Shown piece by piece: positions 1-64,000 of a stretch of 64,000 nucleotides of DNA. Under the pieces are notes generated by a model. The model made no database searches, was not told the DNA's origin, and worked only from the letters and a program-made list of their open reading frames with translations. Within the stretch, counting starts at the first letter, position 1. The number at the start of each line of letters is the position of its first letter. The position numbers and the translations under genes were made by a program. Origin of the DNA: Malacoraja senta (Eukaryota). The stretch lies in the NCBI GenBank assembly GCA_038087875.1, contig CM075988.1, positions 14,138,001-14,202,000 of the forward strand. Direction: 5' to 3'.

Positions 1-805
1 CCAGGACAGAAAGGTCGGATTCGGAATGGGAGGGGGAGTCGAAATGCTGAGTCACCGGGTGATCAGGTTGGTTATTGCGAACCGAGCCAAGGTGTTGGGT
101 GAAGCGATCGCCAAGCCTACACTTGGTCTCACCGATGTTGAGCAGCTGACACCTAGAGCAGCGGATGCAATAGATGAGGTTGGAGGAGGTACAGGTGAAC
201 CTCTGCCGCACCTGGAAAGACTGCTTGGGTCCTTGAATGGAGTCAAGGGGGGAGGTAAAGCGACAAGTGTAGCATTTCCTGCAGTTGCAAGGGAAAGTGG
301 CAGGAGAAGGGGTGGTTTGGGTGGGAAGGGACGAATTGACCAGGGAGTTATGGAGGGAGCGGTCTCTGTGGAAAGCAGACAGGGGAGGAGATGGGAAGAT
401 GTGGCCAGTGGTGGGATCCCGTTGGAGGTGGCACAAATGTTGGAGGACTAATTGTTGTATGTGACGGCTGGAAGGGTGGAAGGTGAGGACAAGGGGGACT
501 CTGCCCTTGTTACAAGTGGGGGATGGGGAGTGAGAGCAGAGTTACGGGGTATAGAAGAGACCCTGGTGAGAGCCGCATCTATAGTAGAAGAGGGGAACCT
601 CCGTTCCCTGAAGAATGAGGACATCTCCGATGCCCTGGTGTGGAACACCTCATCCTGGGTGCAGATGCAGCGTAGACAGAGGAATTGGGAGTAGGGGATG
701 GAGTCCTTACAGGAAACAGGGTGGGAAGAAGTGTAGTCCAGATAGCCATGGGAGTCAGTGGGTTTATAGTGGATGTCAGTCAGTAGTCTATCACCTGCGA
801 TGGAT
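1..805 (-). mobile_element. Penelope-like retroelement fragment (RT C-terminus, linker, GIY-YIG endonuclease), frameshifted, runs off the window
   Basis: Minus-strand peptides TDIHYKPTDSHGYLDYTSSHP, FHTRASEMSSFFRERRFP and FTCTSSNLIYCIRCSRCQLLNIGET..LGDRFTQH. Confidence 0.88.
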
Positions 806-1619
806 TATGTTAAATATAACTTATTATTAACAAATGGAGGAAAAGGTGAAATTATAGAATTGTTCAAGGCAGAACAATGAACCAAAAGTTCCCAAGTCTG
901 ATTGTTAACCTGTGACTCCTGCTCCCAAGTGGATCTATTGAATTCCTCAACCTTTGAATAAAGAGTCAGCCTTGTGTCTGATGACTCACACGATGAACAG
1001 CTAGGATGACCAATTGACTGCCGCACTGTCAACTTGTACATCGCTTGATGTTGCCATAACAACATGAGTCAAAAAAATGCTCTCTCCATCCATATTCAAT
1101 TATTTTGAGCTATGCACCTTCCTGAGTGCAGTTAATCATCTTTTTGTGAGGTGTATATATGATTCCGTTTTGTGAGGTGAGGTTTGTACTTTTCTCTTAA
1201 CATCGCATTCAACAGTTAGACCTTTTATACACTTCACGTGTTTCTCACAGCTAATCTTTCTCCATAGAACAAACCCCTCATCCCTGGATTCATTCCAGTG
1301 AATCCACACTGCTCGTGTTCCATACTAAGTAATCTTTTATTAGGTATGAAGATCAAAACTTCATCTGTCACTTCACACGTGATCCTACAAAACCATTAGA
1401 TCATCTCAGCAATTCCTGCCTTGTTTTATATTCTAAGTCCCTTAGCATAATCATTTGTAGTCTAAATTGCTTTTATGGTCTAAGGAGTCTAATGTTTACT
1501 CTCTGCATATCACTTTCTCACCAAATCTTATATAATCAACTAATCTGGATAAGTTACACTCAATCAATTCATCTAAATTATTAATTTAATTTTGAATAAC
1601 TAATTGAGGGCTTGGTATG

Positions 1620-1752
1620 GTGGAAACAAGGACCTGCAGATTGTGGTTTACACAAAAGGATGCTAAGTGCTGGGGTAACTTATCGGGTCAGGCAGCATCG
1701 CTGGAGAACATGAATAGGTGACGTTTAGGGTCGGGACCCTTCTTCAGACTGA
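1620..1752 (-). mobile_element. Solo Penelope pseudo-LTR (pLTR) fragment
   Basis: ctgcaga..gtaact..gggtcaggcagcatc..gtgacgttt..acccttcttcagac, the terminal sequence attached to GIY-YIG coding DNA at 3362-3945 and 41970-42300. A similar copy lies at 2173-2295. Confidence 0.75.
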
Positions 1753-1929
1753 CCAGGCTTGTTACTGATGCTTGTGGCATCTCACAGGTTAGAATGGCGG
1801 GATACTGGGCAAATCCAGAGAGATTCCGAGGATATTATTATCACTGTACAACTAAGAAACTGCTTTAGAAAGTCACCCAGATTGGACCACCAGTGTCATG
1901 CGGCATCTTAAAATAAGACACGAGTTTAC

Positions 1930-2071
1930 CTCTTGAAGAAGACATTTTCCTCCTCCCAGAGCCAGGTGTAAGTTAAGTTTTCGGGACATGCTTCTGCCTG
2001 GCAGGTGAAGAAGGCATCTTGGGATATGTTCACTGTTATGTTTTCTGGAGGAGAGATGATAAAAGGTGGAC
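1930..2071 (-). CDS. IGSF9B: Internal coding exon (142 bp) of IGSF9B/Turtle homolog B, N-terminal half of the third Ig domain
   Basis: Minus strand tctctctcttgtcttctag|GT CCA CCT TTT...TTC AAG AG|gtaaac. Translates (G)PPFIISPPENITVNISQDAFFTCQAEACPENLTYTWLWEEENVFFK, matching remembered IGSF9B GPPFIVSPPENITVNISQDALLTCRAEAYPGNLTYTWYWQDENVYF. Its phase-1 start fits the end of the upstream exon. Confidence 0.93.
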
Positions 2072-2900
2072 CTAGAAGACAAGAGAGAGAATCGGCTAGT
2101 TCATCACTTCATACATACATAATCATACAGTTGTAACACACGCCGCCCAACAATTGTAACAACACGTTGTAACAAGGAATAGCAAATGCTGGTTTATACC
2201 GAAGGTAGATACAAAATGCTGGAGTAACAACTCAGCAGGCTAAGCAACATCTCTGGAGAAAAGGAATAGGTGACATTTCGGGTCGGAACCCTTCAATGTA
2301 ATTGAATTGAATGCTATTTATTGTCATTCAAACCTAGGCTTGAACGAAACAATAAAGCCATAAGTGACAGGATTTGCATGTTTAGTTGATAATTGTTACG
2401 TTCTATATTTGCAGACTGCAGCAATACTTTTGCAACTTTGCATCAGAGTAATAGATTGTCCTTGTGAGAGCAAGTTCAATTTACTTAAAGAAAACCGTGT
2501 CCTTACCTTGCCCTTTTAATGATTAGGGTTTGATCTCAGAACTGATAGGTGCAATTCATTACATGCTTTTCACTGGAGCAGCTCACAAATTACAAGATAG
2601 CAACTCTTCAAAATATACAGCAAAATCTATGAGACGGTTAGGCAGTTTAACATCTCCTTCGGACGGCTGCATATACCTCATCATCACAGCAGAGAATGAT
2701 TTGTCTCTCAGTGAATCTGAATTAGGGGCCCACTTTATTAAAGCAGACTCATTCTTAAAGGCAGGCTGTCACCATTTTGGACAGGGAATTTCAAACGCCC
2801 ATCGGTGGAGAAACTAAGAATCATTTTCACCCTGACCTTGTAATTTATCAGTGGTGCAAGGAATAGCCAGGAAGCTCTGAAGTATGAAGAAGTGTCCCAA

Positions 2901-3164
2901 CACTGGTATAGCTGCTGCATCACAGTGCCAGAGACCTTGGTTCGATCCTGACTATGGATGCTGTCTGTGTGGAGGTTGCACGTTCTCTCTGGGTGCTCCG
3001 GTTCCAAAGATGTCAAGGTTTGTAGGTTAATCAGCTTCTGTAAATTCACCCTAATGTCTAGGATGGGAAAGTGGGATAATATAGAACTAGTGTATAGATT
3101 AATCTTGGTCGGCATGGACTCGATGGGCCGAGTGGCCTATTTCCAAACTATATCCCTAAACTAA
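2901..3164 (+). mobile_element. HE1-type V-SINE, internally deleted
   Basis: tRNA-like B box ggttcgatcc, V-domain remnant, CR1-like tail gggccga..ggcctatttcc..taaactaa. Confidence 0.8.
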
Positions 3165-3361
3165 CACCGAAATGTTGCCTATCCATGCTTTGCAGAGATG
3201 CCGACTGACCCGCTGAGTTACTCCGGCACCTTTTGTCTTTTTGACTAACCAGCTCTTCAGTCCCTTGTATCTATAACTTTGAAGTATGGGTTTTATTTGG
3301 GTCCTGCTGGGCTTGATATTAATTGTGGGAAAAAACAATGAACAATGAGATTACTGTTAAA

Positions 3362-3945
3362 AAATAGACACAAAATGCTGGAGTAACTCAGTGGGACAGG
3401 CAGCATCTCTGGATAGAAGGAATGGGTGATGTTTCGGTTCGAGATCCTTCTTCAAATTGAGTCAAGGGAGAGGTAGATACAGAGATAAGAAAGCGTAAGG
3501 TGTGAAAATGAGACATCAAAGGGTGTTGCAGTTCAAGGAAAATGTGGAATAGATCATTGTTAGCTAGGAGAAGGTGACAACGAAGGATATAGAGAGGGCC
3601 AGTCAGACTGGTCAGAGATCTAGGAAGGGGAAGGGATGGAGAGAGAGGGAATGTAAGGGTTATTTGAAGTTAGAGAAGTCAATGTTCATACCTCCGGGGG
3701 TAAGCTGCCCAAGAGAAATATGAGGTGTTGTTCCTCCAATTTGCGCTGAGCCTCACTCTGACAGAGGAGGAGGCCTAGGACAGAAAGGTCAGTATGGGAA
3801 TGGGAGGGGGAGTTAAAGTGTTTAGCAACCGGGAGATCGGGTAGGTTTAGGCGGACTGAGAGGAGTTCAGCAAAACGATTGCCGAGCCTGCGCTTGGTCT
3901 CGCTGATATATAGGAGTCCACACCTGGAACAGCGGATACAGTAGT
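3362..3945 (-). mobile_element. Penelope-like 3' fragment: GIY-YIG C-terminus plus pLTR
   Basis: ORF 3686..3958 YCIRCSRCGLLYISETKRRLGNRFAE..PVAKHFNSPSHS..RKLEEQHLIFLLGSL, followed by the pLTR. Confidence 0.88.
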
Positions 3946-4888
3946 TAAAAATCCGCAAAACATATTGAACCCGAGGCTGGAAGCTTCAATAAGACATTCA
4001 AATTGTCGACCTTCGTTCTGAGACTCAGTTCACTGCCAACTCATTGTCCTTTCTCTGTAAAACTCCAAGGATACAAACACACACAAAAATATCGTCCTTG
4101 ACATGGATTTGAGATTTTTAAAGCTTTAACAATACGATTGATTTCTAGCCCATCATTTCTCACAGATAATATTAAGATCAACCACTCTGTACACAGGACT
4201 ATTGCTCACAGTCAACATTGTGGATAGTATTGACCTTGCTTGTGCTAAAAAAAGCCCATCTGGGCAATTAATATTTACCTGGCATTTTGTCCAAATTTCT
4301 GTAAATGTGTGAAATGTATTAAATCTGTTTTCTGACGTCCAAACTTGCTAAAGCTTATAAATAGCAAGCTTCACAAACCTCAACAAATTTATTCCCACTG
4401 ATAACTCAAAAGCATAAGCACCAACTAATTCATCCACCCACTCTCACTATTCACAATGAATCTGTTCTTCATTAAGTAGTGCAAAGGTTTATGACTTGTC
4501 ATAATTGGAGTTTCTAGCAACAGCGTTCGCAAGTGCATGTTGCAACCATCTCGGTGTATTCAATGAAGATGACACGATCTCCTGGCACATGGCAAGTTTC
4601 TTTCACTGCCAGGTCTCCCACAACAACATGTTCTATTTGTTGACATGTTGTCCATAGGATAAGAATCAGACAGCTCCATTAGAGAATACAATGAGTTGAT
4701 AACATTTCAGCAGGAACTGAAAGACTCTTGAAAGGCTGCTGAAGTCTATGGGTTTTCCATGACATTAACACTTGCAGATGTAAGCTATAATATGCATTTG
4801 CTATTGGTGTTCTTGGGCAGCCAGGTCCAGATGATTGTCCCTTGGTGAGATGCAAGAATCACAGGCGATTAATCAACTAATCAACACC

Positions 4889-5634
4889 GGGTGGCGCCGT
4901 CAGCGATGGCAGCCTTGCCAACAGTCTGTCTGTCTTTTTGTCAATTTTGTTATTTTTAGTGTGTGTTAAAAAGTATGTGTTAATGTTCTCTGGTTTGTTT
5001 TATGTGGGGGATGGGGGAGGGAGTCGGGAGGAACTTTTCTCAATCTCTAACCTTGCCGGAGGTGCGATTGTTTTCTGGATTGTATCTCCAGTCGCTCTGC
5101 GGCCTAACATCATGGAGCTGGCAGCCTTGCTCAAGACTGACTTTGAGCCCCACTTACCATCGTAGCCTGCGATCCCTTGTCTGGGATCGACGCTCTAACC
5201 GCGGCCTGCGGATTTCAACATCGAGGAGCTCGCAGTCTCGGGTAGAGACTGATGTCGGGAAGCTCCAAGCCTCCAAACTCCAAGGTTTGACCAGCACTGA
5301 CCCAGGGTCCAATCACCCAGCGTGGGGAGCTGAGATCCCCCCGATGCGGGAGCTTGATAGCTCCGATGCGGGGGGCTTAACCGCCGGCTGCGGGAGCCAA
5401 GATCACCCCGACAACGGAAGGTTCCAGTGCCCCGACCACGGGAGAACAAAGAAGGGAAGAAGATTGAACTCTTCCATCACTGTGAGGAATGTGGAGTCGC
5501 TGTGGTGGATGTTCATGTTAAAAAATTATTTGGGTGCCTTGTTGCTCTTTATTGGTATGACTGTATGGCAAATCAAATTTGTCATATGCTGCAAAACATA
5601 CTTGGCTAATAAATGACTATTATGATTATGATTA
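4889..5634 (+). mobile_element. Non-autonomous LINE-dependent retroposon with GC-rich core and (TGATTA)n tail
   Basis: Head gggtggcgccg, CpG-rich repetitive core, ttccatcactgtgaggaatgtggag box, aataaa plus tatgattatgatta tail; homologous to 20884-21620 and 47930-48265. Confidence 0.75.
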
Positions 5635-5904
5635 AATAACATACAAAGGGGTAGAGACTAGGACTACTCCTGATCATTCCTACTTGATTGCAACACGGTG
5701 CCAATGATTTCTTCTAACTCAACATGCTAAAGAAACTGCAAAGATGATGAACATCCAAAAATGTGTGAAGAAAATATATAACATTCATCCATCTTCAATT
5801 GGTCTTCAATGGCACCTTCAATTGGTCTAGAAATGCGCTGATGCCCAGAGAAGCACCTCAGTCTTAGTGTAGCCCACCACCAATGATTGTTGTGCATATC
5901 AATC

Positions 5905-6135
5905 TGTTTCTTCTTCCATTCTAAGGAAGTCTTTCGAGGTTGACTTGCTTCCACTCAAGTTTTGTGGCCTAGGTGGGAACAATAGATTATTTTGCAGATG
6001 GAGCAGGAGGCTGATGGGATGGGTGAAAGAGTTGATGCACCCCTTCCACCATTTACACAGGGTTTCTGTTTGCTCCTAGTACATGGTCTTGAGATTCTCG
6101 ATGAACGCCCCTTCTTCACTGCTAATGGTCAGTGA
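5905..6135 (-). mobile_element. RTE-clade LINE 3' end, degraded
   Basis: Reverse complement contains gagtggaagcaagtca, as in the RTE end at 16405-16785. Confidence 0.55.
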
Positions 6136-6879
6136 ATTGATGCCTGGGGTGGTAGTTTTGGGGTGTGAGGTGTTGGTGGAGGGAGGTCTGGAGATCACTC
6201 AACAGAGGGATAGGCGTCAGGAAAAGACAATGTTGAGAAGATGGCAATCTAACCAAGGGTTGGGGTTGGTATTGTGAACAGCCTGATTGAGAACAGATGG
6301 CTTAGTGTGACCTAGCAAATTTGGGACGGCCAGCACCTGTTTGGGATTCTCAGACAGAAACACCTTACATCACACGGCTGCTGTTGAAAACTAATGGAAT
6401 CACATGGATTAACTTATCACATGGATTAACAGTTGCATAGGGATTGATGTAGAAAATGGCTGATCTGTGCAAATGCCTGTCATGTCATTGAATGCCAGCT
6501 CATTTCCACTTGTAAATCATCATAATTGCACTCTACTCCAGAAAATATCCACTTAATTCCCGTAGCATGAAAAAGAAAGCACCGCATGATCGTACTTCAG
6601 ATATGCTTTTCATAATATCTAACAATACCTCTGCATCCTGGAATCAATGGACTGCAATTTAAATTGTTCAAATTAAGACTTGCAACTTGTTGAGAAATAG
6701 AGCAAGGTCACAGATGAAGTCTTTGTAATGCACTTACTGTGGACTGTTGACATGTGGATTAAATAGTCACAGATTGCTAAATGTGCACAAATATATAGCA
6801 TTTACCATCTGAACAACAGACCAGTTAGCCTGAGATCAATAATCAGGGAAATGCTGGAGACTTAACAAAGTCAGGGCAT

Positions 6880-7580
6880 GGCATTTAGAAAATAATGATA
6901 ATAATAATTGTAAGTATGGGCAGAATCAATATGTATTTATGAAAGAGAATAATGTTAAATGAATTTGTTTGAGTTTTTTAAGGTTGTAACTGGCAGAATA
7001 GTAAGTGAATGTGGTATATTTGGCCCTTCAGAAAGCTACTCACAAAAGGTTATAAAAGAACAATAGACCACATAAACCGTGTCTTCTTGAGTTTGAAACA
7101 ATGAGAGGTGATTTCACTGGAATGCACTGGAAGCAGTTCAGGGAGGTCTTACTAGAATAATATCTGGAATGGACAGGTTTGTCTCATAAGGAAAGATGAG
7201 TGAGATGACACTTGTTTCCACCGGAGAAGTAAAATAGAGCTTGATTGAAATATATGAGGGGTTATGACAGGTAAACTGTGAAGTGGAACATTTCTGTTAT
7301 GGAACAATTTAAATCAAGGGGCCACTATTAAAAAAATAATGAGGTGAAATATTAGGAAATAACGAGGTGAAATTATGTTCTCACAGTTGTGGCTATGCTC
7401 TCTTTATCAAAGGGTGGTGGACACAGATCCTTGGAATATTTTCAAGGCAGAGGTAGATCGATGCTCGCTAAGAAAAAGGTGAAAGGTTCCTGGGGATAGA
7501 TGCTGAGCTTATAATCAGATCAGCCATGATCTTTTTTAAAGCTTGAGGGGCTGAGTGACCTAATCCTCTTCCTAAATCAA
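6880..7580 (+). mobile_element. Degraded CR1 LINE fragments
   Basis: CR1 3' motifs: ttcaaggcagaggtagat, agatcagccatgatctt, ttgaggggctgagtgacct. Confidence 0.65.
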
Positions 7581-7996
7581 ATGCTGAGATGAAATGGTTA
7601 GAGTTCTTACTTAACCTGACAGTGTAGATGCAGCACCTGTTTCTCAAGAGGAGCCACCAACACAACACCATTGTTGACATTCCTAATGACCTTTGAAAGT
7701 TAATGCTTTTAAGTAAGTCCATTTGATTCAGTCAGTTGCAATTTTTTTTTAGAACAACAGATAACGCTGGAAATACTCTGCGGGCCAGACAGAATCTGTG
7801 GACAGTGAAACAGAGTCACGTTTCATGTTGAAGATCCTTTGTTAGAACAAGGAAAGTGAGAATGAACATCAGTTAAAATTGCAGACAGAAAGAGAAGGGA
7901 TGGGAAGGACAGGGGGAATATCACTCATAGGGGCAGTGTTACCCTGGTGATCCAATGTTATGGAGTTGTCCGGTTAATACATTAATGTGGGAAGTT

Positions 7997-8018
7997 AGAG
8001 AGAGAGAGAGAGAGAGAG
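7997..8018. repeat. (GA)n microsatellite
   Basis: Direct reading. Confidence 0.95.
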
Positions 8019-9199
8019 AAATAAAACAGGCAAAGGGACTCATGAAGTTGGCCAGACTTGTTGCTGAGACCTCATTTCAGGTTTCCAGCATCTCAGTTTG
8101 CTGATTGTTTTAAATGTCTGTTGAATTCACAGGCACTTCTCCAGAAATGCCAGTGTTAAGAAGCTCTAGGCCTCTCCCTGACCCAGAGGGTTCAGCAACA
8201 GCTGTTTTCTCACTTTCCTAGCTTGGTGATGAAGGATCTTTAACCTGGAAAATTTGACTCTTCGCTCTCCACAAGCGCTGCATGACCTGCTGAGTGTTTT
8301 CAATGTTTTCTGTTTTTTAATTCAGATTTTTCCACATCTGCTGCTTGCTAATTTGAGCAGCTTATCATATCTACTTTGGCCCAGGCAGTAATTAAAGCAG
8401 CTGTAGGACGTGCAACCAGGCATTTATCCCATCCTTTCTTAAACTAATTTAAATCAAATTGGTGCCATAATGTGGGTGGTTTTATATGTTGTTGACCAGC
8501 AAGCATCTGGAACCAATTTACATCCTAGATTCTACCTGAGGTCTTACTGCTGATGAAAGGAAAATGTCAATTCATCTGACGTGGAATTCTAGAGGTGAGA
8601 GGTACACAATTCCACCATCAAGCGGACGGCAGTTGTGCCTCATATAATGGGAATCATGGACTCTGAATTGAAGGGGTTATCTGCAGCAATGATTAGCTCA
8701 GCAGTACATGAAGAGAGACCTTTGCCATTTTAGTGCAAAGAGAATTATGAGGTAGGCTAATTGGCTTTAGCTGATTCAGCATTCTGCCAAGGAATTATTA
8801 TCACAGTTAACCCTGTCGACTGCAGGCTTCAATTTACTGCAGCACGCGTTCCAGGTCAATGGTGGTAGATGGTCTTTTCTCTTGAGAGATGAAAGCATCA
8901 ATGTCAGTATTCTCCAGACAGATGGGTTCCAATTTCCACAGACAACACACAACAGTGGAGTTGGCGGAACAGACCGCTGGAGGCCCTGAAACAGCCTGGA
9001 GCTCCATTAGATTGGGCGTCGCTCCAAGCGGGCGGAACGGACACAGGCTGCCGTGTCGCGGAACAGCGGTAGAAGACATCAACGCCTTCTTTGGCCAAGA
9101 TGATCACTGCAACACCAACTAAATGCTGCCCGCATGTCAACGGACCTTTATAGGCAAGTTAAGACTCTAGCATTTTTTTAAAGTTTGGACTTGAAGGAT

Positions 9200-9400
9200 A
9201 CAAAATGGTGCCAAAAACACAAACACAACATGGTGACTCTTATCTGTTAATTCAGAAAGGTCTACTGTCTTACACTCGTTTACATAGTATGATTGTGGCT
9301 AATGTATAGTAGGAATGTCACTGAATTTAATGCAAAAAAAGGAATTTCACTGTACCTTGGTACACGTGGCAGGAAAGTACCATTAAACCATTGAACCATT
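9200..9400 (+). mobile_element. Short non-autonomous Rex/L2-type retroposon
   Basis: Head aaaatggtgcc joined to the tail tttcactgtaccttggtacacgtg and ccatt(a/g)aa repeats. Confidence 0.55.
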
Positions 9401-9974
9401 AATCCCATTTTTGATTTCTATCACATTCCTACCAACACCTCCAGTTCCTGCCACTCGTCTATACAATGGGAGCAATTTGCAGTAAATTATTGACCAACCA
9501 ACCCGCTTGTCTTTGGGATGTCGGAGGAAACTTGAGCATCCGGAATCCCGTGTGGTTACTGGGAGAGATACAATCTCCAGACAGGACGGGAGGTCTGGAT
9601 TGAATCCAGATGGATGGAGCTGTGAGCTAGTGCATCGACAAACTGTGCCACTCTGCTGCCCGGGGAATGTCTATGGGGATGTCACAGAAATTCCTTTGGA
9701 ATGCTGGGGAAGTGGAGGGTGGTGGGACGGTATGGCTAACATTACATTGTAGTTCTCTATCTATTCTTTTCTTGCCTTATAGCACCAGGCCAATAATGAT
9801 TCTTAAGGGCCAAAGAAAATGACAGTCTCTCCTTCATCGTCACTGTACACCAACAACTTTGGAACAAATAAACCCAAATGCAAAACTCAAGATATGGTTA
9901 ACTTTAAATGATTGACAGTATGGTAAACACTAAAGATCCCTGTGATTGAGGGGGGCAGCTGGGTGACTGATTGT

Positions 9975-10450
9975 GCTGCACATTGGTGCAGCGGTAGAGT
10001 TGCTGCCTTGCACTACCAGAGACGTGAGTTCGATCCCGACTACGGGTGCTGTCTTTACAGAGTTTGTTCATTTCCCCCGTGGGATGCAAGCAGAAGCCTC
10101 CACGTGGCGCATCCCGGGCAATGCTAACGACAGGAACTATACCACAGTGACTGACTGAAGTAGCCAATTCTGCAACCACCAACCGTCAACCGTCACTGAC
10201 CGACCGGAAAACCGTGATATAGAAGATGGCCGGACACGAGGAAGAAGAATTCCCCCCATGACCGCATAGGTTTTATCCAGGTGCTCTGGTTTCCTCCCAC
10301 ATTCCAAAGATGAACAGGTTTGTAGGTTAATTGGCTTCGGTAAGAACTCTAAATTGTCGCTAGTATGTAGGATAGTGATAGTGTACAGGAATCACTAGTC
10401 GGTATGGACCCAATGGGCCGAAGGGCCTGTTACTGCACTGTATCTGTAAC
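9975..10450 (+). mobile_element. HE1 V-SINE interrupted by a 168-bp insertion (10082-10249)
   Basis: A box tggtgcagcgg, B box agttcgatcc, V-domain ggtttcctcccacattccaaaga, CR1-like tail. Confidence 0.85.
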
Positions 10451-12379
10451 TATAAATTTAATTACCTGTCCAAATATTTTACCCCTGCTGTATATAGTAC
10501 GTGCCTTTCATATATGCTCTGCAAATTTGAGGGTGACAACTGTGACAAGGTTTAAAAACGAAAATGAATCATTTCATGAGCCTGATTTTGGCCTTGATTT
10601 CTGGATAATAGGGAATTAACATTAAATATATTCTGTGCCTTGATTTTGAAATATGGGACAATTTCCTGCGATGCAGCCATGAGCAAATATTCAGGTTCTC
10701 TTTCTCGAGAAATAATAAAATGGATTACACTGGCCAGTCCTGTAATTATGTTTTTTTATTAAATCCTTGCAGGAACTGCTTGCAAATAAAACCACAAGGG
10801 GCAGGTGGCATCTCATCCAATATTATATTTATAACTCACTGACAATGTTGAAATGTGACAGCAGACGTGCTATTTCCAATATCATTTTTGTGAAGTCGTG
10901 TATATACAGTACTATGTTCCTGTAATGGATCTAAAATGCACAGAAGTTCCATTAGTTTCTGACCACACCTTCTGGTGTGAGGTGGGGTTAGCAATGAAAG
11001 CAATAGACAAACATTGTCGCTGGGTTTCCATCGATTCTGGGATTGCTTATGAGAAAATGCCGTCATGGAGAGGTAAGAATAATTCTTGATAAAGGAATGG
11101 AGAATCCTAATGTTGGGACTAAATAAAAACAGAAAATGCTGCAGATATTTGACAGTGCACACAGCATCCGTGGAGAGAGAGATCCTGTTAACGTTTCAGG
11201 TTGAAGTTAATGTTTCAGTTTCAGTTGCAGGTTTGTATGGATTTGTACCGTCTATAAAATCCAGGCAATTATTTTGGTTTACCATATCTTTCGAATGCAC
11301 TATGTTACATATTTCAAACATAATCTCTCCATAGTGATGTTATTACTAACTTCAGCTAAACCATATGGATGAATTTTAACACCCAAAATGGATGGGGTGG
11401 TGTCAGGAGAGATACTTAACGTGCAACACATGAACTAGCACCTTAACTGAGGCAGATAAGAGGAGGGATCATAACATTATAAGATCATAAGACATAGGAG
11501 CAGAATTAGGCCATTCGGCCCATTAAGTGTGCTCTGGCATTTGATCATGGCCGATTAATATTCCCTCCCAACTCCATTCTCTTGCCTTAAACACCTTATT
11601 AATCACAAATCTATCAACGTCTGCTTTAAAAATACCCGATGAGTTTGGCTCCCCAGCCATCTTTAGACTATAGACTAAAGTCTTTTCCCACTCATTCCAT
11701 AACCCGTTTTTGCTAATATCCAGGTTAATATTTATTTTAGTCTCCCAGCGATTCTGTGGAAGCATTTATGAAGAGGATGACTGAACTCATTTGCACTAAT
11801 GTTGCTGTAGATACAGAGGAACATTTGTAAAGATCTATGCAGACTACAGAGGCACATCCAGGCAAAATCCAGCCGCAATAATAATGTTATCGTGGGTGTT
11901 ACTACATTTGTACTGACATTGCGTAAGGCTCCTCAAACACAACAGCTTTCACAAATTTTATCTTAAACCATTTTATCAGTTTGTAGAACTTGAATAATTA
12001 ATGGCAACATGATGAAGTTTGTCCCTTGCAGTCATCCATATGTCAAACCTTCGCCCAAGCAAATTTGCTGCTGACCTGGACTTGAACTGCAAGTTCCAAC
12101 AGAAATGAAATGCACGGGTGTGACATGTGGCACAATTATGTCAGTATCTCTCAGTCCAACCTTCACTCATTATGGCTAAGTCATGTATGACCAGAAAATG
12201 CCTCAGCTTTCAAACGACTGCTATGCTGTATTTTTCATCCAGAAAGGTTAGTGAGGTTTTTCTCGACTTGTAAATTATTCCCTTGCATTAGCATTCACTC
12301 TCACCAACTATTATTTTCTTTTTAAAGCAAAGCAATGAATGTGGAAACATGACCTTTCAATAGAACTGTTACAATTACA

Positions 12380-14360
12380 TAGAATTACAACAGTATAGCA
12401 CAGGAACAGGCCCTTCGGCCCACAGCATCTCTGCTAAACATGATGCCAAGGTAAACTAATCTTATCTACCTGCACATTATTCATAACCTCAATTCTCTGA
12501 ATATTCATGCATCTAAAAGCCTCTTAAATGCCATTATCATATCTACCTCCACCACCACCTCAGGCAGTGTGTTCCAGGTAGCCATCACCTTCTCCGTAAC
12601 ATAAAATGCCCTCCATATCTCCTTTAAACTTTGCCTCTCTCACCTTAAAGCTATGTCCTCTAATTCTCCTTTTGAATTGGCTTATTAAAAGCAGCAGGCT
12701 CATGCAATGATTTCTTTCTGTCAGCTCTTCTGCAGTGTTTCTCTATCACGCTCATCCTCCTCAAGGCTTCACAAAGAACACCATGGATGGGACCAACAGA
12801 CCTTAACACACACAACTGATTTGTTACTGTATGACAGAAAAGGCATCATAGAGAAGGTATAACAATCCTTTAAGCTATGGCTTAGCATACTGAATATAAA
12901 TTCTGAGAGTGGTAGCATTCATGGTGCTCTTTGCTGTAATTTACCGATTCAATTTATTCTTAGAGTCATAGAATCATACAGCGTGGAAACAGGCCCTTCG
13001 GCTCATCTTGCCCACACCGACCAACATGTCTCATCTACACGAGACCCACCAGCCTGCATTTGGCTCATATCCCTCTAAATGTGTCCTATCCATGTACCTG
13101 TCTAAATGTTTCTTAAATGCTGCAATAGTACCTGCCTCGACTACCTCCTCTGGCAGTTTGTACTATACACCCACAACCCTTTGTGTGAAATGTTACCTCT
13201 CATGTTCCTATTCAATCTTTCCCCTTTCACCTTAAACCAATGTCCTCTGGTCCTCGATTCCCCTACTCTGGATAAAAGACTCTGTGCGTCTTACCTGATT
13301 TATTCCTCTCTTGATTTTATTCACTCTTCTGTGACAAATATGTCTTCAATGATCCCAGATTATTATTGCATGATTGAGTCTAAATCTGCTGACTTATTGG
13401 AGTTTGAAGGGCCCAAAGGAAGTCATTGTGGTTGTGGCACCAGTGTATATAGTCCCACTGTGTATGTATACACATCCAGCACCCATCAATGGTGCCCAGT
13501 CCCTTTGGGTTAACTGTTCTCAAAACTCATGTGGCTGACAGTGACAAAGACAATGGATAGGCAATTAAAACGCTCTGTTTTGTTGACTACAAGTCTGATC
13601 AGGACTTCCTCCCACTGCACCAGCAGCCAACCTCTCCCAAACCCCGCATTGAAGCAATGGAATTTCAATTTTGGCCACTTGTAGGAAGATATGCTTCATC
13701 TCATTCAATTTATTTGCCAGCAGGAATTTGTTAGCTCATAAATCAGCCAAGAAAATGGCTTGATTTTGCTGCCAACTTCATATCCATGTGTACCTACTCT
13801 TGGCAGGTATGTATGACCAAAATGCTGTCTGAATCTAGCTCGCCATCTTTAATATTGAGGTTCTGTAAAAGCAGCATTTTCTTCCCATGACTATTATACA
13901 ATGCATTGAATGAGCTCATGTCTATGTTTATGACTTGAAAACATATGTGCCCATTAATGTTCAGCATCAATATCCATCAGTGAAGTCTGTGCCTATTGTA
14001 CTTCAAGTTTTAACAGGTCAGGAAATAGCTGGGCTGAACCAACATTATATGACGACTTTAACTTAATAGAATTGTAGGAATGACTGAATTATACTCCAAA
14101 TCATCACAGCGCAATCTATAGAAGCATTTCAATATCTCATAGAGAGTCATTAAGCCATAGAGTTGGTCATACAGTGTGGAAACAGGCCCTTCAGCCTAAC
14201 TTGCCCACACTGACCACATTTACCATCTACACTAGTCCCACCAGCCTGCATTTGGCCCATCCCTCTAAACCTATCCTATCCATGTACCTGTTTAAACGTT
14301 TCTTAAACGTTGTCCAGTAGCTCGTTCCATGCACCCACAACCCTTTGTGTAAAAAAGTTA
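12380..14360 (-). mobile_element. Cluster of three 5'-truncated CR1 3' ends (approx. 12380-12665, 12960-13320, 14145-14360)
   Basis: Plus-strand reading ga(a)acaggcccttc(g/a)gcc..; cctctcaccttaaa-type motif in the first two. Similar fragments at 11485-11660 and 15570-15860. Confidence 0.8.
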
Positions 14361-15004
14361 CAAATTGTGCAAAATAATTTATCCAATATAATTATACTAA
14401 ATAACATATTCAATTTAACAATCAGGAGAAGAAAATAATTCATACAAAATAGTTTTTCTAAGTTTGTACCTCATACCTCCAACTTTTTCCCTTTTTTGCT
14501 AAGTCGATACTTTTGAAGAATTTTTATTTAATATCAGGAATATAAACTTCACTGGATAAGTAAAATAAAGTCCCAATTCACCAACTTATAATGTACACTA
14601 TTCCTTTCAGCATGGTCATGTTTATTTCTATCTCAGTAAAATTATACTCAAGTGTATGTCGAAAAATCCTGGGCTTAAAAAATCAATGTTTATTGAACGC
14701 AGCAAGGATAGAACTAATTTTAAAAAATGACAGAATGACAATGCCTGTGCTACCCAGGAGAATCACTGACTGCGCTGTCGCCAGGCAAGTCAAATGATTA
14801 GATTATGTGAGGTTTCCTTCTGCCGCAACGTTCTGTGGTGACAGCATGAAAAGTTAATAAAGGCACTTTCTCTTTTCTTTTCCTGATTGAGCACAGTGAC
14901 CAGAAATTATTTCCAAGCAGTAACAGAGACCCAATGTTCAAGTAGGCTCGACTGTTTATTGTGCTCTTGTATGTACCATATTGTGGCCAGCACATTAACC
15001 TGCA

Positions 15005-15280
15005 GTTATAGAGTCAGATGTGCTCTCGTGTTGGTGGTAGGGTCTGTAGTGTCCTGCTGCCTATCCAAAGAGGACCCAACGCGGGGGGACTGCCATGGGG
15101 TGGGGGGGGGGGGGGGACACAGAAGAAAGGAGGACCTGGCGTGGGATACTTTGTAACTTTGATGGTGCCCTTTATGTGGCGACTCTTTGCATAGCTTGGG
15201 TACGCAAAACAAAGAATATCACTGTGACTTGTCATGTGACAACAGAGTAAAGTATCATTCATTCATTCATTCATCCATCC
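15005..15280 (+). mobile_element. Non-autonomous retroposon 3' part with Rex/L2-type tail and (TTCA)n
   Basis: gcaaaacaaagaatatcactgtgacttgtcatgtgac stem-loop, then ttcattcattcattca. Confidence 0.6.
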
Positions 15281-16404
15281 TTGGCTGTTCCGTGTTTTAT
15301 GAGCTCCCACAGTGACTGAGTGCAGCGCAGTGGTTCAGACCAGACTGATCTCAACTCTGAAGCCTTGAATGGATCTCAACTGTGAGTCTGTGAATGGATC
15401 TCAGAGATACTAAGTGCAAGGGCTGGTTGCACTTACCGTCTGGTCCCATAGCTTTACACCAGCCTTCAGTCATGTTCAGTTGTACGGGGGTTCTCAAACT
15501 ACATGGAAAAGATTTGTGAACGTAAGTGTTTTTTTGAGATTTATTGTATACTGGTGTCATAGATAGGATCATACAGATTCACACAGCACAGAAACGGACC
15601 CTTCTCTCCACCCTGTCCATGCCAACAATCAAGAACATACTAATCCCATTCACCATTGCGGTCCGTAGTGCTCAATGCCTTGGCCATTCAAGTGCCTCGC
15701 TCATTATTTATTAACTGTTGTGGGAGTCTCTGCCTTCATCAGCCCCTGAGGCAGTATATTCCAAATTCCAATCATCCTCTGGGTGAAAGAAAACATCCTA
15801 TTATCCCCTCCAAATCTTATATATTTTGCGTTAAATCTATGCTCTCTGGTTATAGAACTCTTAGCTACGTGGAAACGTTTACTACTGCCAAGAGTATCTA
15901 TCATTTTCATAATTTTGCACAAATTAATATCTTAATTAGTGATAAGTGTTTTAAATATATATATATTTTTTAACTGAAATACAAATTCTACATATTAAGT
16001 AATCTTAATGTCTTGATAAATAGTCAGTGTGCTCTTCCATATTATTAGTTCAGAATGATTTAAATTATTCCAATTCTGGTTTAATTTTAATTATAATTTT
16101 AATTCCAAAGTCAGTATGATAGGGATCATGTTCAACCAGTTCTGGTGAGTGTGTCACATTGTCTGCCTGTCTGAGGCTAGACCCCGAAAAGAAGTAGACA
16201 CAAGGGACTGCAGATGCTGGAATCCTGCATGGTACACAGTGATTGAGTAACCCAGTAGGTCAGGCATATATCTCAGGAGAAAATGGATAGGTGACGTTTT
16301 GGATTGGGAACCTTCTTTAGACCCATCGGTCGTGACCCAAACTTGCTCCTATCCATGACCTCCAAAGATGCTGCTTGACTGGAGTTACCTCCGCATTTTG
16401 TGTA

Positions 16405-16785
16405 CTCCCCTAAAACAAGTACCATACGCAGAGAGCCATTGCGGCAAGAACACTCGGGAGGAGAGGAGAATGCTTCACATATGTTCTCCAAGATTCCTTG
16501 AAACAGGGGAACATTTTCCATAATGAGTGGGAATCCCAGGCCTGATATTGTTGAAAATGCAGGAAGAACCTCTGGAAAGGTGCCGAGCACCTCTAACCCC
16601 AAAGACACTGAGGACATGTGCACAACATTCCAAACAACCCGCCCGCCCATCCCTTCAAGCACCAGTCCTTCTCAAGGCAGAGTGTTCCAGTCCCACATTG
16701 GCCTCATCAGTTAGCTCAGAATCCACAAAACTAGAGTGGAAACAAGTCATCCCTGATCCCAAGGGACTGTCACGTTAAGACAATG
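16405..16785 (+). mobile_element. RTE-clade LINE 3' end
   Basis: Peptide GRVFQSHIGLIS*LRIH (RTE C-terminal C2H2-like motif), followed by gagtggaaacaagtcatccctgatcccaagggactg. Confidence 0.75.
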
Positions 16786-16871
16786 TTCATAACAGATTAC
16801 TCCATAGAACAAACTGTGACAGCAAGGCCTGGAGTTGGGAGAGACCTGTTGGGCAGCAACAGGATAGTCTG

Positions 16872-17154
16872 TAGAGGAAGGAACTGTAGATGCTGGTTTA
16901 AACTAAAGATAGATACAAAATTTGGAGTAACTCAGCAGGTCAGACAGCATCTCTGGAAAAAAAGGAATAGGTGACGTTTCAGGTCCAGCCCCTTCTTCAG
17001 ATTAAATCCTAATTGTAATAATTTAAATGATTCTGAGCTAATAATATGGAAGAGCATACTGTCTGATGAAGGGTCTCGACCCAAAACATCACCTATCTCT
17101 TTTCTCCAGAGATGCTGTCAGACCCGCTGAGTTACTCCAGCTTTTTGTGTCTAT
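16872..17154. mobile_element. Inverted pair of Penelope pLTRs with 60-bp spacer and 15-bp TSD
   Basis: TSD caacaggatagtctg (16857-16871) / caacaggttagtctg (17155-17169); the arms are imperfect reverse complements. Confidence 0.85.
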
Positions 17155-17984
17155 CAACAGGTTAGTCTGGTTGCGGGAACATATGGGAGTGGGTGGGGGA
17201 GGGGGAGGGGGGGGGGGAGGGTAGTGAACACTGTCAAACAGGATCTGGTCCATTAAACAGGTGGACAGCTTTGCAGATGCACTGCACTGTTAACCTCTCC
17301 TATTCAGATCAATGTAATACCGGCATCCAGTCATTTGTCTTTCCCATTCAGTGTAAATTTTGGTTAGATTTACTGATTGAATATTGGAAAAATGAATGAA
17401 GAATGAACAGGGAGTTCTCTCACAGTCAGGCAATGGGAGAGATGTAATTGGCTTTATTGAATGCTGTGAAGGGGAGCAGAAAATACAGACCTCTGTGGCT
17501 ACAGCCAGTCATCAAGGATGTCTCCATGATTTATTATAGGAAGCTCAATTGAATACATTTACGCAGATTGTATTGACAATGGTACCCCAAAGGCCATTGA
17601 GGGGAAAGGAGGCTGACGCTGAGGTGATAGTTGGAGAGGAGGAATACTTTGATGTGTTTTGTTCTGAGAAGATATCAATGATAGCTATGAAATTGAGGGG
17701 AAGTAGAAACATTCTTACAATAGAATGCAATGGCAACAGCGTTAAAATGTGAAATATATTTTTAAACCTCAGATTGCAGGTAGCAAGACTAATTCTGACA
17801 TTCCTAAAACTTTAAATCGATAATGCCAAATGAAAATTAAATGGAAATATCAAATTATTTCTCAGATTCCTATATTATTCATCATGATATGGAAGATGGC
17901 CATTTGACCCATCATGTCTTTGCTAGCTTTCAGAGCAAATCCCATGTATCCTATTCACTCACATATGTCCATTAATTAAATTGT

Positions 17985-19345
17985 ATCGTTGGTAGTGAAG
18001 ATGGTCATCAAAGATTACACCAGGATCTTGATCAATTGGGCAAGTGGGCTGAGGAATGGGTAACGGAGTTTAACACAGATAAATGTGAGCTGTTGCCTTT
18101 TGGGAAGTCAAATCAGGGCAGGACCTTCACAGTGACTAGCAAAGCCATGGGGAGTATTGGGAGCAGAGGGGTCTAGGAGTGCAGGTGCATAGTTCCTTGA
18201 AAGTAGCACTGCAGGTAGACAGAGTGGTAAAGAAGGCTTTCGGCACATTGGCCTTCATCAGTCAGGGTAGTGAGTGTAGAAGTTGGGATGTTATGTTACA
18301 GTTGTACATCAGTCTATGAAAGTAAGCATGCAGGTACAGCAGGCAGTGAAGAAAGCGAATGGCATGTTGGCCTTTTTAACAAGAGGAGTCGAGTATAGGA
18401 GCAAAGAGGTCCTTCTGCAGTTGTACAGAGCCCTAGTGAGACCACACCTGGAGTATTGTGTGCAGTTTTGGTCCCCTAATTTGAGAAAGGACATTCTTGC
18501 TATTGAGGGAGTGCAGCGTAGGCTTACAAGGTTAATTCCCGGGATGGCGGGACTGTCATATGCTGAGAGAATGAAGCAGCTGGGCTTGTACACTCTGGAG
18601 TTTAGAAGGATGAGAGGGAATCTTATTGAAACATATAAGATTGTTAAGGGTTTGGACATGCTGGAGGCAGGAAGCATGTTCCTGATGTTGGGGGAGTCCA
18701 GAACCAGGGGCCTCAGTTTAAGAATAAGGGGTAAGCCATTTAGAACGGAGACGAGGAAACACTTTTTCTCACAGAGAGTTGTGAGTGTGTGGAATTCTCT
18801 GCCGCAGAGTGCGGTGGAGGCAGGTTCTCTGGATGCTTTCAAGAGAGCTGGATAGGGCTCTTATAGTTAGCAGAGTCAGGGGATATGGGGAAAAGGCAGG
18901 AACGGGGTACTGATTGGGGATGATCTGCCATGATCACATTGAATGGCGGTGCTGGCTCAAAGGGCCGAATGGCCTACTCCTGCACCTATTGTCTATTGTC
19001 TATTGTCTATTGCACAAGACATCGGTGATGCCACATTTTGAGTACCATGTTCAATTTTGGTCACCCTGCTATAGGAAAGATGTTGTTAAGCTAGGACTTT
19101 ATTCCTTAGTGTGCAGGAGGATGAGGGTGATCTTATAGAGGCGTATAAGATCATCAAGAGAGATAGGGTAGATGCACAGAGTCTTTTACCCAGAGTAGGG
19201 AATCAAGAACCACAGGACATAGGTTTAAGGTGAGAGGCGAAAGATTTAATAGAAACCTGATGGTATATGGAATGAGCTGCCAATAGAGGTAGTTGAAGCA
19301 GGTAGTATATTTTGATTGGGCCTGTTTCCATGCTGTGTGACTCTT
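17985..19345 (+). mobile_element. Older CR1 LINE fragment, split by a younger CR1
   Basis: RT-thumb-like DNA (caggatcttgatcaattgggcaagtgggctgag..). gttacagttgtaca resumes as agacatcggtgatgccac at 19017; ends gggcctgtttccatgctgtgtgactct. Confidence 0.85.
18309..19009 (+). mobile_element. Young 5'-truncated CR1 LINE with nearly open ORF2 C-terminus and (CTATTGT)n tail
   Basis: ORF 18283..18855 KKANGMLAF..LYRALVRPHLEYCVQFWSP..RRMRGNLIETYKI..FFSQRVVSVWNSLP; TSD ttgtaca (18302-18308) / ttgcaca (19010-19016). Confidence 0.92.
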
Positions 19346-19483
19346 TTGCCCCTGTCCCACTTAGGAAACCTGAACGGAAACCTCTGGTGACCTTGCGCCC
19401 CACCCAAGGTTTCCATGAGTCGCCAGAGGTTTTGGTCACTCGCCTGGAAAGCCTCCACCGAAGCGTGAGCTGCATCTACTGAC

Positions 19484-19505
19484 CAAAGACCCCACAGGAT
19501 CTTTG
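19484..19505. mobile_element. 22-bp palindromic micro-insertion with 8-bp TSD
   Basis: ctactgac[caaagaccccacaggatctttg]ctaccgac. Confidence 0.8.
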
Positions 19506-19872
19506 CTACCGACCGCACGCACACACACACACATCGCAAAGGTGGGGGCCAGGGACAGGGGAGGACCGCTGTCTGCGCGATGAAGAGGAAGGTAAACGGT
19601 TGCCACAGAGCACAGTAAGTCCCTTAGAGAGCGCGGGAGGGAGGGAGAGAAGGGGAAAGAAGGGGAGAGAGAAGGGGAGAGAGAAGGGGAGAGAGAAGGG
19701 GAGAGAGAAGGGGAAGAGAAGGGGAGAGAAGGGGAGAGAGAAGGGGGAGAAGAGGAGAAAATGGGGGAGATGGGGAGAGAAGGGAGGGGGGAGAAGGAGT
19801 GGAGAGTTTTAAGAAGTTTAATAAAGTTAGCGGGCATTTTACCTTCCGGCGGACCTTCTAGGTCCTGAAAAC

Positions 19873-19894
19873 CAAAGATCCTATAGGATCTTTG
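19873..19894. mobile_element. 22-bp perfect palindromic micro-insertion with 8-bp TSD
   Basis: ctgaaaac[caaagatcctataggatctttg]ctgaaaac; empty site at 60246-60253. Confidence 0.9.
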
Positions 19895-20744
19895 CTGAAA
19901 ACTCCAATGAGCCAATCAAAATGGCTGGTCAGCGAAGGAGATTGCCTTCGACTGCCTGTAAGTAAATAGCAACCCCACTCCACTGGCTTCGACCAAACTG
20001 CAACCTATTTTTAGTCGAGGTCGGTTTTGAATGTTTTGAAGTAATCGCAGGAACATAGAAGAAGCCTCGACTACGCGGAAACCACTTTCGACCATTAGGG
20101 AGACTGACAAAAACCTCCGGGAACCGCACGGAAACCTTGGGTGGGGTGCAAAGTCTCCAGAGGTTTCCGTTCAGGTTTCCTAAGTGGGACAGGGTCGTTA
20201 CACTCCTCCCATCGATGTCTCCCACTACTACCACCACCACGCCTACCCCGGCCCTCTGCTCTGTTAGGAGTAGGTTATAATAGTCAATTAACCTGACAGC
20301 CAGTGCATCTTCGAGATGTAGGAGGAAACCAGAGGTACAGTGGAGAAAGCCACACAGTCACAGAGTGAACCAGCAAATTGTACGCAGACAACAGCAGTAC
20401 TGAAGCCAGGTCACTGAAGCTGTGAAACAGCTTTACTCCAAAAAATCTTGTGAAAACTAAAAATGTTTGTCGAGACTGGTTCTTATTATAGTAGTGGTAG
20501 CATAGCAACACCACCGGCATGTACTAATAAAATACCCTAAGTCATTTCACAGGAAGGTAGCCAAACAAAAATCAATGTTGACACAGTGGAAAGGATATTA
20601 AGACAGAAGCAGGTTATAAAGGAATTTTCTGGAGGAAAGAGGCAGAGGCAGAAAGGTTAAGACAGAGAATTTCAGAGCTCAGGCAAAGGAAGGTCTGACA
20701 AACAAGAGTGGAGCAAATAAAGTCTGACAGATTGATTGAAAGAT

Positions 20745-21772
20745 ACAGCGTGGAAACACTGAGTACACACCGACCATCGGTCACCTGTTCACAAGTTATC
20801 ACATTTTCGCATCCACTCCCCACACATTCGAGCTAATTCTACCGAGACCAAGTAACCTAGAAACCTGCATGTCCTTGGGATGTTGAATTGAATTGAATTG
20901 AATTTCCTTTATAATCTCATTCTAACAAGTTTGAACGAGATTTCGAACCATGCAAAACACACAATGAACACAATTTAACACAAACATCCATCACAGTGAA
21001 TCTCCAGGCACTTCCTCACTGTGATGAAAGGCAAAAAGTCTGATCTCTTCCTTGCTTGTTCTCCCGCTGCGTCGAGGCGATCGAGGCTCTCGATGTTGAA
21101 GCCCCCACCGGGTGATGGTAAATCCCGCGGCCGATTTTAAGCTCCGCGAACGGGCCGATTCAAACTCCGCGATTCGGTGCGGACGAAGCTGCTGTTGCGG
21201 GAGCTCCTGAAAATCGGTCACCAACCAGGGACTGCGAGCTCCCGATGTTACCATCCACAGGGCTCGCGGCCGAAGCCTCCGAAGCTCCGAAGTCGGGTCG
21301 CAGCCACAGCGCCACCACAGCCAGCTCCGCGATGGTAAGTCCACAGGCTCTGCCACCGGAGCCCCCAAGGTCGATTCCAGTTGGAGGCCGCCAGCTCCAT
21401 GATATTAGGCCTCAGCGCACACGGAGACGGAGATACGGCAAGGAAAAGGTCGGATCCCCGTTGAAGGAAGAGATTTTTTTTAAAGTTTCCCCCACCCCCC
21501 ACATATACACAACTAAAAATAGACTAAAACATACATCTAACAAGACAAAAAGAAAACAAAAAAGGAAAGACAGACGGGCTGCAGGCGAGCCGCAGCTGCT
21601 TGGGCAGCGCCGCCACTTCCGGATGTGGGAGGAAACCGGAGCACCCGGAGGAAACCCATGCGGTCACAGGGAGAACATGCAAACTACACACAGACAGCAC
21701 TTGAGGTCAGGATCAAACCCAGGTGTCTACCAGCTGGGCCACTGTACCACCCTGCTGTCCCACTGTGCTGCC
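20745..21772 (-). mobile_element. HE1 V-SINE split by the 20884-21620 insertion
   Basis: gtccttgggatgt resumes as gggaggaaaccggagcacccggagg after the insert. Another minus-strand HE1 fragment lies at 20283-20430. Confidence 0.8.
20884..21620 (-). mobile_element. Full-length non-autonomous retroposon with GC-rich core, (TTCAA)n tail and 6-bp TSD
   Basis: TSD ggatgt at 20878-20883 and 21621-21626; minus-strand head ggaagtggcggcgctg, tail aattcaattcaattca. Confidence 0.85.
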
Positions 21773-22180
21773 TGAGTGAGATGAGTGATAAACTAGAACT
21801 GGATATAGATTGCCTTAGGATTAACTTCCGAAGGAGATTATAATGAAGGGACAAATAGTGGTCTTGCAGAATTTCAAAAACATGTCTATACTAATGTGAG
21901 GATTTGCAGCGCCAACAACCTAGCTTGCAAAAGAGTGATTGGTGATCAGGATGGAGTGTGGACCAGCAGAGTGTTACATTTCCACAAAACCATTGCCAAT
22001 TATGGAGTTTCAAGCACGAGAGGCTGGCCAGATGTGTTTGATATAGTCAACCTAATGTGAGGCCCTAATGGATGAGTTTTTCTGCAGCAGCAGACGAGCT
22101 CAGGCAAGGTTGGCTTTGGGTGATGTTATAGTTGGGGAAAAGAATGCAATCTAGTTAGTAGAGGAATCATATCCCCCTGG

Positions 22181-22415
22181 GGCAGTCACGGTGGCACAGC
22201 GGTAGAGTTGCTGCCTTACAGCAAAATGCAGCGCCAGAGATCCGGGTTCGATCCCGACTACGGGTGCTGTCTGTACGGAGTTTGTACGTTCTCCCCGTGA
22301 CCTGCGTGGGTTTTCCCCGAGATCTTCGGTTTCCTCCCACACTCCAAAGACTTACAGGTTTGTAGGTTAATTGGATTGATTAATTGGCTTGATATAAAAA
22401 CGTAAAAATTGTCCA
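22181..22415 (+). mobile_element. HE1 V-SINE, 3'-truncated
   Basis: A box tggcacagcgg, B box ggttcgatcc, intact V-domain. Confidence 0.85.
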
Positions 22416-22483
22416 AGTTGGCGATATGCAGAGTACTGCCCTGCCGACCATAAAATTCAGAAGGTTCAGAAGGTACTAAGGAA

Positions 22484-22692
22484 TGACACAAAATGTTGGA
22501 TTAACTCAGCAGGACGGGCAGCATCTCTGGAGAGAAGAAATGGGTGAGGTTTCAAATTGAGATCCGTCCAGACCCGAACCAACCCGAAATGTCACCCATT
22601 CCTTCTCTCCAGAGATGCTGCCTGTCCCGTTGAGTTACTCCAGCATTTTGTGTCTATCTTCGGTGTAAACTAGCATCTGTCGTTCCTTTCTC
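22484..22692. mobile_element. Inverted pair of Penelope pLTRs
   Basis: gacacaaaatgttgga..gcagcatctctggagagaag / cttctctccagagatgctgc..tccagcattttgtgtc. Confidence 0.8.
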
Positions 22693-22799
22693 CACTACTA
22701 GGGAAGTGAGTTAGTGGCAAGTACTGAACAGCATGTCTTCCAATTTCCCTGCATATCATGTGCAAGATGTTAAATCTCGTTTCTACTTGTAAATCTCTA

Positions 22800-22970
22800 C
22801 AACGTTGAAAACTATATACTGTACTCTGTATCTTCCCCATTGCTCTACCAATTGTACTTGAGTTTGACTTGATTGTGTTTATGTACGGTATGATCTGATC
22901 TGATCGGATAGCATGCAAAACAAAGCTTTTCATTGCACCTTGGTGCACATGGCAATAATAAACTTAAACC
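22800..22970 (+). mobile_element. Rex/Babar-type LINE 3' UTR
   Basis: gcatgcaaaacaaagcttttcattgcaccttggtgcacatggcaataataaac. Similar tails at 39870-40085 (+), 29300-29600 (-) and 48760-48910 (-). Confidence 0.65.
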
Positions 22971-24011
22971 TATATATTTGTGTGATGGAAATTTCTGCTC
23001 ATCCTGTACTGAATGTTGGATAAACATTCGACCTTGAGAGTGTGAAAAGTTTAAGAGGGATGTTACCGCGATGGAGCTGAATATCATCCGCGTAAGTGTG
23101 GAAAGTGATATAGTTATCTTGAAACATAAATGCATGTCTCTTCTCGATGCTGACCACCCAGAAATATATTGCCACTAATGTTTGCTTTGTTACTATATTC
23201 CGTATCTTAGCTGTTGGGAAAATCCATCACGCTGGAGGAGCCCCAGCATCATTGATTGATTGCAGTGCGGTTCAGATTCCAGCGACGGCTACAGGAAAGG
23301 TTCTCTTGGGAACTGGATTTACAAGACACTGCATAAAAGAATTCAGTATTTAATGTCAAATGCACTGCGATAAAATATTTTGCGCCTTCAAAAAAAAACG
23401 TGACTGATTTTCTGGAACGACATGCCTAATAAAATAGACTGCATGATCCAAACAGATTCTGCTGGAATTATGGCTATGACTCAAACCATTGTAATCATGT
23501 TAAATTTAACATTGACACAGATGCATTGCCATTGTCTTATCTGGGGTAAATATCGACTACGTCAACCGGTCAGTAAAATGACAGCACTTATTAAAGCTGC
23601 CCTAACATTTAAGCCTATTAGCTCTAGTAGCTGTTGCCATGGTGAGTAATTTTCTGGCAGTGGCATTCATTGAACTTTAATTAACCTCTGGGTTATAATT
23701 ACCACTGATTCATTATCATACCTTAAACAATGTACCAATTCTGACCTAATAAAGGTTAATTTATCAGACTGGACAACAATATCTAGCTTTCCATATTTGT
23801 AATAAATATGAATCATGACACACAGGTTTCCACTGATTATTTATCTCCTTGTGGGCAACATAATATAAACGCCTGAAGATGCATGCAATAAAAATTACAC
23901 TAAATTGCTCCAGATTTTTCACCTGCCAAAGTGGCACACTCATATAACCTGACAGCTCTTTCACAGTCTTGCGCACGGTATTTTTTGGCAACACAGATTC
24001 AAACCATAACC

Positions 24012-24226
24012 GTGTAGGGAAGAACTGCAGATGCTGGTTTAAATCGAAGGTAGTCACAAAATGCTGGAGTAACTCAGCGGGACAGGCAGCATCTCTGGAG
24101 AGAAGGAATGGGTGACGTTTTGGGTCGAGGTCAGTCTGAAGAAGGATCTCGACCCGAAACGTCACCCATTCCTTCTCTCCAGAGATGATGCCTGTCCCGC
24201 TGTTACTCCAGCATTTTGTGTCCACC
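24012..24226. mobile_element. Inverted pair of Penelope pLTRs with perfect 14-bp TSD
   Basis: ttcaaaccataacc at 23998-24011 and 24227-24240. Confidence 0.9.
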
Positions 24227-26260
24227 TTCAAACCATAACCTGCAGTTTAAAATGCTGGAACACTGATTATCAAAAATCTGCAGATGCTGGAACTGTGAAA
24301 AAGAGTCATAGATTCACACTTGTCCCCATTTAACAACGTTCCATACACCCACCACCTTTGTGTAGAATTGTCACCCCTCGGGTTCCTATTAAATCTTTCC
24401 CCTCTCACCTTTAAAGCACTATTAAACCATTGAAGATTCCCATAAGTTTGTTTGATTGTTGGTCAGCGAAGAGGGAAGGGGACCACCATCTAAAGAATAA
24501 CTAGAAAGAAGCCATTGATATGGAGCTGGTGAGCAAATGGCAGAGAGACCTAATCCTGTGTTCCTGTGTCTTTAGATTTGTAGTAACCCAGTATTATGTT
24601 AAGGTAAGAGCCATGGTAATGCATTGAAAGACAAGAGCGAGCTCAACTAGGGGACGGGGTGGCCTTAAGCAAGGCAAGGGCGGGTCAGAATGGTAATACC
24701 AGTGAGATCGCTAGCTGGTCTCCGACCAACTTCTACAACAGCTACTGTCCCACTCCAAGGCAATTTAGCTTAAAGTTTCAGAATTATGTGGGAGCCCAGG
24801 TGGTACAGCAAGGTTGCATGCAAATCTTTCATCAGCCTCAAACAATGGAACCAAATGTATATCAGCGAGCAAAATGAAATGAGTGAGCTGTGATTAGATA
24901 TTTGTGACCAAGGTTACCAGAATACCTATAATTTGACACAAAGTCTCGTGGAAAGGTAAAGATAGAATGCCTGATCTGGAAAGTAATTGGTTGCGAGATA
25001 GTGGTTGTGCGGAGGGACTTGATTTGACTCAGGAATGATCAATACTGATGCTGTGGATCTAGTCAGTGGAAAAGAATTGGCCCGTGATTAACAGCAGCAT
25101 GTGGATTGCTCATGTGTTTTGACATTTGCCGTCCACATGGTAGCATGATGCATCAGTAGCAAAATGGCTGGAATTGAGCAGGGATTGTTTTTCCTTCCCA
25201 TCTCTCAAACTCTTCCTTATTTCTCTGTGGCTCGATCACTGGTGTCTATTCAGTCTGATTTGTGGGGATCTCCCTCAGTGCTTATCGTCTGCCAGTACAT
25301 CTGCGCCTCTCCCTATGGGCACACTACATTCCCTCCTTTCAATCCGTCAAAGTATTTAACCACGGCTCTGTGAAAGAATGACAGGTTGCACACAGCAACA
25401 AATTAAATTCTGTTGTTTCTAAATAAACAGAAAAGACAACTTGTGCCTGAAATACCGTTTTCCTTACATGTTGCATTGCTTCACTCTATTTCACTTCCAA
25501 ACACTTACCTAGTCACTGGCCGGATGCCAGCTGCAGTTTGCATCAGAAACATCACCATGCATGCTGGTGGAAATCAGTAACAATACAACAAAATTGATTA
25601 TCACCAGCTGCTAATTTAAGCCCACTTTCAACAAAAGCAACTTCCAATTCTGGAAATCAAAAATAGCAAGGAAGAATGTTGGGAAAAGGTATTTTCCCAT
25701 TTGATGCCGTCAACCAACAAATGTGGGGATAGAATCAGAGATAACATTTCAGGCCAATGTCCTCCCACTAGAACGTAAAGTTACCTCTCGGATTCTTAGC
25801 CTCAGGTTCAATTCTAGTCACAGCTTTACCACAGGGCCTGACATCAAGCCTAATCCTGATCCTGGATTCAACAATGATTTGGGAATGTATTTCTTCTTTC
25901 ATCACAGGTGTTGAATATAAGGCACTGAAGGATATATGTGCAGAACTCTAATGTGTAAAAAGAAGATAGACACAAAAAGCTGGAGTAACTCAGCGAGACA
26001 GGCAGCATCTGTGGAGAGAAGGAATGGGTGACTTTTCGGGTCGAGACCCTTCTCCAGACCAGTTAGGGAAAAGGGAAATGAGAGATATAGACGATGATGT
26101 ACAGAGATAATTACTAAAATTTGGCTCCATTAATTCAAAGAGAATTTTGGAACAAGAAGACAACATACAAATACAGTCAACCTATACCTTTAGGGCATGG
26201 CACTGTTGGTGAATTTCTGCCTACAAGTTCTTCAAATAAACAAGGTAATCTTTATATTGT

Positions 26261-26395
26261 GTAGGAAAGAACTGCAGATGTTGGTTTAAATTGAAGGTAG
26301 ACACAAAATGCTGGAGTAAGTCAGCGGGACAGGCCGCATCACTGGAGATAAGGAATGGGTGACGTTTTGGGTCGAGACCCTTCTTCAGACTCAAT
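26261..26395 (-). mobile_element. Solo Penelope pLTR with perfect 13-bp TSD
   Basis: atctttatattgt at 26248-26260 and 26396-26408. Another pLTR fragment lies at 25963-26110. Confidence 0.85.
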
Positions 26396-28859
26396 ATCTT
26401 TATATTGTCTGGTGTGGCATTTCCTTTTTAACTAACAATGCACACTTGAAAGACATCTGAGGAGTATATTTGTAAATTGTCCTTAATGTGTGTAGGATAG
26501 TGTTAGTGTGCGGGGATCGCTGGTCGGCACGGATTCTGTGGGCCGAAGGGCCTGTTTCCGTGCTGTATCACTAAACTAAACTAAATTGGAGGCACCACAG
26601 AAGGTTCAATCTGCAGATTATTATTTAGAGAAGGTACGCAGCTTAATTTCTCCATTGGCATTGGTTAGTGGAGCACTGGGTAACCTCTGAAGCATTGTGC
26701 TACAATGGTCTACTTAACAAATGGTGCTCCACCTTCATGCTTCAATCACAGTCAGTTCAGATTTTGGGGAAGTCATTGGTAAAACCTAGCGAACACTGAA
26801 ATATAATAAGGATTCACTAAGTCTGCTGTGTGGTACTCAGATTGATACTTGTAACTGACCAGAGGGACTCTGGACCAATTTATTTAACTGTCTTACACTA
26901 AGGTCTTTTTACCCAGAGTTGAATGCAATCAATATTAAGATACAGTGTAAATAAACAGGCTTCATGGAAGGAGCACAAATCTACATACTCAGCCCTCACT
27001 AACACCACACCTGCAAATCCTTGAAGTGTCTCCAGCTCCAATTCACACATATGCCATAGAAAAAGACATACTAACAATCCCCAATAAGCAAAGTGAGATT
27101 CAAATATTCTCTTCAAAGACTTTCCAGATATCATTTACATCTGCCCTCCACACTTCAAACTCCAGTTTGGTTCAGGTTCAGGTATGCACAGGATAAAGGT
27201 CAGTAGTAAAAGATATGAAAAATGAGATTATTAATTTGTACAGCATTTATATTTTATGGCGAGTGTGGGTACTATTGATCAGTTTGGAGATATGTCATGA
27301 GGCTGACAGTCTGAGCCAAAGTTCACCAGTGCAATCCAATGTTAATAAAAAAAAACTAAATTAGTTGATAGTAGTATTGTAGGTTATCACAAAGCTGAAC
27401 TTCAAACATGAAAACAGTCCTTGCTGCAGCTGTCTAGAAAATAAGGATGGGGCTATGTGGAAAAACAGAAATACATTACAGCGTATGAATGAAAGTCTAA
27501 TTTATGTATCAAATGCCAAAGAGAGTAAAAACTAAACTAAATTAGAGGCACTAGAGGTAATGGCAGACTTGAATTCTAACCAAAGATTAGTGAAAGAAGG
27601 AGGATGAGATCATCACGAGTAGTATTAGTATGGATGGAGTGCTGGAAGTGCTGGAAGAACTGAGCAGGTCAGACAACATCTGTGGAAGGAACAGATGGCA
27701 TTTTGGGATGGGACCCATCTTCAGACGTCTGAAGAAGAGTCTTGACCTGACACGTCACCTGTCCATTCCCTTACAGATGGTACCTGACCCAATGAATTCC
27801 TCCAGAACTTTGTGTTTTGCTCAATGGGGAAACCCCACAGTTTAGAAACTTTAGAGGCTTCTGCCACTGAAGCCTCAGGTGCTGGAGCCTGCCTACAAAC
27901 CTTTCAAACTTATTGCTTCTGGGAAAACAGATGGCATGTTGCCATGGTACAGATACTATAAGCAAATTAGTGACATGCTTTGTTCAATGGAATGTGATAG
28001 ATGAACAAATAAGATTTATTTTTGGTAAAATATAGAGTAACACTTAAATCCACAACCATCTTGTCATAAAGAGTGGAAAATAATAAAGCTGAGTGAAAGC
28101 AAATAATGCAATATATATTTAGCATCTTAACTATCTTAAATAGACATCTTTTCACTTTTAAATGCCAATGTTTTCCAATGCTGATACAAGATTATAGAAA
28201 CAAGGTAGACAAAAATGCTGGAGAAACTCAGCGGGTGAGGCAGCATCTATGGAGCGAAGGAAATAGGCAACATATCGGGCCAAAACCCTTCTTCGGACTG
28301 CTGCAGTTCCTTCTTAAACATTATAAAAGCAAGGTTTATTCGAGTCAAAATCACATGTAAAATTGTCGCCTTGATCGAGCAGATAAAATGAATCAAACAA
28401 TTCAGGAAAGCCTCCTGTGTTTGAGTGCCTTTACTTGTATCTTAGAATTGTAAAGACCAGCTTTGAGCCATTAACAGCACTTTGCCATCAGGCTGCTGTT
28501 AGGTGGTAATCATACAAATACAAAGAGGCAGTCTGGAGTTCTTCAGGTTTAGAATCAACATGACAACATAATGGGTTGAATCTCCAATTTTCTCTGATGT
28601 GTATATTACAGAGACAGCACTTCATACAAATATATTTTTCAGCACAGCGGTGTCAATGCCAACAAATTTCATATAATGGCAAAATATTCTGGTAGTTTTC
28701 AGTACAGTTCTTACTTCTTGAAATCTTTGATCTCACAGCTTTTGGGGTTAGATTTTATTGAATGCTACTTTCCACAACAGAATATCATGGTAGATCCAAC
28801 AAAGAATAATAAAATGGAACTGAAAAAAATGCAACATATCTTGTTGCTTAGAGCTCTAG

Positions 28860-29225
28860 ATTTATAGAGATGTATAAAATCATGAGAGGAATAGACTGGG
28901 TAAATGCACAGAGTCTCTTGCCCAGAGAAGGCAAATCAAGGACCAGAGGACATAGGTTTAAGGTGAAGGGGAAAAGATTTAATAGGAATCTAACCTTTTC
29001 ACACAAAGGGTGGTGGGTGTATGGAACAAGCTGCCAGAGGAGCTAGTTGAGGCAACATTATCCCAACATTTAAGAAACAGTTAGACAGGTACATGGATAG
29101 GACAGGTTTGGAGGGATAAGGACCAAACGCAGGCAGGTGGAACTGGTGTAGCTGGAACATGTTGGCTGGTGTGGGCAAGTTGGGCTGAAGGGCCTGATTC
29201 CACGCTGTACCAGTCTATGACTCTA
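28860..29225 (+). mobile_element. CR1 LINE 3' end
   Basis: tttaaggtgaaggggaaaagattt, ttcacacaaagggtggtgggtgtatggaac, gggctgaagggcctg..ctatgactct. Confidence 0.85.
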
Positions 29226-29936
29226 AAATGTCCAATTGAAATAGTTAAATAATGTTGAATCATAAAAATCTACAACTGTGGTAGAGGCCATTTAGCACAA
29301 TATTTTTGTTATTGTCGCGTACTGAGTTGCACTGAAAAACTTTTTTTCCTGCTCCCCAATCAATCATTTAATACTAGACATAAATATATTCAAGTCAAAA
29401 TCAAGTACAATAGATATGGCAAAGGAAATGATACAACTCTCAGCATTGTAGCGCACCAATCCCAGAGATAAACTCCAATGCTCACAATGGGGTAGACGTG
29501 AATTGGACAGTACCCTGGTTTATGGAAGGATCGTTCAGAAGCCTGATGACAGAGAGAAGATGCTGTTGCTGATTCTGATGGTGTGTGGTTTTAAGCTTTT
29601 GTATGGGTAAAAAAAAGGACACAAAGTGCTGGAGTAACTCAGTGGGTCAGGCCCCATTTCTGGGGAACATGAATAGGTGACGTTTCAGGTCTGAACATTC
29701 TTCAGACACTGAAGATGGGTCCTGACATGAAACATCACATATCCATGTTCTCCAGAGATGCTGGAGAACATGGATGCAGGTTTCTACTGCAATTACCCTC
29801 CCAAGCAGAGAGTTCCTGACCACATCACAATTAAATGATTCCCTTTGGCTTAAATACTTTCCGGCCTTCCACCAATTACCAGAAATCTACATCCCCGAAA
29901 ATTGACTTCTGTGCTAAGAAAAATTAATTCTTCCGG

Positions 29937-30262
29937 AGGCACAGTGGAGCAGTGGTAGAGTTGCTGCCTTACAGCGCTTGCAGCAGCAGAGATACGAGTG
30001 GGTTTTGATCCCCATTATGGGTGCTGTCTGTATGGAGGTTATACGTTTTTCCCGTGACCCCGCTGGTTTTCTCCAAGATCTTTGGTTTCCTCCCACACTC
30101 CAAAGGTTTGTAGGTTAATGGGGTTGGTATATATGTAAAATTGTCCCTCGTGTGTGTAGGATAGTCCTAATGAGCAGGGTTTGCTGGTCGGTGCGGACTC
30201 GGTGGGCCGAAGGGCCTGTTTCCCTGCTGTATCTTTAAACTAAACCAAAAACTAAACTAAAA
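29937..30262 (+). mobile_element. Full-length HE1 V-SINE
   Basis: tRNA-like head, V-domain, CR1-like tail and (TAAAC)n. Confidence 0.88.
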
Positions 30263-30720
30263 ACCTACATAGTCATTTCATACATCTCAATTAAATACTC
30301 TTCAAATACTAAATCATCTTTTGCTCCAACAAAAAAACCTTGGCCTGCCCACCATCATGAAGATACTTCTGAAGTCCTGATGAATCAATCTCCTCTATCA
30401 TCTCTGCTGCTCCCATAGCCACCCTATAACCCAGTGACCACATCCACGTTGAAATTCCTTCTCTTATATTCCATGCCTCAGCCGATAAAGCTCACCTTAT
30501 CAACTGGCATGTTACAGTACCTCCTGGAATCTGTGGACACGTGTTCCACAATATTTGGATCCCTATAAAATGGAATTTAACAGGACCTGATTACAAAACT
30601 CGAGAGCTAATTATTCAAGGCAGTGAGACTGGGCTGAAAATGTATCACTACGGTATGAAATTCAACGCTAGTTTTAAAAATGCCACCATGAATGCAATTC
30701 AGAATTAAAGTGAAAGTTAC

Positions 30721-30838
30721 CTTGAACCACCAAGCGAGATGTGTGGACGGCCTCTCCCTGAATACTGTAAGCTCGGCAGGTGTAAGGACCACGGTCACTT
30801 CGGCCCACTGAGGAAACGGTAAGACTTCCATCACTCAC
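30721..30838 (-). CDS. IGSF9B: Internal coding exon (118 bp) of IGSF9B, C-terminal half of the second Ig domain
   Basis: Minus strand tttatcttcctcag|GTG AGT GAT GGA...GTT CAA G|gtaact. Translates VSDGSLTVSSVGRSDRGPYTCRAYSIQGEAVHTSRLVVQ(G), with the Ig DxGxYxC motif, and splices in frame to the 2071-1930 exon. Confidence 0.93.
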
Positions 30839-31309
30839 CTGAGGAAGATAAACAGTTTTGCATTTTAGGCTGCTGATAGTAAAGAGACAATATGTTTTTT
30901 GATATGTTTCCTGCTATCACTGTTAAAACACATTTAGCAATTAAAAACTTATGCAAGAATCCAGCAGGAAATATGTGCAAAAAAAAGGCAGGAGGTTATG
31001 ATACTCTGATACAGTGGAATCATAATTTTAGAACCTTACAGTACAAAAGGAAGATATTTGGTCCATATGCTTGTATTGTCCTTTAAAAGACTTTAGCCAT
31101 TTCTTCCCCTTTTTCATTCTGTTTTACTATAGAACTGATTTGCTTTTTTTTTTTTGAAACCATGTTAAATTTTATTTTTGGAAGTTATCATCGAATCTGC
31201 ATTCACCACTCATTCAGGTACAGCAATCAAACCATCATATGTATTCAGTCACCGTACCCAGCTTCAAACAGAATGGTTTTCTTCATTCCTCAGCTCATTC
31301 TACTCTCTC

Positions 31310-31880
31310 CTTCCTTAGAAGGCTTAGGAAAGTTTGGCATGTCCCCTCCAACTCTCACCAACTTCTATCAGGATGCGTCACAGCTTGGTTTTAGGAACAG
31401 CTCCATCCAAGACATCTAGAAATTGCAGCAAATTGTGGCGCAGCAAGACCATCACCACAAACCAATCTCCCTTCTATTGACTCCATTTTTACCTCACGCT
31501 GTCTTGGCAAGGCCAGCAAAATAATCAAGGATAGGTCACACCCTGGCCACTCCCTCTTCTTCACTCTCCCATCAGGCAAAAGGTATGGAAGTGTGAAAAT
31601 GCACACCACCAGATTCGGGGACAGTTTCTTCTCAGCTGTTATCAGGCAACTGAATCTGCTTTCTACCTCTTTTGGTGACCCTCGGACTACCCTGATGTGA
31701 CTTTGCTGGGTTTACCTTATACTAAATGTTATTTCCTTATCATGTATCTACAGTACATCACTGTAAATGGATCGACTGTAATCATGTATAGTCTTTCTGC
31801 TGGCTGGTTGCATGCAACAAAAAAGCTTATCGCTGTACCTCGGTACATGTGACAATAAACTAAACTGAAACTGAAACTGA
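31310..31880 (+). mobile_element. Rex1/Babar LINE 3' fragment with (AAACTG)n tail
   Basis: LGKFGMSPPTLTNFY-type peptide, ccctggccactccctcttct..ccatcaggcaaaagg, tgtacctcggtaca stem-loop. Confidence 0.8.
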
Positions 31881-32564
31881 CACTCATTTGCTAATCGACA
31901 TCTTGTTATCCATCCTCAGGATAAATCCTAAAAGAAGTCACTGGTGAACACCACTAGCAAATTTGGAGTTTTCTCTGTGCACACAGCAGCCGCAAGATTC
32001 CTGATGGTTACTTTAAGGAAGCGAAGTTACTGAAAAGCTCAGAAATTCCTTGTGGGAGATTCATCATCAATTTGTCCTTCCACATTCAATGAATTATGTA
32101 CAGATGTCCCCAAATCTCTTTCTGCTGCACCCTTCCTCAGACTGATTATAGCAGGGGGAGAAAGCTGGAAGAGAGATTGGGGCAGGCCAAAGCCCAGCAA
32201 GTGATCCACTAAGCCTGGCCAGTGTTCCACCACTACGCCATGGAAAGGTGTTCTCCAGAGATGCTGCCCGACCCACTCCAGAACCTTATTTAGTTCATAC
32301 TGTATAATCCGTCATGGTTCATTCCTTTAAAAGCAACACAAAGTGTTTGCATTGTGCAACAGAAACTGATTAATGCCAAAGTTGCAAATGATTCTCAATA
32401 ACGAGGCAATTATGTCACAAATAAATTGAATATGGAAATAGACAAGAGAAATATAGTTTGTTTAAAGTGCAGCTAATCAAAACTCTATATCTATGCAAGT
32501 CAATTGAAGCGACATTAATTCACTCAGGATTGTCAACTCCCCTTCGCTTGGCAGAAGCGCTATT

Positions 32565-33122
32565 TAGTTTTGTTTAGTTTAACTTAGATCTACAGCATGG
32601 AAACAGGCCCTACAGCCCATCGAGTCTATGCCGATCTTCGATCATCCGTCAACACTGGTTCTATCAAAGATAGACACAAAATGCTGGAGTAACTCAGTGG
32701 GACGGCAGCTTCTCTGGAGAGAAGGAATGGGTGACGTTTCAGGTCGATCCCCTTCTTCAGACTGGCCGAAACATCCCCCATGATGTTTGGACCCATTCCA
32801 TCTCTCCAGAGATGCTGCCGTCCCGCTGAGTTACTCCAGCATTTTGTGCCTATCTTCGATTTAACCCAGCATCTGCAGTTCTATTCAACACTAGTTCTAT
32901 GTTATCCCACAGCCTATACATTAGGGGCAACTTTATAGAGGTCAATTAACCTACAAATCTGCAAATCTTTGGGATGTGGAAGGAAACCGGAGCATCCAAA
33001 GGAAACCCACACAATCACGGGTAGAATGTGCAAATTCCACAGACAGCACCCGAGGTCGGGATCGAACCTGTATCTCCGGCTTTGTGAGGCAGCACCTCTA
33101 CCAGCTGCGCCACTGTGCCACC
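32565..33122 (-). mobile_element. HE1 V-SINE interrupted by an inverted pLTR pair (32665-32884)
   Basis: Insert TSD tcaacactggttctat (32649-32664) / tcaacactagttctat (32885-32900). Confidence 0.85.
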
Positions 33123-34314
33123 TATTGAAGATTGCAATCTCTTACCTCAAAACCAGAACCTATTATGTGCTGATATGGTAGTGCTATTTAGTCTCTTTCT
33201 GCTTTGGACAAGAGTAAAGGATGACACTACAAAGTTAGGATATTCCCCAGTGAGTAGCAAAGCCCCCTGTGTGAAGTAATGGCCTTGCAGACTTAATCGA
33301 AGGATCTCTCCCTCACTATGAATGCTGTGAAAAAGAGCATGACATTGAACATGATGTTGCTACTTGCCAATCCCCCTGGGCACACAATCTGGGGCAGTTA
33401 GAATATGTGAAGAGAATGAACACTTCACTCAACATCAGCAAACTTTAAAAAAAAATAAGGAAGGTAAAATCCAAGGTTTGGAATTTTGAATTTTCATTAT
33501 CTTCTATATTTAGTGAAATAAATATTAAAGACCTAAGAATTAGGGAGGTTTGTTTTTTTCCCCAATTTCAAGCCAAAACAGACAAAGCAATTTATAGAAC
33601 AGGAAGGACTGGCTAACAAAGTGAGGAAGCACAAACAGAATTGAATAATTCACAGGTATCAGAGCGGTGATACGAATCTGCTAGACCATCAGAACAAACA
33701 AAACGCTGAAACAGCATTTCCACGTCAGCATACAGCAATGTCATCGAGGCAATAAGCGATCTGATTGCAAAAATAATGAATAGATTTAGATCTGCTCACA
33801 CGCTTTCTTTGGGAATTTAGATTTCTTAAGATACCAGCCAAAAAGAATCGATAATTTGCTCAAAATAGAAGACAATAAAAATGCAAAATTTCCAACCTTG
33901 GATTGCACCTTCCTGATCGTTTGCCAGCTTTGCATGGAAGGACATGTTGATATCCGGTCATTAACCATCCATGTTATGAAGGAACATGCTTGCCTTCATT
34001 CACAAAGTTAATGGGGTAAAATGCCATATTACGGTCTTCATCAGACCTCAGAGAGGTATCCATTCTCTTCACAAAGGCTAATTACCTCAGATTGCGTGCC
34101 TACTGAGATCAATAAATAACATTTTTTGCTTTTGGCATCTTTATCACCACATGCATTGTGAAGGTTCAAACACAGATTTTGATTCTCAGTTCACCAATGA
34201 ACATAATTTGTACGAGTGCCAAAGACAATTCCTGGATGATTCCTGAATGGCTATAACAGGCATCAACTGCAACTTCATTTAAATCTAGAATGATCTGATG
34301 GAGGAAAGTAGATT

Positions 34315-34633
34315 TGACTTTAGTTTAGTTTAGTTTAGTTTAGAGATACGGCACGGGAACGGGCCCTTCAACCCATCGAGTCCACGCCGACCAGCGATCC
34401 CTGAGCACTAGCACTATCACATTACGGACAATTTACTATCTTTACCGAAGCCAGTTAACCTACAAACCTGTACGTCTTTGGAATGTGGGAGGAAACTGGA
34501 GCACCTGGGGAAAACCCACACAGTCACAGGGAGAAAGTACAAACTCCGTACAGACAGCACCTGTAGTCTGGATCGAACCCAGGACTCTGGCGCTGTAAGG
34601 CAGTAAATCTATGGCTGCGGCACTGTGCCACCC
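34315..34633 (-). mobile_element. Full-length HE1 V-SINE
   Basis: (TTTAG)n, gggcccttcaacccatcgagtcc, tttggaatgtgggaggaaac, ggatcgaaccc. Confidence 0.88.
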
Positions 34634-34904
34634 GTTATTATTCAGAATTTCACTGCATTGGGCAATTATTTTAAAGGAATGAGCTTCTGGAAAGACTGAA
34701 GCCTCTTTCTCTTCATCATCTAGATGCCGCAATAGATTCAGATTATTAAGGTTATTTTTATTGATTAATACAACAGCTGGTTGGACATCTGGAAAGCATT
34801 ACAGGTTACAAGGTGAACATTAAAAAAGGATGATTAAATAATCCATGAAACTGCGGGTTTGTCTTTTGGTGGACAGCCAACCAAGCTGGAAAGGCATATA
34901 TATG

Positions 34905-35485
34905 CATACTTCATCAGTCAGGGAGCTGATGTTGGGATATCATATTGTAGCTGTATTAAGCTTTGATTAGGCCATATTTGGAGCATTGTGTGTAGTTCTG
35001 GTCACAGCGTCACAGGAAGGATGTGAAGGCTGTAGAGAGGGTGCAGAAGTGATTCACCAAAATATTAACTGGATTAGTAAGTATAAGTAGAGGTGGACAA
35101 CCTTAGATTGTTTACTCTGGAACATCGACAGCTGAAAAATAAAACTACGAGAGACACAGAATCTTTATCACAGGGTTGAAATGCCAAATGCTAGAGGGTT
35201 TAGCTTTTAAGGTGAGAGGTGAAATGTTTAAGGTACAATACGAGGCAAGGTTTTTACACAGAGAGTGGGAGGTGCCTAGAAGGGGCTGCCGGGGGAGACG
35301 TTGGAAGCAGATGTGACAGCAATATTTAAGAAGCATTTAGGGAGACACATGAATAGGCTAGAAAATTGAGGGATATAGACCATGTGCAGGTAGATATGCA
35401 GTTAACATTGACATCACGGTCAGCACAGATGTCATGGGCTGAAGGGCCTGTTGCAGTGTTGTACAGTTCTATGTTTTATGTTCTA
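34905..35485 (+). mobile_element. Degraded CR1 LINE 3' part
   Basis: ggagcattgtgtgtagttctggtc (EHCVxFWS), tttaaggtgagagg, gggctgaagggcctg..ttctatgt tail. Confidence 0.8.
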
Positions 35486-35672
35486 CTAAGAAGGCAATTA
35501 ATCTAGTATTTTTACTTGATTAACTTTGTGAATCATGGAAAGCATTTTTATTCCTATCATCGTTCGACTGAGTTAGAGGTCACGATGGGCTTTCTTCATA
35601 CGTGCGCTCCAGTGATGTGTGGTGAGGTCAATGACTGGGGAGGCACTGGCTTCTACCCCATCCTAACTTAGT

Positions 35673-35967
35673 TGTGTGTGTGTGTGTGTGTGTGTGTGTT
35701 AGTTGTCTGTGCGTGATGTGTCTGGGAGGAAAGGAGAGAAGGGAGGGAGGGAGAGAAGGGAGGGAGGGAGGGAGAGAAGGGAGGAAGGGAGGGAGGGAAG
35801 TAGAGAAAGAAGGGAGGGAGGGAAGGAGAGAAAGGAGGGAGGGAAGGAGAGAAAGGAGGGAAGGAGAGAAGGGAAAAGAGAGAGAGGAAGGAGGGAGGGA
35901 AGGAGAGAAGGGAGGGAGGGAAGAAGGGAAGGGAGGGAGGGAAGGGAAGGAGAGAAGGGAGGGAGAG
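35673..35967. repeat. (TG)n microsatellite followed by a ~240-bp polypurine GGGA/GAGAA tract
   Basis: Direct reading; explains the E/G/R/K-rich and S/L/P-rich ORFs. Confidence 0.9.
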
Positions 35968-36092
35968 GACCGGCGGCTGGAGTGGATGCCGGGGTCCTGA
36001 GCTGAGAGTAGATTACTCCAGCGTGGGGCCCAATTGGGAGCTCTCAGCGGCCCAGAGCCTCCGAATCGACCGCTACAAATCAACGAATCAAC

Positions 36093-36117
36093 CAAAGATA
36101 CTAGAGGAGTATCTTTG
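36093..36117. mobile_element. 25-bp palindromic micro-insertion with perfect 8-bp TSD
   Basis: gaatcaac[caaagatactagaggagtatctttg]gaatcaac. Confidence 0.85.
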
Positions 36118-37249
36118 GAATCAACGTACCAGTCAGTGCGCCCGCGGTTGGAAAGTCAGCGCCGCCGCTGCTGAAGCTAGCTAACGTGGAGGGAGAGTGA
36201 GGCAGCGTCAATTATGTGGGCTGAGCCTACGTAATTGACGCTCGCTCTTCCTCCACTGGGCTCAAGACACACCCCCTTGTGAGGCAGACGTGATCGCTGC
36301 CTCCCCTGGAGCTTTTTCATTGCAGTTTTATGAAGAGACCAGCGAGCACAAATTAAATATCTTTATATGTGAAATAAGTTACCTGGACTATGGAAGGTGA
36401 GGACATGCAATGATGGGGTTTACACACATTACATTGGTGACATACATAGAGATAGTAACAGGCACACGCTTATTGCCTGCACTCCATTCAGTTTCTGAGG
36501 GGTTGCGCAATCAAAGGAGAGGCTCAGCTCGCCGCTGCCTCACCTCTCATCTGTCCCTGTATTTGCAGCGGAGCTGCGATAATTTGGCGATTTTTACTAT
36601 AAAAAATTATTGGATTCATATAGAAATGACATTTATAACAGATCAGTGGAAAAATCTTTATATTTATTTTATTTTATTGTTATTTTTCTTTACTTTTCTT
36701 AACAGTTATTTTCATTGGGAGTATGACAGGTGAGGCTCTGCCTCCCCTGACCGCACGTCCCTGGTGCGCTCTGCTGTAAACCTAAGAACTTGATAGTCCT
36801 GTTCTCATCCCATGTTCTTTAACAGCTGCATTTCTTCTTTTAAAATTAACAGTTTTATACCACGTGCTTCTGAACATGAGGGTCAACAGAAATGACAAAC
36901 AGGACATTATGCTACTCGATAGGTTATATGTTCTCTTGGGTTACCTTAGTGAGAAATAGCAAATGCCCTGTGGCTTTGCTTGTGATGAACTGAAGGGCAT
37001 TCAGTTTTATTAAGGCAGGAACAAATCTTTAGAGAAAAGAAACCCAATTACTGCTGTAATACCTTCACGTTTTGCTTGAATATTCCTTTGTCCTCTAACC
37101 GTAATTCACCTGAAATAATATATTTTTAACTCCATCGTGCCCCGCATTTTAATTATTTTTGTGACGCTGCAGTCCAAAGTTTTATGTGAACTATAATTTT
37201 ACCAGCCATATTCTGTTTGGTGATGAATCCTCGATGAGGGCAACACATC

Positions 37250-37970
37250 AGGGAAATAGGCCCTTTGACCTAACTTCTCCTTGTTGACCAAGTTGCTTAA
37301 CCGAGTTAGTCGGATATGCCTACTCCTGACCCAAGCCTTTCCTACACAAGTACTTAATTGTTTTTTAAACACTGTAATTGTATCAACCTCAACTGTACTA
37401 CACGCTGTGGCAGCACATTCCCACAGAACCCTTTTAAAACTTGCTCCTCTCACCTTAACCCTATGTGCTCTAGTTTTTAACTCCGGTACGCTAGGGAAAA
37501 GATTGTGGTACTGACCTTATCTGTACCCTTCCTGATTTTGCATACCTCAATAAGGTCACCCCTCAACCTCTGTCCCTCCAAGGAAAAGAGACCCAGCCTA
37601 TCCAGCCTCTCTGTGTAGCTCAAACCCTATATTCTTGTAAATCTGGTAACATCCTTGTAAATCTCTTTAAAACCCTTTTCACTTTAATGACATCCTTCCA
37701 AAACACACTGGGCTTGAAATTACTGGTGTTGCTCAATTTCCATTTCTAAAACTTGCACCCATTGAATTGTATCGTGATTAGCTATTCACCCATTTTCTCT
37801 GGGGATTTTCAAAACATAGAAACATGAAAAACATAGAAAAATAGATGCAGGAGTAGGCCATTTGGCCCTTTGAGCCAGCAACGCCATTCAATATGATCAT
37901 GGCTGATCATCTAAAATCAGTACCCCGTTCCTGCTTTTTCCCCATATCCCTTGATTCCTTTAGCCCGAAG
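37250..37970 (-). mobile_element. Two CR1 3' fragments (approx. 37250-37700 and 37815-37970)
   Basis: cctctcaccttaacc, ataaggtcacccctcaacctc; (AACATAGA)n and gatcatggctgatc. Confidence 0.75.
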
Positions 37971-39571
37971 AACTACATAAAACTTCACAAGACTTATAGC
38001 AACAGTGTTTGATATTAATTTAACTGTGTGTGTGTCAGAGTCTAGAGTATAAATGATATCAAGAGAAGCAGTGGTGTCAGTTAATTCAAAAAATAATTGA
38101 CATGCAGGCTAATATCTTACTTTGCAACTAGTTTATAATTATGGATTACGTGACACTTTTTAATGTAAACTAAATGGGAACAACTATAAATGTTTTAAGA
38201 CTGTACTACTTTAGAGATTATATCACGTGACAGACTGTTGTAACAATGTTCATTGTGGAATAATGCAGAATCAGTCTGTTAAAAAATATAGTGAGAAATG
38301 TTACCTAGCTTTTCTAATCTTAACTAAGTTGTTTTTAAACTAAGCTTTTCTTTCATTTCATAAAGTTATTATTGGTATTTTGAGTTAATCTTTACTTTCT
38401 CGGATCTTGGAGGATGACACGAGACACGTCATATACTGGCTCTAGCACGATGCACTTCCAAGGACTTTGCAAGCAGATTCCAAAATTTGACTTTTATTCT
38501 ACATATGTCATAATATAATTGTGACACAGAGATTTAGATTGAATAGTGGATGTCCTCTCACAGCCACGCGGTGTGATTCACATGATCTTGAAAAGAATAA
38601 CATGAGTTTACAATGGTACAAACTGGTTTCTCTGAATGAAGGATGACTTGTTTTACATAATGTAGTGCAACTGGACCCATTAAAATAAGTGAATGAAATA
38701 CAAAGTGCAATATATGGGTTGGCCATCAGATGATGGCTCTAATGATGGAACTTCCCCAAGATTATGATCTGATTGAGGAGTGCAATAAATTGTAGAAGGT
38801 GGAAGTCTTATTCCTGTTGCTACAGGAATGTCAGTGAGGAAGGAAATTCTGACAAGCCTCTGGAGCAATAGGATGATAAAGGCGCGTTTAAATGTTTTAA
38901 TTAAATAAACTTGATACTGAAATGGAAGAGGGAAAGCAATTTCATAAATTTGAATGAGCACCTGCAGAAAGTGGGAGTGGGAGGGAAACTTAGTTACAGG
39001 GGAATTTGCAGGGGAAAAATTGGAAAAAAGATTTGCCAATCCAATAATGCAAAATAAAAAGTATATTAATGTTGTGAGGAGAAGTAAACCTAGCTAAAGG
39101 AAGGTAAAAAAAAATGTAGGGAAAAATGGAGCTCCTGGTTTCTCAAACTGAAATGAATGGCTTGATATTCTTGGGCAGTACAGTACCTTTCAAGATAGTT
39201 ATGGGATAGTAATTATGGCAGATTTCAGTAATGGTGGTTTCTCAGGGAGTGTGTTCCACAAAGCAGCAAGGATTAAGCGATGACTAGGGTAATGAGCCTA
39301 CTAGTCAACAGTGATTATAAATGGAGATACAGAGAAGTACAGTACCTTCCAACTTAGAATATTACTTTGTACTTTGCTCATTGCATATTTGCTGAATAAA
39401 ATCTAAATCTTTATCATTTTATTCAGCTTGAGGGATGAATCAAAACCAAGTACCATCAAATTAGTGGCTCATTCAGCATTGTGACTACAGGGACTGTTCG
39501 AACTAATTACAGTCAGGGAGTTGAAACTTTCATCCCATTTGTCAGAAATGGATTTAAACAGAAAGAGACTG

Positions 39572-39805
39572 AAGGTACACAAAAATGCTGGAGAAACTCA
39601 GCGGGGGCAGCAGCATCTATGGAGCGAAGGAAACAGGCAACGTTTCGGGCCGAAACCCTTCTTCAGACTGATAGGGGGTGGGGAGAAGAAAGGAAAAAAG
39701 GCGGAGGAGGAGCCCGAGGGCTGGGGGAGGGGAGCAGACAACCAGAGGGCTGATGAAGGGGAGGGGACAGCAAGGGCTAGCAGAATTGGGAGAATTCAAT
39801 GTTAT
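39572..39805 (-). mobile_element. Penelope 3' fragment/pLTR, second subfamily
   Basis: gctggagaaactcagcggg..gcagcatctatggagcgaagg..cgtttcgggccgaaacccttcttcagac; same subfamily at 28207-28319 and 54868-55068. Confidence 0.8.
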
Positions 39806-40629
39806 CTTTCTGCAGAGATTTTAAACCAAACAGTTTGCATATTCTGTAAAAGACAAACAGAGAGCAGTGCTGAACTACTATCTACCTCTTTGGGCACCCA
39901 CGGACTATCCTTGATCGGACTTTGCTGGCTTTACCTTGCACTAAACATTATTCCCTTATCATGTATCTATACACTATAAATGGCTCGATTGTAATCATGT
40001 ATTGCCTTTCTGCTGACTGGATAGCATGCAACAGAAGCTTTTCACTGTACCTCGGTACAATTGACAATAAACAAAACTAAACAGAAAAAAGATTGCATAG
40101 AACTATTCAATAACAGGTGATGCTTTCCTGGTGTCTAGATCTAAACTTTAATCAAAATCAGGAAAGGAAATTAACTGGTCCTTAATCTTTTTGCTGTTTG
40201 AGAGACTACAAAATATACATTTATTTGTCACTTTGCAGTCGTACAATCCTTGAAAACTATTTCATTGCTGCATCATTTTTAGAGAAGATGTTAAGAAGTT
40301 GTAATATGTTGTAGGCTATGTATTAATCATGCTTTAATTCAGGAGGCAATTTACCTCTACCATTTACCTCCTTTTTTCATATGAATGGCTTCTTCATTCC
40401 TGACACAATCTTAGGTGCCTTCCATGCTGGATCCCCAATTTAATTATAATTACAAACAAAATGTTATAAGCTCTTTTCCTAAAGGAGGCTGTTATATTTT
40501 CCATTTTGACTTTTGATAGCATGTTTCAACTTTCTATGAAGTAGAAGTTTATTGCCTCAAAATCTAGAGAGACTTGCCGGCCATAGCTTGTAAATGAGAC
40601 AGAGCATGAAAATCATTACATTAACATTA

Positions 40630-40740
40630 ATGGTGCATGTGGCAGCTTGCTGTGTACAACTGAACTACCTTGTTTGCCTGTGGCATGACAATGGCTGTAT
40701 TTCAAAAAAAATACTCATCTGATGTTCGGAACATGAGGAC
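40630..40740 (+). mobile_element. Possible ancient Deu-SINE/L2-tail remnant
   Basis: cttgctgtgtacaa..ttgtttgcct..acaatggctgtatttcaaaa..tactcat resembles the remembered Deu-domain 3' end. Confidence 0.35.
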
Positions 40741-41274
40741 CACCACACAATCCATAGTTCTTTTTTTGTCCCATTCTCAAAGTCTCTCTCCATCACACTT
40801 CTCTGTTCAAGCAGTACAACCACACACCACTCATTTCAATTTTATATTGCATTCCTTCCGAGCTTAAATTACAACAACATATGTTCAATGGGTCAGGTAA
40901 GATTAAAGATCCGTGTTGGATTGCTGGTATGGATTAGGTGCCTTGAAGGTGTAGGAAAGAACTGCAAATGCTGGTTTAAATCGAAGGTAGACACAAAATG
41001 CTGGAGTAACTTAGCGGGTCAGGCAGCATCTCTGGAGATGCTTTGAATGACCTGTTTCAGTGCTGTACTGCTCTATGATTTCATGACCACGTCTTTTCAT
41101 TTGAACTTTCATATTTCTCTTGTAAGAACTTATAACTGAGAGACAACTAATGAAAAGCATTTTTCAAGAAAGTTACTTTTGAAAATTAGGAATACATTTT
41201 AAAGCACTGTTAAAAACTGTCAATTTGAAAAGACTGAGCATCTGTCCCTGAAAACAGCATATCTCTCTCTTTTG

Positions 41275-41316
41275 CACACACATACACACACACACACACA
41301 AACACACGCACACACA
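41275..41316. repeat. Imperfect (CA)n microsatellite
   Basis: Direct reading. Confidence 0.9.
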
Positions 41317-41732
41317 TAAATGATATATAACATCAGCAATTACTTATAGCTCAGTACTGACAATACACCAGTATCTGTTCGAAGACGACAAAGTAGGATG
41401 CAAACCAAACACTTTTAATGATTTTGCCTCTTCACAGTTCACGTATATCCATTAAGGGCTGGCAGCTCAATTCTATCGGCGTTCTTGATAGTCAATGTTG
41501 ATTGGGTTGCAGTGTGGATCACAGTGGGGCTGTTAATACAAACTAGCCTCTGATATCAGTTGTTGTCTAATATCTCTGTTGCATGTCAGCACTTTGTGGT
41601 CCATTGTGCAGAATCTGGTAGAGAACGAATCAACCTGTTTGTGCACGTCTGCAGATGTGTTTATAAGTCTATGTAAATGTAAAGCAAGTTGTCTGCATTT
41701 TGGAGAGATCTAGAAACTGCTTCCTGTGAAGA

Positions 41733-42300
41733 TATTGACCGACATCTACTACAAACCTACTGATTCCCATAGCTATCTTGACTACACTTCTTCCCACCCT
41801 GCTTCTTGTAAAGAACCTCCCTACCGTTTCTAGATCTCACCGTCTCCATTACAGGAAACAGACTATTGACCGACATCTACTACAAACCTACTGCCTCCCA
41901 TAGCTATCTTGACTACACTTCTTCCCACCTTGCTTCTTGTAATGATCTCCCTACCGTTTTTAGATCCTCCATTGTCAGAGTGAGGCCCAGCGCAAATTGG
42001 AGGTTCAGCACCTCAAATTTCGCTTGGGTAGTTTACACCCCAGCGGTATGAACATTGACTTCTCTAACTTTAGATAGCCCTTGCTTTCTCTCTCCTTGCC
42101 CTCCCCCTTCCCAGTTCTTACTGTCTCCGACTACATTCTATCTTTGACCCGCCCCCTCCCCGACATCAGTCTGAAGAAGCTTCTCGACCTGAAATGTCTC
42201 CCATTCCTTCTCTCCAGAGATGCTGCCTGTCCCGCTGAGTTACTCCAGCATTTAGTGTCTACCTTCGATTTAAACCAGCATCTGCAGTTCTTTCCTACAC
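41733..42300 (+). mobile_element. Rearranged Penelope-like fragment (duplicated RT piece, endonuclease end, pLTR)
   Basis: TDIYYKPT(D/A)SHSYLDYTSSH occurs twice, then cattgtcagagtgaggcccagcgcaaattggagg and a complete pLTR ending tttcctacac. Confidence 0.88.
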
Positions 42301-43919
42301 TAGTTTCTTAGCAACTGAATAAGCCTGACTAAAATAATTCTATGAGCCAAAAGTAGTTCATAAATAGCGATCATTCACTGATTCCTGAAAAGCACAAATA
42401 AAGCAAAGCACAGAAGGGCAAGTGGAATGAACTGAAGCTCTCCAACCTTGCTATCATTGAGTCACAGTGCATCAGATGCCTATACCGTGGATCACTGTCA
42501 TCGACCGCAGGTTTGACCAGGGAGTCTCTCTGAACATGCCAGAAGAATGAATGTATGCTTAATACATAAAGGACATAATGTCACTGCAGCTCAGTCAAAC
42601 AGATCAAAAGGGACAAGGTTAAACTTAATCTAGGCAGAATTAGCCTTGGATAGGCTGAAACATTACGTTGCAGTAAATGTAATGGGAACCTTTCAGTGTT
42701 GGATTAAAATTCAAAATCAACCCAAATAATAAGGAAAAACTGCTCTAATGATATCAATTAACTTACTTTCTTCCCTTTGAGCACCAGTTCTCCAAAGCAA
42801 GTCAAGTCAAAATAGAAATGTGTGTGTCAAATTGAGATAAAATGTTGTCTTGCAAATGCACTGGTCTGGCAAAAAAGCTGCCATGTTATTGTCAGCAAGA
42901 TAAATCCTTGTGCGATTGCATTTAAGAATGGGTGGACACAGTAGGCGGAAGGGAGATGTTAACTACTCATGATAAGAAAAATGTATCATCTTTCAGGGAT
43001 TAACTTCATTACAAAAGCTGAAATGAATATTGCTGAAGACTGACACAAAATGCCAAATCAATATACTATGGATGGAGACAGCTTGCTGACTTCAGTTTAG
43101 AAGCTTACAAAATGGGAAGTCCACAGGCATTGGAAGAGGAAGTAGCAGCAATGTGATTAATGAATTACAACAGGAAAAGGGAAAACATACCGAGGTTATT
43201 CTGAGAAATCTATTATATCGTCAGAGTACAGATGACTCTGGTTGAGAATCCACATGTCTTTAATTCAACACTTCATTAAATACCCCGAGTCTCTGTTGCC
43301 AATTTGAAGTGGCTCATTTCTATTCCAAATGTTACAAATGCAGTGGTGCTTTGCTCTAAGCCAGTATTTCATTATAGTACAACATAATTTAAAACCGGAG
43401 AGAGTATTTTAAAGTTAGGGTTGATTACTGAAATAATCCTGAAAGTGAAAATAATATTTTAATTATGGGATAAAGACAGGAGTCATATTTTTTATAATAG
43501 TAAAAAAAGTCAAATATTAACTGCTTGGTGTAGAATTAGTCAATAATTTTGCTGAATGGTTATATCTCCTGGAGTAAAATCTTCCTGAGACATGGAGGTA
43601 TGTCTCCCCCAAGCATTCCTGAATGCATTCTCTTCATCAGTTGTAACATATTGATCATTTTGACACTGCAATTCCCTTCGAAGGCTCAAATTATCTGCCA
43701 ATTCCCTGTTGTCAAAATGTAGTTTTTTCCTTTTTTTCCCCTAATCAATAAGTAAGGAGGCCAGTCAGCCCATCAAGTCTATGTATGCTCCCAGCAGAAC
43801 AAATCCATCCTAGTCCCCTATTGCTCAGTTATTTATTCTCTCCCTTGGGCTTTTTTTGTCACTGATCTGCTCTTCAGCCTCACCATTGACCAGATTCCCC
43901 AACTGAGTTTCTGGTCAAT

Positions 43920-44200
43920 AGGCAATAACCAGGCTGTTGATGGTGGAGGATATGACGATGGTAACACCATTGAAAGTTAAAGGTAGGTAATTCGACTCTC
44001 TCTTTGTGGAGATACTCATTGGCTGAATCTTGGTTTGTTGGCTGGGTCTTGCTGCATGCAGTGTGGCTACTTCATTTGTCAGGGAGTTGTGAACAGAATT
44101 AAACAGGAACATTGTGCAATCATCAGCAAATATATCTATATCCACATCTGACCTGACCATGAATGAAAGGTCATTGATGAAGCAGCTGAAAAGTTGAGGT
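43920..44200 (-). mobile_element. Old CR1-like RT fragment
   Basis: Minus-strand LFSCFINDL..VRSDVDIDIFADDCTMF with the RT catalytic FADD motif. Confidence 0.7.
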
Positions 44201-46189
44201 AAATATCCTGCGGGACATTTGATCGATAACCATGGAGTGATTATCTGATCCAGTGGTGATGCTGTTTGATTAATGCTGATTGGAAAGCATGAAGCTTGGC
44301 CTTAAGGGCCTTTTTGATGCTTCCAGCACTACATTGAAGATGATATGGAGGATATACGATACAGTGGTAATTGATTGCCACTTGTGAATGAAAAATGCTA
44401 AATGAATCAAATATTAGGTGTGGAGGAGAGTATGGTGGGAAATCTGAAGAACACTTTCTAGTTTTGAAATCTAACACATCCCCTGTTTTCTACGTGTTAG
44501 AATTTCAATTGAAAATGGATATAACATTACGTAATTGTATATTTGAATACATCCTTAGATTAATTTTCCTTTTTTTAAACAGGCAAACCAGACAAGAGAA
44601 GAAAAATGCAAGGATTGTGTTCTGAATTATATTAATGTAATCTATGTTTTTCATATATCCAAAAATTATTGCCGAATGTTAAACGGCATTATGGATTAAG
44701 ATAAAATAAATTGCAAACCATTCCATGATTGGATTATGATTTAACTGGCTGAAGGCAAGCCTTGATTATATGAATAATATCGCAGCTAAAATGGTTCTCT
44801 GATCGCTTAGCTGGTAAATTCTCTGTTTAATTAAGAACAGGGTAACTCAGAGCCAACACATCCCAGGTCCAATCCCCAGTGTTTGTTTAAGTTGCTAATA
44901 TTTTATGGACATCAAGACCTCAGTTCTCAGTGCATCAGGATTCATACTTCCCAAAGCCAAGCTTCCTTTCCTGGTGATAATAGACAACAGACAAAAGGTG
45001 CAGGAGGCCCTGATGAAATTGATGGAAATGTTGCTGCAGATAATTCCTTCCAGTAATGTCATTATTATAAGCAGTGGAAGTAATTAGTTTTCTTACTCAG
45101 ATTAAAAACATCAAAACATTATTAGGCATGACCATGGGAATTTTATTGAGGTAATTTTCAGGATGTCATTAGCAGCTATTACATTCCAAAGGCCATTTAT
45201 GAGCAAAAATTACATATTTAATGTTCAAAGTAAAATGTGGGCATTGTTTATTTTTAAAAATCCAAGTTGATCACAGTTGCTGTGCATACAAAATGTTGAG
45301 AGAAAGCAGGTGAATATTAGTCCAGCAACAACAGATATCATTCATTTTCCAAAGATAGACACAAAATGCTGGAGTAACTCAGTGGGTCAGGCAGCATCAC
45401 TGAAGAAAAGGAATAGGTGACGTTTCGGGTTGAGACCCACTCATTTCGAGACTCATTCTTTTTCCACTTTGAAATCAGACATTGAGCCCTTATTTGGGAG
45501 CTTATGTAACAATATCCCACATTGTGTTGGCAATTTCCCGTGTGACTGTGCCACAAAGTTATGATGGCCTCTTCCCCGTGGTTCCCCTGTAACAACCATT
45601 TGCAGCAAGCTGTAATTACAAACTGAATTGCATGCATTTAGAAAAGGAAATTCTGGCTGTGAGTTCAGGTTTAAAAATACATTAAAGACATATTGTGGCT
45701 GAGAACATTGCATTTCTTTTATTCATGCGTTTTCAAGCAATGGCAGGCTGGTTTTTGTGCATTTATGTGTGAATTTATTCTGTGACATAATTGGGTAAGA
45801 TGTGGCAGCAATGGAACAATAATACATCCATTCCGTCTGCAACAATACATTTTCAACATGCGCATAGTTTATGTGTTCTGCCGAGCAAATAAATCACCAG
45901 CACTTATGTTGGTTTGCTATTTGAATTCTATCTAGCAACCAATTGCAAGTGCTGCACTGGTCTCAATGTCAAAGTCAGGGTCATCTTCAGTCTCAAAACT
46001 CCTGCGTCAAGATCCTGGCGGGGTGTCTCTGCTGATGTGTACCAGTACGATTTTGTTCTCACCGTTGCATTGTAAATGTCAACAAGCGATCCACAGGCAA
46101 GTGAGGGGCCTTTCATTTTTGAGAAATACAAACTCTCCTGCAATTTGCTGTGCTGCATATCACCTCTTTTGTCAGCAATCTCTCTCCAG

Positions 46190-47560
46190 TTTTCCAAAAA
46201 TAAAGTGGCGTGCCTCAATCGCTCCTGCCCAGAAGCTCTCACATTGTCCATATTGAAGTGTTTTCAAAGGTTGGTAATGGCCCACGTTTTGCACCAGTTT
46301 TCCAGACAATTTAGACCCCCTGCAATTCAGATACAGGAAAAATAGATATACGAGAGGATACCATCTCTCTTGCACTACTTTCAAACCTAGATCACCTTGA
46401 CAATAAGAACACCTATGTAAGGATGCTATTCATTGACCACAGCTCAGCCTTCTTCACCATAATACCGAATAAGCTCATTCCTAAACTTCTGAACCTTGGG
46501 AACCGGTTTCTGGACTTTTTCATGGGCAGACTTCATTTGGTTAGAATTAGTCATAACATTTCCTCCACCATGACCCTCAACACTGGTGCTCCTCAGGGTT
46601 GTGTGCTCAGCCCATTGCTCTACTCCCTGTACACCTGTGCGGTGATGAGGTGTTTGCGCAGTAATCATCCAGAACCAGGACTATGTGGCCAAGTACAATG
46701 CAAACTCGATCTTTGAATTCACCGATGATACTACCCTTGTCAGCCACATCTATAACAATGATGAAAAGAAGCATAGAATGGAGATTGAGAACCTGGTGCC
46801 ATGGTACCAGATAAGAACCAATGTCAGCAAGACAAAAGATTTTTTAAAAAACTGATGTTTATTGTTTTTCCCCTGTTTTTCCCCCTTTTTCCTTCCGCCC
46901 ACAATATTTAATATGTAAAAGAATTTGTGATTCTATTCTTCCATTCTGTTTGTAGTTTTTTGTTTTTGTTTTTTTTGCACAAAGTCTGCGAGCATTGCCA
47001 CTTTTCATTTCACTGCACATCTCGTATGTGTATGTGACAAATAAACTTGACTTGACTTGAGTTGTTTGTTGGCCTAAAGAAGCGAGGAAGAGAATACAAC
47101 CCTGTTCTCCAGAACAAAGCAGATGTACAGATGATTGACAAATTCAAGATCCTAAGCATTCATATCTCCGGCAACCTAATCTGAACCCTCCACACTCATG
47201 CCATGATCAAGAAAGTCCATCAGGATATTTTCTTTCTTAGGCATCTGAGAAAATTTGGCATGTCGACAAGAATTCGCTCAAACTTCTAAAGATGCACTAA
47301 ATAAAATGTTCTTAAAGGATGCATCTCAGCCTGCAAGAGCAACTCTGGACCACTTGACTCTAACATGGAGTAATGAGCCCAGTCCATCAACCACTTCCTT
47401 CCACCGACTCTATCTTCTTGGTGCATTGCATCAGGAAGGCTGTAAGTATCATCACGGAAGTCTGTCACCCTGACTATTCCTACCTTCTGGAAGAAGTTAC
47501 AGTATCTTGAAAGCTTGAACGGTTAGACTTAACAACAGCTCCTTTCCCACCGCTATTTGT
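46190..47560 (+). mobile_element. Degraded Rex1/Babar LINE RT region, with a nested LINE tail at ~46840-47060 ending (CTTGA)n
   Basis: [42 protein letters not shown]; nested tttcactgcacatctcgtatgtgtatgtgacaaataaacttgacttga. Confidence 0.85.
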
Positions 47561-47929
47561 GAAGGTATCACAAATCGGCAATAGAAATTATAGCTTTTCT
47601 TTGAGATTGCTAAAAAGAAATTGATGACTGCCACCTGGTAAGTTTTAGGTGAATTTGAGGCACCAAAAGTGAGTTGTGTTTTTTTCCTGTAACCACTGAA
47701 GATCCATCTGCCTCAGACTTCTGTATATTGTACAGCAAGTGAGAGTAGCAGGGGAAATCTGTGTTATCTTATTAATGATTTTCACTTACACCAAGTTTAG
47801 CCATGATGCTGACTTGCTTCGACTGTTTATAACAGGAACAATAGTATGAATGACTCAGTCTGAGAATAATTCAACTTTTACATCAAATCAACGGATCTGT
47901 TTTTAAAGCGCCATAAAAATATGAATATG

Positions 47930-48265
47930 TTCATAATCATAATTGTAATTTATTAGCTAAGTATGTTTTGCAACATACGAGGAATTTGGTTTGACATACA
48001 GTCATACCATAAAAGCAACAAGACGCACAACTACATAAAAAATTGAAATAAACATCCACCATAGTGGCTCCTCCACATTCCCCACTGTGATGGAAGGCAA
48101 TAAAGTCTTATCTTCTTTCCTCCTTTCCTCCCGGGGTCGGGGGAGTCGAACCATCTGCAGCCGGTGATTGAGCTCCCATGTTGGGGCGGTCTAAGCTCCC
48201 GCATCGGGGCGATCGAACTCTTGCGGCTTGGAGTTCCCGAAGTCGGTCGCTAACCAGGGATCATG
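47930..48265 (-). mobile_element. 5'-truncated copy of the (TGATTA)n-tailed non-autonomous retroposon
   Basis: Reverse complement matches approx. 5300-5634 (catacttagctaataaa, ttccatcacagtggggaatgtggagg). Confidence 0.8.
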
Positions 48266-48533
48266 AGATCGGACTAAAGCATATGGCATACCAATAGATC
48301 TTCCTGTTAGTTGAGAGATATATTTGGCATAAAAATAAGAAACCAGTAGACGTTGGAGTAAAGCATATGGCATACCACCTGATCTTACTGTTAATTGAGA
48401 GATATATTGTTTAAATATGACATGAAGAACTGGAAAACTATATTGATGTGAAGCTGTTAGAAAAGCCAAAATCTATTTGCCTGGGGCAAAGAGGAAAGAG
48501 GAGAATGACACAATGAGAATGAACTCATTCAGA

Positions 48534-48633
48534 CCAGTCTGAAGAAGGGTCTCGACCCGAAATGTCACCCATTCCTTCTCTCCAGAGATGCTGCCTGTCC
48601 CGCTGAGTTACTCCAGCGCTTTTTGTGTCTATC
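48534..48633 (+). mobile_element. Solo Penelope pLTR
   Basis: cagtctgaagaagggtctcgacccgaaatgtcacccattcc..gagttactccagc. Confidence 0.8.
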
Positions 48634-50264
48634 ACTGAGCGTGAACATTGTTTCAGAACCTATCCTTGTGTTGTAAAATTGGTGAAGGGCTCACTTCATG
48701 CGAGTACTGATAAATTACAAAATTCAGTCAAAGTCAATGAATATGGATTACCTGAGATTTAGTTTAGTTTAACTTATTATTGTCATGTGTACCGAGGTAC
48801 CGTGAAGAGCTTTTGTTCGTGTGCTATCCAGTCAAAGATTATACATGAATACAATCAAGCCTTCCACAGTGCACAGATAAAGGGCATGAGATTTAGTGCA
48901 AGATATAACATTGAATATATCTCTCAACTAACAGGAATGTTTCTATGATAACAGCTAGGATGTAAAATTGCTAGGTCCATGCAAATGGCATAAAAACGAG
49001 AATTAAATTCATCACAAGTTAAGATTCAATTCTTTACTTTGGATGCCACATGCATTGACACAACAATTTTCTATTGTATAATATGACTAGTTATTGTTGC
49101 AGTCAACAGTCAAAGACCCATGACAGTCCAAATCTAGGAAATGGTATCCAAAGCGCCAATTTAGTCAGTGGTATCATTGTCAGGAGTGTTATTTATCTTC
49201 ATCTTTTCAGTTTACAACAGCCAAATGTTAAAGTTTCCAAGAGAAAGATCATATTTTGACAGCCTGTAGATGCAAGTCTAGCACAAGCAAAAAAAGCAAT
49301 ATCAATGGTAATTGTAGATAGTAAAGAAAAGGAGGACAAACAATGAGGAACTAGGTTTGTATGTAATTTATGTTGCAAGCCAGAAGTGGCAGCAGACAAA
49401 TGAGCTTCAAGTAAAGCCATTGATTAATAACCAGTTCATTGATACACAAATTGATACTGCCAAAGAATTTGCAACGGTGAGTCAAAACACTTAATGTAGC
49501 AGGTTATTACAGACAGATAGCCCCGTCACAGTGAAGGAGGCCATTCAGCCCATTCAGCTTTGTGCTGGCTGACAGAACAATCTCATTAATTCCATTTGCC
49601 TTCTATTTCTCTGCAAATTATCCACTCTCTCACATCATTGAACTAAACTGATTTTTTTTACCACCCGTCTACACTGGGGGGAAATATTTACAGTAGAAAT
49701 GCAGCAGAATTGTGCTAAATAGTTGGAATATGTTTGACTGAGCTTGCGGTGTTAAAAAAAAAGTAAAGAGTATTGTTCAGTGCCAATAGCTCCTCAGTTC
49801 AGCTTCTCCTCAAATCCCAGTTTGCCTCTTGGAGATGGCAGAACTGCTTATGAACATGAGGGACGAGATCTTCAATTCAGCTTTAATGTGCTCTAGCAGT
49901 GGCAGCAATTACTGCAAGTGAATGGTCTCGTGGCGTGTGGACAATGGTAATGTCTTTATTCTCAATAGAAGTGGGAAGTCTTTATCAATGCAAGTGGTCA
50001 TTAGGTATGTTTATGGTATAGGGTAATTAACCATCTGCCATTCCAAGTGCAAATGGTGATTTTTGCATTGCTGCATTTTTGTACAGATGTTTCATGAACG
50101 TGCTTCAAACAGAGGACAATGGTCCTATCAAGAAATTTGGGGTTATAATGTTCTCATCAAATATGTGGCTGGTGAAGTTGTCTTTGTATTACTGCCACCA
50201 GCATTCTTCATTTTACGAGCTGACAACTCAATGGTATCAACATTGACTTCAATCTTAAGCAACC

Positions 50265-50612
50265 TCTAACCACTCTCTGCTTCCCCTTTCTCTTCCACAT
50301 CCACTTTCATCTATACCCCCTCCTCTGTGCCCTATCTAGACGAGTATCTTTTTCTCCTCTCCCCTGCCCCCTCCATTCTTCCTCTGGCTTCACAATTCCT
50401 ACTCTTCAATCCTTTTGTCTGACACTTTTCTCCATCTATGTCCTTTCTCCAACCGTCTGCCCATCAAAAACATTCCCATGCCTGTGCGCTCTTGTTACCT
50501 GCCAAATATCATAGTCTATTTATCCATGTCCTCCAGGGATGCAGCCTGATCCGCTGAGTTACTCCAGCACTTTGTGTCTTTTTGTATTTGTAAACCAGCA
50601 ACTGCAGTTTCA
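50265..50612 (+). mobile_element. Older Penelope 3' fragment
   Basis: Pyrimidine-rich tract ending in gctgagttactccagcactttgtgtc..accagcaactgcagtt. Confidence 0.65.
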
Positions 50613-51380
50613 TGTTTCTACATTTTTCATCCTGTTTTGCTTCTTTCTCTTGCTGCTGCCATGCAAGAGGTGGGGGCAGTGACATTGTGTGGAAGGTTCT
50701 GTCGGGCATTCCTGATAACTGGAGCGCACAATGGCTTGAAGAACTAAGAATGTAGGGGTAGTCTTTCTCACGATCGAGAATATATGGCAAACACCATAGT
50801 TAAGCTCAAATGATGGTGCCATATCTATATTCCTGGATGTATGTGGTTTACTATAGAGATATTTCCCTGTTCATTGCATAGTACTTTGTTCAAAGGTTGA
50901 GTGCCTTCCACATTGACATTCTTTACTGATATGGGGGGCCCCAAAGTATCACTTGTATCCAGCCTAACCATGCATGAAATTTTAGGATGTACACAAAGTG
51001 GGCAAAACTGAATACTTTCCTCTCAAAGGTGACATGAATTTAGCTCACCTTGAGTCATCTGTAATATACCATGCAAGCTGGGACAATGGGTCAGGTGATC
51101 AATGCTGTCAGACCTGCTCAATATTTCTGTTTATATAGCTGCACCTGCTATTGACTCAATTGCACTGTGCACTAAATTTGCCCTAATGTCTGTCAAACAT
51201 CAACAGAGTGGCATATGGACATTGTAGTTCATGCTGCTACCTCACTGTGTCCGTGACCTTAATTCAATCCTGACCTCAGGTGCTGGATCTATGGAGTTTT
51301 CACAATCTTGCTGTGACCCACATGGGTTCCCCCCCGGGTGCTCCAGTTTTGTCCCACACCCCGGACATACTGATTTGTAC

Positions 51381-51749
51381 TGATGTTAATGCCAAGTTGC
51401 CGGCAGTCGCCTGAAAAACGGCAACTGGAACGGCGACGGTCAGAGGGGAACACTCACACACGCACACATCGCTTCCTTCACCAGCCCGTAATGCAGGCGG
51501 GGGACTGGGCAAGCGGGGGAGCGCTGTCTAAAAACTTCACATGGTGCAAAGCCAAGGTGATACAGACACACACCGCGATGAACAGGAAGGCGACTATAAT
51601 GAGGCCGCGACTAGTTCCCAGAATGCAGGAACTCCTCGCGACCACGAAGGCGACTCCCCGGCAACCACCCCGCGAACATGTGGCGACCATGTGGCGACTT
51701 CGTTGCCTCTTGCAGTCACCTAAAAAGTCGCCTAAGTGGGGCAGCCCCA
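51381..51749. mobile_element. Partial MITE related to 19347-20197 and 59667-60556 (right TIR retained)
   Basis: Shared core aagcgggggagcgctgtct and caccgcgatgaa; end aagtcgcctaagtggggcagcccca|tta. Confidence 0.65.
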
Positions 51750-51974
51750 TTAGGAGCCATGCTGAGCTATCAGAGTTTGCCAGGTATGAATGGATAGCAG
51801 CAACTTATCAAAGCATCCTCTCAATCAGAAACAATAGCTTAACCCAGTATGCCTAGGAAGACACGCACAACTGTTGCTTGGGCAAGCCAACTACCGCAAG
51901 CTGGACTTCAAATCACATAACAATGTCACTTTGAAATAACTTTTCTCTATTATGTCTGCTTCCGCACTCGCTAG

Positions 51975-52140
51975 ATGTATTCAAGAATTAGATATAGCTC
52001 TCAGGACTAACGGAATCAAGGGATATGGGAAGAAAGCAGGAATGGGGTACTCATTTTGGATCAGCCATGATCACATTGAATGACGGTGCTGGCTGGAAGG
52101 GCCGAATGGCCTACTCCTGCACCTATTTTCTGTTTCAATG
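51975..52140 (+). mobile_element. CR1 3' end
   Basis: gatcagccatgatcacattgaatg..gggccgaatggcctactcctgcacct. Other CR1 ends at 55130-55440 and 61420-61550. Confidence 0.8.
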
Positions 52141-52799
52141 TAGATGAGAGATGCCCATATAACAGCAATGTTCTGCCACCCTCCATGGCTTTACCTCCCA
52201 AGCTGCACTATTCAGCCGAGGTCACCTCTTTAAAAAGGTGTAGCACAGGGTCATAACAGAAGTCCCGATATTTCTGAAATTACTTGTACTTAAGGTGCCT
52301 CGATGTGGAAAATATCATGACTCAAACTTTCTTATTCCTTGCATGTACATCGTAGTCACATAATTTCTTTGAAATATAGTGGTGGGGTCTTCCATTCAGT
52401 GTCATCTTAGAGCATTTTTATGGGTTTTTGAAATTTTAGGTCTGTATATAATTTTTAACGACAAAGGAAAATGAAAGATTTTTGGTTGTAATGGCATACG
52501 GGAAACATTAGTAATGTCAAACATGCTTAGTGGGTGATTCCCCAATCCCTGTAAATCTTAGGAAAACCATGTACAATAGGGATTTAGGATAAATAATTGA
52601 TCATTAGTTGCCTATTATATATTATTTCAATTAATAATGAAACTCTTGTCTGCAAATCCAAATCGCTTCCAGCTATAACAGATCTAGCATTTATCTTCTC
52701 AACTAACCGTAATCTATCATTCACTAATGACGAATTTAAAATATTACCATCATCATAATAGGTCATCATTGTTGAAGATGAATTTTTGCAATTGATTTA

Positions 52800-53021
52800 A
52801 TAACACGGAACTGCAGATGCTGGTTTATACCAACAATAGATACAAAAATGCTAGAGTAACTCAGAGAGTCAGGCAACATCTCTGGAGAAAATGGATAGGT
52901 GATGTTTCGGGTTGGGACCAATCTTCAGACATTTATCTTCTTCGACCCAAAACTTCACCTATCCATTTTCTCCAGAGATGCTGCCTGACCCGCTGAGTTA
53001 CTCCAGCATTTTGTGTCTGTC
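52800..53021. mobile_element. Inverted pair of Penelope pLTRs
   Basis: Arms are imperfect reverse complements; flanking ttttgcaattgatt / ttttgcaattcatt duplication. Confidence 0.8.
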
Positions 53022-54867
53022 TTTTGCAATTCATTGTTTACTATCATGTGGTATTCCGAATTCTGTTCCGTTTGGGAAAAATAACGTTGAGATCTTTGTT
53101 TCCTCTCGTTATGATAATTGAAAACTAATCCTCCATGCAACAACGATGATATTGCCTGTTGATTGCTCTTTCTGTGACACATAATGAACTACAATCTTTA
53201 GTGGACGTGCATACCACCATGCATCATACTCGGAGCCACTGTCATACCACTGTCCAATCAAAGGCAAGACTTTTAGTTCCCTTCAGTTAACAAGCAGGTA
53301 GTTAATATTGATCAAAATACCAAAATGATTTATTTCTGCTGACAGGTTTTGTGTAATACCCTGGGAAAATGTATGAACTCAGTTATATTCCATTAAAGAA
53401 AACAATGAAATTAGAGTTTCAACTGCAAACAGCACAGACTATTCAATTCACGCATCAAATTATTGCAGAATGAGCTGTTTGTTTTAAATAGGTCTTAAAC
53501 ATATTAATAAAAATACTTTAGTTAGTGTGATTAGTGCCTTTGATGTTTACCAAACCAAATATTAAACCCAAGAGCACTATTAACGTTCTGTTGGAGGATG
53601 GATGTCATTTCGGGACCTTAAAAGCAGACAGGATAAAAGAAGGTCATTCTGCCCAACATACCTACGCTGATTTTGTCCCTTAACACAACGGTCTGTAGCA
53701 CAGTTATTATTGAGGGGCTGGAACGCCAGAAGAAATGTTATGAATTGATTTTTCCCCATTTTTGACTTTATATAGAGCTAGAAATTGTTTTTAATTGGAA
53801 TAAAAATACATCTGTAAACAAGGTAGAAATGACATGGAAACAAAATCTGCTTGTAACTGCTCCGAGTAACCCACTCAGCTATAGTCCCTCTGCTCTAACC
53901 ATCCCTCCCACACGTGCAGTTCCTTGTTTCTCTATTTCCATGGATGCTGCCTGACCTGCTGAGTTTCCTGCATTTTCACTTTTTGCTCCAATTTCCACAG
54001 GTTTTAACATTTTCATGCCAAATCTATGGTATTTATTCATGATGAGAGTTATTTTTCAGCTTAAGTGGTGTTTTTACTCAGTACAGAAACCTGCCTTCCT
54101 TAGCTAGCGTGGATTATACCTTGGATATCATAAGGGTCTTTTAACAACGCTTTGATGTGCCCGGCAAGTCACGCATCATGGAATAGTTTAAAAAAGCGGG
54201 AACTTACTCTTAATGTAACATGTAATGGATATTTCATGCCTAGCTTGCCAAAGAAAACCATGCTACAAATATAAAATAATATTTTCTTCCTGAATTATTT
54301 TCTGGAATTTACCACAGAACCCCATCATCTCAAAAGCACAAAATAAAAAGACCACTCAAAAATCGTACACAGCCTAAATTAGAAAGATAAATGGAAATCA
54401 ATGTGATCAATACTCCCAGCAGAAGTCTGTACTGGTAAAAGCAATTCAACCCTCTCTCTTATGATTCTCTTGACAAAATCGTATTGCAGTCATTATTCCT
54501 GTGTATCCATTTCTCCCAGTTTAAATGCACCATGTTGAATTATTTTGGTGAATAGGGTTTAATGTGCAGGCTCAGATAACCAGTTGAAAAAAAAGTCAAT
54601 TGAATATTCCCCACACTTGGAAAACTTATCCCTGCTCAAAGGGTAAATTACCCTGAAGATGATCAATGAAGAAGTGTTCATTATTTTAGTGTTTCGGTAT
54701 TTTCCGTTAGGTATTACCAGTTCTTTCGGTTGAGTGCCTGCTATACATCAATGCCAAATATCAACTTCACACCATGACTCTCAAATTCCTCTGTTGGTTA
54801 TTTATGAAGTTGTCTTCCAAAAAGCATTGAAGTATATTACATTTAAAAAGTTCAGCATTTCTTATGT

Positions 54868-55068
54868 AGACAAAAATGCTGGAAAACTCAGCAGGCGAGG
54901 CAGCATCTGTGGAGCGAAGGAATAGGCGACGTTTCGGGTCGAGACCCTTCTTCAGACTGAAGGGTCTAGTCGCCTATTCCTTCGCTCCATTGATGCTGCC
55001 TCACCCGCTGAGTTCCTCCAGCATTTTTGTCTACCTTTGATTTTTCCAGCATCTGCAGTTCTTTCTTA
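54868..55068. mobile_element. Inverted pair of Penelope pLTRs with perfect 14-bp TSD
   Basis: agcatttcttatgt at 54854-54867 and 55069-55082. Confidence 0.9.
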
Positions 55069-57299
55069 AGCATTTCTTATGTGGTTATTTTTGAGTGCTA
55101 CAATGCAGATATCAGTGAGGTTGGTTTATGGAAGTGGGAGAGTCTAGGATGAGGGACCATAGCCTCAGAATAAAAGGACATACTTTTAGAAAGGAGATGA
55201 GAAGGAATTTCTTTAGTCAGAGTGTGACGAATCTGTGGAATTATTGCCACAGAAGACTGTGGAGGCCAAGTCAATGGGTACTTTTAAGGAGATTGACAGA
55301 TTCTTGATTAGTAAGGGTGTCATGGGTAATGGGGCGATGGCAGGAGAATGGGGTTGAGAGGGAAAGTTAGATCAGCCATGATTGAATGGCAGAGTAGACT
55401 TGATGGGCCCAATTGCCCAATTCTGCTCCTAGACCTTATGAACAAACGACAGTTTGTGTCGCATTAGGTAACTGGATGCCTCTGACCAGGAAATGCTGGG
55501 TTACCACCCAAACTAGTGAAGAAGATGTATTTTATTCCACTAAATTTATGCAGTGCTGTGGTCTTCCTTTGCTGCCAACTTGGTTCACGGCTAACCTTTA
55601 CAAAGCAGGAATGATTAATTTCACCAGTTTCTGTGTACATAGTTGGCTGGAAAGGTTGAGGCAGTCCAGTGGAAGTAAATTACTTGGAGCTAATTTATAT
55701 GCAAGACCTTGTTTCAGATCTGTGACTGTAATTAATGGCATAGCAGCTCACAGGCTCCAGAACATACCCGTGATACCCAATGCAAGAGGCTTACAAAATG
55801 AAAAACATTATTCTTAATTGCTTATTTTTTAATGTTGTGGGTATGCAACATTGCTAAGATATTTTACACAACACAACACACCCTTTTAGGATTTTAACTG
55901 CATTAAGACTTGGAAGTGAATAGGAATTTTGCTCAACCCATGGTAAAGTATAAGCAGGATACAGACAGAACCTCTGGCTGTGTTTACTGACAACCCATAG
56001 GTTGCTAAGTGATGTTCATTCATTCATCATCATTGAAAACATTAGCAACGCAGAGGTGCTGGTTTCTGACGGGAGCGGTGATGGACGCACCACACATCTC
56101 TGTCCTCCAGTTCCTGCGGGCTTCCACCGCTGGAAGTATAGGATTTTGGTGTGTGTGCTTTATCATCATTCCTTACAATGCTATGTACGACAGTGGTCGC
56201 AACTTCTACTGAAGTGTGGATGGCCGTTGGCTCGCTAGAAGCTCATCCGCCCTTTGATAGGTCTTGTTTTTGGTCCTGCTGGGGGTCCACAGCCCCTTCC
56301 TCACCAGACAAACCAGGTGGGGGGAGCCGACCATCCGACCATGGAGCAGGTAGCACGGAAAATTACATGGTAGGGGGAACTCCCCCCGACCTGACCTGTG
56401 ACGGATGTACTGTAACTGCTGAGGTCTTTTCCTGATGAAAGGTATAGCAAAGATTATCACATGGTTAAATCACACAGAAGGTCTGGTATTCCCTTTTACA
56501 GGACCTGCTGCTTGCCTATTTACTGTCAAGCCCAACTGAGTACAAAGTACATTTCATTATTGCTGACCTACAGGTATTCAAAATTCTAATCAATTCTAAG
56601 ACTGATCTTGCAAAGAAAGGCTCACTCTGTAACGATCAATACAAACAAATTTATGTTTCCATGGAGCAAACAATCCAACTAGTTTAATGCGGTGAGAAAG
56701 ATAAAGTAGAAAGAGAGAGAGCAAGAAGAGAGAGAGTGTGTGGTCATGTTTCTTCTCTGCAAATGTGGAAGTGAGGCCATTAAGTGGCTTCCTGTACAAC
56801 TAACCACATTTATTGAAAAAAGGCTACATTACTTCTGAGGTCACATTACAGGGTCAAGAATCATGCCTTCTCCGTGCTTGCCTTATAAGACTGTACGTAC
56901 ATCGAACAACCTAGCAGTACGGCTGAATGAGTTTCTTCTGACTGTTTGTAAAACAGCCTGTTTCTAACAGGTCATTGTCCAAATACATTGTCTCCAAGTA
57001 TAAAATCAATTGTATTCTCCAGAAAAGGCAGCTGACAATCAGTTTTACTGATGGAAACATATAATCCCAAAATGTAAATGGAAAATTCCTAATCAAGTCT
57101 CCCTTTTTTGTGATTTCTGATAAGCTGTGAAGTTACCACATTTTACACATGACACTGAGCCAATGCCAATGGATCCTTCTGTCTTCTTATTGATAGGCTA
57201 TGGGTTCATGTTGATTCCAAAGACTTCAGTGCAACATTTAAGCTAAGTAATGAAATTAAGTAGTGTTCTAAATAGAGTTATTCCAATATTACTTTAAAT

Positions 57300-57536
57300 A
57301 ACGTGCAGGAAAGAACTGCAGATGTTGGTTTATACCGAAGATAGACACAACATGTAGGGTAACTCAGCAGGTCAGGCAGCATCTCCGGAGAAAAAGAATA
57401 GGTGACATTGTGGGTCGAAACCTTTCTCTAAACTGAGAGTCATCAGTCAGAAGAAGGGTCTTGACCCAAAATGCCACCTATTCCTTTTCTCCAGAGATGC
57501 TGCCTGACCCGCTGAGTTACTCCAGCATTTTGTACG
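57300..57536. mobile_element. Inverted pair of Penelope pLTRs with 9-bp TSD
   Basis: actttaaat at 57291-57299 and 57537-57545. Confidence 0.8.
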
Positions 57537-59666
57537 ACTTTAAATCTTTTCTTGTTTCAGGTGGAAGGAGAAGATTTCGTCATACGATTTCAAAGAATAA
57601 CCATTCATCCCTTATCTTGAATAACATGTATTATCTGCTCAATGTAATGTGATTGGTCACCGATTGCCTGCTATATTTTCCCACATTTCACAATAGATAA
57701 CTTCAAATGCTTGTTTTTGGCTTTATAGAAATGTAATTCATGAAATGCTTGGTTTGTTCACTTTATACATCACTCCCATGAGAGTGCTTTCTGTAAAAGG
57801 CACAGCGTCTGCTGAATGGGCACATACTGACTGAATTAACTACTTATCAGACGAACTATATGCCTAATGGTCAACACATTTGGCATAGACCTGGTATAAG
57901 CAATTGTAAATCTTTATAAATGGGTTTTTATGGCACCAGAGTGAGGTACAAAGTAACTTGACCATCAGACTTGTGAACTACCATAGAACAGTTCAGCCCA
58001 TGGCCCTTCGGCCCACAATATGTGTACCGGACACAATGCAAAGTTAAACTGATCTCCTCTGCCTGCACATGATCTATATCCCTCTGTGGGACATCCCCTC
58101 ATTAGTACGTGCAGATATAAACACAGTTCAAAGGCAAAACAAAGCTGCAATGTGTGCAGTTGCTGAACAGACAGACGTGAGTAAGACATTTCTGCATCTG
58201 CAGATGCTGAATATGAGGCACAAATATATCCCCAGGCATAACAGCCAGAGGCAGCAGATTTCACTGATGTGTAATATTAACAAATTACATAGGAAGCAAC
58301 ATGTCACAACATAATATTAATGACTGGTGCAATAATTGTTTAAAAGGTATCATGGCAAAGATGATTCTTCTGCTGCCAGAAACCATTATGCCTTGCAACC
58401 CTGAAGCTCCTGAGAATTCTGTGCTCTTCAGTCCAAACATCATTATTTTGCATCAGTTCACATAAATTCCTCATATATTACATGATATGTCTCCAAAAAT
58501 CAGAAATGTGATCAAAAGTATAATTATATGCCTTATTAAAGCAAACATTTTCTCCTGTACCTTGTTTCTTTCTCGACTAAGGCAGCACTTGCAGGTCATG
58601 TTTTTTGCCTCTTGCTTTAAACAGACATAAGCAGAAGGAATGGGCCATTCGGGGCAGTTTGCTGACTCTGCTAATCAATAAGATCATGGTTGATCTGTGG
58701 CTGGTGCCTGTAAACTGCATTTGGTCACCAGGGATCCCACTGCTTGGCATAGAATACAAGCAAATGGCAAAAAAAAAACTCCATCTAATTTTACTTCAAC
58801 TTTCCCTCCTTTCTACAATGAAAGTAAGTTGGTGCCATCTGGTATTGTTCAGATGGTGGCTGATGGAATCGGTATCAGTGGGTTAAACCAGCAATTTAGC
58901 CACACGGCTGTTCTGGATTAGACCCAAGATACTTTCACCCTTGCCCTTGTTCAAACTCTTTGATTCTCTTATTAAAAAATCTTACTTGGTTTGGAATATA
59001 ATCTGTGACTGAGTGCTCCCAACCCTCTGGTGTGAAGAGTTCCAACAATTCACAGCTTTCGGTGCTTAGAAACTCCTCTTAATCTTATTCATAAAACAGT
59101 AGACACTTACCCTGAGATCATTCCCTCAGTTTCAGATTATCCAGCAAGGGAAACATATGCTACACATTATGCTGTCAGATTACTTTTAAAATATTTATAA
59201 AATATTACCAGAACCACACCTGACCTGTGTAACACACAGCATAAAGTTGGATTCTGATTAAGTGAATCTCAGCCCGAGAGGCGAGGAGAATGGAAACAGT
59301 CTTGGTTATCTTATGGATGACTATCTTTTCGCAATAGTATGGGGAGATTAGCTCAATGACTTATATTCAAGCAAACCTGCCATCCCCGACCTGAATCGTG
59401 CTTTAACTGCTGTTGTGATTCCAGAAGCAATCATCATGAGACAGCCAGCAACAGATAAATGTTGCTTTTCCAAGCAATTTGTGTTAAGGTTGACATATAA
59501 AACAAGAACAGGATCAAAAGAACCTTTAGCAAATTTGCTACGCATGAATGTTGCATGAATGGAAATTGAGTATGAGTAAGAACTGAATTGATGAAATCAA
59601 ATAAATGAATGCAACAAAACCCAGCTAATCTGTGAACCTAAATAAGATATTACAGTTGATATCTTA

Positions 59667-60556
59667 AGGGGCTGTCCCACATGGGCGACCTAATCTGCGA
59701 TTTAAGAAGAGTGTCTTTGACCTTCAAGCTCGAGGGCACTTGCCTGGAAAGCCTCGAGCTGGATCGACCATCCGCGTTGAAACCGCGAGCTGGATCGACC
59801 GACTGCACACACACACACACACACATAAACACATCGCAGACGGGGGCCAGGGAAAGCGGGGGAGCGCTGTCTGAAATTCACACCCGCGATGAAGAGTAAG
59901 GTAAAATAGCTGCACAGTAACGGTAAGTCCTTTAGAGAGCGTGTGTGGGGGGGGGGGGGTAGAAGGGGAGAGAGGGGGAGAGAAGGGGAGAGAAGGGGAG
60001 AGAAGGGGAGAGAAGGGGAGAGAAGGGGAGAGAAGGGGAGAGAAGGGGAGAGAAGGGGAGAGAAGGGGAGAGAAGGGGAGAGAAGGGGAGAGAAGGGGAG
60101 AGAAGGGGAGAGAAGGGGAGAGAAGGGGAGAGAAGGGGAGAGAAGGGGAGAGAAGGGGGGGGGGGAGGAGAAGGAGTGGAGACATTTTTAAGAAGTATAA
60201 TAAAGTTTAGCGGGCATTTAACCTACGGGTTGGTTTTCCCTGGTCCTGAAAACTCCAATGAGCCAATCAAAATGCCCGGTCAGCGAAGGAGATTGCCTAT
60301 GGCTGCCTTCGACTGCCTGTAACTAAATAGCGACCCCACTCCACTGCACTAAGAGTTCAAAAGAACCATGCCGACCAAATTTTACTCGCGACCTAGCTGA
60401 GGCCACGAGTATTTGGGAACTTCCCTCAAGCATGAAGGAGAGTTTGAGCGAGCTCATAGGACCTCCTAGGACCACGTGTCGACCATGCTGCGAGTTTGAA
60501 GGTCGAAGACACTCTTCTAAACTCGCAGATTAGGTCGCCCATGTGGGACAGCCCCT
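59667..60556. mobile_element. Non-autonomous DNA transposon (MITE), ~66-bp TIRs, Harbinger-like (Kolobok not excluded)
   Basis: aggggctgtcccacatgggcgacctaatctgcga / tcgcagattaggtcgcccatgtgggacagcccct; flanks tta/taa, or TTAA on both sides if the termini are GGGG/CCCC. Confidence 0.88.
59961..60150. repeat. (AGAAGGGGAG)x19 tandem array inside the MITE
   Basis: 19 ten-base units, one variant (agagggggag), flanked by G runs. Confidence 0.95.
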
Positions 60557-62322
60557 TAACTATTCGTTACCCCATATCTGATTGAGTTGAGAGGTGGGAC
60601 AACGTAAAAATAATTGGAGACTGAATATATTAAAAAAAAGATGCTGGAAATCTGAAATAAAACAGAAAAATCTCAAAACACTTAGCCAGTTAAGCACCAT
60701 CTGTGCAAACAGAAACGTTGTTAAGGTTTCAGGTCAGAGATCCTTTGCGCGATATACAAAAGAAAGATAAAAAGAAAGAGAATTTTTCCGTTGCACAGGG
60801 GTGGCAGGAGGAATAGAATAGGAAAATAAAATATTTGCGATAGGGTGACACCAGGTCAAGTGGGTTAATGAAGTGGTATGATGATATTATACTTCTTTGT
60901 CTTTATTATGTGTTGCTAACAGCACTGGTGCGGAATAAGCCCAGTAAGTCAGATTGTAATAATAAAGGGAAAACTGAGCAAAAATTGCAGGTGGATAACT
61001 TAATGCCGAAATGACCATTTATCTCCTTTTGTCCCATCCATCCCTCTTGCCACCATCCTTGCAACTTAAATTTATATTTTTTAACTCTGACTCCTCATTT
61101 TGATGAAGGGTCTCCTACCTGAAATGTTAACTTTCCATCCCAACTGTTTCAAAGATCTCTTGTTTTATAGTGAAAGTAATTAGATTTTGAAAAAAAAAAT
61201 CCAATTCACATTCATGTATTTGTTATTCTTTTTTTACTGTTGGACTCAATGGAAACTAAATGTAGTAAATAATTTTGAACCCATTAAATGCTGTATTTTA
61301 CTGATATCAAATCATAATGATCCCAATCCTTCAGTCAGAAAACAATACTAACGTTTCTACTCTTTCCATTCACAACTGGTAGATCCATGTTTTTGACTTT
61401 ACCTGTCCTATCATCAAAAGGTACATGGATAGAGCAGGTTTAGAGGGATACGGACCCAACGCAGGCAGTTGGCACTAGTGTAGATGGGATACCCTGGTCG
61501 GCATGGGGAAGTTGGGCTGAAGGGCCTGTTTCCATGCTGTATGACTCACTAACACTTTTCTTAATTAATTGCTCTTCCTGCCTTCCTGTCACAAAACCTT
61601 TCCCTTTAACGTTTGTCTTTCCCATCTATGGACTTGAATGAAACCTGTTACAGCTCTAATATTTACAAGTTTCCATGTAAGGTTATCAACTTTAATCGTA
61701 AATTCCATTCTGCCTGATCTGCTCAGTATTTTCAACATTCTCTGTTTTAATTTCATATTGTTCCAGCTAATTATATTGCATCAATTGGATCACCACTGTA
61801 AAATTGCACTCAACACTTTGCGCAATTTACCTTGTTAATTTTTCATCTTTTAATATGTGGAAAACTGAAGCCCTTTTGTTTTGTTTTCACTAATTGTCAC
61901 TTAATGTGTCCATAATTCAGGGCCTAGGGATTATACTTTATCTTGATAAATGATAAACAGGCAATTTTCTGTGAATGATTCACTTAAAGCATGTTTCATA
62001 GTAGTTTCTGTTCTTGAATGTACAAAAATAAAATTCATGCCTACAGACTAGAAAGTTTACTTCATAATGAATCTCTGGCAAAATTAATCACAACCACAAA
62101 GGGTGGCATAATTTTAGCATGCTTCTGATTTACTACTAGACATCCATTACAACATTTAATGATTAATGGTGTGATGTGATATTCAATAGTGCTTTGCCTT
62201 AGGAGGGACAATAAATATTTCCCCCCTAATTAAAGGACCTAAAACAAAATGATAAGTTTACCTCAAATTGTATTTATTTGGGCCTCCTAAATAATATCCC
62301 AAAACATGAATTTTTCCAATAG

Positions 62323-62630
62323 GGCAGCATGGTGGAGCAGCGGTAGAGTTGCTGCTTTACAGAGCCAGAGACCCGGGTTCGATCCTGACTACGGGTGCTG
62401 TCTGTACGGAGTTTATACATTCTACCTGTGACCTGCGTGGGTTTTCTCCGGGATCTCCGGTTACCTCCCACATTCCAAAGACATATAGGTTCGTACGTTA
62501 ATTGGCTTGGTATAATTGTAAATTGTCGCTCGTGTGTATGATAGCGTTAGTGTGCAAGATTAGCTGGTTGGCGTGGACTCAGTGGGCCGAAGGACGTGTT
62601 TCCATTCTGTATCTCTAAACTAAATCAAAC
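62323..62630 (+). mobile_element. Full-length HE1 V-SINE with recognisable Pol III A and B boxes
   Basis: ggtggagcagcggtagag, gggttcgatcct, V-domain, gggccgaagg..ctgtatctctaaactaaa. Confidence 0.9.
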
Positions 62631-64000
62631 ACAACACGTTGCCAAGAGAAAATACCCAAATCTTGGATAAAGGAGTATTTTTGAGTGGTCTTAAAGGAAG
62701 AAAGAGAGGGAAATAAGAGACTTCTACTGAGACAATAAGAATAGCAGGCACACTTGAGAAGTGTGGGTATGAATTTGAAGAGGACAGCTTACGTGGAGAG
62801 ATTAAGTAAGATAGGAGAGCGAGCATGATGAAGAAGCTGAACTCACTGAGGATGAGTTTGCTCAATACAGAGGGTCTGGGATGAGAGCAGTGAAGACATC
62901 TTGTGATGAAATATGTAATTTTTGGAATGCAATTCTGCTGGATGATCATTAATTATCGGAAAAGCTAGCACTTTTCAATCTTTAATAAAAAGATGAATTT
63001 TGCCGCTTGTTCATACAAATTATCTCCTTAGTTCCAAAAATGATATACAACACAAAGGCACAGACAGACTGATGATGATTGCTAATGGGCTTTAGTGCTG
63101 CTCCACAAGAGGGATTTCAGAGAGCCCGTTCTTCTTAGAGTGTCTAATTTAAGAACTGCTTTCGGTGATTAGGATGACTATGAAGTTAAGATAGATGATA
63201 TGTGCATCTCAATTCTTAAGTAATTCCAACTGCCATTTTAATGTAGCATTGTCAGGTAAATGATCATTTTGACTGGATTGAATTTCAAGCAGTTCTGAAT
63301 GAAATTTGGTGTGCATATTGTCTTGACTGGCTGCACTGTCCTGACACTTTTCTAGCTGCATCTCTACATGCACACCTGTGGCCTTTTGTAATAGTTGTGC
63401 AGAGTTATAAAGTCACAGAGTAATAAGCGAGTTCGGTATTCCGATAAAAGCAAGGAATCATGGGATTTGTCAAAGGTCATTCGGGGGGAAAAAAAGCGAA
63501 CGCAGCACTGTATACACTGTATAAATTGTTAAATATTCTACCAATGAATTAGTCTAGAATTCTGTCAACTCAATAGCTCCTTTCTTGTTCTGCTGTTCAC
63601 ACACAACGTACCCAGTCCCAGTTCTACTTCAGTTCATTAATCTGCAATTATGAGATATTTAAAATGTTAAATAATTTGTTATTTTCATTTAATCCTTAAT
63701 GCGTTTGCTACTGGAATAAGAAAATATTACTTATGTTTGAAACATTTTCTTATCTTTATTCATAATTTATGTGTAAAAATATATTTCATCTTATATTTAA
63801 GGCAGCGACTGTATCAGTGTGATGTGGGGCTGAAGCTTTCCCTACGGGCGGTGTGAATATACCGTTAAGGCAGGGGCCAGCCTGTAACCATCCGGCCCGC
63901 AGGCATATTTTTTTAGTAGCTAGAATGTTGTTCTTGCCTTCAGTGGGACCTTGCCCAGAGTTGTTCCAGTGCTTGGGCAAGGGAGCTCTCCGGGACGGTT

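Follow-up and report, generated by a model that had tools for sequence, protein, structure and literature searches.

The 22-bp palindrome at positions 19873-19894 of the window (the whole 64,000-nucleotide stretch of Malacoraja senta DNA analysed here) is very probably the excision scar of a vertebrate P-superfamily transposon, which later spread as a passenger of a host MITE. Scars and parent elements found in one genome yield cut positions for several end types without experiment. From them we draw a second, less secure proposal, that the transposase places its inner nick by a sequence landmark rather than at a fixed distance from the tip.

Structure of the focal insert, a probable scar

The 38-bp structure at 19865-19902, read directly, consists of two copies of CTGAAAAC bracketing CAAAGATCCTATAGGATCTTTG, and the insert proper occupies 19873-19894. 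The first-pass annotation had described this palindrome between two target-site duplications (TSDs) of 8 bp, together with an empty paralogous site in a sister MITE and two related inserts, and each of these observations holds. A single CTGAAAAC stands at 60246-60253, and the related inserts lie at 19484-19505 (TSD CTACTGAC versus CTACCGAC, one mismatch) and at 36093-36117 (TSD GAATCAAC, exact). The features, named according to the reading given above and assigned to neither strand, are as follows.

19350..20194: host MITE with 68-bp terminal inverted repeat (TIR) arms at 19350-19417 and 20127-20194, not a P element; its amplification copied both scars
19476..19513: second, decayed 22-bp scar at host site A, TSD CTACTGAC/CTACCGAC, in the same host MITE copy as the focal scar
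19865..19872: left 8-bp TSD CTGAAAAC, host site B (direct sequence)
19873..19894: focal 22-bp scar, the first 14 nt from each family-2 P end with a 6-nt overlap (parent ends; arm match 14+14)
19881..19886: CTATAG, putative junction and the longest microhomology that the two family-2 overhangs offer (enumeration of all joins)
19895..19902: right 8-bp TSD CTGAAAAC (direct sequence)
36085..36125: 25-bp family-A scar (17+10 nt, 2-nt overlap), TSD GAATCAAC (TSD and arm matching)
59664..60559: sister MITE without scars, about 77% identical over the aligned part (alignment)
59796..59803: probable empty paralogue of site A, a single CGACCGAC (by-eye match, outside the BLAST alignment)
60246..60253: site B paralogue lacking the insert, with one CTGAAAAC (sister MITE sequence)

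A generic scan for TSD-flanked short inserts with inverted ends returned four matches in the window, three of them being the focal insert and those at 19484 and 36093, and the same scan on 60 local shuffles returned a mean of 0.43 matches, none with CAAAGA ends. The fourth match (53785-53821) is AT-rich, has one TSD mismatch and lies inside the chance rate of the shuffles. Hairpin energies do no more than re-express the palindrome.

Passenger copies in a host MITE

Since the inserts at 19484 and 19873 share one host MITE copy, they were inherited with the MITE and are not fresh insertions at this locus. The insert at 36093 is likewise a passenger, in another repeat, and occupies the same site in two further loci (L078, L079). 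The TIRs of the two host MITEs (19350-20194 and 59664-60559) begin with (T/A)GCCCCTGTCCCAC or GGGGCTGTCCCAC, and the flanks are TAA/TTA, often differing between the two sides; these MITEs may resemble the PIF/Harbinger group. The SINE-like repeats of the window presumably resemble those of cartilaginous fishes.

The exact focal 22-mer is present in 224 copies in the 1.94-Gb genome, compared with none for the control. Among 37 exact copies examined (35 loci, contig C1), site A accounts for 13, site B for 20 and other places for 4. Locus L018 was grouped with site B by script on the likeness of its 8-mer, but its flanks are different and its right 8-mer is shifted by two bases. The concentration of 33 of the 37 copies at two fixed host sites is explained by amplification of a host subfamily that carried two scars. 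A search for alleles of site B gave six matches, all point mutants, and no other allele. Contigs from three organisms cover the scar-bearing site A, and the empty site-B join is present in runs X1 and X3; these contigs stand for the repeat family and not for this locus, and one run is possibly the source of the assembly. Together they indicate that the host subfamily is shared and old.

A genome-wide class of stubs

The pattern CAAAGAT...ATCTTTG with a short interior matches the genome 4,562 times, compared with 227 matches for the reversed control. Stubs of family A (CAAAGATACT) number 139 of 22-30 bp and 546 of 31-50 bp, and just 76 span 35-60 bp; those of family 2 (CAAAGATCCT) number 1,369 and 170 in the same order of size classes as family A, all these counts including passengers. 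In the fetched loci, 229 short inserts of 17-57 bp, pre-selected for at most one TSD mismatch (169 are exact), fall into at least 108 site clusters; the loci were picked by pattern, and the spread of lengths is therefore not unbiased. Confinement of the hits to fixed positions of host repeats, which had been named as grounds for doubt, thus applies to the exact 22-mers (33 of 37 at two positions) and not to the class.

Both TSDs are kept around the outer tips of both ends, and the stub arms match the ends of the parent elements described below. This bears out one of two earlier suggestions, that of a stereotyped relic which has lost its interior and kept its TIR tips. The AC ending earlier seen in three TSDs proves to be one part of a wider preference, palindromic over 81 sites, of the form (G/C)T-nnnn-A(C/G); T occupies the second position in 63 sites and A the seventh in 62. 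This preference fits the fly P target core GTCCGGAC given in PMC2577343.

One position in an abundant SINE-like repeat (GTTTAAAC/GTTTACAC) is a hot spot for P insertion, used independently by families A and 2 (L140, L180, L184, L189, L209, L232). A single such position holds four different scars and one full 395-bp element, and it is at paralogous SINE hot spots alone that empty, full and scarred versions are all seen, as the result of independent insertions. Several full elements and scars have GC/CpG-rich surroundings (flanks of L086, L088 and L089; L066, L123, L128), which recall the promoter bias of the fly element. A third end type (CAAAGATCATAGAGCGGAGC-like) has scars of its own, of at most 38 bp (L213, L214, L218, L219, L263). 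The terminal repeat of another P element also holds scars, of 17 bp and 34 bp (L092:7341-7400; L114/L166 at 1501), indicating that P ends themselves serve as targets.

Parent P elements and their transposase

Longer elements with the same termini, the lack of which would have spoken against a transposon family, were found as non-autonomous elements of about 400 bp and as P-transposase elements of 5-7.9 kb. A search with the GTP-binding domain of P transposase gave 150 scored matches among 312 candidates. In 8 of 20 transposase loci, each viewed over about 10 kb, an exact 8-bp TSD flanks paired CAAAGATACT ends (seven called by script, plus L085, previously removed by a low-complexity filter). 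These elements span 5.0-7.9 kb, typically about 7.5 kb, and their long alignments are 96.7-99.1% identical.

At L083, HTH, RNase H and GTP-binding domains are encoded in an open frame of 790 codons, and an upstream frame, which may be joined to it by splicing, encodes a THAP domain. PF05485, PF12017, PF21787, PF21788 and PF21789 score above their cut-offs in the parent elements. The Drosophila P transposase (PDB 6p5a) is the sole PDB match (E 1.8e-43); D223, D313 and E541 of the 790-aa frame align with its D230, D303 and E531, and 7 of 8 listed GTP-contact residues are identical, K400 being replaced by R. Among the 120 homologues listed of 442, the named ones are mollusc proteins labelled P transposase or hypothetical. 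Judged by their sequence, with THAP, HTH, split RNase H, GTP-binding insertion, DDE residues, TIRs and 8-bp TSD, the parent elements are members of the P superfamily. The CAAAGATCCTATAG ends of the focal scar, of family 2, are carried with 8-bp TSDs by non-autonomous elements of 377-415 bp.

Proposed depth of the inner cut

In intact ends, AAGAT is preceded by an outer stretch of 18, 19 or 20 nt whose last bases are AGC (or AAC). The depth of the boundary AGC^AAGAT below the tip is accordingly 18, 19 or 20 nt; it varies from end to end and can do so inside a single element. A 595-bp non-autonomous element has one 18-nt and one 20-nt end. Stubs hardly ever run past AGC into AAGA. With patterns that admitted inserts up to 50-60 bp, this was seen in none of at least 685 family-A stubs and in 3 of 1,539 family-2 stubs (at two sites), and in the fetched loci 2 of 216 arms cross into AAGA, both in one insert. 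For 36 of the 130 arms compared at 65 sites the boundary is the exact end point; 3 arms extend beyond it by one base and 1 by four. Stub end pairs reproduce the end pairs of the parents, namely 18+18, 18+20 and 19+20.

An origin of the stubs by loss of the interior unrelated to the transposase cut, through hairpin-promoted deletion between the TIRs or abortive gap repair, appears very improbable in the face of this ceiling. Such deletions have no reason to halt at one base, and the TIR extends beyond the boundary, yet the crossings are as few as given above, and the 18+18 blunt joins stop exactly at the boundary on both arms. The three family-2 matches that retain inner TIR do look like products of interior loss, and palindromic stubs erode at microhomologies, as is seen from the 38-, 33-, 27- and 21-bp alleles of one host site.

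Cleavage, the reading that we prefer, leaves the question of where the inner cut lies. A fixed ceiling of 17 nt, the Drosophila value, was rejected on account of 18+18 blunt joins, including those of A-type ends. Family-A blunt joins retain 18 nt on both arms at several sites, and a 17-nt cut would require a CG filler every time to give the A-type 18+18 joins. For family 2, 22 of 23 matches are of a 37-bp form (20+19 with a 2-nt overlap), found at about 14 independent sites, and one is a 35-bp form; the 36-bp 18+18 blunt form predicted by a fixed 18-nt cut is absent from the 23. It is the 37-mer class alone that discriminates, since blunt joining at a fixed 18 nt would also account for the 19+19 and 18+20 classes of 36-mer. 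The 38-mers at the CTGCAGAA site were considered as 20+20 joins and dropped; they can equally be read as the 33-mer with a CGGAG duplication and were therefore excluded from the argument on cut depth.

A subterminal RTAGWA motif, a putative THAP-binding site, occurs in 63 of 71 intact ends. It lies 26 (twice 27) or 38 nt inward of the boundary, and this distance is independent of the length of the outer part. Tip positions 3-9 agree at 5-6 of 7 with the bases immediately inward of the boundary, and AAGATA, the inner segment, repeats tip positions 3-8 almost perfectly. Because the boundary depth is not constant, not even between the ends of a single element, the position of the inner nick is likely set from within, and the repair products suggest that the looped-out segment tolerates changes of length.

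On balance, we favour the proposal that the P transposase nicks at AGC^AAGAT, 26 or 38 nt from the subterminal site, and not at a fixed 17 nt, leaving an overhang of 18, 19 or 20 nt whose length need not be equal at an element's two ends. Once freed, AAGATA would base-pair with positions 3-8 of the transferred-strand tip, in a fold-back helix like that of the fly structure, which would set the cut depth and leave loop length free. The thousands of stubs would then be natural cleavage records of a recently active family. If this is true, altering the outer segment should change the overhang, and shifting AAGAT should shift the nick.

Proposed joining of the overhangs and later history of the scars

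The focal scar may be accounted for in four steps. The anatomy of the site shows the first, in which an ancestral host MITE received a family-2 P element at CTGAAAAC, with duplication of 8 bp. In the second, for which we draw on Drosophila biochemistry and the arm-length ceiling, the transposase would cut the transferred strand at the tip and its partner at AGC^AAGAT, 19-20 nt further in, so that the outer TIR tips stay on the chromosome as 3' single-stranded overhangs. In the third, these overhangs would be end-joined at the self-complementary CTATAG, which gives 14+14-6 = 22 bp between the TSDs. The fourth, amplification of the host subfamily carrying two scars, is seen in the copies themselves. 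With regard to the third step, the 22 bp probably formed by direct joining at CTATAG; later collapse of a longer scar at the same hexamer is the lesser possibility, though one of appreciable weight.

When all joins of family-2 overhangs were enumerated, the focal 22-mer ranked first, with its 6-nt microhomology, and this rank accounts for its recurrence. Microhomology, blunt and templated-filler junctions are all present among the stubs. In L188 a 13-nt stretch of the filler repeats the stub's own TSD-TIR junction, and in L241 an 8-nt stretch repeats the stub's own flank; neither stretch is matched in any of 69 other flanks, and these two fillers point to repair in place. Most fillers of at least 5 nt gave no flank-specific template. 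L226, L187 and L243 were not counted as templated fillers, being rearrangements or tandem copies.

The CTGCAGAA host site has 56 alleles, including the 38-, 33-, 27- and 21-bp forms, and two alleles at a scar nested in an autonomous element are deletion alleles. Shorter alleles at one ancestral site indicate that scars erode later, and short lengths need not be those of primary products. With search patterns read from one side only at these three passenger sites, no full-element allele was found among 6 alleles at site B, 2 at the nested scar and 56 at the CTGCAGAA site.

It has also been suggested, in the first-pass annotation, that the stubs are self-mobilisable units made of two TIRs, which here would mean 22-38-bp two-tip units cut and pasted by P transposase. 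Some observations are those that a mobile unit would give: 4 of the 37 copies of the focal 22-mer lie away from the two host sites, at 4 unrelated ones, the 37-mer occupies about 14 sites, and the target preference and SINE hot spots are common to stubs and full elements. Nonetheless, we regard this as very improbable. The recurrent forms are favoured microhomology joins, for which recurrence requires no mobility, whereas a 32-mer with a one-off junction (58 copies) lies at a single ancestral site in 30 of 30 copies examined, with no spread to unrelated sites. The stubs lack both the inner TIR half with its AAGAT and the subterminal RTAGWA, own-flank fillers exist, and a staggered cut of 18-20 nt at both ends would be impossible on a 22-bp unit.

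Comparison with known systems

An origin of the stubs from hAT or another superfamily with 8-bp TSDs, the other assignment that the first-pass annotation had left standing beside P, is hardly credible. P is not the only superfamily with 8-bp TSDs and CA...TG ends, and no autonomous family-2 copy was found, so that the enzyme of the focal scar is deduced from shared end design. That same design (CAAAGAT tip, inner AAGATAGACCACTC, the same subterminal spacing) nevertheless encloses a P transposase, and hAT excision would leave no TIR tips behind, since it takes the element ends away and makes its hairpins on the flanking DNA.

TIR-only miniature elements are known in other groups. MADE1 of Hsmar1 has two TIRs head to head with a TSD, and MADE1-type elements keep complete TIRs, including transposase-binding sites, and form uniform amplified families. 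In contrast, what the stubs retain is confined to the part outside the cut, and their junctions are variable. For annotation, such stubs are to be read as past excisions rather than as tiny MITE families.

The excision-footprint mechanism is already known from flies. In Drosophila, P transposase cuts the non-transferred strand 17 bp inside and leaves 3' overhangs on the donor, according to the review PMC7776569, and repair of the donor gives a TSD, two joined tips and a second TSD, with microhomology, blunt and templated junctions (Chan, Yu and McVey 2010, PMC2895639, Table 1). The relic that the first-pass annotation had called unusual is a P-element end-joining footprint of this known kind. 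The skate stubs share with those Drosophila products the 8-bp TSDs around joined tips, the classes of junction and a hard ceiling on arm length. However, the Drosophila products come from the laboratory and have a fixed 17-nt overhang, whereas the skate stubs are natural, germline-fixed and number in the thousands; their ceilings are 18, 19 or 20 nt by end, and many have been amplified as passengers. They also preserve, in fossil form, a history of how long 3' overhangs were end-joined in the germline.

With Drosophila P itself (PMC7776569, PDB 6p5a), the skate elements share domain order, catalytic DDE and an 8-bp TSD with GT..AC bias. A 12-bp subterminal asymmetry is common to both, with 9 and 21 bp in the fly and 26 and 38 bp from boundary to motif here. 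The same review states that the fold-back helix is required for transposition, and the match between the bases at the inner side of the boundary and tip positions 3-9 fits it. Among vertebrate elements, zebrafish Pdre2/zfTHAP9 (PMC10983969) is likewise P-like, with an 8-bp TSD and an excision-competent transposase, but has a different, 13-bp TIR and about 50 relics; the available main-text parts of that paper mention neither a cleavage position nor natural scars. In the accessible parts of the literature, including PMC3698922 and with most subscription journals outside the coverage, we found no natural vertebrate P scars and no cut depth other than 17 nt. What is new here is likely to be the parent elements, together with a variable, landmark-set cut depth in a vertebrate genome.

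The parent elements are unlike fly P in that their TIR starts with CAAAGAT, AAGATA forms an inner copy, their length is about 7.5 kb and older scars lie inside them. As multi-copy vertebrate P elements 97-99% alike, some with long open frames, they go beyond the zebrafish relics and the domesticated THAP9. The older scars within autonomous copies have the TSD GTCGGAAT, with others at GGTGCAAT and GGTTACAC (L081-L100); examples are L083:2282-2317 and one near position 9034 of L083. Their nesting indicates that the recent lineage descends from a copy that was hit and then vacated by its relatives. Small unplaced contigs (G000) contain dozens of near-identical partial transposase matches, with frames of 393 and 155 codons, which suggests that a P fragment has been amplified there inside a larger repeated unit.
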